Below, piece by piece: positions 1 to 64,000 of a stretch of 64,000 bases of DNA. Every line of letters begins with the position of its first letter. Position 1 is the stretch's first letter. This DNA is from Lachnospiraceae bacterium. GTDB taxonomy: Bacteria > Bacillota > Clostridia > Lachnospirales > Lachnospiraceae. Below the pieces are notes generated by a model. The model was not told the origin of the DNA and did no database searches. It saw only the letters and a list, made by a program, of their open reading frames with translations. Where the stretch lies: NCBI GenBank assembly GCA_036311565.1, contig JAXJPR010000041.1, forward strand, positions 187 to 64,186. The letters run 5' to 3'. Position numbers and translations under genes: made by a program.

Positions 1-10
1 GTATTTATAT

Positions 11-91
11 AAAAAATCCCGCAGATTGAACCGATCTTCCAATCGTTAGATTTTAGGTCTAACTTTTGGTGTTGGTTCAGAAGCGGGATTT
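11..91 (-). terminator. Compound hairpin plus T-run downstream of the CPBP protease gene
   Basis: AAATCCCGC (14-22) pairs with GCGGGATTT (83-91). Inner helices are TGAACC/GGTTCA and GTTAGA/TCTAAC. On the minus strand the structure is followed by TTTTTT (complement of 11-16). Confidence 0.5.
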
Positions 92-100
92 TTGCAGTAC

Positions 101-1024
101 CTATTTAAAAATTTCCATTAATATGCACATAATAAGACAAATAATAACAAAAGCATATAAGCCGATACTGCCCAATTTATAATTTGGACGTTCCCGATAA
201 ACGGATAGATCCTTCCAGCAACAGATTTCTTTCCAATTACCATTGATGCGGGCAATCTTAGAATAAATAAGAAAAGCCAGCAGGCAGCCGATGATTGCAA
301 TTGGAACCATTGAAGCAATGGAACTTAGAAGCTGTTGGGAAGTATACGATGTTTGTGAAAGTGTATTCTTAAGTTCTGGAAACAGAACAAGGACTTTTTG
401 CTGAACGAATACTATACTTACTGAAGTTGCATTAAAGGTAAAATGCATGATAATTGGAGGAATTAAACTTCCAGATGCTTCCAATAAAAGTGTCATAAAA
501 ATTCCAAGGACAAAGGCATAGGAAAACTGATTAAAGTTTAAGTGCATCAATCCAAAGCAAAGGGATGAAAGCAAAATGGCTTTTATCGGACGCTGGTTCC
601 GGTATTGCCCATAGATAAGTCCGCGGAAGGTAAATTCTTCGATACAGGCAGGTAAAAATGCCATCGTGATAATCGAATACAAAAGGCCGGTTTGTGCGAC
701 AGTCTGATTTACTACGCTGTCAATCATATTGTGTGAAAAAAGCATGCTGATTTGATTGACGATGGAAACCAATGGCCAGAGACAATAGGTAAATAAAATG
801 GTCAGTAAAATTGTACTTGGACGGAATTTCTTAATCTTCACAGAGGATAGAATCGGCTGTCTGGTCATAATCAAATAAAGAATTCCGAGTATGACCGGGA
901 GAATCTGTACGATGCGGGATAATAATTTATATGAAATAAAAAATCCTCCCAACTGAGACAGAGATAAATATAAAATTAAATAAATAATTAAAAAAGAATT
1001 AATTTTATGTGGGTTTTTCTTCAT
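101..1024 (-). CDS. CPBP family intramembrane glutamic endopeptidase (CAAX protease/Abi family)
   Basis: 307-aa polytopic membrane ORF with the three CPBP motifs: EEFTFRG (EExxxR), FGLMH (FxxxH) and HFTFN (HxxxN). Confidence 0.85.
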   Translation of the reverse strand: MKKNPHKINSFLIIYLILYLSLSQLGGFFISYKLLSRIVQILPVILGILYLIMTRQPILSSVKIKKFRPSTILLTILFTYCLWPLVSIVNQISMLFSHNMIDSVVNQTVAQTGLLYSIITMAFLPACIEEFTFRGLIYGQYRNQRPIKAILLSSLCFGLMHLNFNQFSYAFVLGIFMTLLLEASGSLIPPIIMHFTFNATSVSIVFVQQKVLVLFPELKNTLSQTSYTSQQLLSSIASMVPIAIIGCLLAFLIYSKIARINGNWKEICCWKDLSVYRERPNYKLGSIGLYAFVIICLIMCILMEIFK

Positions 1025-1080
1025 AAGACTTCTCCTTGTTTTTTATAAGAAAAAGGCTATTCGATTGAATAGCCTTATCT

Positions 1081-1668
1081 TTACATTTTTTTCTGGACGA
1101 GAAGATTCAGCCATTTTTGATTGTCGCTTTTTCTGCGGACATCTTCTGTTGTCCATATATCTTTTATTTCGAATTCTGGAAATTTTTCCATGATTTTTTT
1201 CAATTCTTTTTTCTTGTATTCTGCAAAATAGCGCTGATTAATAATGCCCTCAAAATCTCCTTTGTGAACGGACATATAAAATACACCGCCAGGATTTAAG
1301 GCTTTAGAAATTTTTTTGATGATACCTGGCAGTTCATCCTTTTCTAAATGAACCAAAGAAGCGCATGCCCAGATACCGTCAAAGACCTCTTCAAAATCTA
1401 AATCTTCATATTGCATATGTAGCACATCTAAATCGGTATGGATGCTTGCTAAAGAGCACATCTCTTCGGAACCATCCAAAGCAGTAACATCATATCCCAT
1501 ATCCAGAAATGTCAGACTGTCTCTTCCAGAGCCGCATCCCAGATCCAGGATAGAAGCACCTTCTTCTAAATAAGAAGTAAAAGGTTCAATCAAATGTGAT
1601 ACATTCAGGTTTACAGTATTTTCAAAATAAATGCTTGCGTATTGATTATAATACTCATTCGAGTCCAA
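1081..1668 (-). CDS. Class I SAM-dependent methyltransferase
   Basis: 195-aa ORF with SAM-binding motif I, ILDLGCGSGRDS, followed by an acidic loop (ALDGS). Confidence 0.8.
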   Translation of the reverse strand: MDSNEYYNQYASIYFENTVNLNVSHLIEPFTSYLEEGASILDLGCGSGRDSLTFLDMGYDVTALDGSEEMCSLASIHTDLDVLHMQYEDLDFEEVFDGIWACASLVHLEKDELPGIIKKISKALNPGGVFYMSVHKGDFEGIINQRYFAEYKKKELKKIMEKFPEFEIKDIWTTEDVRRKSDNQKWLNLLVQKKM

Positions 1669-1791
1669 AGTAGAACTCCTCCTTTAAAAATAAATCTAGC
1701 TTTGTGTTTGTTAAACGATTGTCAAGTTCATAAGTATTTTTATTATATCATATATTATGCAGAAAACAATAAAAATAAAGGGAATGAATTC

Positions 1792-2628
1792 TTAAATTTT
1801 ACGAATTCCCCGAGGGGTAATCTGAATCCGTCCTTGTTTTAATAAACGTCCAACTGCACGCTTAAAGGCATTTTTGCTAAGACCTAATTCTCTTTGAATG
1901 ACTGCAGGATTTGCTTTATCTGTAAATGGAAGTACTCCGTCATAGCTTTCGATAGTTTCCATAATTAATTCACAATCGGCATCCATCTGAAGATAGGCCT
2001 TTTCGCGGAGACTTAAATCCAATTTTCCATCTTCTCTGACGCGAACAACGCGTGCTGTAATCTCATCACCAATGTAGACCTTTTTATGAAGATCTTTGAT
2101 TGGAATCATACCGTGATATTTATTTTCCACGGCAACAAAAGCACCTAAATTTTCATTCATATCATAAATTTTTCCGGTAACATGGTCATCTTTTTGATAA
2201 GGGCTGTCAGAAGAAAGCATGTTATATACCTTCATAGAGGCGCAAAGGCGTTCACTCTTGTCAATATATAAAGTTACCAGATATTTTTTGCCTTCCCTTA
2301 CTGTCTGTGTCTGTTCTTTGAATGGAAGGAACAGATCTTTTTCCAGACCCCAGTCCATAAATGCGCCAATGGAAGACAATGAAACGACTTCTAATTCAGC
2401 CATTTCTCCTAAAGTAAGTTTTGGGGTATTTGTTGTGGCAATCAAGCGATCTTCAGAATCTTTATAAACAAAAACTTCAATAGCATCGCCAGTACGCATT
2501 TGACTTGGCACCTGTTTTTTCGGAAGCAGGATGCTGTTTTCACGGTTCCCTGGTTCATCATTTAAGTATACGCCGAAAGAAGCGCGTTTAACCATATATA
2601 GTGTTTGAATTTTACCTAATTCGATCAT
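1792..2628 (-). CDS. cvfB: S1-like RNA-binding protein, CvfB/YitL family
   Basis: 278 aa with repeated S1-like OB segments and a C-terminal winged-helix-like tail (AFKRAVGRLLKQGRI). Length and architecture are typical of CvfB. Confidence 0.75.
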   Translation of the reverse strand: MIELGKIQTLYMVKRASFGVYLNDEPGNRENSILLPKKQVPSQMRTGDAIEVFVYKDSEDRLIATTNTPKLTLGEMAELEVVSLSSIGAFMDWGLEKDLFLPFKEQTQTVREGKKYLVTLYIDKSERLCASMKVYNMLSSDSPYQKDDHVTGKIYDMNENLGAFVAVENKYHGMIPIKDLHKKVYIGDEITARVVRVREDGKLDLSLREKAYLQMDADCELIMETIESYDGVLPFTDKANPAVIQRELGLSKNAFKRAVGRLLKQGRIQITPRGIRKI

Positions 2629-2636
2629 TTTAACTC

Positions 2637-3350
2637 CTATTCTTTCTCTTTAAATTCAACAATAACATAAGGAATCCCTTTATCATTGCACAGCTGTATG
2701 GTACAGGTGCGGTCCTTCTGGGTAATCCTTGGATAAATCATATCATGAAGAACTGCGGAATGTTTGTATTCTGCACGGACCTGATGAATCGAAAATCCTT
2801 CTGGCAGAAGCTCTTCCGCAAGATCAATATATTGTGCATTATTTACATGATGGTTGGTGTCTATGTGGGTCTTCATAATCTGGAAAGGGTCTGATTCTTT
2901 AAATTCCTTTGGTGCACGGATCTTACGTGGAGCATAGTCCATAAGAATGCATGGATCACTTCCATAAGCTTCTACTTCTTCGGGATCAATTTTTACTGGA
3001 GCCAGAGTCTGGGTATCTGTATAGACCCAGATGGAATTTGCATATGCAATCCGTTTGCCAGTAGAATCCTGTATATCGAAATTACGATAGCCGTAGATGC
3101 CTTTCCAGTCATAAGCCCATGTGCCTATGGAAATTTCTTCTCCAAAAGCTGGATAGCGGTCTGCAATGATTTGCCATCCCAGTAGCAGCCATGCCCGTTG
3201 TTTCTTTTCTAAAGCGTGGAATCCGCAGCCGATATCTTCTGATTGAAAGGTAGAACAGTCTTGAAAATATTTTACGATCTGTGCCATATTTACCTTTTGA
3301 TCAGCACCAATTTCGCTGTAGCGGACACGTTGATGAATTCTATATTCCAT
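2637..3350 (-). CDS. Acyl-[acyl-carrier-protein] thioesterase
   Basis: 237 aa. The N-terminus (VRYSEIGADQKVNMAQIVKYFQDCSTFQSEDIG) and double hot-dog length match bacterial FatA/B-like acyl-ACP thioesterases. Confidence 0.75.
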   Translation of the reverse strand: MEYRIHQRVRYSEIGADQKVNMAQIVKYFQDCSTFQSEDIGCGFHALEKKQRAWLLLGWQIIADRYPAFGEEISIGTWAYDWKGIYGYRNFDIQDSTGKRIAYANSIWVYTDTQTLAPVKIDPEEVEAYGSDPCILMDYAPRKIRAPKEFKESDPFQIMKTHIDTNHHVNNAQYIDLAEELLPEGFSIHQVRAEYKHSAVLHDMIYPRITQKDRTCTIQLCNDKGIPYVIVEFKEKE

Positions 3351-3568
3351 AACTTTTGTACCAGCCTTTCTTTGATACTTATTTATTTTCAGATACTTTT
3401 ATTGTACAAATCCATAAGGCTGTACTAATCTAAGCTATTATAAACTATTGCGAGAGTTTTTTCCAGCCTAAAACTAATACTTTTTCCCACGGATTTTTGC
3501 TGGTTTTTGGTCATTGATTGTTGTATGATGGGAAAAAGATGAAATATGTAAAGAAAGGATGATTTGTT

Positions 3569-4225
3569 ATGCATTCATTTGCGGATTTATTAGCCATTAC
3601 CAAACGACTCCGGGCAGATGATGGATGCCCATGGGATAAAGTGCAGACTCATGAAAGTTTAAGAGGATGCATGATTGAAGAAGCTTATGAAGTCGTGGAA
3701 GCCATTGACCACAAAGATGATGAGAATTTAAAAGAAGAATTGGGAGATGTATTGCTTCAGGTAACGATGCATTCTGAAATTGCATCAGAAGATGGGCGAT
3801 TTACCATAGAGGATGTGGTAGATGGAATTTCAGAGAAATTAATCCGCCGCCATCCACATGTGTTTGGGAACACAGAAGTAAATTCTGTAGATGGAGTATT
3901 GAAAAACTGGGAAGAAATCAAACAGGCTGAAAAAAAGGAAAAAACGGAGTGGGATGGATTAATAAGAATTCCTACGTCTCTTCCGGCATGTTTGCGGGCA
4001 CAAAAAATTCAGAAAAAAGCCAAAAAAGCAGGATACTTTTTTCCGGAGGATCTTCGTGGAACAATGATCAGGATGCTGGGGGAAGAAGAATTGTCGGAAA
4101 GTCAGATCGGAGAGCTTTTGTTCCTGACAGTATTACTGGCAGAAAAGAGTGGAATTGATGGAGAAAATGCGCTTGCCCAGTATAATAAACGGATAATTGA
4201 GAAAATTTTAAAAGAAAACCAATAA
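3569..4225 (+). CDS. mazG: MazG nucleoside triphosphate pyrophosphohydrolase (YabN-like, MazG domain only)
   Basis: RLRADDGCPWDKVQTHESLRGCMIEEAYEVVEAI and EELGDVLLQV are canonical MazG motifs. Position upstream of hup-yabO-yabP matches the Firmicute synteny. Confidence 0.9.
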   Translation: MHSFADLLAITKRLRADDGCPWDKVQTHESLRGCMIEEAYEVVEAIDHKDDENLKEELGDVLLQVTMHSEIASEDGRFTIEDVVDGISEKLIRRHPHVFGNTEVNSVDGVLKNWEEIKQAEKKEKTEWDGLIRIPTSLPACLRAQKIQKKAKKAGYFFPEDLRGTMIRMLGEEELSESQIGELLFLTVLLAEKSGIDGENALAQYNKRIIEKILKENQ

Positions 4226-4365
4226 ATATATGTTAAAAATTGTGAATTCTTTAAGTTTCCCTTGACTTTTCTACTAAAACCATATATAACAGATAATACA
4301 GGTCAGAAATTGGCTTGTTTGGCGGGTTATCATAAATTATTCGTGTAGTAATTAGGAGGATCATT

Positions 4366-4641
4366 ATGAACAAAACAGAATTAGTTGCAGCAATTGCTGA
4401 AAAAACTGAATTATCTAAAAAAGATGCAGAAAAAGCTTTAAAAGCTTTTACAGATGTAGTAGCAGAAGAATTAACAAAAGGTGGAAAAATCCAGTTAGTT
4501 GGATTTGGTACTTTTGAAGTATCTGAAAGAGCTGCAAGAGAAGGAAGAAATCCTAGAACAGGTGAAGTTATGACAATTCCAGCATCTAAAACACCAAAAT
4601 TTAAAGCTGGTAAAGCATTAAAAGATACTGTAAATCAATAA
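4366..4641 (+). CDS. hup: HU family DNA-binding protein
   Basis: 91 aa: MNKTELV..., GFGTFEVSERAAREGRNPRTGE, KTPKFKAGKALKD. Strong AGGAGG RBS 7 nt upstream. Confidence 0.97.
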   Translation: MNKTELVAAIAEKTELSKKDAEKALKAFTDVVAEELTKGGKIQLVGFGTFEVSERAAREGRNPRTGEVMTIPASKTPKFKAGKALKDTVNQ

Positions 4642-4655
4642 TTTGTACACAGTGG

Positions 4656-4688
4656 AAGCTGTCCAGTTCCTGGGCAGCTTTTTCTTTA
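4656..4688 (+). terminator. Rho-independent terminator of hup
   Basis: AAGCTGTCCAG / CTGGGCAGCTT stem followed by TTTTCTTT. Confidence 0.8.
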
Positions 4689-4756
4689 TTGTAAGGATTT
4701 TCTTACTTTATATAAGGAAAAAACTTATTTTATTATGAAAGATAGGAGAAAAAGGT

Positions 4757-4999
4757 ATGAGACTTGATAAATTTTTAAAAGTATCCCGCTTGATTAAAAG
4801 AAGAACCGTTGCCAATGAAGCTTGTGACGGCGGAAGAGTCATGGTAAATGGAAAAGTGGCAAAAGCCAGTACAAAAGTAAAAGTCGGTGATATGTTAGAA
4901 ATACAGTTTGGTAATAAAACAGTCAAAGCAGAAATTCTTATGATTGCGGATACCACAAAAAAAGAAGAAGCAAAAGAAATGTTTCGTTATCTTCCATAA
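4757..4999 (+). CDS. yabO: S4-domain RNA-binding protein (YabO/RqcP, Hsp15-like)
   Basis: 80 aa. MRLDKFLKVSRLIKRRTVANEACDGGRVMVNGK is a typical S4 motif. Lies immediately upstream of yabP-yabQ-divIC, as in B. subtilis. Confidence 0.9.
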   Translation: MRLDKFLKVSRLIKRRTVANEACDGGRVMVNGKVAKASTKVKVGDMLEIQFGNKTVKAEILMIADTTKKEEAKEMFRYLP

Positions 5000-5070
5000 G
5001 TATTCGAAATTTTATCGAATAAATTGGTCTTGCCTCTAATATATTAGGTTATAGAAATGGAGGGAAGCAT

Positions 5071-5337
5071 ATGGAAGGACATAAAGTGAATCTTTGGAAT
5101 CGAAATAAGGGAACCATTACAGGGGTCAAAGATGTGGTCTCTTTTGATGTGGCTGAAATTATCCTGGAGACAGAACTTGGTATGTTGTCAATTAAAGGAA
5201 ATGATCTTCATGTAAAACGGCTGACAGTAGAAAAAGGTGAAGTAGAAATCGATGGAAGTGTAGACGGATTTCAGTATACGGACCACAAAGAAAAGAATGC
5301 TAATGGAGAAGGCTTATTAAGCCGCTTATTTCGATAA
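5071..5337 (+). CDS. yabP: Sporulation protein YabP
   Basis: 88 aa with the YabP pattern ITGVKDVVSFD...LETELGMLSIKGNDLHV...GEVEIDG. Synteny with yabQ. Confidence 0.9.
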   Translation: MEGHKVNLWNRNKGTITGVKDVVSFDVAEIILETELGMLSIKGNDLHVKRLTVEKGEVEIDGSVDGFQYTDHKEKNANGEGLLSRLFR

Positions 5338-5693
5338 TGGATGGAAGTATATTGATACAGGCAAAAGTATTTTTGCTATCCGTTTTGTATGGAATTTTCA
5401 TTGTCTGTGCTTATGATGGATGGAGAACTTTTTGGCAGGGAAGACAAAAAGTGAAGAAAGAAAATCGGATAACCGATACTGTCTTTTGGTCTTTCGTAGG
5501 TGTAGCATTGTTTCTTTTTGTTGAGTGGGGGAATCAGGGCAATATTCGCGGATATCTGTTTTTAGGTTGGATGATTGGAATTTTGATTTACCAGATGATC
5601 ATCAAAGCCTATTTAAGAAGATTGTGGATTTGGCTGGTCCGTATGTTGAAAAATATCAAAAAAGCAGTTAAAATGACAATAGGAAGAAGGTGA
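5337..5693 (+). CDS. yabQ: Spore cortex biosynthesis protein YabQ
   Basis: 118-aa membrane protein. Its start overlaps the yabP stop (TAATG). Position between yabP and divIC. Confidence 0.85.
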   Translation: MDGSILIQAKVFLLSVLYGIFIVCAYDGWRTFWQGRQKVKKENRITDTVFWSFVGVALFLFVEWGNQGNIRGYLFLGWMIGILIYQMIIKAYLRRLWIWLVRMLKNIKKAVKMTIGRR

Positions 5694-5697
5694 GAAT

Positions 5698-6018
5698 ATG
5701 GCACGAAGGAAAAAAGATAAATACGCAAAATATCGGAGAAATACGAAAGAAAAAAGAAAGCGCAGCCGATTGTTTGCAACAATTGTGCTGGTAATTCTCG
5801 TTGTTATGGTCCTGGTGCAGATTGGAATGTATCAGGAAAAGCAAAAGCTGGAGGCCCAGAAAAAAGAGGTAGAACGCCAGATTTCTGAAGAAGAAGAGCG
5901 AACCAAAGAACTGGAAAAGAAGAAAGAATATATGACAACGGATGAATATATCGAGAAGATTGCAAGAGAAAAATTCGGGCTGTTTTATCCGGACGAATAT
6001 ATTTTAGAAGAAGAATAA
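5698..6018 (+). CDS. divIC: Septum formation initiator (DivIC/FtsB family)
   Basis: Basic N-terminus, a single TM (LFATIVLVILVVMVLV), a coiled coil and the C-terminal EKIAREKFGL motif. Confidence 0.85.
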   Translation: MARRKKDKYAKYRRNTKEKRKRSRLFATIVLVILVVMVLVQIGMYQEKQKLEAQKKEVERQISEEEERTKELEKKKEYMTTDEYIEKIAREKFGLFYPDEYILEEE

Positions 6019-6071
6019 AAAAGTTGTTGACAAGCACCCAATTTATTGCTATAATCATATTCGTTGAGTGC

Positions 6072-6145
6072 GGCGATGTAGCTCAGTTGGCTAGAGCACA
6101 CGGTTCATACCCGTGGTGTCGGCAGTTCGAATCTGCCCGTCGCTA
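6072..6145 (+). tRNA. tRNA-Met (anticodon CAU), elongator-like; Ile2/lysidine identity not excluded
   Basis: Acceptor GGCGATG/CGTCGCT, D-arm GCTCAGTTGGCTAGAGC, anticodon stem CACGG/CCGTG with loop TTCATAC, T-arm GGCAGTTCGAATCTGCC. CCA is not encoded. The same locus carries tRNA-Met in B. subtilis. Confidence 0.9.
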
Positions 6146-6153
6146 CTATCTAT

Positions 6154-6186
6154 GGCGGTATAGGTTTTATCTATACCGTCTTTTTT
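6154..6186 (+). terminator. Rho-independent terminator after tRNA-Met
   Basis: CGGTATAG / CTATACCG stem with loop GTTTTAT, followed by TCTTTTTT. Confidence 0.8.
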
Positions 6187-6302
6187 GGTTTGTACCAGTT
6201 TCTGACAAAATGAGCAGACGAAATTCCCTATAATGGTTCCAGAAGAGTGGACATGTCCGCTTTATGATCCGATAGGAGCTACATTAGGAGGGAGAGAATT
6301 TC

Positions 6303-7649
6303 GTGAGCGGAAGAAAAAAGGAACGGGAATATTTAGAAGAATTAACATATATATTGTCTCATCAATTGGGAAAAATAGAGCATCTGCTTTCCTGGCTGTC
6401 ACATTGTTGTATAGAGGAAGAAATCCAGACGGAGAATTTAAAAAAGGAGAAAGTTGGAATTCTTCTGCAGCATTTGAATAAAATGTATTGCAAACGATGC
6501 TCAAAAAGGGAAATGTGCCAGAAAAAAATTGAAATGGCTATGCTTCAGAAGGGGTTTTTGGAAGAAGAGGACATTCTCTCTTTTCTGACCTGCCATGGAG
6601 GAGAAGATATGATTCGGGAGGCCAACCGGATTTATCAAAGAGGCCTTCAGGAAATCATGTTAGAACAGCAACGACAGGTACATCAAAATTTTTTAGGAAA
6701 GCAATATCGGGCCGCTGCAAAAATAATTCAGGAGTGCAGATCTTGCTGGGATGAGCAAAGTGACAAAGAAGAAGCTTTGGATGACTCTATAAGAAAAAAA
6801 GCAAGATCGTATGGAATCGAGATCTTAAAATGTTTAACAAGAAAAGAAGAAGGTTATTTAGAAATTCTGCTTTGTCTTCGCACGAAAAAAGGAGAAAAGA
6901 CATCCAGGGAGATTGGAAGAATTTTATCAGAAATATATCAGAAAAAAATGAGACCAATGCCCCGATGCCGTTCCATAGCTGGAGATAAATTTATATGGAT
7001 GGAGTTTGTAGAAGAACCAAGGTTTTATGCACTTTCTGGTGCTGTACGGGCGGCAAAGGCGGGAGAAACGCAATGTGGAGAACAATTTGCATTAGAAAAT
7101 ATCCGCGAAGATTGTTTTGTTGCCGCCATTTGTGATGGACTTGGAACAGGACCAGTGGCAGGCAGAGAAAGTAAAAGGGTCATTGAACTTTTGGAAAAAC
7201 TTTTAGAAAGTGACATTGATCCGGAAACTGCACTGGAAATGGTAAAGTCATCCATGCTCTTTTCCACCTGGAATGAGAGATATGTGACATTGGATTATTT
7301 TATGGTGAATTTACATACTGGAATTGGGAAAATATTAAAATTAGGAGCAGCAGAAACATTTATTATTCGTGGGAGAATGATTGAGGTCGTTGAAGGAGAT
7401 TCTCCACCAGTAGGAGTTTTCATGAATTCTGATACTTCATTCATCCGAAAAAAGTTTAATCATGGAGATAAAATTGTAATGGTTTCTGATGGAGTATTGG
7501 ATGAAATAGGTGGAAAAGAAGTGTTTATACAGTTTCTGAAAATGCAGAAAGAAAATTGTCCGCAGCGTTTGTGTGATTTGATCATGGAAAAAATAACAAA
7601 CAGAAAGGATGACTGTACAGTGCTTGCAATTGGCATTTGGAATAAGTAA
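6303..7649 (+). CDS. spoIIE: SpoIIE-family PP2C protein phosphatase (stage II sporulation protein E-like) with no membrane domain
   Basis: The C-terminal half aligns by eye with B. subtilis SpoIIE PP2C motifs (AICDGLGTGPVAGRES; LDYFMVNL...KLGAAETFIIRG; PPVGV; VMVSDGVLD). Syntenic position between tRNA-Met and tilS. GTG start. No hydrophobic segments. Confidence 0.8.
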   Translation: MSGRKKEREYLEELTYILSHQLGKIEHLLSWLSHCCIEEEIQTENLKKEKVGILLQHLNKMYCKRCSKREMCQKKIEMAMLQKGFLEEEDILSFLTCHGGEDMIREANRIYQRGLQEIMLEQQRQVHQNFLGKQYRAAAKIIQECRSCWDEQSDKEEALDDSIRKKARSYGIEILKCLTRKEEGYLEILLCLRTKKGEKTSREIGRILSEIYQKKMRPMPRCRSIAGDKFIWMEFVEEPRFYALSGAVRAAKAGETQCGEQFALENIREDCFVAAICDGLGTGPVAGRESKRVIELLEKLLESDIDPETALEMVKSSMLFSTWNERYVTLDYFMVNLHTGIGKILKLGAAETFIIRGRMIEVVEGDSPPVGVFMNSDTSFIRKKFNHGDKIVMVSDGVLDEIGGKEVFIQFLKMQKENCPQRLCDLIMEKITNRKDDCTVLAIGIWNK

Positions 7650-7658
7650 AATAATACT

Positions 7659-9026
7659 ATGGAAAAGATTATTCATTATATAAAAAAACATAACTTAATA
7701 AACAATGGAGATAAAATTGTGATTGCATTTTCCGGGGGACCAGATTCTGTTTATTTAATGCTGGTCTTATTAAAACTTCGTGATCAAATGGGGCTTTCTC
7801 TGGGAGCGGTCCACATCAATCACCGACTATTAAAAGAAGCACAGGAACAGGCAGAATTTGCACAGGATTTTTGTGCGCAGCATGAAGTGCCGTTTTATTG
7901 TTTTGAAAAAGATATTCACCGATATGCAAAAGAAGAAAAAATTTCTGTGGAAGAAGCAGGCAGAAAATTCAGGTATCAAAAGTTTTATCAAGTAGCGGAT
8001 GAACTGGGGTATGATTCGGTAGCTCTTGCCCATCATCGCAGTGACCTTTCAGAAACGGTAGTATACCGGATGGCGAGAGGAACTGGATGGAAAGGAATGG
8101 CAGGAATTCGTCCGAGACAAAACAGGCTGATTCGTCCGCTTTTGTGTATATCGAAAGAGGAAATCTTAGAGGAACTAAAAAACCAAAAGCAAAGTTATAA
8201 TATAGATCCTTCTAATGCTGAGACTGTATATGCCAGAAATAAGATTCGTCATAACGTTCTTCCGGAACTGAATAAAGTAAATGCCCAGGCATCCGATCAT
8301 ATTGCAGAGCTTGCAGAGCAGATGGAAGAACTTGGGGCCTATATAGAAGGACATTTAAGTCAGGCATGGAAGGATTGTGTATCTGTGGAAAATGGTATTT
8401 GCAGAATTTGTAGGAGTAAATTAAAAGAGTATCATTTATTTATGCAAAAAGAAGTATTAAAAAAAGCTCTTTCAGAAGTTGCAGGAAGTGAGAAGAATCT
8501 GACGAGAAGTCATGTAGAGCATCTGCTGGATTTGCTGGATGCGCAGACGGGCAGGGAGAAGGATTTTCCTTATAAAGTATGGGCCTTGCGGCAATACGAT
8601 GAACTAGTAATCCAAAAAAGACAAGAAACAGTGTCTGGCAAGATCATACTTTCTGGGGAAGGAGATTTTGAAATTCCATTTGCCAGCGGCTGGATGAATG
8701 TAAAAATTTTTCCTAAGAAAGAGGAAGAGTTTTCGCGAAAAATGTATACGAAAACATTTGACTATGATAAAGTTATGAAGAGTGTGGTCGTGCGAACCTG
8801 GAAAAAAGACGATTACTTTGTCATGAACCAGGAGGGACAGAGAAAAAAACTAAATCGGTATTTTATCGATCAGAAAGTTCCCAAAGACCAGAGAGAAAAA
8901 ATTCCGTTGGTAGCTGATGGAAATCATATTTTATGGATTATCGGTGGAAGAATCAGCGGAGAATATAAAGTGACTGAAGATACAAAAAGGGTGTTGCAGT
9001 TAACGTGGACACAAATGGAGGAATGA
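7659..9026 (+). CDS. tilS: tRNA(Ile)-lysidine synthetase
   Basis: PP-loop motif AFSGGPDS, 455 aa, and position upstream of hpt-ftsH. Confidence 0.93.
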   Translation: MEKIIHYIKKHNLINNGDKIVIAFSGGPDSVYLMLVLLKLRDQMGLSLGAVHINHRLLKEAQEQAEFAQDFCAQHEVPFYCFEKDIHRYAKEEKISVEEAGRKFRYQKFYQVADELGYDSVALAHHRSDLSETVVYRMARGTGWKGMAGIRPRQNRLIRPLLCISKEEILEELKNQKQSYNIDPSNAETVYARNKIRHNVLPELNKVNAQASDHIAELAEQMEELGAYIEGHLSQAWKDCVSVENGICRICRSKLKEYHLFMQKEVLKKALSEVAGSEKNLTRSHVEHLLDLLDAQTGREKDFPYKVWALRQYDELVIQKRQETVSGKIILSGEGDFEIPFASGWMNVKIFPKKEEEFSRKMYTKTFDYDKVMKSVVVRTWKKDDYFVMNQEGQRKKLNRYFIDQKVPKDQREKIPLVADGNHILWIIGGRISGEYKVTEDTKRVLQLTWTQMEE

Positions 9027-9029
9027 GTT

Positions 9030-9551
9030 ATGGAACATAAGATCAGCGTATTAATTTCAGAAGAACAAGTAGATGCTAAAATTCGCGAATTAGGAGCACA
9101 AATCAGTAAAGAATATGAAGGAGAAGCCGTTCACTTAGTATGTATTCTTAAGGGAAGTGTATTTATCACTTGTGAACTGGCCAAAAGAATTACTGTTCCG
9201 GTGACGATGGACTTTATGTCAATTTCCAGCTATGGAGACGGAACAAAATCATCTGGAGTCGTAAAATTGTCAAAAGACCTGGACGAAACAATTGAAGGAA
9301 AACATGTCATTGTTATTGAAGATATTATTGACTCTGGTCGTACACTTAGCTATTTATTGCCAGTATTAAGAGAAAGAAAACCAAAAAGCTTAAAGCTGCT
9401 GGCATTTTTGGATAAACCAGAACGAAGAGTAAAAGAGGTTCCAGTGGATTATACTGGTTTTGAAATTCCAGATGAATTCGTAGTTGGATATGGTCTTGAT
9501 TATGCTCAGAAATATAGAAATCTTCCATATGTTGGTATTGTGGAAGTGTAA
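9030..9551 (+). CDS. hpt: Hypoxanthine phosphoribosyltransferase
   Basis: 173 aa. PRPP-binding motif VIVIEDIIDSGRTL and the C-terminal GYGLDYAQKYRNLPYVG. Confidence 0.95.
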   Translation: MEHKISVLISEEQVDAKIRELGAQISKEYEGEAVHLVCILKGSVFITCELAKRITVPVTMDFMSISSYGDGTKSSGVVKLSKDLDETIEGKHVIVIEDIIDSGRTLSYLLPVLRERKPKSLKLLAFLDKPERRVKEVPVDYTGFEIPDEFVVGYGLDYAQKYRNLPYVGIVEV

Positions 9552-9627
9552 AAACTGCATACTATAAATAAACATGACGGCGATGCCCATATGGACATCG
9601 CCATGTCAATGAAAGGAGAGAAGTGAC

Positions 9628-11436
9628 TTGAATAAGAAAAGGGGAAATGGCATTTATTTCTTTACGCTTATTATTGCAGTCGTTTTGCTGTACTACCTTG
9701 GAACTGGTGCTAAGAGCAGCGGAGAAGGGTATACAGAATACCAGTTTTATGAGGACTTAAAAGATGATAAGGTAAGTGAAATTGTCATAGAACAAAATCA
9801 GGAAGTGCCAACTGGAAAAGTAAAAGTCAAGATTGGCGATGAATATGAAAGTTTTGCTGTCAGCGATGTGAATGATTTTCAAGATGAATTGGAAGAAAAA
9901 GAACCCGGAACAAAATATGAGTTAAGTGGAATTGATCATTCCATGGACTGGCTTGTAAATCTTCTGCCCAACCTGCTGTTAGTCGGAATGTTAATTTTTA
10001 TGATGGCCGTGATGATTCGTCAAAATGGTGGAAACAGCAAAATGGCTGATTTTGGAAAGAGCCGTGCGAAGCTGGCAAAAGAGGACGGCATTAAGATCAC
10101 ATTTGCAGATGTTGCAGGTTTAGATGAAGAAAAAGAAAGTCTCCAGGAAGTGGTAGATTTTCTAAAAACACCAGGTAAATACATTGAAGTTGGAGCCAGA
10201 ATTCCAAAAGGAGTTCTTCTTGTAGGACCTCCGGGAACAGGGAAGACCTTAATCGCAAAAGCAGTAGCAGGAGAAGCGGGAGTACCATTCTTTAGTATTT
10301 CTGGTTCTGATTTTGTAGAAATGTTTGTAGGGGTCGGAGCATCCCGTGTCAGAGATTTGTTTGAAGAAGCAAAGAAAAATGCTCCATGTATTGTTTTTAT
10401 TGACGAAATCGATGCAGTAGGGCGCCGAAGAGGAAGCGGTCTTGGCGGAGGCCATGATGAAAGAGAACAGACGCTAAATCAGCTTCTTGTAGAAATGGAT
10501 GGTTTTGGAGTCAATCAGGGAATCATCGTTTTGGCAGCAACGAACCGTGCAGATATTTTAGATCCTGCTATTATGCGTCCGGGGCGTTTTGATAGAAAAG
10601 TTGCAGTGGGACGTCCGGATGTTAAAGGAAGAGAAGAAATTCTGAAAGTACATGTCCGCAAGAAACCATTAGGGGATGATGTGGATTTGTATGAAATTGC
10701 AAGAACAACAGCTGGATTTGTTGGTGCAGATTTAGAGAATCTGATGAATGAGGCGGCTATCAATGCAGCAAGAGATGCCAGAAAATTTATCCGCAAAGAA
10801 GATATCGATGCAGCATTTATTAAAGTTGGCGTTGGAACAGAGAAAAAGAGCCGTTTGGTACCAGAAAGCGAGCGCAAGATTACTGCTTATCATGAATCCG
10901 GCCATGCACTTTTATTCCATCTTTTGCCAGATGTTGGACCGGTGTATACGGTTTCTATTATTCCAACAGGCGTAGGAGCGGCAGGATATACAATGCCTCT
11001 TCCTGAAAATGATAATATTTTCATGACAAAAGGAAAACTTCTGCAGGATATTATGGTTTCTTTAGGAGGACGTATTGCGGAAGAACTGATTTTTGATGAT
11101 GTAACAACTGGTGCATCCCAGGATATTAAACATGTAACGGAAACAGCCCGTAAGATGGTAACACAGTATGGAATGTCTGAAAAACTAGGACTTTTGCATT
11201 ATGGATCTGATGATCAGGAAGAAGTATTTTTAGGGAAAAATATTGGGCATGAAAAATTATATGGCGAAGAAGTTACTTCCTTAATTGATAAAGAAGTTCA
11301 GAATATTGTAGACGATTGTTATAAAAAAGCAAAAGAGTTAATCGTAGAAAATATGGATAAACTTCATAAATGTGCTGAACTTTTATTAGAAAAAGAAAGA
11401 ATTGATCAGGAAGAGTTTGAAGCATTGTTTGATTAA
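9628..11436 (+). CDS. ftsH: ATP-dependent zinc metalloprotease FtsH
   Basis: Walker A GPPGTGKT, Walker [12 protein letters not shown] ([19 protein letters not shown]) and zinc motif HESGHA. TTG start behind AAAGGAGAG. Confidence 0.97.
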
Positions 11437-11581
11437 AATGTATAATTTTCAATGAAAAAAGTAAAATTTGTAGTTAAAAATGCGAATGGGGAAAAGTGGG
11501 ATAAACGAATTGCACAAAAAACTTTTTAAAATTTATTAATATTTATGCACACTTTTTCGAGGTTATATGTATAATAATACT

Positions 11582-11676
11582 TGTAACCCCCCCAATACAT
11601 TATATAGTTTTTTGCTACACCCAATAAGTAACAAAATACCTTCTCCAAAAAGGGCAGCTTAGCAGCTGCTCTTTTT
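11582..11676 (+). ncRNA. Candidate C-rich small RNA (or ftsH 3-prime-UTR-derived RNA)
   Basis: TGTATAAT-type -10 at 11568-11575. About 95 nt follow, containing CCCCCCCAATA, CACCCAATAA and the anti-SD-like CCTTCTCC, ending in the hairpin GCAGCT-TAGC-AGCTGC plus TCTTTTT (11654-11676). No ORF with an RBS. Confidence 0.35.
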
Positions 11677-11793
11677 ACGTGTAGAAAAAATATGCATATA
11701 ATGAAACATGAAAGAAATTACAGGTTTGCTAGTTGTGTATACAAGAAAGTTATATTAAAATATAAATATTAGTTTGAAAGGGAAGTTTGATTT

Positions 11794-13908
11794 ATGAAAA
11801 AAGTTTCGATTGCAGAAAAATTGCATGCATATATATTTCATCGGAAGCCGTTGATCCGTACGGAAGCTTTTTTTTCGGATAATACCAGATTCTATCAGAA
11901 TCCAGAAGAGCCTACACAAGAAGATGACGTTACGATCCGCTTTCGAACGATCAGGTACAATGTTGATGAAGTGTATATCGTTGTAAACAAAGAAAAACGT
12001 TTGATGACTCGTGCAAAATCCGATCAATATTTTGATTTTTATGAGATCGTAATTCCAGCAAGTGAAGAAAATTTAGAGTATTATTTTCAGATCTGCGCCA
12101 ATGGAAGCTGTTTATATTATAACCGCAAAGGCACGATGAGAGAGAATGATGATACTTATAATTTTTCTATTGTAAAGAATTTTTCAACACCAAAATGGGC
12201 AAAATCTGCAGTTATGTATCAGATTTTTGTGGATCGTTTTTATAATGGAGATAAAAGCAATGATGTATTAGAAGATGAATATATATACATCAATGAAACG
12301 ACGAAGAAGGTGGATAACTGGGGAAAATATCCGGCGACCATGGGCGTGAGAGAATTCTATGGAGGAGATCTCCAGGGTGTTATGGATAAACTGGATTATC
12401 TGCAGGATTTAGGAGTGGATGTTATTTATTTAAATCCAATCTTTGTATCACCTTCCAATCATAAATATGATATTCAGGATTACGATTATGTTGATCCACA
12501 TTTCGGAAAAATTGTAGTAGATGAAGGGGAACTGGTAAAAGAAGGAGAAAACAGTAATAAAAATGCCAGCCGTTATATTTGTCGTGTCACGGATAAACGT
12601 AATCTGGAAGCCAGTAACCAGTTGTTTGCACAGTTAGTGGAAGAAATTCATAAACGAGGCATGCGTATTATTTTAGATGGTGTATTTAACCATTGTGGTT
12701 CCTTTAATAAATGGATGGATCGTGAACGAATTTATGAAGGTGCTGAAGGATATGAAAAAGGAGCTTATATTTCCAAAGAGAGTCCATATCATACATTTTT
12801 TAAGTTTTATGATAATGAAGAACGTTTTTGGCCATACAATTCCTCCTATGATGGATGGTGGGGGCATGATACTTTGCCAAAATTAAACTACGAAGATTCT
12901 GATAAGCTATATCAGTATATTCTTGATATTGCGAAAAAATGGATTTCTCCGCCATATAATATAGACGGATGGCGTCTGGATGTGGCTGCGGATTTAGGAC
13001 ATTCCAATGAATATAACCATAAGTTCTGGAAAGATTTTAGAAAAGCAGTAAAAGAGGTAAATCCGGAAGCTTTGATTTTAGCAGAACATTACGGAGATGT
13101 AGCACCATGGCTTCAAGGGGATGAATGGGATTCCGTTATGAACTATGATGCCTTTATGGAACCGCTTACCTGGTTCTTAACAGGTATGGAAAAACACAGT
13201 GATGAATACCGTGGAGATTTAGATGGAAATTATCAGACATTCCATGATGCTATGAAACATCATATGTCCAGATTCCACTATCCATCTATTCAGGTCTCTA
13301 TGAATGAGTTATCTAATCATGACCACTCCAGATTTCTGACCAGAACGAATAAAAAGGTAGGAAGAACACAGTCTGTAGGTGCGGACGCAGCAGATGTTGG
13401 AACATCAAAAGGAGTCTTTCGAGAAGCTGTATTAATGCAGATGACATGGCCAGGAGCTCCTACGGTCTACTATGGAGATGAAGCAGGAGTAACTGGATGG
13501 ACAGATCCAGACAACCGAAGAACTTATCCATGGGGAAAAGAAGATATGGATCTGGTCTTATTTCATAAGAGTATGATTAAGATTCATAAAAAATATCCAG
13601 CATTTATGGAAGGTTCCCTGAAATTCTTATATGGAGAAAGAAATGTATTCTGCTATGGACGTTTTACCGATCAGGATTTCGCTGTTGTTATTTTAAATAA
13701 CAATGACCAGGCGAAAAAACTGACCGTGCCTGTTTGGCAGATTGGTGTTACAGATGATTATGAAATGCAGCAGATCATGCTGACCATTGAAGAAGGACAT
13801 ACCGAAGATAAAGTGAATTATCCGGTGGAAAATGGTGTTATGAAAATCACAATGCCAAAATATTCTGGTATAGTTTTGCATGCAGTTTTCACAAATAAAG
13901 AAAAATAA
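11794..13908 (+). CDS. Glycoside hydrolase family 13 (neopullulanase/cyclomaltodextrinase-like alpha-glycosidase)
   Basis: The four GH13 regions are present: DGVFNHC, GWRLDVAADL, LAEHYG, SNHDHSRF. There is an N-terminal E-set-like extension and no signal peptide. Confidence 0.88.
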   Translation: MKKVSIAEKLHAYIFHRKPLIRTEAFFSDNTRFYQNPEEPTQEDDVTIRFRTIRYNVDEVYIVVNKEKRLMTRAKSDQYFDFYEIVIPASEENLEYYFQICANGSCLYYNRKGTMRENDDTYNFSIVKNFSTPKWAKSAVMYQIFVDRFYNGDKSNDVLEDEYIYINETTKKVDNWGKYPATMGVREFYGGDLQGVMDKLDYLQDLGVDVIYLNPIFVSPSNHKYDIQDYDYVDPHFGKIVVDEGELVKEGENSNKNASRYICRVTDKRNLEASNQLFAQLVEEIHKRGMRIILDGVFNHCGSFNKWMDRERIYEGAEGYEKGAYISKESPYHTFFKFYDNEERFWPYNSSYDGWWGHDTLPKLNYEDSDKLYQYILDIAKKWISPPYNIDGWRLDVAADLGHSNEYNHKFWKDFRKAVKEVNPEALILAEHYGDVAPWLQGDEWDSVMNYDAFMEPLTWFLTGMEKHSDEYRGDLDGNYQTFHDAMKHHMSRFHYPSIQVSMNELSNHDHSRFLTRTNKKVGRTQSVGADAADVGTSKGVFREAVLMQMTWPGAPTVYYGDEAGVTGWTDPDNRRTYPWGKEDMDLVLFHKSMIKIHKKYPAFMEGSLKFLYGERNVFCYGRFTDQDFAVVILNNNDQAKKLTVPVWQIGVTDDYEMQQIMLTIEEGHTEDKVNYPVENGVMKITMPKYSGIVLHAVFTNKEK

Positions 13909-13931
13909 TGAAAAAATCCATTAGGTGATAA

Positions 13932-13970
13932 CTGGCTCAACAAACGGTTTTAAGCCGTTTGTTGAGCCAG
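13932..13970. terminator. Perfect 16-bp hairpin downstream of the GH13 gene (no U-tract)
   Basis: CTGGCTCAACAAACGG - TTTTAAG - CCGTTTGTTGAGCCAG. No T-run on either strand. Confidence 0.45.
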
Positions 13971-14014
13971 AAAATGGTTGTAAGAAAATTTTTTAAAAAA
14001 TTTCAAAAAAGTAC

Positions 14015-14043
14015 TTGCATTTTTTAGAAAAGGCTAGTATAAT
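14015..14043 (+). promoter_or_regulatory. Sigma-A promoter of the tRNA cluster
   Basis: TTGCAT (14015-14020), 17-nt spacer, TATAAT (14038-14043), about 20 nt upstream of tRNA-Tyr. Confidence 0.7.
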
Positions 14044-14065
14044 TAACAACTGTCAGATGGTTCTT

Positions 14066-14147
14066 GGATGGATTCCCGAGTGGCCAAAGGGGGCAGACTG
14101 TAAATCTGTTGGCAACGCCTTCGAAGGTTCGAATCCTTCTCCATCCA
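14066..14147 (+). tRNA. tRNA-Tyr (GUA)
   Basis: Acceptor GGATGGA/TCCATCC, anticodon loop CTGTAAA, long variable arm, T-arm GAAGGTTCGAATCCTTC. CCA not encoded. Confidence 0.93.
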
Positions 14148-14164
14148 CTATCCTTTTTGGATAT

Positions 14165-14251
14165 GCCGGCGTGGCGGAACTGGCAGACGCACAGGACTTA
14201 AAATCCTGCGGGACTTATACTCCCGTACCGGTTCGATTCCGGTCGCCGGCA
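14165..14251 (+). tRNA. tRNA-Leu (UAA)
   Basis: Acceptor GCCGGCG/CGCCGGC, anticodon stem CAGGA/TCCTG with loop CTTAAAA, long variable arm, T-loop GGTTCGATTCC. Confidence 0.93.
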
Positions 14252-14272
14252 TTTGTCATCAGACAAATGCAT

Positions 14273-14343
14273 GCGGGTGTAGTTCAATGGTAGAACACTA
14301 GCCTTCCAAGCTAGATACGTGGGTTCGATTCCCATCACCCGCT
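14273..14343 (+). tRNA. tRNA-Gly (UCC)
   Basis: Acceptor GCGGGTG/CACCCGC, anticodon stem CTAGC/GCTAG with loop CTTCCAA, T-loop GGGTTCGATTCCC. Confidence 0.93.
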
Positions 14344-14378
14344 TTTCTTTTTGCAAAAGCGAAAAGTTCATATGGTTT

Positions 14379-14451
<73 letters not shown>

Positions 14452-14457
14452 TTTTAA

Positions 14458-14530
14458 GCGCGAGTGGCTCAGTTGGTGGAGCACGACCTTGCCAAGGTCG
14501 GGGTCGCGGGTTCGAGTCCCGTCTCGCGCT
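14458..14530 (+). tRNA. tRNA-Gly (GCC)
   Basis: Acceptor GCGCGAG/CTCGCGC, anticodon stem CGACC/GGTCG with loop TTGCCAA, T-loop GGGTTCGAGTCCC. Confidence 0.95.
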
Positions 14531-14538
14531 TCTTTTTT

Positions 14539-14580
14539 ACCCTGAAAACCGTTTATTGAAATGGTTTTTAGGGTTTTTTC
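14539..14580 (+). terminator. Rho-independent terminator of the tRNA cluster
   Basis: ACCCTGAAAACC / GGTTTTTAGGGT stem followed by TTTTTT. Confidence 0.85.
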
Positions 14581-14704
14581 ATTTCTTTCAGTATTGCATA
14601 TGTGATGATGAAGAAATGGTAAATTTTATTATTTATGTGTACCTATTAATACTTCAAATGAAAATCATTATGAGATATTCAAATTCCTATCTTGTATGTA
14701 TGAA

Positions 14705-14741
14705 AATAAGAGATGTTCATGTGAAATGTCTCTTATTTTTT
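14705..14741 (+). terminator. Orphan rho-independent terminator
   Basis: AATAAGAGA / TCTCTTATT stem with a 15-nt loop, followed by TTTTT. No annotated gene ends here. Confidence 0.5.
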
Positions 14742-14868
14742 GCCAGAAAACGCCATTGACTGGAGAATTTTATTATTTTATATTATAATACTCAGGAACA
14801 CATGTAGGACAAAAGAAGAAATTGAGAAATTAAAAGAGAAATACTTAGAAGCATAAAAGGAGGATGGC

Positions 14869-16623
14869 ATGAAGCTTTTATTATGTGCATTAAACGCAAA
14901 GTATATTCATTCTAATCTGGCAGTTTACAGTCTGATGGCTTATGCGAAAAAAGCTCCTATGGATATTCAATTAGCGGAATATACCATTAATAACCGAACA
15001 GAAGAAATTTTAAAAGAAATATACAGAGAAAAGCCGGATATTGTAGCATTTTCCTGTTATATCTGGAATATTGATCAAATTTATGAATTGACGGCAGAAC
15101 TTCATAAAGTGGCGCCTCACATTTCTATTTGGCTGGGCGGCCCAGAAGTTTCTTATGACGCCAAAAAAGTATTGAATAAACATCCGGAGATCAGCCTTGT
15201 CATGGTGGGAGAAGGAGAAGAGACTTTTTATGAACTTATCAGGCAGTGGGATAATTCTAAGAAAGAATTAGAAAATATAAAAGGGATTGCCTATCGAGAA
15301 CATGAACAGATAAAGGAAAATCCTCCTCGAGGTCAACTGGATATGGATAAACTTCCATTTGTATATGAAGATCTTACAAAATTTAAAAATAAAATTATAT
15401 ATTATGAAACAAGCAGAGGATGTCCATTCTCCTGCAGTTACTGTTTATCATCTATTGATAAAAGAGTACGGTTTCGTAGTTTTTCACTTGTCCGGCAAGA
15501 ACTGCAGTTTTTCCTGGAACACAAAGTGAAACAGGTAAAATTTGTAGACCGTACTTTTAATTGCAATCATAAACATGCGAGACAGATTTGGGAATATATC
15601 ACAGAACATGATAACGGGGTGACTAATTTCCATTTTGAAATTGCTGCTGATTTACTGAGAGAAGAAGATATTAATCTGTTCAAGAAGATGCGTCCAGGAC
15701 TGATTCAGTTAGAAATCGGTGTACAATCTACCCACCAGCAGACTATTCAGGAAATCAGGCGTACCATGGATTTGGAAAAATTAAAGGAACTGGTTGCAAG
15801 AGTAAAGAAAAATGGAAATATTCATCAGCATCTGGATCTGATCGCGGGGCTTCCTTATGAAGATTATGAAACTTTTACAAAATCATTTGATGAAGTATTC
15901 GCCATGGAACCAGACCAGTTACAGTTAGGCTTTTTAAAAGTATTAAAAGGATCTTATATACATGAAAAGAAACACGACTATGAAATTGTCTATGGAAACC
16001 GGTCACCGTATGAAGTACTGAGGACAAAATGGATGACCTATGACGACATTCTTAAATTAAAAGAAGTCGAAGAAATGGTGGAGTTGTATTATAATAGTGC
16101 ACAATATACCAAAACGCTGCCGTATTTATTGAAATTTGCCCAAAGACCATTTGATTTTTTTGAAGATCTGGCAGAATTTTATTATGGAAATTATCAGATT
16201 GGAGTAAAACATTCCCGGTTATCTTATTATGAGATTTTAAGAGCATTTGCACTAGAGCGTTATAAAGAAGTGAAAGAACGGGTATTAAATGAACTATTAG
16301 TGTATGATCTATATTTAAGGGAAAATGTAAAAAAACGGCCAGAATGGACAGATACCATACCGTTAGAGAAAAAAGAAGCCACACGGTTCTACCGCATGGA
16401 GGATACAAAAGAATATTTTCCAGAAATGAAGCCATACGATTCCAAAATAGCTGCAGGAAATGCTCATGTAGAAAAATTTTTCATTGATGTAGATTCTTAT
16501 AAAGAGAAAGAATGGTGGGCTTTATTTAACTATCATGCAAGAAATCCATTGACCTATGAAGCCGATGTAAAAGAAGTGAAAGGAATATTAGATGGAACAG
16601 GAAAGAGTTTTAGAGATTTGTAA
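14869..16623 (+). CDS. B12-binding domain-containing radical SAM protein (DUF4080-type C-terminus)
   Basis: N-terminal cobalamin-binding-like domain (MKLLLCALNAKYIHSNLA...), radical SAM cluster motif CPFSCSYC, and a roughly 200-aa C-terminal extension. Confidence 0.85.
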   Translation: MKLLLCALNAKYIHSNLAVYSLMAYAKKAPMDIQLAEYTINNRTEEILKEIYREKPDIVAFSCYIWNIDQIYELTAELHKVAPHISIWLGGPEVSYDAKKVLNKHPEISLVMVGEGEETFYELIRQWDNSKKELENIKGIAYREHEQIKENPPRGQLDMDKLPFVYEDLTKFKNKIIYYETSRGCPFSCSYCLSSIDKRVRFRSFSLVRQELQFFLEHKVKQVKFVDRTFNCNHKHARQIWEYITEHDNGVTNFHFEIAADLLREEDINLFKKMRPGLIQLEIGVQSTHQQTIQEIRRTMDLEKLKELVARVKKNGNIHQHLDLIAGLPYEDYETFTKSFDEVFAMEPDQLQLGFLKVLKGSYIHEKKHDYEIVYGNRSPYEVLRTKWMTYDDILKLKEVEEMVELYYNSAQYTKTLPYLLKFAQRPFDFFEDLAEFYYGNYQIGVKHSRLSYYEILRAFALERYKEVKERVLNELLVYDLYLRENVKKRPEWTDTIPLEKKEATRFYRMEDTKEYFPEMKPYDSKIAAGNAHVEKFFIDVDSYKEKEWWALFNYHARNPLTYEADVKEVKGILDGTGKSFRDL

Positions 16624-17221
16624 AATATTAAATGAAACGTATTCAACAGAATATAAATGTTATTTAAATCATGAAAATGCATGGCAGTTATTAATTGCCA
16701 CGATGCTCAGTGCTCAATGCACAGATGAAAGGGTCAATCAGGTAACAAAGGATTTGTTTGTCAAATATCCAGATCTTGAGGCGTTCGCCAATGCAGATGT
16801 GGGCCAGTTGGAACAGGATATTTATTCGACTGGATTTTATAAAAATAAAGCCAGAAATATTATTGCATGTGCAAAAAAGCTGATAGAGGAGTATGGAGGA
16901 GAAGTGCCAAACGACTTAAAAGTTTTGACATCTCTGGCTGGGGTCGGACGCAAGACTGCTAACGTGATTCGTGGTAATATTTACCATGAACCGAGTATCG
17001 TAGTGGACACTCATGTAAAAAGAATTTCCCAGAAGCTGGGACTTACAAAAGAAACGGATCCAGTGAAAATTGAATTTGATTTGATGGAGAAACTGCCGAA
17101 AGAGCAATGGATTTTGTATAATATCCAAATTATTACTCATGGAAGAAATGTGTGTATTGCCAGAAGACCAAAATGTGGAGAATGTACGCTGCGGACAGTT
17201 TGTCCTTCCTGTGAGGTGTAG
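16592..17221 (+). CDS. nth: Endonuclease III
   Basis: HhH-GPD motif LAGVGRKTANVI and the C-terminal [4Fe-4S] motif CIARRPKCGECTLRTVC. Overlaps the radical SAM gene by 32 nt. Confidence 0.93.
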   Translation: MEQERVLEICKILNETYSTEYKCYLNHENAWQLLIATMLSAQCTDERVNQVTKDLFVKYPDLEAFANADVGQLEQDIYSTGFYKNKARNIIACAKKLIEEYGGEVPNDLKVLTSLAGVGRKTANVIRGNIYHEPSIVVDTHVKRISQKLGLTKETDPVKIEFDLMEKLPKEQWILYNIQIITHGRNVCIARRPKCGECTLRTVCPSCEV

Positions 17222-17223
17222 TA

Positions 17224-17931
17224 ATGTATGAATATGTTGCATTTGATTTAGAAACAACAGGATTATCCGAAGAACATGATGAAATTATAGAAGTGGGAGC
17301 TGTAAAAATTCGTAATCATAAAATTGTAGGAAAATACAATCAGATCATTAATCCTCACAGACCCATTCCTTATCAGATCATACAGTTGACCGGAATTGAT
17401 CAGGAACTGGTAGACCAGGGAAGAGAGAAAGAAGAAGTGTTGGATGAATTTCTTGATTTCTGTAATGGATATCCTTTATTAGGACATAATGTCATGTTTG
17501 ATTACCGCTTTATGAAGACTGCAATGAGGCGGGCAGGAAAGCCCTTTGAAAAAACAGGGGCAGATACATATGGGATTGCAAAAAAACTACTGAAGCAGGA
17601 AGTAAAGAAAAAGAGTCTGGAAAGTCTGTGCAATTATTACTGTTATACGAACCAGGCAGCCCACAGAGCCTATCATGATGCTTTGGCTACAGCAGTGATT
17701 TATGAAAAAATGAAACAGCAGTTTCCGGAAGAAAAAGAAGCTTTTCTACCGAAACAATTGCAATATCGACCAAAAAAAAAATCTCCTGCCACAGAAAAAC
17801 AAAAGCGATACTTGAATGATTTGTTAAAATATCATAAAATAAAAGTTAACATTGCTTTTGATTCACTGACCAAAAGCGATGCATCTAAGTATATTGATCA
17901 GATTATTTTAAAACATGGAAGGATGAAATAA
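17224..17931 (+). CDS. DnaQ-like 3-prime-5-prime exonuclease (DEDDh) with a basic C-terminal extension
   Basis: Exo I FDLETTG, Exo II GHNVMFDYRF, Exo III HRAYHDALAT. About 60 extra C-terminal residues. Confidence 0.85.
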   Translation: MYEYVAFDLETTGLSEEHDEIIEVGAVKIRNHKIVGKYNQIINPHRPIPYQIIQLTGIDQELVDQGREKEEVLDEFLDFCNGYPLLGHNVMFDYRFMKTAMRRAGKPFEKTGADTYGIAKKLLKQEVKKKSLESLCNYYCYTNQAAHRAYHDALATAVIYEKMKQQFPEEKEAFLPKQLQYRPKKKSPATEKQKRYLNDLLKYHKIKVNIAFDSLTKSDASKYIDQIILKHGRMK

Positions 17932-17932
17932 G

Positions 17933-18034
17933 GTGAGTCCAAAGAAAAGACAAAAAATTGTAGCAGCAGTTGCTATTTTATTAATTGCAGCAATGTTATT
18001 AAGCACATTGTCTTCTGCATTTTTAGCATTATAA
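17933..18034 (+). CDS. Possible 33-aa small membrane peptide
   Basis: GTG start 6 nt after GGAAGGATGA. Product VSPKKRQKIVAAVAILLIAAMLLSTLSSAFLAL has a basic N-terminus and one TM. It exactly fills the gap between the exonuclease and VanW genes. No homology evidence. Confidence 0.25.
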   Translation: MSPKKRQKIVAAVAILLIAAMLLSTLSSAFLAL

Positions 18035-18054
18035 GCTGTAGAAAGGGAGAGAAA

Positions 18055-19569
18055 ATGAACCGACGTAAAAAAATTGGAATTATTGCCGGCGCCAGTCTGG
18101 CGGTGATAATAATTGTAGTTGTATTTATGGCCATTTCAGTAAATTCTGCTGTAAAAAATGAAAAAATCTTAAATAATGTATTTGTGGATACAATCAATGT
18201 CAGCGGAATGACAAAGAAAGAAGCCAAAGAAGCATTGGATGACTACTTAAAAGAAGTAGAAAAAACAAAGATTACATTAAAAGCAGGAAAAAAAGAAAAA
18301 ACGATTTCTGTAAAAAAAATGGGGATTACATTTAAAGAAGAGGAAGCCGTTGAAAACGCTTATGGTGTTGGAAGAGATGGCAATATTGTATCCAGATTCT
18401 TTGAAATTCATAAATTGAAAAAAGAAAAGAATGTGCAAAAGCTGGAAGCATCAATTTCTGAATCCCAGGCAGAAAAAGTATTGAAAAAAAATGAAAATTC
18501 TTTAATTCTTAAAACAAAAAATGCATCTTTAACACGAGAAGATGGCAAATTTAAGATTATTGATGAAGTAGCAGGACAAAAAATCGTATATGACCAATCT
18601 GTAGCAATCATGCAGAAATCCATTTCAGAGAAATGGGATAAGAATGAATATACGATTAAAATATCTGTGGAAAAAGAAGAGCCAACGTATAAAGCAGAGG
18701 ATCTTGAAGAAGTAACGGATATTCTTGGAAGTTATTCTACATCATATGCATCTTCTGGTTATTCCAGAAGACAGAATGTGGAAAATGGATGTGCCAAAAT
18801 TAATGGAACAACTCTTTATCCAGGGGAAACTCTTTCTGTATATAAGAAAGTATCCCCATTTGATTCTGCCAATGGATATTATAAAGCAGGATCTTATAGC
18901 GGAGGAAAAGTTGTTGAGACATATGGGGGCGGAATCTGTCAGGTTTCCACAACTTTATATAACGCAGTGTTACGTTCTGAGTTAAAAGTAACGGAACGTT
19001 CGAACCATTCCATGGTAGTAAATTATGTACCACTGGCAGCAGATGCAGCAATTGCCGGAACACATAAAGATTTGAAATTTAAGAATAATACAAAAAATCC
19101 AATTTATATTGAAGGAACAGCAAGTGGTGGAACCATTCGTTTTACGATTTATGGAAAAGAAACAAGAGCGAAAAACAGAACGATTGAGTTTGAATCAAAA
19201 ACACTTTCTGTAATTTCACCGGGAAAAGCAATTGAAACAAAAGATCCAACAATGGAAGAAGGAAAGACAGTTGTCACACAGTCTGCTCATACAGGATACG
19301 TTGCGGAACTTTGGAAAATCGTTTATATTGACGGAAAAGAGACGGAGCGTACGAAAGTGAATACCAGTCGTTATAATGCTTCTCCTCAACGAGTGACTGT
19401 AGGAACAAAAAAGAAAGAAGAAAAGAAAACAGAAACGGAAAAAACGACGGAAAAATCAACGGATAAAACAACAGAAAGTGGAGCGACAACAGAAAGCTCT
19501 ACAACAGAAAGTTCTACAGCAGAGCAAAAGAACAGCAATAATACCAGTAAAAATGAAGAGAAAGAGTAG
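18055..19569 (+). CDS. VanW family protein (N-terminal TM, PG-binding-like, VanW and G5 domains, T/E/S-rich tail)
   Basis: VanW core (YGGGICQVSTTLYNAVLRSELKVTERSNHS), a G5-like segment (VVTQSAHTGY...TVGTKKK) and a low-complexity C-terminus. Confidence 0.88.
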   Translation: MNRRKKIGIIAGASLAVIIIVVVFMAISVNSAVKNEKILNNVFVDTINVSGMTKKEAKEALDDYLKEVEKTKITLKAGKKEKTISVKKMGITFKEEEAVENAYGVGRDGNIVSRFFEIHKLKKEKNVQKLEASISESQAEKVLKKNENSLILKTKNASLTREDGKFKIIDEVAGQKIVYDQSVAIMQKSISEKWDKNEYTIKISVEKEEPTYKAEDLEEVTDILGSYSTSYASSGYSRRQNVENGCAKINGTTLYPGETLSVYKKVSPFDSANGYYKAGSYSGGKVVETYGGGICQVSTTLYNAVLRSELKVTERSNHSMVVNYVPLAADAAIAGTHKDLKFKNNTKNPIYIEGTASGGTIRFTIYGKETRAKNRTIEFESKTLSVISPGKAIETKDPTMEEGKTVVTQSAHTGYVAELWKIVYIDGKETERTKVNTSRYNASPQRVTVGTKKKEEKKTETEKTTEKSTDKTTESGATTESSTTESSTAEQKNSNNTSKNEEKE

Positions 19570-19593
19570 AACATTTTTTAAAGGAGCAGGAAG

Positions 19594-20586
19594 ATGAAAA
19601 TTGGAAAAGTACCGGAATCTGTCTTAAAGCGTTCCGTATTTAAACAATTAAAGAAAAACAGGGAAGAAGTCTTAGAAGGTCCGGCAGTTGGAGAAGACTG
19701 TGCGGTGTTACAACTGGATGAAGAAATGGTTGTTCTTTCCACAGATCCTGTAACGGATTCTTCTGAAAGGGCAGGCACCCTGGCTGTTCATATTACCACT
19801 AATAACCTCGTTTCCAGCGGTGCAGATCCTGTAGGAGTCATGCTTACCATTCTTTTGCCGGAGAAAGCAAAAGAAAAGGATTTAAAACGTTTGATGCAGG
19901 AAATTCAGAAAGAATGTGATAGATTAGGAATTTCTGTATTGGGCGGGCATACGGAAACCACCAGTGCCGTAAACCGTATTGTTGTTATAGCAACAGGAAT
20001 TGGAAAAGCGAAAAGAAGTGAAATCATTACAACTAGTGGTGCTGGTCCTCAAGAAGATATTCTTATGACGAAATATGCGGCCATGGAAGGCACCGGACTG
20101 ATTGCAGCAAGACGGGAAGAAGAACTCAGAACTCGTTACAGTAAGGATTTTATTCAGAGTGCGAAAGATCTGCTTAATCATATTTCTGTGGTAAAGGAGG
20201 CAGAAATTGCCAGAGAATATAATGTTAGTGCGATGCATGATGTGAAAGAAGGCGGAATTTATGGTGCGCTTTGGGAACTTGCAGCCGCCTCACAGGTGGG
20301 TCTGAAAGTTGATTTAGATGCCATTCCTATGAAACAGGAAACTGTAGAAGTATGTGAATTTTTTGATTTAAATCCATATAAATTAAGTTCTGCAGGATGT
20401 ATGCTGATGGTAACACCAAGAGGACGTGATCTGGCGGATGTGCTTAATAGAGCGGGAATTCCGACCGCTATCATTGGTAAGACCATAAACGAACAGAGTA
20501 AGATCATTATTAGGGAAGGCGAAGAAGGATTTTTGGAACCACCGAAATCAGATGAACTTTATAAACTGAGCATGAGTGAGGAATAG
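19594..20586 (+). CDS. AIR synthase-related protein (PurM/HypE/ThiL superfamily)
   Basis: MKIGKVPESVLKRSV..., GEDCAVL, STDPVT and GGHTE are signatures of the PurM-like fold. 330 aa. Confidence 0.8.
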   Translation: MKIGKVPESVLKRSVFKQLKKNREEVLEGPAVGEDCAVLQLDEEMVVLSTDPVTDSSERAGTLAVHITTNNLVSSGADPVGVMLTILLPEKAKEKDLKRLMQEIQKECDRLGISVLGGHTETTSAVNRIVVIATGIGKAKRSEIITTSGAGPQEDILMTKYAAMEGTGLIAARREEELRTRYSKDFIQSAKDLLNHISVVKEAEIAREYNVSAMHDVKEGGIYGALWELAAASQVGLKVDLDAIPMKQETVEVCEFFDLNPYKLSSAGCMLMVTPRGRDLADVLNRAGIPTAIIGKTINEQSKIIIREGEEGFLEPPKSDELYKLSMSEE

Positions 20587-20596
20587 GAGAAGAAAG

Positions 20597-21076
20597 ATGA
20601 GAACAGCAATTTTAAAATTAATAGAAAAAAATAGCCGCATTGACTTTCAGGATATTGCAGATATGATGGATACAGACCTGGAAACAGTGAAGAAAACTGT
20701 AAAAGAATTAGAAGATGAACATGTGATCTGTGGATATCATACGTTGATTAACTGGGATAAAGAGGAAGAAGAACGAGTAACAGCTATGATCGAAGTACGG
20801 ATCACCCCTCAGCGCGGACGTGGATTTGACAAGATTGCAGAAAGAATCTATAACTATCCGGAAGTAAAAACGGTATATCTGATGTCTGGGACATATGATC
20901 TGATGGTGATTCTGGAAGAAAAAACATTAAAAGAAATTTCCCATTTTACATCAAACCGATTGGCTGTAATTGATTCTGTCATTGGAACAACTACACATTT
21001 TGTATTAAAAAAATATAAAGATCATGGAACCATTCTGGCTGAACCTGTAGATGAAAGAATGGCGGTGACTCCATAA
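20597..21076 (+). CDS. Lrp/AsnC family transcriptional regulator
   Basis: N-terminal HTH (ILKLIEKNSRIDFQDIADMM) and a C-terminal RAM-like domain. Start chosen at the ATG behind GGAGAAG; the ORF track begins at 20576. Confidence 0.85.
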   Translation: MRTAILKLIEKNSRIDFQDIADMMDTDLETVKKTVKELEDEHVICGYHTLINWDKEEEERVTAMIEVRITPQRGRGFDKIAERIYNYPEVKTVYLMSGTYDLMVILEEKTLKEISHFTSNRLAVIDSVIGTTTHFVLKKYKDHGTILAEPVDERMAVTP

Positions 21077-22242
21077 TGCGTAATGTGTTGTCTGATAAAA
21101 TTGTGAATATTGAACCATCGGGAATCCGAAAGTTTTTTGATATCGTCAGTGAAATGCCAGAAGCCATTTCTTTAGGGGTCGGAGAACCAGATTTTGATAC
21201 TCCATGGAAGATTCGGGAAGAAGGAATTTATTCTTTGGAAAGAGGGCGCACCTTCTATACTTCCAACTCTGGTCTATTAGAACTGCGGAAAGTAATTTGT
21301 GATTATTCCAGAAGGAAATACCATCTGGATTACAGCGAAAAAGAATGTCTGGTCACCATTGGTGGAAGCGAAGCTATTGACATTGCATTTCGTGCCATTT
21401 TAAATCCAGGAGACGAGGTAATTGTAGTACAGCCTTGTTTCGTATCTTATGCTCCTTGTGTTATTTTGGCAGGGGGAACTCCTGTTTATTTAAATTTATC
21501 AGTGGAAAATGAATTTAAGCTGACAAGAGAAGACTTAGAAAATGTTATCACAGATAAAACGAAAGCAATTATTATGGCATATCCGAATAATCCAACTGGT
21601 GCGATTATGACAAAAGATGAGTTAGAGCCAATTGCGGATCTTATAAAAGAAAAAGATCTGGTAGTTTTAAGTGATGAAATTTATTCTGAACTTACATATG
21701 GATGCAGCCATACCAGTATTGCTTCCTTCCCAGGAATGAAAGAGCGAAGCATTGTCATTAATGGATTTTCCAAAGCCTTTGCTATGACTGGATGGAGACT
21801 GGGTTATGCCTTGGCACCAAGAAATATTATGGAGCAGATGATAAAAATTCATCAATTTGCAATTATGGCAGCACCTACGACCAGCCAATATGCAGCCATT
21901 CAGGCAATGACAGAATGCGATAATGAGGTAGAAGAGATGCGGGACTCTTACAATCAGCGCCGCAGATATTTATTAAAAGCATTTCAACGTATGAGCCTGG
22001 AATGTTTTGAAGCAAAAGGAGCTTTTTACATGTTCCCATCCATTAAGGAGTTTGGAATGAGCTCTGATGAATTTGCGACCAGACTTCTGGAAGAAGAAGA
22101 ACTTGCAGTTGTACCAGGAAGTGCATTTGGTGAATGTGGGGAAGGATTTATCCGTATTTCTTATGCATATTCCATTAATGAATTAAAAGAAGCTTTAACG
22201 AGAATGGATCGTTTTATTACGAGATTAAGAGAGAAGAAATAA
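21076..22242 (+). CDS. Class I/II PLP-dependent aminotransferase (aspartate/aromatic type)
   Basis: GVGEPDFDTP, NPTG and the PLP-lysine motif SKAFAMTGWRLGY. Start overlaps the AsnC stop. Confidence 0.9.
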   Translation: MRNVLSDKIVNIEPSGIRKFFDIVSEMPEAISLGVGEPDFDTPWKIREEGIYSLERGRTFYTSNSGLLELRKVICDYSRRKYHLDYSEKECLVTIGGSEAIDIAFRAILNPGDEVIVVQPCFVSYAPCVILAGGTPVYLNLSVENEFKLTREDLENVITDKTKAIIMAYPNNPTGAIMTKDELEPIADLIKEKDLVVLSDEIYSELTYGCSHTSIASFPGMKERSIVINGFSKAFAMTGWRLGYALAPRNIMEQMIKIHQFAIMAAPTTSQYAAIQAMTECDNEVEEMRDSYNQRRRYLLKAFQRMSLECFEAKGAFYMFPSIKEFGMSSDEFATRLLEEEELAVVPGSAFGECGEGFIRISYAYSINELKEALTRMDRFITRLREKK

Positions 22243-22243
22243 G

Positions 22244-22735
22244 ATGTTAAATATAGTATTACATGAACCAGAAATGCCAGCAAATACAGGAAATATCGGA
22301 AGAACTTGCGTAGCAACAGGTTCTGTCCTTCATCTGATCGAACCGCTGGGATTTAAAATTAATGATAAAACGGTAAAACGTGCTGGTCTAGATTACTGGA
22401 ATCAATTAGATGTCAGAACTTATGTAAATTATGAAGATTTTCTGGCAAAAAATCCAGGAGCCAAAATCTATATGGCTACAACCAAATCAAAACAGACATA
22501 TACAGATGTGCAGTATGAAGATGGATGTTATATTATGTTTGGAAAAGAAAGTGCAGGAATTCCAGAAGAAATCTTATTGAATAATAAAGAGAACTGTATT
22601 CGCATTCCTATGTTAGATGACATTCGTTCCTTAAATTTGTCTAATTCTGTTGCCATTGTCACTTATGAGGCATTGCGTCAGCTGAATTTTGAACATTTTC
22701 AGATGGAAGGGCAGCTTCATAAATATGAATGGTAA
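22244..22735 (+). CDS. trmL: tRNA (cytidine(34)-2-prime-O)-methyltransferase (SpoU/TrmL family)
   Basis: 163 aa: LHEPEMPANTGNIGRTC, FGKESAGIP, LNLSNSVAIV. Confidence 0.9.
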   Translation: MLNIVLHEPEMPANTGNIGRTCVATGSVLHLIEPLGFKINDKTVKRAGLDYWNQLDVRTYVNYEDFLAKNPGAKIYMATTKSKQTYTDVQYEDGCYIMFGKESAGIPEEILLNNKENCIRIPMLDDIRSLNLSNSVAIVTYEALRQLNFEHFQMEGQLHKYEW

Positions 22736-22789
22736 AAAAGCATAGATAAATGTGATGGATTCATGCGAAAACATGAATGATATTTATAA

Positions 22790-22818
22790 TTGACAAAAGT
22801 TGGAGCATATTATAAAAT
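22790..22818 (+). promoter_or_regulatory. Orphan near-consensus sigma-A promoter
   Basis: TTGACA (22790-22795), 17 nt, TAAAAT (22813-22818), in the gap between the convergent genes trmL and mutS2. Confidence 0.6.
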
Positions 22819-22824
22819 GTTCGT

Positions 22825-22936
22825 ATAGCATGTGGATTAGGCAAGAATCTAACACACACATTCTAGCTTTCACAAGCACGCTTAAGTCACGAATGCTATC
22901 ATATCCAAAGTGTGTGTGAATATAGACATTCACTTT
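22825..22936 (+). ncRNA. Candidate small RNA of about 110 nt driven by the orphan promoter
   Basis: No ORF with an RBS. Internal pairings are ATAGCAT/ATGCTAT, AGAAT/ATTCT and CACACACA/TGTGTGTG. It ends in the hairpin GTGAAT-ATAGAC-ATTCAC plus TTTT. Confidence 0.4.
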
Positions 22937-22976
22937 TAGGGTATGCCCGTTTTTTCTTATTAGTGTTTTATATTTG

Positions 22977-23009
22977 AAAAAGAGTACATGGAAACATGTA
23001 CTCTTTTTC
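22977..23009. terminator. Bidirectional rho-independent terminator (mutS2 and the + strand transcript)
   Basis: AAAA-AGAGTACATG-GAAA-CATGTACTCT-TTTTT. Confidence 0.9.
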
Positions 23010-23025
23010 TGCTTAAAATTAAAAA

Positions 23026-25431
23026 TTATTTAAAAGTTACAATGGTGACACCCATATCACCTTCACCAAATTCAGCCAAATGGAATTCTTTTACGTATTT
23101 GACTTTTCTTAGATACTGATGGATTCCTTTTCTTAGTGCCCCAGTTCCTTTTCCATGAATGACACGAACCTGAGGCAGATTTGCAAGGTAAGCATCATCC
23201 AGGTACTTATCCAGATCAGCCGTTGCCTCATCAACAGTCATACCAAGCAGATTAATCTCTGGTGAAATATGAGCTGCCTTATTCATACTGATACGTCCTT
23301 TGTTTCTGAATTGGGTGTTAGCCCGTTGTTCTTCTTTTTTGATTTCATTCGCACTCTTTACGATTTCTAAATCCTTGATATTTACTAAAGAGCGCATCAT
23401 TCCCATCTGAACATATAAATCACCTTTGGTATTTGGCAGAGTAACAACTTCTCCATTTAGGTTCAAACTGGAAACAAAGACAGAATCGCCAATATGGAAA
23501 TCTTCCTTACTGTGTGTACCTTTGGATTTTTTACCGCGGTAAGCCATATCCTTTTCTAATTTGTTCATACGGCTGCGAAGATCGCTTCGTTTGGCTTCCA
23601 TTCGTTTGGTATTTTTTTGTTCTGGATGTTTCCCCCAGCTATTATATTTTTTAATGGCTTCATCAGCCACTTCTTTGGCCTCTGATAAAATATTATGGGC
23701 TTCTTCTCTTGCGTCCTGCAGAAGTTTGGCACGTTTTTCTTTTATATCATCCTGCTTTTTCTCAAGACTTTTCTTTAAGGATTCTACTTCTTTTTTATAG
23801 TTATAAATTTGTTCCTGTTCCTCTTCAATAATATGGCGGCTTTTTTCTAAATCTGCCAGTAAGGATTCAAAGTCTTGTACAGAATCATCAATCTGTGAAT
23901 TAGCATGTTCGATGATCATTGGATCTAACCCTAATTTTTTAGAAATAGCAAATGCATTACTTTTTCCAGGAATTCCAACTAAGAGCCTGTAGGTTGGGCT
24001 TAAGGTTTCTACATCAAATTCACAACAGGCATTTTCAATTCCTGGAGTGGAAAGAGCAAACATTTTAAGTTCACTATAGTGAGTAGTTGCCATGGTATGA
24101 ATCCCTCGGCGTAATAAATTGGTCAGAATAGAAATGGCCAGTGCAGCCCCTTCAATTGGATCAGTACCACCACAAAGCTCATCTAAAAGAACCAGAGACT
24201 GTTCGGTTGCTTCATCTAAAATGGATACAATATTTGTCATATGAGAAGAGAACGTACTTAAATTCTGTTCAATGCTCTGTTCATCTCCAATATCTGCAAA
24301 TACATTATCAAAAATAGTTAAGCGGGAACCCTGGAATGCAGGAATGTGCAGACCAGACTGTCCCATTAGGGAGAACAGACCTACCGTTTTTAGAGAAACG
24401 GTTTTTCCGCCGGTATTTGGACCAGTGATGATGAGCATATCAAATTCATTCCCAAGTGTCACATTAATGGGAACTACTTTTCGCTTATCTAAAAGAGGAT
24501 GACGTCCCTGTTTGATTTCTAAAATTCCTTCTGTATTAAAAAGTGGTTCACTTCCATCATAGGATTTGGCATATTTTGCTTTGGCAAAAATAAAATCCAG
24601 TTTTGCAAGAATTTCTACATTATATTGCAGGTCTTCGGATTCAAAAGCAACCTGTTCACTTAATGCAGCTAATACCCGTTCAATTTCAGCCTGTTCCTGT
24701 GCATCCAATTCTTTTAACGTGTTATTTAACTGAACAACGGACATTGGTTCAATAAAAAGCGTGCTTCCAGTAGAAGACTGATCATGAATCATGCCCGGAA
24801 AACTACTGCGGTATTCGGCTTTAACAGGGATACAGTAGCGGCCATTTCTCATGGTAATGATGCTGTCCTGCAGCATGTTCTTGTTGGAAGAAGAGTTTAC
24901 AATGGAAGCCAACTGACTGTGGACTTTCTGATTGATCTGTTTGATATTTCTGCGGATTTGTTTTAAAGCAGCAGAAGCTTCATCGCTGATTTCATCTTCT
25001 GCAATAATACAGCGACGGATATCCAGTAATAATGGTGTCATGGAAACCAGCTCGTTGAACATACCATCTAAAGAATCATAGCCATCTTCTTCGGTGTCAC
25101 GGCTACTGTATTGTTTAGCATTATTTGTAATTTCCAAAATCCTTGCAATGTCTAAAAGCTCTCTGGCACTTAAAGAAGCCTGTACATTCAGACGCATGAG
25201 AGCTGGTGTAATGTTAATCAGCCCGGCAAAAGATAAGCTTCCATATTGATAAACACGGGCAAGGGCATCTTTTGTCTGTTCCTGGGCGGTTTCAATCTCC
25301 ATTAAATCGGTAGATGGAGTAAGCTTTCGGCACATCTCTTTTCCCATCTCAGAAGAGGCATGTGTCATTAGCTGTTCAATAATTTTATTATATTCTAAAA
25401 TTCGTAAAGCTTTTTCATTCATTGTTTTCAT
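23026..25431 (-). CDS. mutS2: Endonuclease MutS2 (MutS domain plus C-terminal Smr)
   Basis: 801 aa with Walker A GPNTGGKT, a central coiled coil and an Smr domain (VRVIHGKGTGALRKGI). Confidence 0.95.
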   Translation of the reverse strand: MKTMNEKALRILEYNKIIEQLMTHASSEMGKEMCRKLTPSTDLMEIETAQEQTKDALARVYQYGSLSFAGLINITPALMRLNVQASLSARELLDIARILEITNNAKQYSSRDTEEDGYDSLDGMFNELVSMTPLLLDIRRCIIAEDEISDEASAALKQIRRNIKQINQKVHSQLASIVNSSSNKNMLQDSIITMRNGRYCIPVKAEYRSSFPGMIHDQSSTGSTLFIEPMSVVQLNNTLKELDAQEQAEIERVLAALSEQVAFESEDLQYNVEILAKLDFIFAKAKYAKSYDGSEPLFNTEGILEIKQGRHPLLDKRKVVPINVTLGNEFDMLIITGPNTGGKTVSLKTVGLFSLMGQSGLHIPAFQGSRLTIFDNVFADIGDEQSIEQNLSTFSSHMTNIVSILDEATEQSLVLLDELCGGTDPIEGAALAISILTNLLRRGIHTMATTHYSELKMFALSTPGIENACCEFDVETLSPTYRLLVGIPGKSNAFAISKKLGLDPMIIEHANSQIDDSVQDFESLLADLEKSRHIIEEEQEQIYNYKKEVESLKKSLEKKQDDIKEKRAKLLQDAREEAHNILSEAKEVADEAIKKYNSWGKHPEQKNTKRMEAKRSDLRSRMNKLEKDMAYRGKKSKGTHSKEDFHIGDSVFVSSLNLNGEVVTLPNTKGDLYVQMGMMRSLVNIKDLEIVKSANEIKKEEQRANTQFRNKGRISMNKAAHISPEINLLGMTVDEATADLDKYLDDAYLANLPQVRVIHGKGTGALRKGIHQYLRKVKYVKEFHLAEFGEGDMGVTIVTFK

Positions 25432-25599
25432 CCTTTCAAAGGAATTGTAGCATATTCAATATTGTTTGTAAATTAGCATAAAGACGGGTTATTTTGGGGA
25501 CGATGGACTGGATTTTCCCATGGTGTTGTGTCATAATAGAAAACGAATGATAGTGTCCAGTTAGTGGGCAGGACAATAGAAGGAGATTAGAAAGATAAT

Positions 25600-26544
25600 A
25601 TGAGACTTATTGCAGAGATGAGAGAAGGAGACATGATTTCAGATGTGTACCTTTGTAAATCAAAACAGATTTTAAAGACGAAAATGGGAAAAAGCTATTA
25701 TGCTCTTTTGTTACAGGATCGTACAGGAACATTGGATGCAAAAATCTGGGAATTAAATAATGCGATCGGACATTTTGAAACCATGGATTATATTCGTGTT
25801 GAAGGACAGATTACCGTATTTCAGGGAGCAAACCAGTTAAATATCCGTCGTGTCCGCAAAGCTGAAGAAGGAGAATATGTTCCTGCTGATTACATGCCGT
25901 GTACGGACAAGGATGTAAAACAGTTATATGCGGAACTTCAATCTATGATTCAGAAAACAAAAAATCCATATTTAAAAAGATTAGCGGAAGCAGTCTTTGT
26001 GGAAGATAAAGCATTTACGAAAGAATTTGTTCAACATTCAGCTGCCAAATCTGTACATCATGGATTTATGGGAGGATTATTAGAACATACAGTATCTGTA
26101 GCAAGACTTTGTGAATACTATTGTACTCAGTATCCAGAACTGAACAGAGATCTTTTGGTCATGTGTGCCCTGTTCCATGATATTGGAAAAGTAGAAGAAT
26201 TATCGGCGTTCCCATACAATGATTATACAGATGAGGGACAATTGGTGGGACATATTGTAATGGGTGCTATGAAATTAGACCGTATCATGCATACAATTCC
26301 AGGATTTCCAGAAAAACTTGGAAATGAAGTGAAACACTGTATTTTGGCTCACCATGGAGAATTAGAATATGGTTCTCCAAAGAAGCCGGCTTTAATCGAA
26401 GCATTGGCACTTGCTATGGCAGATAATACAGATGCTAAGATACAGACGTTTAAAGAAGCATTGAAGAAAGAAAGTACAACTGACAGTGAATGGATGGGAT
26501 ATCAGCGTTTATTTGAAAGTAATATTCGTCCGACGTCAAAATAA
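25600..26544 (+). CDS. yhaM: 3-prime-5-prime exoribonuclease YhaM (OB-fold plus HD domain)
   Basis: N-terminal OB fold (YYALLLQDRTGTLDAKIW), HD domain (HHGFMGGLLEHT, FHDIGK, HHGELEYGSPK). Confidence 0.9.
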   Translation: MRLIAEMREGDMISDVYLCKSKQILKTKMGKSYYALLLQDRTGTLDAKIWELNNAIGHFETMDYIRVEGQITVFQGANQLNIRRVRKAEEGEYVPADYMPCTDKDVKQLYAELQSMIQKTKNPYLKRLAEAVFVEDKAFTKEFVQHSAAKSVHHGFMGGLLEHTVSVARLCEYYCTQYPELNRDLLVMCALFHDIGKVEELSAFPYNDYTDEGQLVGHIVMGAMKLDRIMHTIPGFPEKLGNEVKHCILAHHGELEYGSPKKPALIEALALAMADNTDAKIQTFKEALKKESTTDSEWMGYQRLFESNIRPTSK

Positions 26545-26558
26545 ATTGGGAGAGGATT

Positions 26559-27932
26559 ATGGAATTTGTCAAAAATCAAATGGTAACATTGACAATCGAA
26601 GATATGGGGACTAATGGAGAAGGCGTCGGTCGGGTGGACGGTTTTACTCTTTTCGTAAAAGATGCCGTTATCGGTGATGTAGTTGAAGCAAAAATCATCA
26701 AACTAAAAAAGAATTATGGATACGCACGTATTGAAACGATTATAGAACCAGGAACGGACCGTGTAAAACCAAGATGTCCAGTTGCAAGAAAATGTGGGGG
26801 ATGCAGCCTTCAGCATTTATCTTACGAAAAACAGCTGGAATGGAAATTCAATAAAGTAAAGAACTGCCTGGAAAGAATTGGCGGTTTAGAGAATATAGAG
26901 GAAAAAATGGAGCCTATCTACGGTATGGAAAATCCATATTTTTATCGTAATAAGGCACAATTTCCAGTAGGTACAGATAAAAATGGCCGTTTAATTACAG
27001 GATTTTATGTGGGACGTACTCATTCCATTGTAGAAACTACCCATTGCTATATTCAGGCTAAAATCAATGAACAGATTTTAGAAATCGTAATGGAACATTG
27101 CCGGAAAAATAATATTTCAGCATATGATGAAAAAAGCCATAAGGGAGTACTGCGTCATATTTTGACCAGAGTAGGATTTAAAACGGGAGAGATTATGGTA
27201 TGTCTGATTATTAATGGAAATAAAAAGGCATTTACCAATCTGAATAATCTGGTAAAAGAATTATCCTGGATCAGCGGGATGACCAGTATTACCTTAAATA
27301 TTAACCGGGAAAAGACAAACCGCATTCTGGGAGATAAGATTGTTTCTGTCTGGGGAAAAGATTATATTACGGACTACATTGGAAATGTAAAATATCAAAT
27401 CAGTCCTTTGTCTTTTTATCAGGTAAATCCGAGACAAACAGAAGTCTTATACGGAAAAGCATTAGAATATGCAGGATTAAACGGAGAAGAGACTGTCTGG
27501 GATTTATATTGCGGAATCGGAACGATTTCTTTATTTCTGGCTCAGAAAGCCAAAAAGGTGTATGGGGTAGAAATTGTTCCTCAAGCGATTGAAGATGCAA
27601 GACAGAATGCAAAACTCAATGGATTTAAGAATGTAGAATATTTTGTGGGAAAGGCAGAAGAAGTGCTTCCACGGGAATATGAAAAAAATGGCGTCTATGC
27701 CGATGTAATCGTGGTAGATCCTCCGAGAAAAGGATGCGATGAGACATTGTTAGATACCATTGTGAACATGGCACCAAAAAAGGTGGTATATGTAAGCTGC
27801 GATCCTGCAACATTGGCAAGAGATGTGAAGATCCTTGGAGGGCATGGATATCAGGTGGAAAAGGTCAGTGTAGTAGATCAATTTGGGCACACGACGCATG
27901 TTGAGAGTGTTGTTCTTTTGTCCAGGAGCTAA
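26559..27932 (+). CDS. rlmD: 23S rRNA (uracil-C5)-methyltransferase RlmD/RumA family
   Basis: TRAM domain, Fe-S cysteines (CPVARKCGGCSLQH), SAM motif DLYCGIGT, and the catalytic segments VDPPRKG and YVSCDPATLARD. Confidence 0.93.
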   Translation: MEFVKNQMVTLTIEDMGTNGEGVGRVDGFTLFVKDAVIGDVVEAKIIKLKKNYGYARIETIIEPGTDRVKPRCPVARKCGGCSLQHLSYEKQLEWKFNKVKNCLERIGGLENIEEKMEPIYGMENPYFYRNKAQFPVGTDKNGRLITGFYVGRTHSIVETTHCYIQAKINEQILEIVMEHCRKNNISAYDEKSHKGVLRHILTRVGFKTGEIMVCLIINGNKKAFTNLNNLVKELSWISGMTSITLNINREKTNRILGDKIVSVWGKDYITDYIGNVKYQISPLSFYQVNPRQTEVLYGKALEYAGLNGEETVWDLYCGIGTISLFLAQKAKKVYGVEIVPQAIEDARQNAKLNGFKNVEYFVGKAEEVLPREYEKNGVYADVIVVDPPRKGCDETLLDTIVNMAPKKVVYVSCDPATLARDVKILGGHGYQVEKVSVVDQFGHTTHVESVVLLSRS

Positions 27933-28121
27933 GCGATGACGAGAGCAGATTACGGAGGAGCATGCAAGGCGCGTCCAAGAAGTCGATTCAAAGGCGATGG
28001 CTGATTGGATACGGGCTACTGCGGAGACAGTCTGATTTCTATTGAGGAAAAACTAATAAATCAAAAAATTTGAATACCAAAACAGTGGGGATATGAAATT
28101 CTGTTGAATTTCCTATATCAC

Positions 28122-28156
28122 AAAAACCTTCGGGAGATGCGCACTGGCGCGAAGGT
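28122..28156 (-). terminator. Rho-independent terminator about 100 nt downstream of blaR1
   Basis: On the minus strand, ACCTTCG...CGAAGG T (with inner GCGC/GCGC pairing) is followed by TTTTT. Confidence 0.6.
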
Positions 28157-28252
28157 GAAGTAGTCGCAAGCAACCGCACTCGGTGCGAGAATGAGCCAAG
28201 GCACATTCTATTAAAAGGATAGCTTGATCGTTAAATCTTACTACTGTAAAAA

Positions 28253-30067
28253 TCACACGCCTGTGGTATGTGTCCGCCAGATATCCATGTCCGATAAGAT
28301 AGACATGGTTATTTCGGTTGCGCTACCTCCGGTAGCATCGCTGTCTGCACCAATGTTGGTAGCAAAAAAGTATGTATTATCAGCAGTTTCGATATAACCG
28401 ATAAACCATCCGTTCACATCTTGGCCATCCACACGGCCGGTTCCGGTCTTTCCGTAGAATGTTCCGGCATCGGAAGAAGAAAGGCAGATGGCATCTTTTA
28501 CTGCATTGATATTTTCAGGGATGAAGCCAAAACTGTTATTCTGCAGCTTGGTTAAAAGTTCGACCTGTTCTATTGGAGAAATCTCCAAGGATGATTCCAT
28601 CCAATAAGTGGAGAAATCACCACTCATGTTTTCGTTACCATATCCGATTTCTTGAATATAGCTGTAAACGTCAGAGACTCCAAGCTGTTCATCTACTGCC
28701 TGGAAGTACCAGTTCACGGAGGAGTTCATTGCGGACTGTAAGGTCTGATCCGCATTCCATGCTTCAAATGGATAGCTTTCTCCATTCCATGCAATAAAGG
28801 AATTTTCCGGGGTAATGATATCTTCTTCCAATCCGAACAGAGCATCATATATTTTGTAGGTGGAGTTTGGAGCAACTCGTAAAGTGGCATGCTCCATGTC
28901 GTGTATGCTCCATGCATCATTTTCCAAATCGTATAAAACAAAGCTGCCTTCGTATTCTCCAAAGTATGTAGAAAGGTCTACATAGGATATATTTTTTGAC
29001 GAGGAATCCCATTGGTAGTGGCTTCCATCTGCTGCGTATGTAGAAATAAAAGGGGCGAATCCTATGAGAAGAACAGCAGTTAGTACAAATGCCGTCATAC
29101 CTTTTAGCCTTTTTATAAATGTTGGCTTCTCATAAGATGCAATATTGATAATTCTCCGCTTCATCTGCTTCATGTTTCCACCAAGGCCGGCAGCAAACGG
29201 AAAAGGAGTAAGAGAAACCTTTTCTGCAAAGTTGATCAGTGTATTGCCATAATCTTCGTAAGCATCCTCTTCAAGCATTTTCAAAACGGAAGTGTCACAG
29301 GCAACCTCTCTGTCATTACGCATTTCTTTCAGAGCGTACCAGACAAGAGGATTGAACCAATATATTACTCCGGCAAGGTTCATCAGATAACTGGCAATAG
29401 CATCTTTGTGCTTATAGTGCTGCAGTTCGTGTAACAGCATATACCGCATATCGGATTCGTTGTAATCAGAGATCAGATGAATCGGAAGATAAATACACGG
29501 TTTCCAAAGTCCCACAATAATCGGGGATTTTAAAAATGCGGTACTGTAGACAGGAATATCTCTGCGAATTTCCATTTCTTCTAAACAGTGATGATACAGT
29601 CTGCGGACTTCTTTGTTCTGAAGGGGAAGTGCAGATTTCTCCAAATTGCGTAAACGGAGAGAGGATTTGATTACCAATATAACCATTGCAAAAATGCCTA
29701 CAATCCATATCCCTAATAATATGTATCCGGCAATGGATGGTGTCTCGCTATTTACAGAAAGTGCGAAATTATTCATCCAGTCTGTATTTCCGGTCGGATT
29801 GGTTCTCACGGCTTCGCCTATAGCTGTTCCAGTGGCGGAAGATGGAGAACTTCTCAGGCTGCCGAGCCACGAGAAGATTTGCGGAAACCCGATGAGACGG
29901 AACGGTATAAAGGGAACTGCCAGCAACCCAAGAAGCAGGAACCACAGATTATACTGCATCCGGCTGGACAGGTTGTTTTTGAATATCCGCTTGGCTATCA
30001 AAAGAATTCCGATGATACCGCTGATAAATACATTGCATATGAAAAAGCGTATCATAAAATTAGCCAC
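28253..30067 (-). CDS. blaR1: BlaR1/MecR1-type beta-lactam sensor-transducer (M56 zinc peptidase plus penicillin-binding sensor domain)
   Basis: N-terminal TM region with zinc motif HELQHYKHKD. The extracellular C-terminal domain carries S-x-x-K (STYK), S-x-N (SVN) and KTG (GKTGTG). Confidence 0.9.
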   Translation of the reverse strand: MANFMIRFFICNVFISGIIGILLIAKRIFKNNLSSRMQYNLWFLLLGLLAVPFIPFRLIGFPQIFSWLGSLRSSPSSATGTAIGEAVRTNPTGNTDWMNNFALSVNSETPSIAGYILLGIWIVGIFAMVILVIKSSLRLRNLEKSALPLQNKEVRRLYHHCLEEMEIRRDIPVYSTAFLKSPIIVGLWKPCIYLPIHLISDYNESDMRYMLLHELQHYKHKDAIASYLMNLAGVIYWFNPLVWYALKEMRNDREVACDTSVLKMLEEDAYEDYGNTLINFAEKVSLTPFPFAAGLGGNMKQMKRRIINIASYEKPTFIKRLKGMTAFVLTAVLLIGFAPFISTYAADGSHYQWDSSSKNISYVDLSTYFGEYEGSFVLYDLENDAWSIHDMEHATLRVAPNSTYKIYDALFGLEEDIITPENSFIAWNGESYPFEAWNADQTLQSAMNSSVNWYFQAVDEQLGVSDVYSYIQEIGYGNENMSGDFSTYWMESSLEISPIEQVELLTKLQNNSFGFIPENINAVKDAICLSSSDAGTFYGKTGTGRVDGQDVNGWFIGYIETADNTYFFATNIGADSDATGGSATEITMSILSDMDIWRTHTTGV

Positions 30068-30068
30068 G

Positions 30069-30455
30069 TTAATTTCCTCCCTTTTTTGACCTCTTGGAAA
30101 GAAGGGAACGAAGGGTGTCTATTTCTGTTTCAGACAGTCTGTCATTTTCAATATATGCAGACAGCATGGCAGTGATATCCCCGTCATAGTATCGTTCCAG
30201 AAAAGAGTTGCTTTCTTGGCCGATGTATTCGCTTTCTTTCACGACTGGGGTATAAACAAACACTCGGCTCTGTTTTTCATAAGTCAGAACGCCTTTTGTT
30301 ACGAGACGTTTGATTAAAGTCTGTATCGTCTTAGGACTCCAGCTTGTGGTCTGTAATAATTTATCCGTTATTTCATTGGTACTGATCGGCGCATGTTTCC
30401 ATACGATTTTCATAACTTCAAATTCAGCTTCAGAAATCTGTGGCAAATTGCTCAT
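30069..30455 (-). CDS. blaI: BlaI/MecI/CopY family transcriptional repressor
   Basis: 128 aa. Winged helix (ISEAEFEVMKIVWKH...TIQTLIKRLVTKGVL). Immediately upstream of and co-directional with blaR1. Confidence 0.92.
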   Translation of the reverse strand: MSNLPQISEAEFEVMKIVWKHAPISTNEITDKLLQTTSWSPKTIQTLIKRLVTKGVLTYEKQSRVFVYTPVVKESEYIGQESNSFLERYYDGDITAMLSAYIENDRLSETEIDTLRSLLSKRSKKGGN

Positions 30456-30474
30456 TTCAAATCCTCCTCAAATC

Positions 30475-30486
30475 TTACAATTGTAA
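30475..30486. promoter_or_regulatory. Putative BlaI operator (perfect palindrome TTACAATTGTAA)
   Basis: A TACA/TGTA dyad 19 nt upstream of the blaI start codon. This matches the TACA-N-TGTA core of known BlaI/MecI operators. Confidence 0.65.
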
Positions 30487-30652
30487 TAAATATATTATAG
30501 GTGTTATTAATGCAGTTGTCAATTTCAGAAATAAGACTACATTCTTGCAGCATCGATAATATTATTGAAATTTTTTGAAAGTTGTGTATAGTTCAAAATG
30601 CTGCTTTGGTATTCTGTGGGTAAAACTGCGGAAACTTAAGGGGTTTCTAATA

Positions 30653-30681
30653 TTGACAACAAACCATAAAAAAAGTAGAAT
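30653..30681 (+). promoter_or_regulatory. Sigma-A promoter of the sulfur-carrier operon
   Basis: TTGACA (30653-30658), 17 nt, TAGAAT (30676-30681). Leaves a leader of about 140 nt before the thioredoxin gene. Confidence 0.55.
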
Positions 30682-30825
30682 ATAATAAAATAAAACATAC
30701 TAAACCGATAGGAAAAGAGAGGTATAATACTATAAAGAAGAGAAATGAAAGGATTTCATTTTTAATTTTATTGAAAAGATAGATGCATATACAATAGGAT
30801 TGTTAGGAAAGTTGGTGAATCAGAC

Positions 30826-31182
30826 ATGGCTGAACGGGTAACATATCGTGAATTCAATGAAAAAGTAATTAAATTTTCGGGATTGGCAATTGTTGATTTT
30901 TATTCTGACTTTTGCGTGCCCTGTAAAAAAATATTACCAGTCTTGTCAGCACTGGAGAAAGAATATCAGGAAGATATTTTCATTACTAAGGTAAACGTGG
31001 CATATGAAAAGGAATTGGTAGAAGAATATCAGATTAGATCTACACCTACGTTTTTGTTCTTTAAAAATGGCAAAATAGTGGAACAGTTTTCTGGAGTAAG
31101 AAAAAAAGAAGAATTGGAACAGATAATTGAATCCTATAGAGAAAAGAGGGAGAGAAAAAATGAGAATTACAGTAGCAGGTGA
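30826..31182 (+). CDS. Thioredoxin-family protein with atypical CVPC active site
   Basis: 118 aa. Thioredoxin fold pattern (IVDFYSDFCVPCKKILP...TPTFLFFKNGK) with CVPC in place of CGPC. Confidence 0.85.
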   Translation: MAERVTYREFNEKVIKFSGLAIVDFYSDFCVPCKKILPVLSALEKEYQEDIFITKVNVAYEKELVEEYQIRSTPTFLFFKNGKIVEQFSGVRKKEELEQIIESYREKRERKNENYSSR

Positions 31183-31378
31183 AATAAAAGAAGTTAAAGA
31201 TGATTTAACAATAGCAGAATTGATAAAGTTGGAAAATGTTGAAACTCCTCAGTATGTGTCCGTATCTGTTAATGATGTTTTTGCAAAAAGTAAAGATTTT
31301 TCAGTACAGAAATTACATGATGGTGATATTGTAGAATTTCTGTATTTTATGGGAGGTGGACAGTATGGCATTTACTGA
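31160..31378 (+). CDS. ThiS/MoaD-like ubiquitin-fold sulfur-carrier protein, precursor form (GGG followed by QYGIY)
   Basis: 72 aa starting at MRITVAGE behind AGAGGGAGAG. The ThiS-like end DGDIVEFLYFMGGG has 5 extra residues. Overlaps trx by 23 nt and the E1 gene by 14 nt. Confidence 0.8.
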   Translation: MRITVAGEIKEVKDDLTIAELIKLENVETPQYVSVSVNDVFAKSKDFSVQKLHDGDIVEFLYFMGGGQYGIY

Positions 31379-32171
31379 TGAGCAGTTAGAACGTTATTCA
31401 AGACATATTATTCTTAAAGATATTGGTGTAAGAGGACAGAAGAAGCTTCTTAATGCAAGAGTGCTTATTATTGGAGCGGGTGGTCTTGGTGCTCCTGCTG
31501 CAATGTATCTTGCAGCAGCAGGTATAGGAACAATTGGCATTGCTGATGCTGATGAGGTTGATTTATCAAATCTTCAGAGACAGATCATTCATGCTACAGA
31601 GGATATAGGAAAGCCTAAGGTAGATTCTGCAAAAGAAACAATAAATAAAATGAATCCAGATGTAACCGTAAATACGTATCATGAGTTTGTCTCAGCTGAA
31701 AATATTCTGGATCTTATTAAAGATTATGATTTTATTATAGATGGAACAGACAATTTTCCGGCAAAATTTTTGATTAATGATGCTTGTGTTCTGGCTAAGA
31801 AACCATTTTCCCATGCGGGAATTATTCGTTTTCAAGGACAGATTATGACTTATGTACCAGGAGAAGGTCCATGCTACCGTTGTGTATTTGAAGGTCCACC
31901 TCCAAAAGATGCAGTTCCTACCTGTAAACAAGCAGGGGTAATCGGTGCTATGGGTGGTGTGATCGGAAGTCTTCAGGCAATGGAAGCAATCAAATACATT
32001 ACAGGAGTAGGGGAATTGCTTACAGGATCACTGCTTACTTTCGATGCGACAAATATGAATTTCCGTAAAGTCAGATTACCAAAATCAAATTGTAACTGTG
32101 CAGTTTGCGGAACAAATCCGACGATAACGCATCCTATTGATTATGAGCAGGAAGAATGCGATGCTATATAA
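31365..32171 (+). CDS. ThiF/MoeB/HesA-family E1-like adenylyltransferase
   Basis: RYSRHI, Rossmann loop IIGAGGLGAP, DLSNLQRQ, and two CxxC pairs (CYRC, CAVC). The start ATG lies 5 nt after GGAGGTGG; the track ORF starts at 31356. Confidence 0.9.
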   Translation: MAFTDEQLERYSRHIILKDIGVRGQKKLLNARVLIIGAGGLGAPAAMYLAAAGIGTIGIADADEVDLSNLQRQIIHATEDIGKPKVDSAKETINKMNPDVTVNTYHEFVSAENILDLIKDYDFIIDGTDNFPAKFLINDACVLAKKPFSHAGIIRFQGQIMTYVPGEGPCYRCVFEGPPPKDAVPTCKQAGVIGAMGGVIGSLQAMEAIKYITGVGELLTGSLLTFDATNMNFRKVRLPKSNCNCAVCGTNPTITHPIDYEQEECDAI

Positions 32172-32174
32172 GGA

Positions 32175-32618
32175 GTGAAGATTACTATGATAACAATATC
32201 AAAAGATAATTATCAGAAAATAGTAGACCATGCGATTGCAGAGCTCCCAAATGAAGCATGCGGTCTTGTTGCGGGCACGGTGGATGGAGTGGATAAGCAT
32301 ATTGAAAAAGTATATCTTCTTACGAATATTGACCATTCCAATGAACACTTTTCGCTGAATCCAAAGGAACAACTGGCAGCAATCAAAGATATGAGAAGCC
32401 TTGGATATGTGCCTCTTGGTAACTGGCATTCTCATCCGGAAACACCATCAAGACCATCTGAAGAAGATAAGAGACTGGCTTATGATAGGAATGCAAGTTA
32501 TCTGATTCTGTCGTTAATGGAGCAGGAGAAGCCGGTACTCCATTCTTTTCATATTGAAGGACTGGATGTCCAAAAAGAAGAGTTGATGATTGAAGATTTG
32601 TATTCTGAGAAATATTAG
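32175..32618 (+). CDS. JAMM/MPN+ (Mov34, Mec+-like) metalloprotease
   Basis: The EACG glutamate plus HSHPETPSRPSEED (H-x-H-x7-S-x2-D). 147 aa, with an alternative ATG start at 32187. Confidence 0.88.
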   Translation: MKITMITISKDNYQKIVDHAIAELPNEACGLVAGTVDGVDKHIEKVYLLTNIDHSNEHFSLNPKEQLAAIKDMRSLGYVPLGNWHSHPETPSRPSEEDKRLAYDRNASYLILSLMEQEKPVLHSFHIEGLDVQKEELMIEDLYSEKY

Positions 32619-32652
32619 AAGAAAAAATAAAGTGGATGAGAGAGGCAAGAAT

Positions 32653-33699
32653 ATGGGGATAAATCAAGATATTGAAGAAATTGAAGTAAAGAATATTTCT
32701 GTTGAAGATTTTGCTAAATTGGATTTTTCAAAAGTGACTTTATTGGATTTAAGAGAAAAAGATCAAGTGCTGGTCGCAGGAATTGAAGGAGCAATTAATA
32801 TTCCTTTCTCGCAGATCAGCAAAAAGTTGAGCAAAGTACCAAAGGATTTACCGGTGTATGTTTTCTGTACAACTGGTGACTGGAGTGAAGAAGTTGCAGA
32901 AATATTATTAGAGCGTGGATATGATACATATAACGTTGTTGGTGGATTTAAGGCATATAAAGAATATATCGCCAATATAGAGCCTGTTAAAATCGATGCA
33001 AAAGAATTGAAATGTCCAGGACCAATTGTAAAGGTAGCAGATGCTATGCGTAATTTAACAGATGGACAAAAGCTTTTTGTCGAGGCAACGGAAGATGCCT
33101 TTGCTTCGGATATTGCTGTGTGGTGTAACAGAACAGGAAATCATCTGGAAAAATTGGAAGTAAAACCGGATGTTATCGAAGCAACCATTGAGAAAAGAAC
33201 AAAGAAGAGCGAGAATGCAGCGGTATTGCCAGATGGAAAAACCTTTGTTGTTTTCAGTGGAGATTTGGATAAAACTATTGCAGCTTTTATTATGGCAAAT
33301 GGTGCTGCTGCAATGGGAAGAGAAGTCACAATTTTCTTTACCTTTTGGGGATTGAATATTTTAAGAAGACCTAATAAGGTAAAAACGAAAAAAACACTGA
33401 TTGAAAAAATGTTTGGTATTATGATGCCGAGAGGAACGAAAAAACTTGGCCTTTCCAGAATGAATATGGGAGGGGCTGGTGCCAAAATGATTCGGGCAGT
33501 CATGAAAAGTAAGGGAGTGTCCTCCCTTGAGGAACTGATTCAAAATGCCATAGACCATGGAGTTCGTCTTGTAGCCTGTCAGATGTCCATGGAAATAATG
33601 GGAATAAAGAAGGAAGAATTAATTGATGGTGTCGAATTGGGTGGAGTAGCGACTTTCTTAGGTTCCGGTGAACAGTCAAATATGAGTTTGTTTATTTAG
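32653..33699 (+). CDS. Rhodanese-TusA(SirA)-DsrE/F tri-domain sulfurtransferase
   Basis: Rhodanese loop FCTTGDWS, TusA motif LKCPGPIVKV, and a DsrE-like domain (TFVVFSGDLDKTIAAFIMANGAAAMG...ACQMSM). Start chosen at the ATG behind GAGAGG; the track ORF starts at 32590. Confidence 0.8.
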   Translation: MGINQDIEEIEVKNISVEDFAKLDFSKVTLLDLREKDQVLVAGIEGAINIPFSQISKKLSKVPKDLPVYVFCTTGDWSEEVAEILLERGYDTYNVVGGFKAYKEYIANIEPVKIDAKELKCPGPIVKVADAMRNLTDGQKLFVEATEDAFASDIAVWCNRTGNHLEKLEVKPDVIEATIEKRTKKSENAAVLPDGKTFVVFSGDLDKTIAAFIMANGAAAMGREVTIFFTFWGLNILRRPNKVKTKKTLIEKMFGIMMPRGTKKLGLSRMNMGGAGAKMIRAVMKSKGVSSLEELIQNAIDHGVRLVACQMSMEIMGIKKEELIDGVELGGVATFLGSGEQSNMSLFI

Positions 33700-33715
33700 A
33701 AGGAGGAGGAAAATA

Positions 33716-34666
33716 ATGGCTCATAGACTTGAAAATGATGTGAATCATCTCGTCAAAAAAATAATAGGAGATTATGAACAAGGAAGGGATATTGATGTTG
33801 TAGAAAACTTTGTACACCCTAATAAGGATGACATTGTTACAATAATCGACCAAATTCGAAATATTATATTCCCAGGATATTATAAAAATAAGAATTATCG
33901 TATATATACGGTACGGAATAACCTGTCAATGCAGCTGGAAGATGTACTGTACAATCTTAGTAAACAGATTTCTATGGTCCTTAAATACTTGCCGGAATAT
34001 GTCAATAAGGAAGAGAAAGAATTGTTGTATGAAGGAGAAAAGTTGTCTTTACAGTTTCTAGAGAAAATAACAGATATCCGGCAATTGATTCAGACGGATC
34101 TGGAGGCAGCATATGATGGAGATCCGGCAGCGTTTAATAAACCAGAAATTATATTTTCATATCCAGGATTGTTTGCAATTTTGGTAAACAGAATCGCACA
34201 TGAATTATATTTGCTTGGAGTACCCCTTATACCAAGAATTATGACAGAATATGCCCATACAGAAACAGGGATCGACATTCATCCGGGGGCAACACTTGGA
34301 AAATACTTCTTTATAGATCATGGTACCGGAATTGTTGTAGGTGAGACAGCAATCATTGGGAATCATGTAAAAATTTATCAGGGAGTAACCATTGGAGCAT
34401 TATCTACCAGAGAAGGGCAGAAATTACACGGGAAGAAGAGGCATCCTACAATAGAAGATAATGTAACTATATATGCAGGTGCTTCTATTCTTGGAGGAGA
34501 TACGGTAATCGGTCATGATTCTGTTATTGGAGGGAATGCATTTATCACTTCTTCAATTCCAAGTAATACAAGAGTAAGTATAAAAAATCAGGAATTGGAG
34601 TATAAACAGGGAAATTGGAACACCACAGAAATCGTTCAAAGCGAGGAGTGGTATTATATAATATAG
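33716..34666 (+). CDS. cysE: Serine O-acetyltransferase (long form with N-terminal helical domain)
   Basis: DIHPGATLGKYFFIDHGTGIVVGETAIIG plus downstream hexapeptide repeats. 316 aa. Confidence 0.85.
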   Translation: MAHRLENDVNHLVKKIIGDYEQGRDIDVVENFVHPNKDDIVTIIDQIRNIIFPGYYKNKNYRIYTVRNNLSMQLEDVLYNLSKQISMVLKYLPEYVNKEEKELLYEGEKLSLQFLEKITDIRQLIQTDLEAAYDGDPAAFNKPEIIFSYPGLFAILVNRIAHELYLLGVPLIPRIMTEYAHTETGIDIHPGATLGKYFFIDHGTGIVVGETAIIGNHVKIYQGVTIGALSTREGQKLHGKKRHPTIEDNVTIYAGASILGGDTVIGHDSVIGGNAFITSSIPSNTRVSIKNQELEYKQGNWNTTEIVQSEEWYYII

Positions 34667-34684
34667 GAAGATGAGGTGTTTGTC

Positions 34685-35164
34685 ATGCATAAAGTATTAG
34701 TAGCATATTTTAGTGCCAGTGGTGTAACAGCAAAACTGGCAAAACGACTCGCAGCAGCCATTGATGCTGATCTGTATGAGATTCAACCAGAGATTCCATA
34801 CACAGATAAGGATCTTGATTGGACCAATAAAAAAAGCCGCAGCAGTGTGGAAATGAATAATCGATCATTTCGTCCGGCAATTGCAAATAAAGTTGAAAAT
34901 GTGGATCAGTACGATATTATTTTCACAGCGTTCCCTATTTGGTGGTACATTGCACCTACGATTGTGAACACATTTCTGGAACAGTATGACTTAACTGGAA
35001 AGACGATTGTTCCGCTGGCAACTTCGGGCAGCAGCGATATGGGGAACACAAACAAAGAACTTGCACCTTCTTGTCCGGGTGCGGTATTAAAAGAAGGAAA
35101 GAGATTTTCTGCAGATGCCAGAGAGGAAGAATTGAAGGCTTGGGCAGAAGAATTTGGTATCTAG
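34685..35164 (+). CDS. Flavodoxin
   Basis: KVLVAYFSASGVT (FMN phosphate loop) and FPIWWY. Start at the ATG 6 nt after GAGGTG. Confidence 0.85.
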   Translation: MHKVLVAYFSASGVTAKLAKRLAAAIDADLYEIQPEIPYTDKDLDWTNKKSRSSVEMNNRSFRPAIANKVENVDQYDIIFTAFPIWWYIAPTIVNTFLEQYDLTGKTIVPLATSGSSDMGNTNKELAPSCPGAVLKEGKRFSADAREEELKAWAEEFGI

Positions 35165-35177
35165 GATTAATTAACAT

Positions 35178-35219
35178 GGCTCCTGAATGCATTGCAATTG
35201 CAATTCAGGGCCGTTTTTT
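35178..35219 (+). terminator. Rho-independent terminator of the sulfur-carrier operon
   Basis: GGCTCCTGAAT / ATTCAGGGCC stem followed by GTTTTTT. Confidence 0.8.
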
Positions 35220-35349
35220 ATTTGAAGATAAAAAGAGATATGACCAGGCTTCTTCTGAATATCAGTACTCATCTTAATTTTAAAGCTTGATATTTTTGGT
35301 TTATTATGAGACTATTATAATAAAGTCGAGGAGAAAGGAGTAACATGAT

Positions 35350-36120
35350 GTGTTCTCATCCGAATACATTATGAAAAGAAGTATGCTGATTGAATTAACC
35401 AAAGAGCAGGAAGACAGATTGACATCTGCAGAATATAAAGTGATGCAATGGATCAATGAACATGAAGAAAAAATACCAGAATATTCGATTAATCGCATTG
35501 CTGATGAAAGCTATACTTCTCCAGCGACGGTTTCACGGGCCATTCGAAAATGTGGATTTTTGGGAATTGCAGAATTAAAATATAAGATTTCTGCAAAATT
35601 AAATTATGTAGCAGAAGAAAAAGTTGTAAATGAGATATTTTGCCGGACACTTGATGAGTGTAAGGAATCTATTGAGTCTATCGAAGTAGATAAAATTTTA
35701 AGAATTGTCCGTTATATTAAATTCTCTGAAAAGATTTATCTCATTGCCAGAGGAACGACAGCATTGATTGCAAAAGATTTTGAATTGCAGTTGCAGCTGT
35801 TGGGCTATAACGCTTATGTGATATCGGATGCAGTCATTCTTAAAATGTCAAAGAAAATATTTAAGAAAAATAATTTGGTCATTATTTTTACCATGAAAAA
35901 TAGTACACCGGAATTAGAAATTACTGCCAGAAATGCAAAAGAAGCAGGGGCAACGGTAGTTACATGCTGTTGTATCAAGGGAACTTCTCTAGAACAGCAT
36001 TCAGATATTACTATTTGTGTTGGAAAGAAAAATAATAAAATTATTGAGGAATATAATATTTCTTCTAGACTTCCACTGCAGATTATTTCCAAGACATTGA
36101 CAGAATACTTAATACTGTAA
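35350..36120 (+). CDS. MurR/RpiR family transcriptional regulator (HTH_6 plus SIS)
   Basis: HTH segment INRIADESYTSPATVSRAIRKCGFLGIAELK and a C-terminal SIS domain. GTG start 10 nt after AAGGAG. Confidence 0.8.
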   Translation: MFSSEYIMKRSMLIELTKEQEDRLTSAEYKVMQWINEHEEKIPEYSINRIADESYTSPATVSRAIRKCGFLGIAELKYKISAKLNYVAEEKVVNEIFCRTLDECKESIESIEVDKILRIVRYIKFSEKIYLIARGTTALIAKDFELQLQLLGYNAYVISDAVILKMSKKIFKKNNLVIIFTMKNSTPELEITARNAKEAGATVVTCCCIKGTSLEQHSDITICVGKKNNKIIEEYNISSRLPLQIISKTLTEYLIL

Positions 36121-36298
36121 TTTTGAAAATGCCATTTTTTAATTTTCATAATAGAAAAGGTTGATTTTATGCCAAAAATCAATCTTTCTTTTATTGAGTG
36201 AAAAGTGAATTAGAAAATATTTTCAGATGTGAATTGTTAAACTGAAATTAAGAACATAAGAGCAGACAAAAAACGTAATATATTGGGAAGGTGTAAAA

Positions 36299-38224
36299 AT
36301 GTTAAGCAATCGTCAAATTCAATTCATTAAATATTTGGAAAAAACAGAAGGATATATTACGATTAAAAAACTTGCTTCGATTTTTGATGTAAGTGAGAGA
36401 ACGGTAAGAAATGATTTGGATGCGATTGAGCGTTTTTTACAGAATAAATCCATTCATTTAGAGCGTATACCCAGGGTGGGAATACGTTTAAAAAACAAAA
36501 CGGAAATAAACATGGATGCCATCTTACAAGAAAAAGATGTATTTTTTGATTCTAAAGAAAACCGAATTTGCCGAATTATTGTATTGCTGATCTTAAAAGA
36601 GAACGTGACATTTGAATATCTTGAAAAAGAGCTAAAGGTTGCTAAGAATACAATTGTCGCAGATTTTAAAATAGTCCAAGATGTGCTGAAGAATAATGGG
36701 ATTTCATTAATAAAAAAGGCATTTGTAGGAATAGAGCTAAGAGGAAAAGAAGAGCAGATTCGGAATATGATGTTTAATCTTTATATTCAGGCATTATACG
36801 AGGCGAATATCGATGTTTTTGAAATGGTCAAAAAAGATTCCATTGAAGTAGAGAAAGAGACAAAAAGTATCATTAATTATATTGAAAAGGTAGAAGAAAT
36901 TCGCTATACCGATGAATCTATGAAAGAATTAGAGGGAATGATCACATTATCTCTTCATCGAATAAGATCAGGGTATCATGTAGAAGAGAGTGCATTGATG
37001 AATGCTATGGAAAATGATATTATGTATTTCTACATAAAACGATATTTTCAAAATGAAACTAAAATGCAAATGAGCAAAGGGGATATATGTTACTTTGCAA
37101 TGCTGTTTCGGAGTTCGAAAAGCCTGAATGCAAGAAAATCAGATGTTTCCAAAGAGGATAAAAAAATTTTTGAATTGAGTAAGCAGCTGATTCATGATTT
37201 TACAAATAAAATGAATATTCAAATAGATCAGGATGAAGAATTGTGTGAAAATCTGATCATGCATTTGAAAGTGGCTATTTTTCGCCTGCGCAATCACATT
37301 AAGATTGAAAATCCTTTTTGTAATGATATACAGTATTCAACTTCTTTTATGTATGACGTTACTCACAAATTACTAAAAAAATACGAGAGATTGTTTCAGG
37401 TAATCTTCCCAGAGGAAGAAATTGCATTTATTACAATGTATTTTGAAGTAATCTATCAGAAATATATAAAAGCAGAAACAGATTTGAATGTTATTATTGT
37501 TTGTGATGGTGGTATTGCAACTTCGTCTTTGCTGAAGCAAAGACTGGCTATTTACATACCAGAACTTCAGGTTCATAAAGTTTATCGAAAGAAAGATATT
37601 CAAAATAATATTGATAAGATAAAACCAGATCTAATTATAAGCACATTATGTTTACAGATTTCAGGATATGAAGTCTTAAAGGTGAATCCAATTTTAAATT
37701 CAGAAGATATTAACAAAATTACTCATAAAATAACACAATTATCTTATGAGAAGAAGAATAAACAAATTATAAAACAAATCGTACAAGATGATAAAACCCA
37801 GATTCAGATATTATTAAATCCACAGTATTGTCAATTTGAAGTAAAAATAGACAATTGGGAAGAAGCAATTCGTATAGCAGCAAGTCCATTGGTCTACAAT
37901 AAAAATATTAATGTTGAATATGTTAACGAGATGATTAAAGTTGTACATGAAGTTGGAAATTATATGATCTTTATTCCAGAGATTGCATTTGTACATTCAC
38001 ACCCGAAAAATGTAAATCAGTCTAGTATTGCATTATTAAATTTAGCAAATCCAATTGAGTTTGGAAGTAAAGATAAGAACAGTGTAAAAGTAATTGTGGT
38101 CGTAGCAAGTACGCAGGAAAATACAATATTAGCAAATTTAATTAAACTTCTTTTAGTAGGCAACAATATTGAATTATTTAAAAATGCGAGAAGTTATGAA
38201 GATTTATTGAAATTAGAAGAGTAA
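36299..38224 (+). CDS. PRD-domain transcriptional activator of the BglG/MtlR/LicR type, with EIIB-like and EIIA domains
   Basis: 641 aa. N-terminal HTH (ITIKKLASIFDVSERTVRNDLD), two PRD-like segments, an EIIB-like IVCDGGIATSS and a C-terminal EIIA(Mtl/Ntr-type)-like domain. Confidence 0.8.
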   Translation: MLSNRQIQFIKYLEKTEGYITIKKLASIFDVSERTVRNDLDAIERFLQNKSIHLERIPRVGIRLKNKTEINMDAILQEKDVFFDSKENRICRIIVLLILKENVTFEYLEKELKVAKNTIVADFKIVQDVLKNNGISLIKKAFVGIELRGKEEQIRNMMFNLYIQALYEANIDVFEMVKKDSIEVEKETKSIINYIEKVEEIRYTDESMKELEGMITLSLHRIRSGYHVEESALMNAMENDIMYFYIKRYFQNETKMQMSKGDICYFAMLFRSSKSLNARKSDVSKEDKKIFELSKQLIHDFTNKMNIQIDQDEELCENLIMHLKVAIFRLRNHIKIENPFCNDIQYSTSFMYDVTHKLLKKYERLFQVIFPEEEIAFITMYFEVIYQKYIKAETDLNVIIVCDGGIATSSLLKQRLAIYIPELQVHKVYRKKDIQNNIDKIKPDLIISTLCLQISGYEVLKVNPILNSEDINKITHKITQLSYEKKNKQIIKQIVQDDKTQIQILLNPQYCQFEVKIDNWEEAIRIAASPLVYNKNINVEYVNEMIKVVHEVGNYMIFIPEIAFVHSHPKNVNQSSIALLNLANPIEFGSKDKNSVKVIVVVASTQENTILANLIKLLLVGNNIELFKNARSYEDLLKLEE

Positions 38225-38515
38225 ATGTACTGGAGGGAACTTATGGAGGGAATTTGGACAATTTGTAATACGGGATTAGGATCTAGTTATTTTGTTGAGA
38301 TGAATATTCAGGATATACTAAATAAGTATAACAAAAATGATCAGTATTTTACTTGTCATGGAGCATTGTATGATGTGGATTGGAGTTTGGTTGATATTGC
38401 AGTTGTCGCAAGGGACATTATCGATCTTGTTCCAGAGTTTGTAAAGAAAGTTGTTCTGAACAGCATTGTAGATCTGGATGAATTAGAAACTAAATTATTA
38501 GAGGTCATAGGATAG
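38225..38515 (+). CDS. PTS ascorbate-family EIIB component
   Basis: Active-site region ICNTGLGSSYFVEMN resembles SgaB/UlaB (CGxGLGSS). The start is uncertain (38225 or 38243). Confidence 0.7.
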   Translation: MYWRELMEGIWTICNTGLGSSYFVEMNIQDILNKYNKNDQYFTCHGALYDVDWSLVDIAVVARDIIDLVPEFVKKVVLNSIVDLDELETKLLEVIG

Positions 38516-38530
38516 AAAGAGGTTTGTAGT

Positions 38531-39928
38531 ATGGTCAAAGAAGTAATTTTCCAGCCATCTATCTTTGTTGGTCTCATTGTTGTGATTGGACTGCTTCTAC
38601 AAAAAAAGCCAATAGAAAATGTTATTATTGGGACCATAAAATCTATGATAGGTATGCAGATTATTATTACCGGAAGCAGCATTATTACAGATTCGGTTCT
38701 TCCTTTTAATGAAATGTTTCAGCAGGGATTTCATATCAGTGGTACTATGCTAAATGTGGAAGCTGCTTCCAGTATAGCAATCTCTCAATTTGGAACAGAT
38801 ATATCGATTGTCATGATATTAGGAATTATGGTCAATCTATTTTTGGCCAGGATTACAAGATATCGATATATTTTTACAACAGGACAACATGTTCTGTATA
38901 TGTCCAGCATCATTGTAGTAGTGTTAGAAGCATATCACGTGGAAGGATTTGTGCGATATTTGATCGGTGCCTTAAGTCTAGGAATTATTATGGTATTGTC
39001 ACCGGCAATTCTACAAAGATACACGGTAAAGATATGCAAAAATGAGCAGGTAGCAATGGGGCATTTTGGGAGTCTTTATTATCTGCTTTCCGCATGTCTT
39101 GGGAAAATCTATGGAAATCAATCAAAATCTATACAGGAAATTAAAATTCCAAAATGGTTGTCATTTATTCGCGATACTTCTGTCATTCTTTGTATTACCA
39201 TGGCTGGTATGTACATAATCGTAGCATTGATTGCTGGAAAATCTTACATTGAGGGAAATCTATCGGGCGGAGAGCATTATATTGTATATGCGATCTCAAA
39301 AGGGATCATATTTACTATTGGCTTTATTATGATTAACACAGGAATTCGATGGTTTACGGGAGAAATGATTCCTGCTATGAAAGGGTTCGCCAATAAATGG
39401 ATTCCTAATGCGAAGGCGACCGTAGATTGTCCATTGGTATTTCCATATACACCCAATGCAATTATCCTGGGTTTTTTAGTTTCTTTTTTTGGCGGTCTGT
39501 GTTCATTACTATTTATGCTCATTTGTGACATGCCAATTATTCTGCCAAGTGTAGTTCCTCATTTCTTTTGTGGAGCAACCGCAGCAGTATATGGGAATGA
39601 AACAGGTGGAGTTCGTGGCGCCTGTATCGGTTCCTTTGTGACTGGTGTTATCATGTCCTTTATGCCGCTGTTATTTTTGCCACATTTAGGAACTATGGCA
39701 GCAGCAGGAGTTACATTTGCAGAGTCTGAGTTTGGAATTGTCGCTTTATGCCTCGGAAAATGGTTCAAAAGAGTTGGTTCCTATGGAACTTTAACAATAT
39801 TAATTGGGATTATTATAATTATGGCATTGCTTCCGGAAATGTTAGAAGACCGAGAAGAAGATGTTCCATGGTTTATTACAGATAGCTCAATATATGAAAA
39901 AAAGCAGGATGAAAAGAAATCTGTGTAG
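38531..39928 (+). CDS. PTS ascorbate-family EIIC component (UlaA/SgaT-like)
   Basis: 465-aa polytopic membrane protein immediately after the EIIB gene. N-terminal pattern (PSIFVGLIVVIGLLLQKK) resembles UlaA. Confidence 0.8.
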   Translation: MVKEVIFQPSIFVGLIVVIGLLLQKKPIENVIIGTIKSMIGMQIIITGSSIITDSVLPFNEMFQQGFHISGTMLNVEAASSIAISQFGTDISIVMILGIMVNLFLARITRYRYIFTTGQHVLYMSSIIVVVLEAYHVEGFVRYLIGALSLGIIMVLSPAILQRYTVKICKNEQVAMGHFGSLYYLLSACLGKIYGNQSKSIQEIKIPKWLSFIRDTSVILCITMAGMYIIVALIAGKSYIEGNLSGGEHYIVYAISKGIIFTIGFIMINTGIRWFTGEMIPAMKGFANKWIPNAKATVDCPLVFPYTPNAIILGFLVSFFGGLCSLLFMLICDMPIILPSVVPHFFCGATAAVYGNETGGVRGACIGSFVTGVIMSFMPLLFLPHLGTMAAAGVTFAESEFGIVALCLGKWFKRVGSYGTLTILIGIIIIMALLPEMLEDREEDVPWFITDSSIYEKKQDEKKSV

Positions 39929-39957
39929 GAATGTGAATTCCTATACAGATTTTTTTT
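39919..39957 (+). terminator. Rho-independent terminator of the ascorbate-type PTS operon
   Basis: ATCTGTGTAGGAAT / AATTCCTATACAGAT stem followed by TTTTTTTT. Overlaps the EIIC stop codon. Confidence 0.85.
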
Positions 39958-40099
39958 AACAAAAGGGCTGTTCGCAGAGTTGATGCAAAGATAGAAAAAA
40001 GTTGCCACATTTATGGAAAAGGATTGGTATAGAGCGATTCAGGTAAAAAAATTATAATTTAATTACAACATAACGAGAAGAAAAAAGGAGGAAAAAATT

Positions 40100-40846
40100 A
40101 TGTTATTATCTGCTATTTTGGTAGCACTGATTGCCACAATCAGTCAATGGTGGGTGAACCACTCAATTACAAGAACATGGCTGTATCCTATTTGGTTAGG
40201 ATTTTTAGTAGCACTTGCAATGGGAGAACCATTAGTAGGGATGAAAGCAGCAGCCTATATTCAGTTGACTTACTTAGGCTGGATCACAGCTGGAGGTACC
40301 ATGCCAGGAAACTTAATGGTGGCAGGAGCCTTCGGTACAGCACTTACAATTTTATCTGGAGCTGATCCAAGTTTAGCACCTACTTTTGCTGTTCCATTTA
40401 GTTTGTTAGGTATTTTAATTAATCAGGCTTATATGACCATTAACAGTTTTTGGGTACATAAAGCAGACCAGTACTTGGAACAGGGAAATATTACTGGAAT
40501 GCGAATCATGAACTATGTTCCATCTGGTCTGACTGCTGCAGTATTATATGGAATTCCAGCATTTGCAATGGTATATTTTGGAGGAGATTTTGCTCAATCT
40601 GCATTAGCAGCAATTCCACAGACTATGATTGATGCATTAAATGTAGTTGGTGCATTAATGCCAGCCTTAGGTATTGCAATGTTATTAAGTTTTTTAGGAA
40701 AGAAAAAGATCATCGCATTTTTCTTTATCGGTTATTTTGCAACGGTATATGGCAACATGGACACTATGGCAATCACTGTATTTGCGGCAGCCATCGGAGT
40801 CTTAGTATACTTCTTTACTGGAAAAACGGAAGAGGAGGAAATTTAG
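40100..40846 (+). CDS. PTS mannose/fructose/sorbose-family EIIC
   Basis: 248-aa membrane protein directly preceding an EIID gene. Typical length and hydrophobic pattern. Confidence 0.85.
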   Translation: MLLSAILVALIATISQWWVNHSITRTWLYPIWLGFLVALAMGEPLVGMKAAAYIQLTYLGWITAGGTMPGNLMVAGAFGTALTILSGADPSLAPTFAVPFSLLGILINQAYMTINSFWVHKADQYLEQGNITGMRIMNYVPSGLTAAVLYGIPAFAMVYFGGDFAQSALAAIPQTMIDALNVVGALMPALGIAMLLSFLGKKKIIAFFFIGYFATVYGNMDTMAITVFAAAIGVLVYFFTGKTEEEEI

Positions 40847-40847
40847 A

Positions 40848-41690
40848 ATGAGCGAAGAAAAGATTGTAAAAACTGAAAAAAAACTTCAGAAAAAAGATTT
40901 AATTAAGCATTGGATTTTAGGATATTCCAGTGAAACTTGTTATAACTATGAACGACTTCAGGCGTTAGGAACAACAAATGCCATGGTTCCAATTGTACGC
41001 CGTTTGTATGATAAAAAAGAAGATCAGGTAAAAGCATTAAAAAAATATATGGTATTCTTCAACACAGAACCATCTTTTATTGGAACGGTCATTCATGGGG
41101 TAGCAGCTTCTATGGAAGAACAGGCTGCAAATGGAGAAGAAGTTACAGCAGAAGATATTAATGCAGTTCGGACAGGTCTGATGGGACCAATCGCTGGTAT
41201 TGGTGATACGGTTTCCCAGGGAATTGTATATCCGATCTTAGCAGGTATTTGTTGTAGCCTGGCATTAGCTGGAAACTTTGCAGGACCAATTATTTTTGAA
41301 ATTGCATACAAAGTGATCATGCTTGGTATGGGATATGCCATGTACATGACTGGATATAAACAAGGGAAAACCGCAATCATCAGAATTCTTCGTGCTGGTA
41401 CCTTAAATAGAATTACAGAAATTTTTAGTATTGTAGGGTTAATGGTAGTAGGTAATATGGCAGCGACCAGAGTAACTATTACGACGCCAATTGCATTTAC
41501 GGTAGGTGAAGTTGGAATTAATTTGCAGGAAATTTTAGATTCCTTATTACCAGGAATGCTGCCACTTGCAGCAACGTTACTTGTATGGATGCTGTTAAAC
41601 AAAAAAATTAAAGCGACTTATGTTATTGTAATTTTATTTGTTGTGGGTATTCTTGCTTCCTTAACTGGAATTTTAGCAGTAGCAGCTTAG
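40848..41690 (+). CDS. PTS mannose/fructose/sorbose-family EIID
   Basis: 280 aa: NYERLQALG, FFNTEPSFIG and GPIAGIGDT are EIID signatures. Confidence 0.9.
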   Translation: MSEEKIVKTEKKLQKKDLIKHWILGYSSETCYNYERLQALGTTNAMVPIVRRLYDKKEDQVKALKKYMVFFNTEPSFIGTVIHGVAASMEEQAANGEEVTAEDINAVRTGLMGPIAGIGDTVSQGIVYPILAGICCSLALAGNFAGPIIFEIAYKVIMLGMGYAMYMTGYKQGKTAIIRILRAGTLNRITEIFSIVGLMVVGNMAATRVTITTPIAFTVGEVGINLQEILDSLLPGMLPLAATLLVWMLLNKKIKATYVIVILFVVGILASLTGILAVAA

Positions 41691-41708
41691 GTGTTGTAGG
41701 AGGAATAA

Positions 41709-42101
41709 ATGGTAGGAATTATAGTAATTAGTCATGGAATGTTATGTGAAGGTATCGTCGATAGTGTTTCTATGGTTGCTGGAGAAATAGAACAGATGAA
41801 AATGGTGTCATTAAAGCCAGGAATGTCACCGGAGACATATTCTGTCATGGTAAAAGATGCAATTAAGGAAGTAGATACTGGAGATGGTGCAGTTGTCTTT
41901 GTGGACTTAATTGGAGGGACACCATTTAATACAATCGGTATGCTGAGCAGAGATTTGAATGTAGAAATCGTGACAGGTATGAATATGGCAATGCTGGTGA
42001 CGGTTGCTCTTGAAAGAAACGAAGATAGTACAATGAGTGATTTAGCTGAGGCAGCCAGACAGGCAGGATTAGAAGGAATCCGGATTTTAAAGCGAAATTA
42101 A
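41709..42101 (+). CDS. PTS mannose-family EIIA
   Basis: 130 aa. MVGIIVISHG (phospho-histidine) and DLIGGTPFN. Confidence 0.88.
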   Translation: MVGIIVISHGMLCEGIVDSVSMVAGEIEQMKMVSLKPGMSPETYSVMVKDAIKEVDTGDGAVVFVDLIGGTPFNTIGMLSRDLNVEIVTGMNMAMLVTVALERNEDSTMSDLAEAARQAGLEGIRILKRN

Positions 42102-42116
42102 GAAGGAGTTAGAAAA

Positions 42117-43178
42117 ATGAAAGCAGTTCGATTACATAAATTAAATGATTTATGTTATGAAGAGATAAAATTACCAGAATTAAAAGATGACGAAATTCTT
42201 ATTAAAGTAGAAGCTTGCGGAATTTGTGGATCCGATATTCCAAGAGCATTTGAATTAGGAGCACACGTATATCCATTAGTATTAGGACATGAATTTGCAG
42301 GTACCGTTGTGAAAACGGCAAATGAAAACGACGAGATGTTGATTGGAAAGACTGCAGCTGTATTTCCTATTATTCCTTGCTTCGAATGTGAGAATTGTAA
42401 AGCTGGACATTATGCACAGTGTGAAAATTATAATTACCTGGGTTCCAGATGCGATGGTGCATTTGCAGAATATTGTATTGTACCATCTAAATGGCATTTG
42501 ATCTTTTCTAATAATCCAAATGTTTCCATGGAAGCATTATGTATGGTGGAACCGGCAACTGTAGCACAGCATGCAATACGAAAAAGCGAATTGCAGGCAG
42601 GCCAGACAGCTGTCATAGTTGGAGCAGGTCCGATTGGAATGATGGCTGCCAGATGGGCAAAGATTTTTGGAGCAAAAAGGGTTGCTTTGATTGATATTAA
42701 TCAGGAAAAAGTAGAATTTTCAAGAAATCTTGGATTTGAAGTTTATAATTCAAAAGAAGTGGATGTTGTTAAGACCATTCAGGAATTTACAGATAATAAG
42801 GGTGTTAATGTTGTAATAGAAGGAACAGGAACTTCTTCTGGATTAAACCAGGCAATTGAAATGGTAAAGGCATTTGGAACGATTGTTTTAATGGGAAATC
42901 CGCATCAAAATACAATGATTGAATTGAAAAATCATAGTCAGATTCTTAGAAAAGAAATTCAACTGAAGGGAGTATGGAATTCTATCTATTCAGATGCCCT
43001 GGTCAATGAATGGAAGTACACTGTTGATATGATGGATCAGGAGAAATTACAAGTAGAAGACTTGATTACACATAAAGCAGGTTTGAGTGATGTATGTGAT
43101 TTATTCCATAAAATTAACAATCATGAAATTACTATTTGTAAGGCAATCTACAGTGCAAAATGTAATGAAAGGAAGTAA
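42117..43178 (+). CDS. Zinc-dependent medium-chain dehydrogenase (galactitol-1-P / sorbitol-type)
   Basis: CGICGSD, GHEFAG, a structural-zinc cysteine cluster (CFECENCKAGHYAQC) and Rossmann loop GAGPIG. Confidence 0.85.
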   Translation: MKAVRLHKLNDLCYEEIKLPELKDDEILIKVEACGICGSDIPRAFELGAHVYPLVLGHEFAGTVVKTANENDEMLIGKTAAVFPIIPCFECENCKAGHYAQCENYNYLGSRCDGAFAEYCIVPSKWHLIFSNNPNVSMEALCMVEPATVAQHAIRKSELQAGQTAVIVGAGPIGMMAARWAKIFGAKRVALIDINQEKVEFSRNLGFEVYNSKEVDVVKTIQEFTDNKGVNVVIEGTGTSSGLNQAIEMVKAFGTIVLMGNPHQNTMIELKNHSQILRKEIQLKGVWNSIYSDALVNEWKYTVDMMDQEKLQVEDLITHKAGLSDVCDLFHKINNHEITICKAIYSAKCNERK

Positions 43179-43184
43179 AGAAAT

Positions 43185-43871
43185 ATGAAGGAAAAATTTT
43201 CAGCATCACTTATGTGTATGGACTTTCTAAAAATAAAAGAACAGTTAGAAATTTTAAATGACAAAGTTGGAATGTATCATATTGATATTATGGATGGCCA
43301 TTATTGTCCCAATATCACCTTGTCACCAGATATGATCAAAGCGTTTAAAAAAGTATCTGCGATTCCAATGGATGTACATCTTATGACGACTACTCCATCT
43401 GACTGGATTGAAATAGTGGCAAATGCAGGTGCAGATATCATTTCTCCGCATGCAGAAACTATTAATGTAGAAGCATTTCGCATTTTTAATTTAATTGAAT
43501 CATTAGGTTGTAAATGTGGATTAGTATTAAATCCTGCAACAACGTTAGATTCTGTAAAACATTATTTAAACCGAATTGATTTGTTAACGATTATGACGGT
43601 AGATGTTGGATTCTCCGGACAACCATTAATCGAAGAAATGCTTGATAAGATTCGTGAAGCGAAAAAATTGAGCGAAAAAAATGGTTATAAATATAAAATT
43701 CAGGTAGATGGGTGTTGTAATCCAAAAACATTTGAAATTTTAGAAAAGGCTGGTGCGGATGTTTTTATTGTTGGTAACACAGGATTATTTGCCCTGGATC
43801 AGGATCTGAATAAAGCGTGTGAGAAAATGTTTAGTGCATATCAGAATGTAACAAAAAATGTTCAGCTATAA
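43185..43871 (+). CDS. Ribulose-phosphate 3-epimerase family enzyme (ketohexose-6-P 3-epimerase, AlsE-like)
   Basis: SLMCMDF, HIDIMDGHYCPNIT, MDVHLM, and MTVDVGFSGQ followed by VDG. Confidence 0.85.
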   Translation: MKEKFSASLMCMDFLKIKEQLEILNDKVGMYHIDIMDGHYCPNITLSPDMIKAFKKVSAIPMDVHLMTTTPSDWIEIVANAGADIISPHAETINVEAFRIFNLIESLGCKCGLVLNPATTLDSVKHYLNRIDLLTIMTVDVGFSGQPLIEEMLDKIREAKKLSEKNGYKYKIQVDGCCNPKTFEILEKAGADVFIVGNTGLFALDQDLNKACEKMFSAYQNVTKNVQL

Positions 43872-43895
43872 GGTTCGAAAAGGAGAAGTATTATT

Positions 43896-44369
43896 ATGAC
43901 AGAAAATGTATTATTGGCAAGAGTAGATGACCGTTTAATTCATGGACAAGTTATGACAGCCTGGATGAAGTTACTGCCTGCAAAGCAGATTATTATCATC
44001 GATGATAAAGTAGCAACAGATGATTTTATGATCAGTGTTCTGGAAATGGCAGCTCCAAAAGGAGTAAAAGTAAGGGTGTTTAGTTGTGATAAAGCAACTG
44101 AAATTTTAGCGAAAGGTATTAAAACTCCATCCATTCTGCTTGCAAAGTCACCAATTACTTATAAAAGACTGATTGATGGCGGAGTTGACTTAACAGCAGT
44201 AAATCTTGGCGGAATGGGAATTAATGAAACACGCACAACTTTGTACAAAAATTTAGCTGCCAGTCCTGAAGAAAGGACTGCAATAAAAGAGATGTTAGAT
44301 GCAGGTGTTGATGTAAAAATTCAGGTTATTCCAGCAGATAAAGTAGTAGAGATTAAAAATTTGTTATAA
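43896..44369 (+). CDS. PTS mannose/sorbose-family EIIB
   Basis: LARVDDRLIHGQV (phospho-histidine motif). 157 aa. Confidence 0.9.
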   Translation: MTENVLLARVDDRLIHGQVMTAWMKLLPAKQIIIIDDKVATDDFMISVLEMAAPKGVKVRVFSCDKATEILAKGIKTPSILLAKSPITYKRLIDGGVDLTAVNLGGMGINETRTTLYKNLAASPEERTAIKEMLDAGVDVKIQVIPADKVVEIKNLL

Positions 44370-44517
44370 ACTCTTATATCTTTTAAAAGAAGGTGTCATA
44401 CTAAATTTTAGTGTGATGCCTTCTATTTTTTTATATATAGAACTTTTTTTATCCCAAATAGTGTATAATAAAAGAAATAAAAATGATACAAGAAGGTATG
44501 TGTTGGGAGGTAACAGT

Positions 44518-45246
44518 ATGAATCGCTTAGTATTTATAATACTGAAAAATTTTTGGAAAGTGCCATGGAACTATGGAAAGCTATGTTATTATGCAAAACA
44601 TTCAGAACAATATCCGGAGGAAATAAAATATCAACATATTCAGTACATACTTAAGACGGCTGTAAATTCTGGAAATATTAATCTTGAAGTATATGGAAAA
44701 GAAAACATTCCGAAAGAAAATGGATTTATGATGTACGGCAATCATCAGGGATTGTTTGATGTGCTGGCCATTGTGGCTTCTTTTGATCATCCAGTGGCAG
44801 CTGTACTGAAAAAGGAATTACAGAATATACCATTTATAAAACAGGTTATTGCCTGTACAAAGTCATTTCCAATGGATCGGGAAGATATCCGGCAGTCTAT
44901 GGAAGTTATGAAAGAGGTTACAAAAGAAGTGAAAAATGGGCGAAACTATTTGATTTTCCCAGAAGGAACCAGAAGTAAAAAAGGAAACGAGATGTTAGAA
45001 TTTCATGGAGGCAGTTTTCGGTGTGCATTAAAGGCTAAATGTCCGATCTTACCATTTGCATTAATTGACAGTTATAAAGTGTTGGATGAAAAAGGATGCA
45101 GCCCGGTAACAGTGCAGATTCACTATCTGGAGCCTATTTCTTATGAAGAATATAAAGGATTAAAATCAAAGGAACTTGCATCTATGGTACGTGCAAGAAT
45201 TGAAGAAGTCATAAAAAATAAAAAAGATAAAGGGATAACTGTATGA
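44518..45246 (+). CDS. plsC: 1-acyl-sn-glycerol-3-phosphate acyltransferase (PlsC family)
   Basis: HX4D motif NHQGLFD and FPEGTRS. Start chosen at the ATG behind GGGAGG; the track ORF starts at 44413. Confidence 0.85.
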   Translation: MNRLVFIILKNFWKVPWNYGKLCYYAKHSEQYPEEIKYQHIQYILKTAVNSGNINLEVYGKENIPKENGFMMYGNHQGLFDVLAIVASFDHPVAAVLKKELQNIPFIKQVIACTKSFPMDREDIRQSMEVMKEVTKEVKNGRNYLIFPEGTRSKKGNEMLEFHGGSFRCALKAKCPILPFALIDSYKVLDEKGCSPVTVQIHYLEPISYEEYKGLKSKELASMVRARIEEVIKNKKDKGITV

Positions 45247-46016
45247 TAGCAAGTGAAAGATATGAAAAGATTGTAACAATGCTGGATGAAAAGGGCATTG
45301 TAAATACAAAAGAACTGGCAAAAATTCTTAAGGTAACAGAAACGACCATCCGTAGAGATTGTGAAGAACTGGAAAAACAGGGAAAATTAATCCGGGTTCA
45401 TGGAGGAGCGAAAAGTGTAAATCACAGGACCATTTTATCCAACCAGGATGAAAAGAAGATGCAGGAGCGCACGGAACATTATAATGAAAAAGATATGGTG
45501 GCAAAAAAGGCAGCATCTTTTGTAAAAGAAGGAGATTGTATCTTTTTAGATGGAGGAACCAGCATTGTTCCTATGATAAAATATTTAAAAGGGAAAAAAC
45601 TCAAAATTGTTACTCATAGTATGCTGATTGCCAATGTATTTCAGGATAGTGATTCTGAATTGTTCGTGATTGGAGGAAAGTATATTCCGGAATATAGCAT
45701 GTCTGTAGGGCCGATTACGTTAAGCAGTATTGAAAAGTTTAATTTTGATTATGCTTTTATTGGATGCGCAGGTATAGATCTGGAACGTGATATGATCTAC
45801 ACAGCGGAAATGGAGACCATGGCAGTAAAAGAGAAGGTTATGAAATTAGCGGTAAAGAAGTTTTTACTGATTGATTCTTCAAAGCTATTTATCAAGGGAT
45901 TTTACAGCTTTATATCAAGTTCCGATTTTGATGCAGTTATTTGTAATGATGATGTAAGAATGAATTATGATGATCTGCCAAAAAACTTTATACTGGAAAA
46001 AGAAGATGAAGAGTAA
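45243..46016 (+). CDS. DeoR/GlpR family transcriptional regulator
   Basis: HTH (VNTKELAKILKVTETTIRRDCEELEKQGKLIRVHGGA) plus a sugar-binding DeoR C-terminal domain. ATGA overlap with plsC. Confidence 0.9.
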   Translation: MIASERYEKIVTMLDEKGIVNTKELAKILKVTETTIRRDCEELEKQGKLIRVHGGAKSVNHRTILSNQDEKKMQERTEHYNEKDMVAKKAASFVKEGDCIFLDGGTSIVPMIKYLKGKKLKIVTHSMLIANVFQDSDSELFVIGGKYIPEYSMSVGPITLSSIEKFNFDYAFIGCAGIDLERDMIYTAEMETMAVKEKVMKLAVKKFLLIDSSKLFIKGFYSFISSSDFDAVICNDDVRMNYDDLPKNFILEKEDEE

Positions 46017-46213
46017 GGATATAAAAAAGGGGTGTTGTGCCGATTTTTAAATCAGCATGACACTCCTTTTTGTGTAGATAGGTGTGAAGATTCACAGCTG
46101 TTGTTACAGGGCAATAAAAATGTGTGTACTACTTAGAAGTGACCAAACTATTGAAAATGGCAATTTCAAAAGATAATATAAGCATACAAACAAAAGAGAG
46201 AGGAGAAAAAAGT

Positions 46214-47770
46214 ATGATGCAAAAAGTTCAACGATTTGGTGGAGCAATGATGATTCCGGTTCTCTTATTTGCTTTTTCAGGTATTATGGTAGGTCTTGGA
46301 ATTTTATTCACCAATCAATCAATTTTCGGAGCCATTGCTGATCCTTCAGGATTATGGTATCAGTGCTGGAACGTGTTACTACAGGGAGGATGGACACTGT
46401 TTAACCAGGTGCCTTTACTGTTTGTAATCGGTTTACCAATTGGTCTTGCCAAAAAACAGCAGGCCAGATGTTGTATGGAGGCATTAGTTCTTTATCTGAC
46501 CTTCCATTATTTCCTAAATACCATGTTAGCCCAGTGGGGCGGATTCTTTGGAGTTGATCTTGAAACAAGCAGTGGGATTACTAATATTGCTGGTATTCAG
46601 ACTCTGGATATGGGTATGATGGGAGCTCTTTTAATTTCAGGAATTGTAATCTGGCTTCACAACCGTTTCTTTGACGTAGAGCTTCCTGAGTGGTTAGGAA
46701 CATTTAGAGGTTCTGTATTTGTCTTTGCAATTGGATACTTCGCATTAATTCCAGTTGCATTTTTATGTGCATTAATCTGGCCTAAAATCCAGATGGGAAT
46801 GATTTCTTTCCAGGGATTTGTATCTGGTGCAGGAGCACTTGGTGTATGGGTATTTATTTTCTTAGAAAGAGCCTTGATTCCATTTGGTTTACATCACTTA
46901 CTATATGTGCCATTCTTTTACGACTCTGCATTGGTACAGGGCGGTGTTATTGCAAAATGGGCGCAGGATCTGCCACAGATTGCAGCAAGCACAAAACCAC
47001 TGATTGAGTGTGCACCATATGCATGGCCAACACTTACTGGATTATCTAAAGTATTTGGTTGTGCTGGTATTACACTTGCATTTTATGCAACAGCGAAAGA
47101 TGAAAAGAAGAAAAAAGTATTAGGTCTGATTATTCCAATTGGGGTAACAGCAGTTTCCTGTGGTATTACAGAACCAATTGAATTTACATTTTTATTCGTT
47201 GCACCATTATTATTTATCGTGCATGCAGTATTAGCTGCTACATTGTCTACCATTGTATATTCTATGGGAATTGTAGGTGTATTATCGGACGGTCTGATTT
47301 CTATGTCAGCATTGAACTTTATTCCATTAATGAGCAGCCATTGGGCAGAGTATTTAAAATTATTTGCAGTAGGGCTTATTTTTACAGCAATCTACTTCTT
47401 TGTATTTAAATTCTTAATTTTAAAATTTGATTTTAAAACTCCTGGACGTGAAGACGATGCGGAAGAGGTTACTATGCACAGTAAGCAGGAATATCGAGAA
47501 AGAAAGGCTGCTGCAAAAGAAAAAGACAATGATGGCATATCTTTTGAAGAATTAATTTTAGAAGGTCTTGGTGGAAAAGATAATATTGCAGATGTAACAA
47601 ACTGTGCAACAAGACTTCGTGTCAATGTAAAAGATGAAACACTCTGCAAGAATGATGCTTATTTTAAATCCATCGGTGCTCACGGATGTTCTGTAAATGG
47701 AAAGTCAATCCAGGTAATCGTTGGATTAAAAGTTCAGTCTGTTAGAGAAGATTTTGAACAATTATTATAA
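46214..47770 (+). CDS. PTS alpha-glucoside/maltose-family EIICB
   Basis: MMQKVQRFGGAMMIPVLLFAFSGIMVG N-terminus typical of MalX/GlvC/AglA, and a C-terminal EIIB with NCATRLR. Start chosen behind GAGAGGAG; the track ORF starts at 46124. Confidence 0.9.
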   Translation: MMQKVQRFGGAMMIPVLLFAFSGIMVGLGILFTNQSIFGAIADPSGLWYQCWNVLLQGGWTLFNQVPLLFVIGLPIGLAKKQQARCCMEALVLYLTFHYFLNTMLAQWGGFFGVDLETSSGITNIAGIQTLDMGMMGALLISGIVIWLHNRFFDVELPEWLGTFRGSVFVFAIGYFALIPVAFLCALIWPKIQMGMISFQGFVSGAGALGVWVFIFLERALIPFGLHHLLYVPFFYDSALVQGGVIAKWAQDLPQIAASTKPLIECAPYAWPTLTGLSKVFGCAGITLAFYATAKDEKKKKVLGLIIPIGVTAVSCGITEPIEFTFLFVAPLLFIVHAVLAATLSTIVYSMGIVGVLSDGLISMSALNFIPLMSSHWAEYLKLFAVGLIFTAIYFFVFKFLILKFDFKTPGREDDAEEVTMHSKQEYRERKAAAKEKDNDGISFEELILEGLGGKDNIADVTNCATRLRVNVKDETLCKNDAYFKSIGAHGCSVNGKSIQVIVGLKVQSVREDFEQLL

Positions 47771-47795
47771 TTAGATTAGATAAGGAAGAATCGAT

Positions 47796-49626
<1,831 letters not shown>

Positions 49627-49712
49627 GATTCTTCGTATTGACAAGTGAACCAAATATAAGATATAAGTAAGACATAAGAGAACATATCGATTTATGTTAG
49701 GGGAAAGAGAAT

Positions 49713-50483
49713 ATGATGAGAATTGAAGAACTTGTCAATACGCACTATGATAAACTGACGGAAAACGATATTCATATCTGGCAGTATATTGCAACTCACC
49801 GGAAAGAGTGTGAAGATCTGTCCATAGACGAGCTGGCATCCAGATGCTACGTGTCCCGCACGACAGTGATGCGTTTTGCCAAAAGAATCGGGCTTCATGG
49901 TTATGCAGAACTGAAACTGTATCTAAAAATGAATCGCCGGACGGACAATGAAAAGCAGAAAGGTTTTGATCTGTTTTATAACCGATATAATCATTTCATG
50001 CTTTCGTTGAAAGAAAAGGATATGACAAAAGCCATTGAGATGATTTCTAGTGCAAACAATCTTTATGTCTATGGAACTGGAATTGTTCAAAATAGTGCAG
50101 CATCAGAACTGAAACGAGAGTTTCTAGAAGTAGGAAAATTAATCAATGTCCTGCAATCATTTCATGAACTTTCAGTATTCGAAAAAAATATTTATGAAGG
50201 AGATTTAGTAATCATAATTTCCTTTTCTGGAGAACATAAAAGAGCCATTGACTTTGCAAAAAAATTAAAATGGAAAAATGTATCTATTATTACTCTTACT
50301 TCTTTTAAAGAGAATACATTATCCCATTTGGCAGATGAGGCATTTTATATAGAAGCACCTCAGATTGAAAATCCTATGGGATCTAACCATGATGGGCTTG
50401 CAGGATTTTTCTTACTCATTGATTTTATGTTGGTAAAATACATTGAATATCATGAAAGGAGAAAAGATGATGAGTCTCAATGA
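49713..50483 (+). CDS. MurR/RpiR family regulator (GlvR-like), paralogue 1
   Basis: LTENDIHIWQYI, the HTH (ELASRCYVSRTTVMRFAKRIGLHGYAELK) and a SIS domain. Confidence 0.88.
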   Translation: MMRIEELVNTHYDKLTENDIHIWQYIATHRKECEDLSIDELASRCYVSRTTVMRFAKRIGLHGYAELKLYLKMNRRTDNEKQKGFDLFYNRYNHFMLSLKEKDMTKAIEMISSANNLYVYGTGIVQNSAASELKREFLEVGKLINVLQSFHELSVFEKNIYEGDLVIIISFSGEHKRAIDFAKKLKWKNVSIITLTSFKENTLSHLADEAFYIEAPQIENPMGSNHDGLAGFFLLIDFMLVKYIEYHERRKDDESQ

Positions 50484-51231
50484 CTTAATTGAAGAACATT
50501 ATGATGAACTAAATCAAAATGATTTTTATATCTGGCAGTACATTCTTCGTCATGGAAGAAAAGTACAGGAAATGACGATTTATGAACTGGCAGAAAAATG
50601 CAATATTTCCCATACCAGCATTATGCGTTTTGCAAAAAAACTGGGACTTTCTGGTTTTTTGGAGTTGAAACTTTGTTTAAAATGGGATGACCGGACAAAA
50701 AGGGCCTTTGACCGGAAAAAAATCGGTGTTATGATGAATGAATATCATGATGTGATGAATGACTTGTTTTACAAAGATTTGGACCACATTCTCTCTGTCA
50801 TTGATCAGGCAAGAAGGGTATACATATATGCGACAGGTCAGGCACAGCATCTGGTGGCGGAAGAGATGAAGAGAGAGTTTATTCTTGGCGGCAAGCAGAT
50901 GTTTGTAGTAGATGGAACAGCCGAAGTGGATTTTCTAATGAAGCAGGCCGCATCTAATGATTTTTTTATTATTATTTCCCAGTTTGGGGATAATGAAACT
51001 GAGAATTTGATTGCAGAAAAATTAAATAGCTTACAGATTAAGTGCCTTGGAATTGCGCTAAATCACAGAAGTCAGTTATCTCAGTATGCCGATTATTATA
51101 TTGGGTATAAAACAAATGGAATTCCGATTGGAAATAATGAGGAAGAATATTATTGTTCCATGCCATTGTTTTTAATATCAAATATGTTGTTTATCAGATA
51201 TATGGAATATCTTTTTCATAAAGAAGCTTAA
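50467..51231 (+). CDS. MurR/RpiR family regulator (GlvR-like), paralogue 2
   Basis: LNQNDFYIWQYI, ELAEKCNISHTSIMRFAKKLGLSGFLELK and a SIS domain. Start at the ATG behind GGAGAAAAG, overlapping paralogue 1 by 17 nt. Confidence 0.85.
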   Translation: MMSLNDLIEEHYDELNQNDFYIWQYILRHGRKVQEMTIYELAEKCNISHTSIMRFAKKLGLSGFLELKLCLKWDDRTKRAFDRKKIGVMMNEYHDVMNDLFYKDLDHILSVIDQARRVYIYATGQAQHLVAEEMKREFILGGKQMFVVDGTAEVDFLMKQAASNDFFIIISQFGDNETENLIAEKLNSLQIKCLGIALNHRSQLSQYADYYIGYKTNGIPIGNNEEEYYCSMPLFLISNMLFIRYMEYLFHKEA

Positions 51232-51351
51232 CGGAATGCCACAACAGTTTTGATCAATCTTTAGGAAATCTTAGAGAGCAAACTGATGTGGCATTTCTTT
51301 TATTTATACAAGAGTACAAAACAAAAAGATTAATAGAAAAGGAGAATCGTT

Positions 51352-52062
51352 ATGGGAAATATACCAACACCACACATAAAAGCAGAAAAAGACCAAATTG
51401 CAAAAACAGTATTAATGCCAGGAGATCCATTAAGAGCAAAATTTATTGCAGAAACTTTTTTAGAGAATGCAGAATGTGTAAATTCAGTCCGCAATATGCT
51501 GGCTTATACCGGGGAGTATCAGGGAAAAAAAGTAACAGTGTTCGGTGGAGGCATGGGCATGCCATCGGTTGGAATTTATACGTATGAACTTTTTCATTTT
51601 TACGATGTAGAACAGATTATCCGTATTGGTACGGCAGGGACTTTAAGCGAAAAAGTAAATTTAAGAGATGTTGTCATTGGAGTAGGTGCAAGTACAGATT
51701 CTAATTATGCAAGACAGTTTAAACTTCCTGGAACATTTGCTCCGATTGCAGATTTTGATCTTGCCAGAAAAGCTGCGGAAACTGGAGAAAAGTTAGGAAT
51801 TCCAACAGTGGCAGGAAATATACTTTCATCAGATGCCTTTTATAATGATGATGAAACGGCACTGGAGCAGTGGACAAAAATGGATATTTTAGCTGTAGAA
51901 ATGGAAGCAGCGGCTTTATATATGAATGCAGCACGAGCAGGGAAAAAAGCACTTTGTCTTCTGACTATTTCTGATGCGCCATTTCGCGGAGAATCCTTAT
52001 CTGCCGAAGATCGTCAGACAGGGTTTACTGATATGATGAAAATTGCATTAGAAATTGCATAA
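51352..52062 (+). CDS. deoD: Purine nucleoside phosphorylase, DeoD type
   Basis: TPHIKAEKDQIAKTVLMPGDPLRAKFIAETFLE, RIGTAG and VEMEAAALY. Confidence 0.95.
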   Translation: MGNIPTPHIKAEKDQIAKTVLMPGDPLRAKFIAETFLENAECVNSVRNMLAYTGEYQGKKVTVFGGGMGMPSVGIYTYELFHFYDVEQIIRIGTAGTLSEKVNLRDVVIGVGASTDSNYARQFKLPGTFAPIADFDLARKAAETGEKLGIPTVAGNILSSDAFYNDDETALEQWTKMDILAVEMEAAALYMNAARAGKKALCLLTISDAPFRGESLSAEDRQTGFTDMMKIALEIA

Positions 52063-52081
52063 AAAATTAGGAGGTTGAAAG

Positions 52082-53272
52082 ATGAAAAAATATAATCGTA
52101 TTTTTACCATTGTGATTGATTCTCTTGGGATAGGAGCCCTTCCTGATGCAGCGGACTATGGAGACGTGGGAACCGATACTCTAGGACATATTTCACAAAG
52201 GGTGGAGAAATTTCATATTCCAAATCTTCAGAAACTTGGAATGGCAAATCTTCATCCCTTAAAACAGGTAGCATCTGTAGAAAATCCTCTTGCTTACTAT
52301 GCAAAACTTAGAGAGGCGAGTACAGGAAAGGATACCATGACAGGCCATTGGGAAATGATGGGTCTTCATATTACCACTCCATTTCAGACTTTTACGGAAA
52401 CTGGTTTTCCAAAAGAACTGCTGGATGAACTATCTAAAAGAACCGGACGGAACATCATTGGAAATAAAAGTGCCAGTGGAACAGAGATTTTAGATGAACT
52501 TGGAGAAGAAGAAATTGCTACAGGAAATATGATCGTGTATACTTCTGCAGATTCTGTATTGCAGATTTGTGGGAATGAAGAGACTTTTGGACTGGAAGAA
52601 TTGTATCATTGCTGTGAAATCGCAAGAGAACTTACGATGAAAGATGAATGGAAGGTAGGGCGTGTAATTGCAAGACCTTATGTTGGTATGAAAAAAGGTG
52701 AGTTTAAACGTACCAGTAATAGACATGATTACGCATTAAAACCTTATGAGAAAACAGCACTGAATGTATTAAAGGATGCGGGACTAGATGTCATTTCTGT
52801 AGGAAAGATCTTTGATATTTTTGATGGTGAGGGCCTTACCGAGTCCAATAAATCAAAAAGTTCTGTGCATGGCATGGAGCAGACCATAGAAATAGCAAAA
52901 CGGGATTTTAAAGGACTTTGTTATGTCAACTTGGTAGACTTTGATGCGCTATGGGGACATCGACGCAATCCAGAAGGCTATGCAAAAGAATTGGAACAGT
53001 TTGATGAAAAATTAGGACAATTACTGCAAGTATTAAGAGAAGATGATCTGTTAATGATTACAGCAGATCATGGAAATGATCCTACTCATACAGGAACTGA
53101 TCATACAAGGGAAATGGTTCCATTCCTTGCCTATTCCCCATCACTGGAGGGAAGTGGAAGACTGGAAGATAGCGATACATTTGCAGTGATTGGTGCAACA
53201 ATTGTTGATAATTTTGGCCTTACAATGCCAAAAGGAACGATAGGAACTTCTCTTCTCGAGAAATTAATATAA
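52082..53272 (+). CDS. deoB: Phosphopentomutase
   Basis: [23 protein letters not shown], and [11 protein letters not shown] followed by TADHGNDPT. Confidence 0.95.
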
Positions 53273-53300
53273 GAATAATAAGAGAAAGTGAGGAAAAAGA

Positions 53301-54113
53301 ATGTACAAGAAATTAATGACCTGTTTATCCAGTGTAAGAGAAAAAATTGATTTTAAACCAGAAATTGGTCTGATCTTAGGTTCCGGTCTGGGTGACTATG
53401 CAGATGAAATTCAAATTGAACAGACCATTGATTATACGGATATTGAAGGGTTTCCGGTGTCCACTGTAAAAGGACATAAAGGACGTTTTGTATTTGGTTA
53501 TGTTGGTGATACACCAGTGGTGATCATGCAGGGACGTGTCCATTATTATGAAGGATATCCTATGTCTGATGTGGTTCTTCCAACTCGCCTTATGGGAATG
53601 CTTGGAGCAAAAAAACTGATTTTAACAAATGCTGCAGGCGGAGTGAATCAGGCATATAAACCAGGTGATTTTATGATGCTTACGGACCATATTACAGTTG
53701 GAGTGCCAAGTCCACTGATTGGTCCTAATATCGAAGAATTAGGAACAAGATTTCCGGATATGAGTGAAGTTTATAGCAAACGCCTGCAGGAGGTAATTAA
53801 AAAATCATCTGGGGAGTGTGGAATTGAAATTCAGGAAGGTGTCTATGTACAGTTTACCGGTCCTAACTATGAGACACCAGCCGAAGTCAGACTTGCAAGA
53901 ATCTGGGGTGGAGATGCTGTTGGCATGAGTACTGCATGCGAAGCAATGGCAGCATGCCACATGGGATTGGAAGTTTGTGGAATCTCATGTATTACCAATA
54001 TGGCTGCCGGAATATCAGAAGAAAAATTAGATCATAAAGAAGTACAGGAAACAGCAGATCGTGTAGCAAAATCATTTAAACAGCTTATTACAAAAATCAT
54101 TTATAATATGTAA
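53301..54113 (+). CDS. punA: Purine nucleoside phosphorylase, PunA (trimeric PNP) type
   Basis: LGSGLG, GHKGRFVFG, GRVHYYEG, NAAGG, and GPNYETPAE followed by GMST. Confidence 0.93.
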   Translation: MYKKLMTCLSSVREKIDFKPEIGLILGSGLGDYADEIQIEQTIDYTDIEGFPVSTVKGHKGRFVFGYVGDTPVVIMQGRVHYYEGYPMSDVVLPTRLMGMLGAKKLILTNAAGGVNQAYKPGDFMMLTDHITVGVPSPLIGPNIEELGTRFPDMSEVYSKRLQEVIKKSSGECGIEIQEGVYVQFTGPNYETPAEVRLARIWGGDAVGMSTACEAMAACHMGLEVCGISCITNMAAGISEEKLDHKEVQETADRVAKSFKQLITKIIYNM

Positions 54114-54149
54114 TCAGGCTGTCAAAAATTTATTAAAAAGGAAAAAGAT

Positions 54150-55427
54150 ATGAAAAAATATGCATTGAAAGGAAATATCTGTTATAGCAGGGACCGCAAG
54201 GATCTTTGTATCATGGAAGATAGTTATGTTGTTTGTGAGGAAGGAATCTGCCTGGGTGCCTTTAAAGAACTTCCGGAATCTCTCAAGGATATCCCTTACT
54301 ATGATTATACAGATCAATTAATTATTCCCGGGCTGGTAGATTTACACGTACATGCACCACAGTATTCCTTCCGCGGTCTGGGTATGGATTTAGAATTGAT
54401 TGACTGGCTGAATACGCATACATTTGTGGAAGAAGCAAAATATGAAGAAATAGAATATGCAGATAGAGCATATGAAATTTTTGTAGAAGATTTATTAAGC
54501 AGTGCTACGACCAGAGCATGCATTTTTGGAACAATGCATATAGAGGCAACCAAGTTACTAATGAAGAAATTAGAACATGCAGGAATGAAAGCATATGTAG
54601 GAAAGGTAAATATGGATCGGAACAGCCCGGATTATCTTTGCGAAGAAAGCTCAGAAAAAGCCGCAAAAGATACCGAAAATTGGATTGTTGAAAGTGCCTC
54701 TTTTAAGAACATAAAGCCAATTCTTACTCCAAGATTCATTCCTACCTGTTCGGATGATTTAATGGAACGGTTATCGAATCTGCAAAAAAAATATCATTTA
54801 CCAATGCAGTCTCATTTATCAGAAAACTTTGGGGAGATTGAATGGGTAAAGGAACTTTGTCCGGATACTGCTTTTTATGGTGACGCATACAATAAATATG
54901 ATATGTTTGGAAATGATTGTCCGACAATTATGGCCCATTGCGTTCACAGTAAAAAAGATGAAATAGAAATGATGAAGAAACAAAATGTATTCGTGGCTCA
55001 TTGTCCTGAATCCAACACAAATTTATCTTCTGGAATTGCTCCAGTGCGGACGTATCTCGATATGGGAATGAAAGTAGGTCTGGGAAGTGATATAGCGGCA
55101 GGTTCTGGGTTATCCATTTTTAAAGCAATGGCAATGGCCATTCAGTGTTCTAAGTTGAGATGGCGCCTGATAGATCAATCATTAGCTCCATTAACCGTAG
55201 AAGAGTCTTTCTATCTGGCTACAAAAGGCGGTGGAGAATTCTTTGGAAAAGTAGGAAGTTTTGAAAGAGGATATGAATTTGATGCAGTGATTATCAATGA
55301 TTCTTCTATCAAACATCCTCAGAAATTAAGTGTAAGAGAGCGATTGGAACGATTGATTTATCTTGCTGAGGATAAAAATATCGTTGCTAAGTATATTGGT
55401 GGGAATAAGGTATTGGATAGAAGGTAG
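54150..55427 (+). CDS. guaD: Amidohydrolase-superfamily deaminase, probably guanine deaminase
   Basis: PGLVDLHVHAPQ metal-binding motif, HLSEN, AHCVH, and GSDIAAG. Purine-salvage context. Confidence 0.75.
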   Translation: MKKYALKGNICYSRDRKDLCIMEDSYVVCEEGICLGAFKELPESLKDIPYYDYTDQLIIPGLVDLHVHAPQYSFRGLGMDLELIDWLNTHTFVEEAKYEEIEYADRAYEIFVEDLLSSATTRACIFGTMHIEATKLLMKKLEHAGMKAYVGKVNMDRNSPDYLCEESSEKAAKDTENWIVESASFKNIKPILTPRFIPTCSDDLMERLSNLQKKYHLPMQSHLSENFGEIEWVKELCPDTAFYGDAYNKYDMFGNDCPTIMAHCVHSKKDEIEMMKKQNVFVAHCPESNTNLSSGIAPVRTYLDMGMKVGLGSDIAAGSGLSIFKAMAMAIQCSKLRWRLIDQSLAPLTVEESFYLATKGGGEFFGKVGSFERGYEFDAVIINDSSIKHPQKLSVRERLERLIYLAEDKNIVAKYIGGNKVLDRR

Positions 55428-55441
55428 AGGAAGGTGTTGCA

Positions 55442-56050
55442 ATGAATATTTCAATGATAATTGAAATGATAGGATATTTTGGATCTTTATTAGTAGTTGT
55501 ATCAATGTTGATGTCATCGGTCATAAAATTAAGAGTCATAAATACAATTGGCAGCAGTATATTTGCAGTTTATGCATTAATTATCCATTCCTATCCAACA
55601 GCAGTCATGAATTTTTGTCTGGTAGCAATTAATATTTATAATTTGATAAGGCTTCAAAAAACAGATAAGCACTATGATTTGATTGATGGAAAAATCGATG
55701 ATCGTTTTTTGGCTTACATTTTAAATTACTATAAAAATGATATGAAAGAATTTTTTCCAGAAGTTCATTTGGATACTTTAGTGGCTGATACGGCATATAT
55801 TGTATGCAGTGATGCAACACCAGCCGGCCTTTTGCTGGGAAAAGAGAGCAGGAAAGGTGAGTTAGAAGTGATACTTGATTATTCCACACCAACCTATCGT
55901 GATTGTTCTGTAGGTAACTATTTATATTCCCAATTATCAACGAAGGGAATACATAGTCTGGTATATGCAGGAAAATCACAGAAGCATGAGCCATATCTGA
56001 AGAAAATGGGATTTGTTAAAGAAAATGAAAAATATATAAAAAATCTGTAG
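55442..56050 (+). CDS. YgjV-family membrane protein with a soluble C-terminal GNAT-like domain
   Basis: Three N-terminal TM helices (YgjV-like) followed by about 120 soluble residues. The family call is tentative. Confidence 0.55.
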   Translation: MNISMIIEMIGYFGSLLVVVSMLMSSVIKLRVINTIGSSIFAVYALIIHSYPTAVMNFCLVAINIYNLIRLQKTDKHYDLIDGKIDDRFLAYILNYYKNDMKEFFPEVHLDTLVADTAYIVCSDATPAGLLLGKESRKGELEVILDYSTPTYRDCSVGNYLYSQLSTKGIHSLVYAGKSQKHEPYLKKMGFVKENEKYIKNL

Positions 56051-56107
56051 GGAAAACAGATGATGAAAAGACAAAAGAAACGATTTTCATAGTAGAAAGG
56101 AAAAAGC

Positions 56108-57118
56108 ATGAAGGCAGCCATTTACATGGGAAAAGAACAAATCGAAGTGAAAGAATTACCAATGCCACAATGTGGAGATGATGATGTGGTGATAAAAAAT
56201 ATCTATTCTAGTATTTGTGGAACAGATGTTGCAGTGTATACAAAAGGTCCGGGCACAGGACACCAAATTACAGTAGGAGGAGAGTTTGGGCATGAAACCA
56301 TTTCTCAGATTGCAGCAGTTGGGAAAAATGTTACCGAGTTTACCGTCGGAGAATGGGTATATCCATATCCCCGCTATGCAAAAAATGATACAAAGCGGGC
56401 AGGAACTATAGGAGGCTTTTTGGAATATATTCTGATTCCAAAAGCAAAGAAATACCATTCTCTTTATCCAGTCGGCCCTTCTTTGTCCAATCATCTGGGA
56501 TGCCTGATTGAACCATTTACGGTTGGATGCCGTGCAGCAAGAAGAGGACAGCCAAGACCTGGAGAAACAGCAGTCGTTTTTGGATGTGGAACTATAGGAA
56601 TGGCAGCAGCTATTTCTTTACAGTATTTTGGCATGGAAAAAATCATGTTATGCGATAAATCAGAATTTCGCCTTAAAATTGCAGAAAAAATGGGATTTGC
56701 CGTTTGTAATATAAAAACAGAAAACTTTATGGAAAAAGCAAAATCATTTTTTGGAGCAGCATCTTCTTTAAAAGGGATTACTGCAGATATAGATTGCTTT
56801 GTGGATGCAGCAGGTGCAGAAAGTATTTTAGAGTTATATATGGAATATGGAAAGATTGAAAGTCGCTTTGTGTCTGTAGCAGTCAATAATGCAATTCGAA
56901 AGCTGGATCTGCTTCACCTGACCTTTGCCCAGAAAAGTATCATTGGTTCTGGCGGTTATATGCCAGAAGATGTGGAAGATGTCATGAAGATTATGGAGAG
57001 TGGAAGGTGGAATCTGGAAGAAATGATTACCCATGAGTTTCCGCTTGAAGAAATAGAAAAAGCAATTGAAACAGCAGCAGATACAGAATATGCATTTAAT
57101 GTAACAATAAAATTTTAA
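56108..57118 (+). CDS. Zinc-binding medium-chain alcohol/polyol dehydrogenase
   Basis: CGTDV, GHET, Rossmann loop GCGTIG. 336 aa. Confidence 0.85.
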   Translation: MKAAIYMGKEQIEVKELPMPQCGDDDVVIKNIYSSICGTDVAVYTKGPGTGHQITVGGEFGHETISQIAAVGKNVTEFTVGEWVYPYPRYAKNDTKRAGTIGGFLEYILIPKAKKYHSLYPVGPSLSNHLGCLIEPFTVGCRAARRGQPRPGETAVVFGCGTIGMAAAISLQYFGMEKIMLCDKSEFRLKIAEKMGFAVCNIKTENFMEKAKSFFGAASSLKGITADIDCFVDAAGAESILELYMEYGKIESRFVSVAVNNAIRKLDLLHLTFAQKSIIGSGGYMPEDVEDVMKIMESGRWNLEEMITHEFPLEEIEKAIETAADTEYAFNVTIKF

Positions 57119-57160
57119 ATAGAAACAGATAAGAAGTCCCCTTGCCGCCGGATAAGGGGT

Positions 57161-57219
57161 AAATACACCAGAATTCATATCGTTAGGCCATAGAATCTAT
57201 GAATTGCTGGTGTATTTTT
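57161..57219 (+). terminator. Long-hairpin rho-independent terminator
   Basis: AAATACACCAG+AATTCATA pairs with TATGAATT+(G)CTGGTGTATTT, followed by TTTT. Confidence 0.8.
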
Positions 57220-57252
57220 ATATGGAAAGATGTACACTGAAATGGGAAAGGG

Positions 57253-58560
57253 ATGATTACGATGGATTGTTTAAAAGAATATATAAAATATACATCCTTA
57301 AATGTAATGGGTATGATTGGCCTATCCTGCTATATACTGGCGGATACTTATTTTATAGCAAAAGGCATGGGAAGTCGTGGACTTACGGCGTTAAATCTGG
57401 CAATCCCAATTTATAACTTTATAAATGGAACGGCATTAATGCTTGGAATGGGTGGTGCTACGAGATACAGCATTGCAAAAAGTCAAGGAAGAGAAAGAAG
57501 GAAAAATCAGATTTTTACACATACAATCACGATGGTTCTTGTATGTGCGAGTTTTTTTGTTATGTTGGGATGCTTTTTTTCGGAAAAAATAACGTATCTG
57601 TTAGGGGCAGATAAGGAAATCTTTTCTATGTGCAGGACGTATCTACAGGTATTGTTACTATTTTCACCAGCATTTTTATTTAATCAGACCATATTATCCT
57701 TTGTGCGTAACGATGGAGTGCCCCACTTATCTATGGCAGCCATGTTGGCTGGAAGTTTTTCTAATATAGTTTTAGATTATGTATTTATTTTTTTGTTTGA
57801 TATGGGGATTTTTGGTGCAGCGATTGCTACCGGGTTTGCTCCGGTCATCAGCCTTTGCATGTTGTCCATTCATTTTTGGAAAAAGCATCATCAGTTTCAT
57901 ATTATAAAATGTGGCATAAGTCGGCGAAGCATGGAACAAATTCTTGCAAGCGGGATTCCTTCACTGATTTCAGAATTATCTTCTGGAACTGTCATGATGA
58001 TATTTAACATGATTTTGCTTGGAATGGCAGGAAATACTGGGGTAGCGGCGTATGGAATTATTGCTAATATTTATCTTGTGATCATTTCCATTTATACTGG
58101 AATTGCTCAGGGGATACAGCCACTTATGAGTAACTATTATGGAAAGAAAAAGACGAAAAATATTCAATCAGTCTTTTGGTACGGAATTTTTACCGTTATC
58201 ATCTTATCAATACTGATTTATGCAGTGATGTTTTTTAGAGCAGACGAAATTTCCTGGTTATTTAACAGTGAAGGGAATGATATGCTTCAGGCAATGGCTG
58301 TTCATGGCATCAAGTTGTATTTTATAGTATTTTTGTTTGCAGGAGTGAATATATTGATGGCAATTTATTTTACTTCGATCAATCGGGCAAGACCAGCCAA
58401 TATCATTTCGATGCTGAGAGGGTTTGTACTTATTGTGCCAATGAGTTTTCTCATGTCTGCCATAGGTGGAATCAATGGATTATGGCTTGCATCCCCAGTT
58501 ACGGAAATATTGGTAGCAATAATAGGAACTGCCTTTTACCTCTTTTATAGAAAGGCGTAA
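57253..58560 (+). CDS. MATE family efflux transporter
   Basis: 435 aa, 12-TM pattern, typical MATE segments (GIAQGIQPLMSNYYG and others). Confidence 0.88.
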   Translation: MITMDCLKEYIKYTSLNVMGMIGLSCYILADTYFIAKGMGSRGLTALNLAIPIYNFINGTALMLGMGGATRYSIAKSQGRERRKNQIFTHTITMVLVCASFFVMLGCFFSEKITYLLGADKEIFSMCRTYLQVLLLFSPAFLFNQTILSFVRNDGVPHLSMAAMLAGSFSNIVLDYVFIFLFDMGIFGAAIATGFAPVISLCMLSIHFWKKHHQFHIIKCGISRRSMEQILASGIPSLISELSSGTVMMIFNMILLGMAGNTGVAAYGIIANIYLVIISIYTGIAQGIQPLMSNYYGKKKTKNIQSVFWYGIFTVIILSILIYAVMFFRADEISWLFNSEGNDMLQAMAVHGIKLYFIVFLFAGVNILMAIYFTSINRARPANIISMLRGFVLIVPMSFLMSAIGGINGLWLASPVTEILVAIIGTAFYLFYRKA

Positions 58561-58610
58561 ATAAGATGAATAGACAATAAAACGATAGAATCATAAAGGA
58601 GAAAATTTGG

Positions 58611-59141
58611 ATGATTACATTAGCAAAGATGGAAGATGCCAGAGAAATTCATCAAGTGATGTGGAACGTATATGCGAACCTGGAGAAAAAAGAACTGTAT
58701 TATCCTGATTCATTAGAATTTATAAAAAATTGTATAAGAGAGAAAGGATTTGCAGTGAAAGCCTGTAGTCCAAGTGGTCGAATCATGGGATTTTTAATCG
58801 TGTATTTTCCTACAACGAAAGAAGATCATATGGGACAATATATAGATCTGACCCAAGAAGATTATGAAAAGTCTGCATATATGGATTCCATTGCAGTTCT
58901 ACCGGAATACAGAGGATTGGGAATACAGAAACAATTGATTGAATATGCAGAAAAATCGGAAAAGTTAAAAGAATATCTGCATTTGTTTGCAACCGTTTCT
59001 CCTGAAAATCTTTATAGTCTGAAGAACTTTCAGGCAGAAGGATATCAGATTATCTCTACTGTTTTTAAGTATGCCAATTTAGAACGACATGTTTTATATA
59101 AAAGGAAGCAGGAAGAGTTGCAATCTGGCCATATTTATTAG
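58611..59141 (+). CDS. GNAT family N-acetyltransferase
   Basis: Acetyl-CoA motif A: IAVLPEYRGLGIQKQLI. Confidence 0.85.
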   Translation: MITLAKMEDAREIHQVMWNVYANLEKKELYYPDSLEFIKNCIREKGFAVKACSPSGRIMGFLIVYFPTTKEDHMGQYIDLTQEDYEKSAYMDSIAVLPEYRGLGIQKQLIEYAEKSEKLKEYLHLFATVSPENLYSLKNFQAEGYQIISTVFKYANLERHVLYKRKQEELQSGHIY

Positions 59142-59201
59142 ATAATGGTAAAGAATTAAGAGAAATACTATGAAAAAACAATAATAGCAGGGAGGAACCC
59201 T

Positions 59202-60251
59202 ATGGAAAATCAAGAAAAGAAATATAAACGCCGTGTACGGTATTCCGGAACTCATCCGCGCACTTATAAAGAAAAATATAAAGAACATCAGCCAGAAAAG
59301 TATGCAGATACCATTGCAAAAGTCATCCAAAAAGGAGGAACGCCTGCAGGTATGCATATTTCCATTATGGTAAAGGAAATATTAGATTTTCTGAAGATTC
59401 ATCCAGGACAGAAAGGGCTGGATGCTACTTTAGGATATGGAGGACATACAAAAGCCATGTTGAATTGCCTGCAGGGCCAGGGGCATATCTATGCACTGGA
59501 TGTGGATCCCATTGAATCTGCAAAAACGAAAGAACGTTTGGAAAAGCAGGGGTTTGGAGAAGACATTTTAACAGTAAAACTTTTGAATTTTGCTAATATT
59601 GACCAGGTAGCCGAAGAAGCAGGTCTATTTGATTTTGTGTTGGCAGACTTAGGTGTTTCTTCTATGCAGATTGATAATCCAGACAGGGGATTTTCCTATA
59701 AAGTAGAGGGACCATTAGATCTCCGGATGAACCCTCAGAAAGGAACCAGTGCGGCCCAGAGGATTTTAGAGGTGACACAGGAAGAGTTTGAAGGGATGTT
59801 AATTGAGAACTCTGATGAGCCTTATGCAGCAGAAATTGCACATACTGTTATGTCTAGATTAAGAAAAGGGCAAAAAATTGAGACAACGACCCAGTTGAGA
59901 GAAGCCATTGAAGAAGCACTTTCCTTTATTCCTGAAAAAGAAAGAAAGGAGGCGGTGAAAAAATCCTGCCAGCGTTCTTTTCAGGCTCTTCGTATTGATG
60001 TAAATAGTGAATTTGAAGTGTTGTATGAATTTTTAGATAAACTTCCCCATGTTTTGGCGCCGGGAGGAAGAGTTGCCATTCTTACATTCCACTCTGGAGA
60101 AGACCGCCTGGTGAAAAAAGCCTTTAAGAAGATGGCAAAACAGGGCATTTACAGCGAAGTTTCCAAAGAGGTGATTCGTCCATCTGCAGAGGAATGTAGA
60201 AATAATGGCCGAGCAAAATCTACAAAAATGAGATGGGCAGTAAAAGCATAG
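59202..60251 (+). CDS. RsmH/MraW-family SAM-dependent methyltransferase paralogue (outside a dcw cluster, basic N-terminal extension)
   Basis: RsmH motifs DATLGYGGHT, LADLGVSSMQID and FHSGEDR, plus about 45 extra lysine/arginine-rich N-terminal residues. Confidence 0.8.
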   Translation: MENQEKKYKRRVRYSGTHPRTYKEKYKEHQPEKYADTIAKVIQKGGTPAGMHISIMVKEILDFLKIHPGQKGLDATLGYGGHTKAMLNCLQGQGHIYALDVDPIESAKTKERLEKQGFGEDILTVKLLNFANIDQVAEEAGLFDFVLADLGVSSMQIDNPDRGFSYKVEGPLDLRMNPQKGTSAAQRILEVTQEEFEGMLIENSDEPYAAEIAHTVMSRLRKGQKIETTTQLREAIEEALSFIPEKERKEAVKKSCQRSFQALRIDVNSEFEVLYEFLDKLPHVLAPGGRVAILTFHSGEDRLVKKAFKKMAKQGIYSEVSKEVIRPSAEECRNNGRAKSTKMRWAVKA

Positions 60252-60262
60252 AGGATAAAAAG

Positions 60263-60967
60263 ATGAATATAATATTTGATATTGATGATACTATCTATAA
60301 TTTAATGGAACCATTTGCATTGGCACATGAGGAGACGTATGCTGCGAAGACAGTTGCAGACTGTGAAGAACTGTTTAAGGCATCCAGAAAATATAGCGAT
60401 GAAGCCTTTTACATGCAGGAACGAGGAGAAATTAAAGCAGAAGAAGAGTTTGCATACCGTATTGTAAAAACTTATGCAGATGTGGGAATTGAAGTGACTA
60501 TGGATGAGGCAAAGCATTTTGAAGAAAGATATCGTTATCATCAAAACCATATTCATGTTCCGAAAGGAATGGAAAAAATCTTGGATGATTGTAAAGAAAA
60601 GAAAATTACAATTGGCGCGCTGACCAATGGAAAAAAAGAGAATCAGGGAAAGAAAATAGAAATATTAGGTTTAAAGAGATGGTTTGAAAAAGAATCTCTT
60701 TATATTTCTGGAGAAATTGGAGCGTCCAAACCAGATGTGAGAGCGTTCCTGGCAGTGCAGGAAGGTTTAAAGCTAAAACCTGAAGAAACCTGGTTTATTG
60801 GAGATACTTTTGAAGTTGATGTAGCAGGTGCCAAAAATGCTGGATGGCATGTCATTTGGTTTAACCACCGAAAACGACCAATGCCGGAAGGAAATATTGT
60901 ACCAGATATGGAAGTAAACACTATAGAGCAGTTACATAAAGCGATTATGGATATCGAAGATCGATAA
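60263..60967 (+). CDS. HAD-superfamily hydrolase
   Basis: Motif I FDIDDTIY, motif II LTNG, motif III/IV K...GDTFEVD. Start at the ATG behind GAGGA; the track ORF starts at 60233. Confidence 0.85.
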   Translation: MNIIFDIDDTIYNLMEPFALAHEETYAAKTVADCEELFKASRKYSDEAFYMQERGEIKAEEEFAYRIVKTYADVGIEVTMDEAKHFEERYRYHQNHIHVPKGMEKILDDCKEKKITIGALTNGKKENQGKKIEILGLKRWFEKESLYISGEIGASKPDVRAFLAVQEGLKLKPEETWFIGDTFEVDVAGAKNAGWHVIWFNHRKRPMPEGNIVPDMEVNTIEQLHKAIMDIEDR

Positions 60968-61003
60968 AAGGAACGAGGGCTTACTATTTTTAGTGAGCCC
61001 TAT

Positions 61004-61234
61004 TCCATTTTGTATAAAAGAGGATTCTATTGCAGTGAAAAACCCTGATGAAACAATATTGTATCCCATAACCAAAAATGATAGAGCAAATATATGAAAT
61101 GCCCGGACGGAATATGCCAGGAGATCCTGCATTTGACCGGATATAAAAATGGACATAATGGCATTTCCACCAGCAAGGCAAATGACATAGGAAAATACAG
61201 AAATGACTGCTGTAGTTATAATTTCGTACTTTGT
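61004..61234 (-). pseudogene. Remnant of a MATE efflux transporter gene (C-terminal segment of about 75 codons only)
   Basis: The open frame reads ...AVISVFSYVICLAGGNAIMSIFISGQMQDLLAYSVRAFHIFALSFLVMGYNIVSSGFFTAIE, a typical MATE TM10-12 pattern. There is no start, RBS or N-terminal 350 aa. Confidence 0.55.
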
Positions 61235-61276
61235 TCAATATTTCTGATTTTAATTCTTAAATTTTTTTTACATTCG

Positions 61277-61305
61277 TTGACAGAACTCTTTCTTAATGAT
61301 ATATT
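61277..61305 (+). promoter_or_regulatory. Sigma-A promoter of the Mn2+ riboswitch transcript
   Basis: TTGACA (61277-61282), 17 nt, TATATT (61300-61305), with TG at 61297-61298. Confidence 0.65.
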
Positions 61306-61316
61306 CATTTTACCAG

Positions 61317-61452
61317 ATAAAGGGGAGTAGCGAAACGTTTCGTGAGGAACGGATTTGAGATTGTCACCCGATACCGAGAGGTATCCGTATCAAATGAAAC
61401 AGCAAGACTTTTATTGTGGCATATGTCATAATAAAGGTCTTTTTCTTTTTTT
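61317..61452 (+). promoter_or_regulatory. yybP-ykoY (Mn2+) riboswitch with terminator expression platform
   Basis: Matches conserved blocks of the Lactococcus lactis yybP-ykoY aptamer as I recall it: AAAGGGGAGTAGCG, TTCGTGAGGAA, CAGCAAGAC. P1 is ATAAAGG (61317-61323) / CTTTTAT (61408-61414). A 14-bp terminator stem (61405-61418 / 61427-61440) plus a T-run overlaps the P1 3-prime strand. Confidence 0.8.
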
Positions 61453-61519
61453 GAAGTCTTTTGGCAAATATTACAACAGGGATGCAAAGAAAAGTAAGAA
61501 AAGGAGAATGAGATATAGA

Positions 61520-62317
61520 ATGATAACATTTAGGAAAAAAGATCCTCTTATAAAAGAGATGGAGTATTTAAAAAAACAGGAAATCAGGTTTTTAAATAAA
61601 CGAAAAGAGAAAAAAGAGACAAAATTAAATCAGTTTCTGAAAGAAAAGGTGCCGGATAAATTACAGGATACGTTAGATGGAGCATTTGCAAAAGCATTTG
61701 CCCTGATTTTTGAAAAAGGAACCGGTGTCATTGAAAAAACATATCAAAAAGAAAAAGCTGAGGCTAGATTTTTAGCCAATGAATATGAAAATAGCAAAAA
61801 GAACAGTCGAAGAACATTAAAAGCATTTTCTAAAAAAGCCGGAAATACAGGAAAGAAAAACCTGCTTTTATCCGGAGTATCCGGAGTTGGACTTGGAGTT
61901 TTGGGAATTGGAATTCCGGACATTTTTGTTTTTACTGCAATGATTCTAAAAAATATCTATGAAATTGCATTAAATTATGGTTATAATTATGAGGCGGAGG
62001 AAGAAAGATATTTCATCTTACTGCTGATTAAGGGAGCGGTCTCTTATGGAGATGAAATGGAAATGATTGACCATGAAATTAATTCTTATATAGAAAATGA
62101 GACAATGCCTGATGATTACAGCCAGGAAGAACAGATTAAGAAGACATCTGCCGGACTTTCCAAAGAATTACTTTATATGAAATTTTTGCAGGGAATTCCA
62201 GTAGCAGGAGCCATTGGAGGCGCTTATGATGTTATTTATATGAAACAAATTTCTGACTACGCAGATTTAAAATATCGCCGTCGGCTGTATTTCTCTTTAA
62301 AAAAAGAGCAAATGTAA
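61520..62317 (+). CDS. EcsC-family protein (tentative)
   Basis: KVPDKLQDTLDGAFAKAFALIFEKGTGVIEKTY and the glycine-rich hydrophobic segment GVSGVGLGVLGIGIPDIF resemble the EcsC family (PF12787). The start is 61520 or 61508; the track ORF from 61355 runs through the riboswitch. Confidence 0.6.
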   Translation: MITFRKKDPLIKEMEYLKKQEIRFLNKRKEKKETKLNQFLKEKVPDKLQDTLDGAFAKAFALIFEKGTGVIEKTYQKEKAEARFLANEYENSKKNSRRTLKAFSKKAGNTGKKNLLLSGVSGVGLGVLGIGIPDIFVFTAMILKNIYEIALNYGYNYEAEEERYFILLLIKGAVSYGDEMEMIDHEINSYIENETMPDDYSQEEQIKKTSAGLSKELLYMKFLQGIPVAGAIGGAYDVIYMKQISDYADLKYRRRLYFSLKKEQM

Positions 62318-62345
62318 AGCCGCGAGATAGAAAGAGGGAAGTTTG

Positions 62346-62624
62346 ATGGAACAAATGAAGAAAACGATAAAAGAAATTCTTATTTCTGATTTGAAAGACC
62401 GGATTTATGAGTTTCAAAGAGAATCTGGATATGAAAAAGAAGTTTTATATTTCTATTATTCGGTTAATGAATTAAATGCATTGTTAGGCACGAATGCAGA
62501 AGATAGGTTTGAAATGGTACATGTATTAAATTCTAAATGTGCAGGTGAGAACTGTGAACTTGGAAAACTGGGATTTCACATACATAAAGGAAAAATTGAA
62601 GTTAGTGTTTCATTAAGAAGATGA
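62346..62624 (+). CDS. Hypothetical protein (92 aa)
   Basis: ATG behind AGAGGGAAG, co-directional with and 28 nt after the EcsC-like gene. No family recognised. Confidence 0.5.
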   Translation: MEQMKKTIKEILISDLKDRIYEFQRESGYEKEVLYFYYSVNELNALLGTNAEDRFEMVHVLNSKCAGENCELGKLGFHIHKGKIEVSVSLRR

Positions 62625-62756
62625 TCATAAGGGAGCAATTTGCAAATCAATGAACAACGTGCAGCCGAAGATGAAATCATAGATGATGATTATTCAGAAG
62701 TAGAATAGAAAAATGAAGGCACTTGCAGATATTCTATTGCATTATTTAAATAATTA

Positions 62757-63168
62757 GGAGCCTGACATTTACGCAAAAGTCTATGAACGGACACAGGATG
62801 CAGTCCTCTGTTTTGAAGGTGGAAGAGAACTAAATAGACAGTACTGGGAGAAACTAGTAACAAAAGTAGTTACGCGTGTAGGCTGCAAAATGTTTGTTCC
62901 ATATCCACTGCGGGCAGGAATGGAATATATTGTTGCTCAAGGAATTTCTACAACTATTAATGGAAAAAAGGAAGTCATTTATCAATTAAAACGAACAGTA
63001 TCTGCCATTGCTAAAAAAGTAGGAATCGCTATCAGTGATGGAACTGAAATCGTAACATTAGCAATGGTTTAATATTATTTGGTGTATTTGGGATTCTTCC
63101 GCCTGCCACATCCGCGTTGTTGCATAACACATCAACTATATATATTAGTTTAAAAAGCATGAAAAAAA
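62757..63168 (+). pseudogene. Possible heavily deleted, frameshifted remnant of a P-type ATPase
   Basis: Frame 1 contains ...GISTTINGKKEVI... and ...KKVGIAISDGTEIV... (compare ADVGIAMGSGTDVA). After a frameshift, LFGVFGILPPATSALLHNTSTIYISLKSMKK resembles the last TM and tail (HEGSTxLVxLNxLRL) of heavy-metal P-type ATPases. Recognition is by eye only. Confidence 0.3.
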
Positions 63169-63172
63169 GACA

Positions 63173-63215
63173 AAAGCCATTCTTTCTCAGAAACTCTGAG
63201 AATCGAATGGCTTTT
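63173..63215. terminator. Bidirectional terminator hairpin
   Basis: AAAGCCATTC / GAATGGCTTT with inner TCTCAG/CTGAGA, flanked by A-run and T-run. Confidence 0.7.
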
Positions 63216-63221
63216 ATAATC

Positions 63222-63968
63222 TTATTCTAATTCTAATAATTTCAATAAAAGAAATTCATTCATGATAAAGAATTGACTTGTCATATAAAGGTTTGGTCGA
63301 TTTATGTTTTTTGTGACGGGATGAGTATAAAATTGAAGAGATACATCACCGATGCGGGAAAGTTCATTGTTTCCATTTTGTGTAATTGTAATAATTTTTA
63401 CACCACGGGCTTTTAGTCTCAGGGCAAATTCATTGATGAAAGAATTATTGCCAGATAGTGAGTATAGGAAGAAGACATCGTTTTCCTGTACATTCAGTAA
63501 AATGGTCTTTGTTTCACTTCTTCCTTCAATGAGATGAACGATATAACCAGCAGGCAGCAATACTCTTTTTAAATCTTTTGATGCATTTTTTTGTACAGCA
63601 CCAGTTCCATAAGCGAAGACTCTTCCTGCATTTTTTAACATTTCATAGATTTCATATAAATCCTGTTTCATAATGGTATCCATGGTCATAATATGATCTT
63701 GATAAACATTTTGAATTTCTCTTGAATCAAATCCTGCTTCGTTTCTGGTCTCCCATTTTAAATAAAGTTTTAATTCACTATAGCCTTCTAAGTCCAATTT
63801 TCTTGCAAAACGGGAAATTGTAGTATGAGAGACATTGCATTTTGCGGCGAGATCCTGGATAGAGATGTTCTTGCATTCTTCTTTATGATGCAAAATATAA
63901 TTCCAAATATATAAGTCATTTTCATTTAATTTCTCATAATTTTCATTAATGAGCGTCTCTAATTTCAT
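63222..63968 (-). CDS. MurR/RpiR family regulator (GlvR-like), paralogue 3
   Basis: LNENDLYIWNYI, DLAAKCNVSHTTISRFARKLDLEGYSELK and a SIS domain. Closely resembles the tandem pair at 49713-51231. Confidence 0.88.
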   Translation of the reverse strand: MKLETLINENYEKLNENDLYIWNYILHHKEECKNISIQDLAAKCNVSHTTISRFARKLDLEGYSELKLYLKWETRNEAGFDSREIQNVYQDHIMTMDTIMKQDLYEIYEMLKNAGRVFAYGTGAVQKNASKDLKRVLLPAGYIVHLIEGRSETKTILLNVQENDVFFLYSLSGNNSFINEFALRLKARGVKIITITQNGNNELSRIGDVSLQFYTHPVTKNINRPNLYMTSQFFIMNEFLLLKLLELE

Positions 63969-64000
63969 GATGGACCTCCTGTTTGATTTGATTGGTCTTA

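Follow-up and report, generated by a model that had tools for sequence, protein, structure and literature searches.

The seven-gene operon at positions 30826-35164 of the window (the whole 64-kb stretch of DNA that was analysed, from a gut Lachnospiraceae bacterium) probably belongs, intact but truncated at its 5' end, to the HcyS/HcyF/HcyD-type clusters with which anaerobes assimilate sulfur by way of protein thiocarboxylates, and would make a carrier thiocarboxylate for a PLP sulfhydrylase encoded elsewhere. The cluster type is widespread and has already been described (Iyer type 4e; the HcyS/HcyF/HcyD/MetY gene set), and the window operon adds a shortened variant to it, not a new pathway. 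The features are as follows.

30653..30681, + strand: sigma-70-type promoter, TTGACA-17-TAGAAT (11/12 matches)
30758..30820, + strand: decayed remnant of the tusA 3' end (alignment to relatives' tusA-trx junctions)
30826..31182, + strand: thioredoxin (Trx), 118 aa, active site C-V-P-C-K (PF00085, 94 bits)
31160..31378, + strand: ThiS/HcyS-like ubiquitin-fold sulfur carrier, 72 aa (PF02597, 35 bits; TIGR01683, 51.5 bits)
31365..32171, + strand: ThiF/MoeB-type E1 adenylyltransferase without rhodanese, 268 aa (PF00899, 303 bits)
32187..32618, + strand: JAMM/MPN+ metallopeptidase (JAB), 143 aa (Prok-JAB PF14464, 83 bits)
32653..33699, + strand: rhodanese-TusA-DsrE2 (RTD) three-domain fusion, 348 aa, putative persulfide relay (Pfam, NCBIfam)
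33716..34666, + strand: long-form serine O-acetyltransferase (SAT), 316 aa (NF041874, 154 bits)
34685..35164, + strand: flavodoxin (Flavodoxin_4), 159 aa (PF12682, 238 bits; NF005501, 228 bits)
35176..35220, + strand: intrinsic terminator, hairpin then U-run (RNA fold, -20 kcal/mol)

The layout is that described by the first-pass annotation: seven co-directional genes that abut or overlap, in the order listed, behind the TTGACA-17-TAGAAT promoter and ahead of a strong terminator. All seven genes are intact and read in the + direction, and the spacings between successive genes are -23, -14, +15, +34, +16 and +18 nt; the ATG starts preferred by gene callers are 31365 for the E1, 32187 for the JAMM protein and 34685 for the flavodoxin. 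The promoter is followed by a leader of ~140 nt, for which an Rfam search matched no family, even at E <= 1. A simple terminator scan missed the hairpin because of its long loop, and it was recovered by folding positions 35170-35230 (hairpin at 35176-35214 with the U-run next to it; z = -3.68 against 200 shuffles). The operon is flanked by BlaI/BlaR1 and RpiR/PTS genes, and is 99-100% identical between contigs of several samples. The five genes with an estimable dS (Trx, ThiS, E1, JAB and RTD) have dN/dS values of 0.04-0.18 and are under purifying selection; dS was saturated for SAT.

Families were assigned by Pfam, NCBIfam and PDB sequence searches on the seven products. From motifs, the products had been named as a thioredoxin-fold protein with CVPC, a 72-aa ThiS/MoaD-like protein in which GGG is followed by QYGIY, a ThiF/MoeB E1 with a GAGGLG loop and two CxxC pairs, a rhodanese-TusA-DsrE fusion, a long-form SAT and a flavodoxin, and these assignments were upheld. 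For the JAMM protease the family stood and the motif spacing did not, being one x off: the motif, HSHPETPSRPSEED, fits the canonical HxHx7Sx2D. The pattern E..HSHx7Sx2D is invariant in 18 orthologues, and the protein matches PDB entry 2kks (E 7e-46). The carrier passed the TIGR01683 cutoff of 37.45 bits, and its best PDB match is ThiS (2k5p, E 4e-9). Its C-terminus, FMGGG, is capped by QYGIY; FMGGG plus 1-6 residues ends all 83 tabulated orthologue sequences of the carrier (77 non-duplicate loci), so a peptidase would be obligatory. ThiF is the sole domain of the E1, which contains the motifs GAGGLG, CYRC and CAVC, can be aligned over its entire length with ThiF (1zfn) and MoeB (1jw9) of E. 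coli, and conserves both CxxC pairs (Zn sites) and the crossover-loop cysteine (PTCKQAGV). The thioredoxin active site is likewise recurrent, with C-[VI]-P-C-K in 56/58 Trx orthologues adjoining ThiS.

In the relay fusion, the Rhodanese, TusA and DrsE_2 Pfam models scored 47, 58 and 214 bits, respectively, and the DsrE2 domain matches PDB entry 3pnx (E 6e-34). Cys72 (rhodanese), Cys121 and Cys158 (TusA) and Cys309 (DsrE2) are invariant in five homologues of 61-90% identity, and the TusA domain holds the CPGP cysteine. As each of the three domains keeps its active-site cysteine, the fusion is predicted to be a persulfide relay. The SAT exceeds the NF041874 cutoff of 150 bits, and its homology to long-form SATs of solved structure (9u39/6lcn, E 2e-75, residues 5-299) is full-length. 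None of the 55 orthologous loci for which 5 kb or more of downstream sequence was available has the flavodoxin, which, judged from this distribution, is a lineage-specific addition. The seven-gene form is conserved in part: the rhodanese-TusA-DsrE2 and SAT tail recurs among close relatives, whereas the full form including the flavodoxin turned up in no species other than that of the window (loci L001-L003).

No CysK, CysM or MetY-like gene was found in the whole 64 kb by motif scan and tblastn, as the first-pass annotation had claimed for the operon. Sulfite reductase, cysteine desulfurase and stand-alone TusA were also not found in the 64 kb and, like the missing PLP sulfhydrylase, this counts against the preferred reading. 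There were no sulfate activation or transport genes among the window ORFs scanned. The surroundings of the module were surveyed in JAMM orthologue loci from 80 species, 64 of which had enough upstream sequence. A MetY-like O-acetylhomoserine/O-acetylserine sulfhydrylase lies within 6 kb upstream in 55/64 loci; the other nine are, like the window, without a nearby PLP enzyme. Adjacency of a sulfhydrylase in orthologous operons, against which the first-pass reading had been staked, is thus usual though not universal. The MetY-like enzyme scores 421 bits on TIGR01326, under the 495-bit cutoff, and its PDB matches include W. succinogenes MetY (3ri6, E 1e-88), third in rank. The genes usually run MetY-sulfite reductase-TusA-Trx-ThiS-E1-JAMM-TrxR, with APS reductase and CysDN next; genes for a sulfate ABC transporter, APS reductase, CysDN and a small sulfite reductase are likewise present in many loci. 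No gene interrupts ThiS-E1-JAB-RTD in L004, L009, L012, L090 and L092, the last two with a Cys_Met_Meta_PP gene directly upstream; in L006 and L007 only TrxR separates ThiS-E1-JAB from RTD. The clade abounds in gut and rumen Clostridia and Fibrobacter, with >7,500 JAMM homologues at E <= 1e-5 and ~4,000 relay-fusion homologues.

A trace of the usual upstream gene survives in the 63 nt ahead of trx. These read …IVRKVGE in one frame, with the frame broken upstream, and were aligned with the tusA-trx junctions of loci L004, L006, L009, L012 and L010. The local score against L004 tusA was 47, compared with 20.3 +/- 2.5 (maximum 30) for shuffles, 0/300 of which reached 47. This relic marks the 5' truncation point of a longer ancestral operon. 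Together, the relic and the MetY-like gene upstream of most orthologous modules imply that the operon is a 5'-truncated descendant of a longer cluster, and that the sulfhydrylase is missing because the upstream part of the ancestral operon (…MetY/CyD-tusA) was deleted. Its absence would therefore reflect a 5' truncation, specific to this lineage, of a cluster type already known, and not a designed sulfhydrylase-free system; the first-pass interpretation is supported in part.

The general Ubl + E1 + JAMM thiocarboxylate logic proposed in that annotation was judged correct, and of the three explanations it offered (an acceptor enzyme encoded elsewhere, an uncharacterised product or a protein modifier), the first is the most likely. 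In its favour are domains above curated cutoffs and the conserved catalytic residues of the JAMM protein, the E1 and the relay. A mechanism can be outlined in which all five steps are modelled on characterised homologues. The JAMM peptidase would trim QYGIY off the carrier to expose the Gly-Gly end, and the E1 would then adenylate the carrier carboxylate. Sulfane sulfur would be passed as persulfide via rhodanese, TusA and DsrE2 to the carrier-AMP/E1 complex. This would give an acyl-(per)sulfide, perhaps attached to the conserved loop cysteine of the E1, which the dedicated C-V-P-C thioredoxin would reduce to carrier-COSH. The fourth step would involve a MetY/CysK-type sulfhydrylase encoded elsewhere than in the window: its aminoacrylate or vinylglycine intermediate, bound to PLP, would be attacked by the thiocarboxylate, which the enzyme would use with O-acetylserine, supplied by the SAT, or with O-acetylhomoserine. 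An S-to-N acyl shift would follow, after which the JAMM protein would free cysteine (or homocysteine) and regenerate the carrier.

It is also conceivable, albeit unlikely, that the thiocarboxylate feeds another thiolation, of tRNA (TtuB/TtuC/TtuA-like), a thio-cofactor or a natural product, the missing sulfhydrylase then being a functional trait. In L004 the module is followed by radical SAM genes and by PP-loop ATPases (TtcA/TtuA-like, NF007972, 202 bits), and in L090 and L092 by PP-loop genes, so other acceptors are possible, which weighs against the preferred reading; the nine loci without a PLP enzyme nearby also fit. However, the window operon contains no PP-loop thiolase or NRPS-like gene, and the sole PP-loop protein of the window is TilS, at 7659. 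The SAT points to cysteine, MetY and sulfate-assimilation genes dominate the orthologous clusters, and the tusA relic argues for a gene set that was cut down and not designed. If the truncation had instead left a stranded, decaying remnant with no acceptor, in which only the SAT, thioredoxin or flavodoxin is still useful, the tusA pseudogene fragment and the loss of all upstream partners would be expected, and such clusters do erode, as is indicated by L009, with its relay gene split in two, and by L006, which has lost MetY and some of the desulfurase by deletion. This is rather improbable given seven intact ORFs with catalytic residues kept, a consensus-like promoter and strong terminator framing the operon, the low dN/dS values, and the identical arrangement in several independent samples.

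It is very unlikely that the carrier is, or is also, a SAMP/TtuB-like modifier attached covalently to proteins, with the JAMM protein as deconjugase. On the SAMP-activating UbaA model the E1 reaches 332 bits, and on the desampylase model the JAMM protein reaches 72 bits, but these lie far under the curated cutoffs of 450 and 130; all the genomic associations are metabolic, and no target or E2-like gene is present. Scarcely credible is an ordinary ThiS-ThiF pair for thiazole/thiamine or MoaD-MoeB pair for molybdopterin, even though the carrier passes the ThiS equivalog model and the E1 falls just below the ThiF equivalog cutoff (274.1 vs 275.25). Neither thiG, thiH, thiO, thiE, thiC nor moaE was found in the window ORFs scanned or among 22 recurrent families clustered from ±7 kb of orthologous loci, and a capped carrier with a JAMM protein never occurs in classical thiamine/Moco operons (PMC1779556). 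Membership of the thiamine ThiS-ThiF type was rejected on these grounds, and such genes should not be annotated as thiamine ThiS/ThiF.

The operon is related through its SAT to the family 2A desulfurase-encapsulin operons, which have accessory rhodanese and serine O-acetyltransferase genes (PMC8346489, PMC10836720). The window SAT is orthologous to the SAT after the encapsulin-CyD pair in Fibrobacter (53-56% identity), an orthologue of 86-87% identity shares a cluster with encapsulin-CyD in close Lachnospiraceae relatives, and in the window, too, a rhodanese-containing protein neighbours the SAT. Encapsulin and desulfurase genes adjoin the orthologous module in L004, L006, L007, L009-L011, L013 and eight Fibrobacter loci; L012 has the desulfurase only, at a contig end. 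Family 2A is defined by an encapsulin shell gene and a cysteine desulfurase with an N-terminal loading domain, and the window falls outside it, with no tblastn match to shell or desulfurase cargo genes in the 64 kb. Trx-ThiS-E1-JAMM, the rhodanese-TusA-DsrE2 fusion and SAT might nevertheless form an exit route for desulfurase-encapsulin sulfur stores (S0/persulfide to relay to thiocarboxylate to cysteine, with SAT-made O-acetylserine), the window then being a lone remobilisation arm with its encapsulin elsewhere or re-purposed for environmental sulfane sulfur (thiosulfate/polysulfide) in the gut; this is a speculative and improbable proposal. Remobilisation of encapsulin-stored sulfur has been stated as an open question (PMC10836720). 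The linkage in the closest relatives is a testable candidate for that process, and a more novel lead than the window operon.

The operon shows that the module can exist apart from its sulfhydrylase and sulfite reductase and have a fused relay and an SAT as partners instead. This is relevant to the way in which sulfane sulfur is assimilated by anaerobes without recourse to free sulfide. To our knowledge, protein-thiocarboxylate routes to cysteine or homocysteine have been characterised in only a few organisms. A homocysteine pathway of this kind, HcyS/HcyF/HcyD/MetY of Wolinella succinogenes, was reportedly described by Krishnamoorthy and Begley in 2011. The window shares with it and with type 4e a capped ThiS-like carrier, a rhodanese-less E1 and a JAMM (JAB) peptidase in the operon, and a TusA/SirA domain. 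It differs in having no adjacent MetY, sulfite reductase or sulfate activation, transport and assimilation genes, in retaining TusA only as a fusion domain and a pseudogene relic, and in adding the C-[VI]-P-C thioredoxin, SAT and flavodoxin. Type 4e was defined by Iyer et al. (2006) as ThiS/MoaD, JAB, rhodanese-less E1, SirA/TusA, OAH sulfhydrylase and sulfate-assimilation genes (PMC1779556), and such a neighbourhood holds the orthologues of the window's JAMM, E1 and ThiS in 55/64 species loci. W. succinogenes MetY is documented as using the carrier thiocarboxylate (PMC8191291).

The CysO/MoeZ/Mec+/CysM system of M. tuberculosis shares the carrier thiocarboxylate and JAMM logic, and its cysteine product is the one to which the window SAT points. 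There, CysO is uncapped (ending in GG) and MoeZ has a C-terminal rhodanese of its own; the CysM gene lies alongside, and O-phosphoserine serves as the acceptor substrate. In contrast, the window carrier is capped, its E1 is without rhodanese and no CysM or other PALP-family gene is found in the window, which rules out this type (Iyer types 4c/4d). The relay resembles rhd-tusA-dsrE2 of sulfur oxidisers (Allochromatium vinosum), its three domains matching theirs in kind and order, with a conserved cysteine in each; DsrE3A/TusA of Metallosphaera (PMC4175335) and the sHdr-associated relay (PMC11094781) are related. In the window, however, the domains are fused in one soluble 348-aa polypeptide, and the predicted relay is tied to assimilatory Ubl/E1/JAMM in fermentative Clostridia rather than to Dsr/sHdr sulfur oxidation.

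The operon under study (30826-35164) comprises seven open reading frames on the plus strand, with successive junctions of -23, -14, +15, +34, +16 and +18 nt. Profile searches confirmed each of the seven gene assignments made in the first-pass annotation, and the promoter and terminator proposed there were also recovered.

30653-30681, plus strand: promoter, TTGACA-17-TAGAAT
Gene 1, plus strand: thioredoxin (Trx; PF00085, 94 bits), with a CVPC site
Gene 2, plus strand: ThiS-family carrier, 72 aa (TIGR01683, 51.5 bits, cutoff 37.45; nearest PDB entries ThiS 2k5p/3cwi, E 4e-9)
Gene 3, plus strand: ThiF/MoeB E1, 268 aa, without a rhodanese domain (PF00899, 303 bits)
Gene 4, plus strand: Prok-JAB/JAMM peptidase (83 bits; nearest structure 2kks, E 7e-46)
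Gene 5, plus strand: rhodanese-TusA-DsrE2 fusion (47, 58 and 214 bits, respectively)
Gene 6, plus strand: serine O-acetyltransferase (SAT; NF041874, 154 bits, cutoff 150; long-form SATs 9u39/6lcn/3f1x match over the full length, E 2e-75)
Gene 7, plus strand: Flavodoxin_4 protein (238 bits)
35176-35214, plus strand: terminator hairpin followed by a U-run (-20 kcal/mol, z = -3.7)

The loop-length rule of the terminator scan had excluded the hairpin, which was found by direct folding. Rfam searches detected no riboswitch or T-box, either in the window as a whole (gathering thresholds) or in the ~140-nt leader (E <= 1). By its JAMM protein, taken from the ATG start (P0001, 100% identity), the source is an uncultured Lachnospiraceae bacterium. 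The same operon occurs at 99-100% identity on contigs of several samples. Its flanks are unrelated to sulfur: upstream lies a divergent BlaI/BlaR1 pair, and downstream are PTS genes and a gene for an RpiR regulator. The BlaI (Penicillinase_R) and BlaR1 (Peptidase_M56 plus transpeptidase) genes lie within 28253-30522 on the minus strand, and their promoter (TTGACA-17-TATAAT, 30522-30494, a perfect 12/12 match) lies in the intergenic region common to the sulfur operon. Five clustered tRNA genes and an isolated one (Rfam RF00005) were located at 14066-14530 and 6072-6145 of the window.

A six-frame regular-expression search of the 64-kb window returned no credible match to the PLP-lysine motifs of CysK and MetY. 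A tblastn search, for which the queries were CysK and CysM of E. coli together with clostridial proteins (MetY-like, encapsulin, desulfurase and TusA), agreed with this: CysK, CysM, MetY, encapsulin, cysteine desulfurase and stand-alone TusA are not encoded within the 64 kb. The earlier statement that no CysM/CysK/MetY-like gene is present is therefore borne out for the window.

Orthologous loci were surveyed in one genome per GTDB species, and the best 80 of 579 JAMM-orthologue loci were retained. Their genes were annotated by BLASTP against a reference set of sequences gathered in the analysis, supplemented with CysK and CysM from E. coli; ORFs left unassigned were clustered. Among the best 80 of 579, 64 loci had at least 4.3 kb of upstream sequence, and in 55 of these a Cys_Met_Meta_PP enzyme of ~408 aa is encoded no more than 6 kb upstream of the JAMM. 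It is a member of the O-acetylhomoserine/O-acetylserine sulfhydrylase family (TIGR01326 at 421 bits, below the 495-bit cutoff), its top PDB matches being 8sf5, T. maritima MetY 7kb0 and W. succinogenes MetY 3ri6 (E 1e-88). A nearby PLP enzyme is absent from the other nine of the 64. Whether a sulfhydrylase normally accompanies these genes, a question raised by the first-pass annotation, can thus be answered: one is normally near, but not universally. The usual order in Ruminococcaceae/Oscillospiraceae is MetY - small AsrC/DsrB-like sulfite reductase - TusA - Trx - ThiS - E1 - JAMM - thioredoxin reductase (TrxR) - AprA/AprB - CysD/CysN, and genes for a sulfate ABC transporter, for siroheme and for an Rrf2 regulator are frequent neighbors. 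This neighborhood is type 4e of Iyer, Burroughs and Aravind 2006, reported from Wolinella, Geobacter and several Firmicutes (PMC1779556). In Wolinella, the sulfur donor of MetY is a carrier-protein thiocarboxylate (PMC8191291).

Orthologous loci considered further (L-numbers)
L006:7465-8393 versus L007:5344-8393: difference between two loci; L006 has a desulfurase of 291 aa and no MetY-like gene
L004:2584-8635; L006/L007:4543-8640; L009-L013: encapsulin-linked loci outside Fibrobacter
L017-L019, L031, L058, L064, L071, L078: encapsulin-linked loci of Fibrobacter
L090:6184-10023; L092:6146-9875: compact Oscillospiraceae operon, Cys_Met_Meta_PP (400 aa)-ThiS-E1-JAMM-rhodanese/TusA/DsrE2

Upstream of the carrier block, the nearest relatives (JAMM identity 75-82%) carry genes for a second JAMM, a Ubl-E1-rhodanese fusion, an encapsulin of family 2A with its cysteine-desulfurase cargo, and TusA; MetY, where present, stands before TusA. 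Downstream of the block come the rhodanese-TusA-DsrE2 fusion and SAT, in some cases after a TrxR gene. In the window, the 63 nt directly 5' of trx (30758-30820) align with the 3'-terminal part of these relatives' tusA, with ...IVRKVGE still readable in one frame and the frame disrupted farther upstream. The local alignment scored 47, against 20.3 +/- 2.5 (maximum 30) for shuffled sequences, and none of 300 shuffles reached the observed value. The operon promoter now lies ~80 nt upstream of this truncation scar. The relic argues that the window operon is, as judged from its sequence, the 5'-truncated descendant of a longer operon. The missing sulfhydrylase, on which the first-pass annotation had rested its view of the operon as the least explained unit, thereby acquires a simple evolutionary explanation, in the orthologous MetY clusters and the tusA relic. 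Nor is the loss unique to the window, given the nine loci and L006. The latter shares an identical JAMM (P0041) and flanks with L007, and is without MetY and half of the desulfurase, which reflects either a natural deletion polymorphism that removed the sulfhydrylase or an assembly artefact. The flavodoxin gene was found only in the window's own species (0/55 other loci).

The relay fusion has ~4,000 homologues at E <= 1e-10, chiefly in Clostridia. ThiS-E1-JAMM-fusion is uninterrupted in L004, L009 and L012, and TrxR is the sole interruption in L006/L007. Two more distant operons from Oscillospiraceae, L090 and L092, also have the run uninterrupted, with a Cys_Met_Meta_PP gene immediately before it; this compact operon amounts to a complete version of the window's core. 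In L092 the run is followed directly by a PP-loop ATPase gene, and genes for ThiF, a cysteine desulfurase and a PP-loop protein are found downstream in L090. In L089, the fusion stands between two Rrf2 regulator genes and adjoins a complete MetY-Sir-TusA-Trx-ThiS-E1-JAMM-TrxR cluster. Gene order places the relay fusion in one unit with the carrier genes. No carrier module was found near the homologue in one sampled context (L091), so the fusion also serves other sulfur contexts; that homologue (L091:8452-17825) follows a methionine sulfoxide reductase gene, beside two glycyl-radical enzyme/activase pairs. The fusion gene of a Lachnospiraceae MAG (L009:10436-11500) is split into ORFs of 145 and 193 aa by a frameshift or sequencing error. 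The rhodanese-TusA-DsrE2 domain order is the rhd-tusA-dsrE2 gene order of sulfur oxidisers and, by analogy, points to a persulfide relay.

The JAMM motif E...HSHx7Sx2D is invariant in 18 orthologues. The E1 aligns over its whole length with ThiF and MoeB of E. coli, and both Zn-binding CxxC pairs are kept. Its crossover-loop cysteine (PTCKQAGV, a motif found in 82/83 E1 orthologues) aligns with those of ThiF and MoeB, which we take to be Cys184 and Cys187. The relay fusion retains rhodanese C72, C121 of the TusA CPGP motif (plus C158) and DsrE2 C309. The carrier ends in FMGGG plus 1-6 extra residues (Q, C, R, QYGIY, SYGVH and others) in all 83 orthologue sequences tabulated (77 non-duplicate loci), and proteolytic uncapping is therefore obligatory in the carrier family. 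The carrier is predicted to be a beta-grasp protein from the ThiS HMM and the match to PDB 2k5p, annotated as ThiS; single-sequence AlphaFold2 gave a pLDDT of 41.5, too low to use. The ThiS-adjacent thioredoxin has a C-[VI]-P-C-K active site, not WCGPCK, in 56/58 orthologues (window 30826-31182; L004-L087), and a TrxR gene follows the JAMM in 31/55 loci, which suggests that the two form a redox pair dedicated to carrier chemistry.

The most probable function is the production of a thiocarboxylate for a distant acceptor. The carrier would be uncapped by the JAMM and adenylated by the E1, the relay fusion would supply sulfane sulfur, and carrier-COSH would form when the dedicated thioredoxin resolves the acyl-(per)sulfide. 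Its condensation with O-acetylhomoserine or with O-acetylserine, the latter from the operon's SAT, would fall to a putative MetY/CysK-type enzyme encoded outside the window, and after an acyl shift the JAMM would release the amino acid.

That the thiocarboxylate instead serves another thiolation target is unlikely, though PP-loop ATPases adjoin the module in L004, L090 and L092. In Tyzzerella (L004:11506-14656), the stretch downstream of the fusion encodes a PP-loop protein of rhodanese-TtcA-like type (NF007972, 202 bits), together with a radical SAM enzyme, an HD-like protein and a short fragment of ThiF, and may represent a thiolation or natural-product side branch. It is less likely still that the operon is a stranded remnant; pairwise dN/dS against two relatives was 0.04-0.18 for Trx, ThiS, E1, JAMM and the fusion, dS being saturated for SAT and for three L006 comparisons. 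The pseudogene, SAMP-modifier and thiamine/Moco readings all ranked low: a SAMP-like role for the carrier is highly improbable, and a plain ThiS/ThiF or MoaD/MoeB pair is the least credible of all.

An encapsulin-desulfurase pair is contiguous with the carrier module in 12-13 of 55 surveyed loci (Lachnospiraceae, Tyzzerella, Roseburia, Fibrobacter). In two unrelated phyla, the family 2A encapsulin (NF041162, 488 bits), its desulfurase cargo (NF041166, 779 bits), a second JAMM and a 487-aa Ubl-E1-rhodanese fusion adjoin the HcyS-type ThiS-E1-JAMM block. Two accessory genes of desulfurase-encapsulin operons are known, SAT and rhodanese (PMC8346489, PMC10836720), and how the stored sulfur is remobilised is stated to be unknown (PMC10836720). 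No mention of ThiF/JAMM genes, thiocarboxylates or sulfur-carrier proteins was found in the available encapsulin literature, including both papers. The carrier/relay/SAT module is a candidate for this remobilisation; for the window locus, itself without an encapsulin, such a role is speculative and doubtful.

The thiocarboxylate system proposed here would work like the HcyS and CysO systems. In comparison with a CysO/MoeZ-type cluster, the window has a capped carrier, an E1 without rhodanese and no CysM, differences that rule out that class; a thiamine cluster was likewise rejected. The carrier, E1, JAMM and TusA of the type 4e/HcyS class are all present, whereas the adjacent MetY and sulfite reductase are found in the orthologous loci and not in the window. 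The type 4e gene set is the one characterised biochemically in W. succinogenes, and the window operon is distinguished by its fused three-domain relay, its C-[VI]-P-C thioredoxin and its tail of SAT and flavodoxin.
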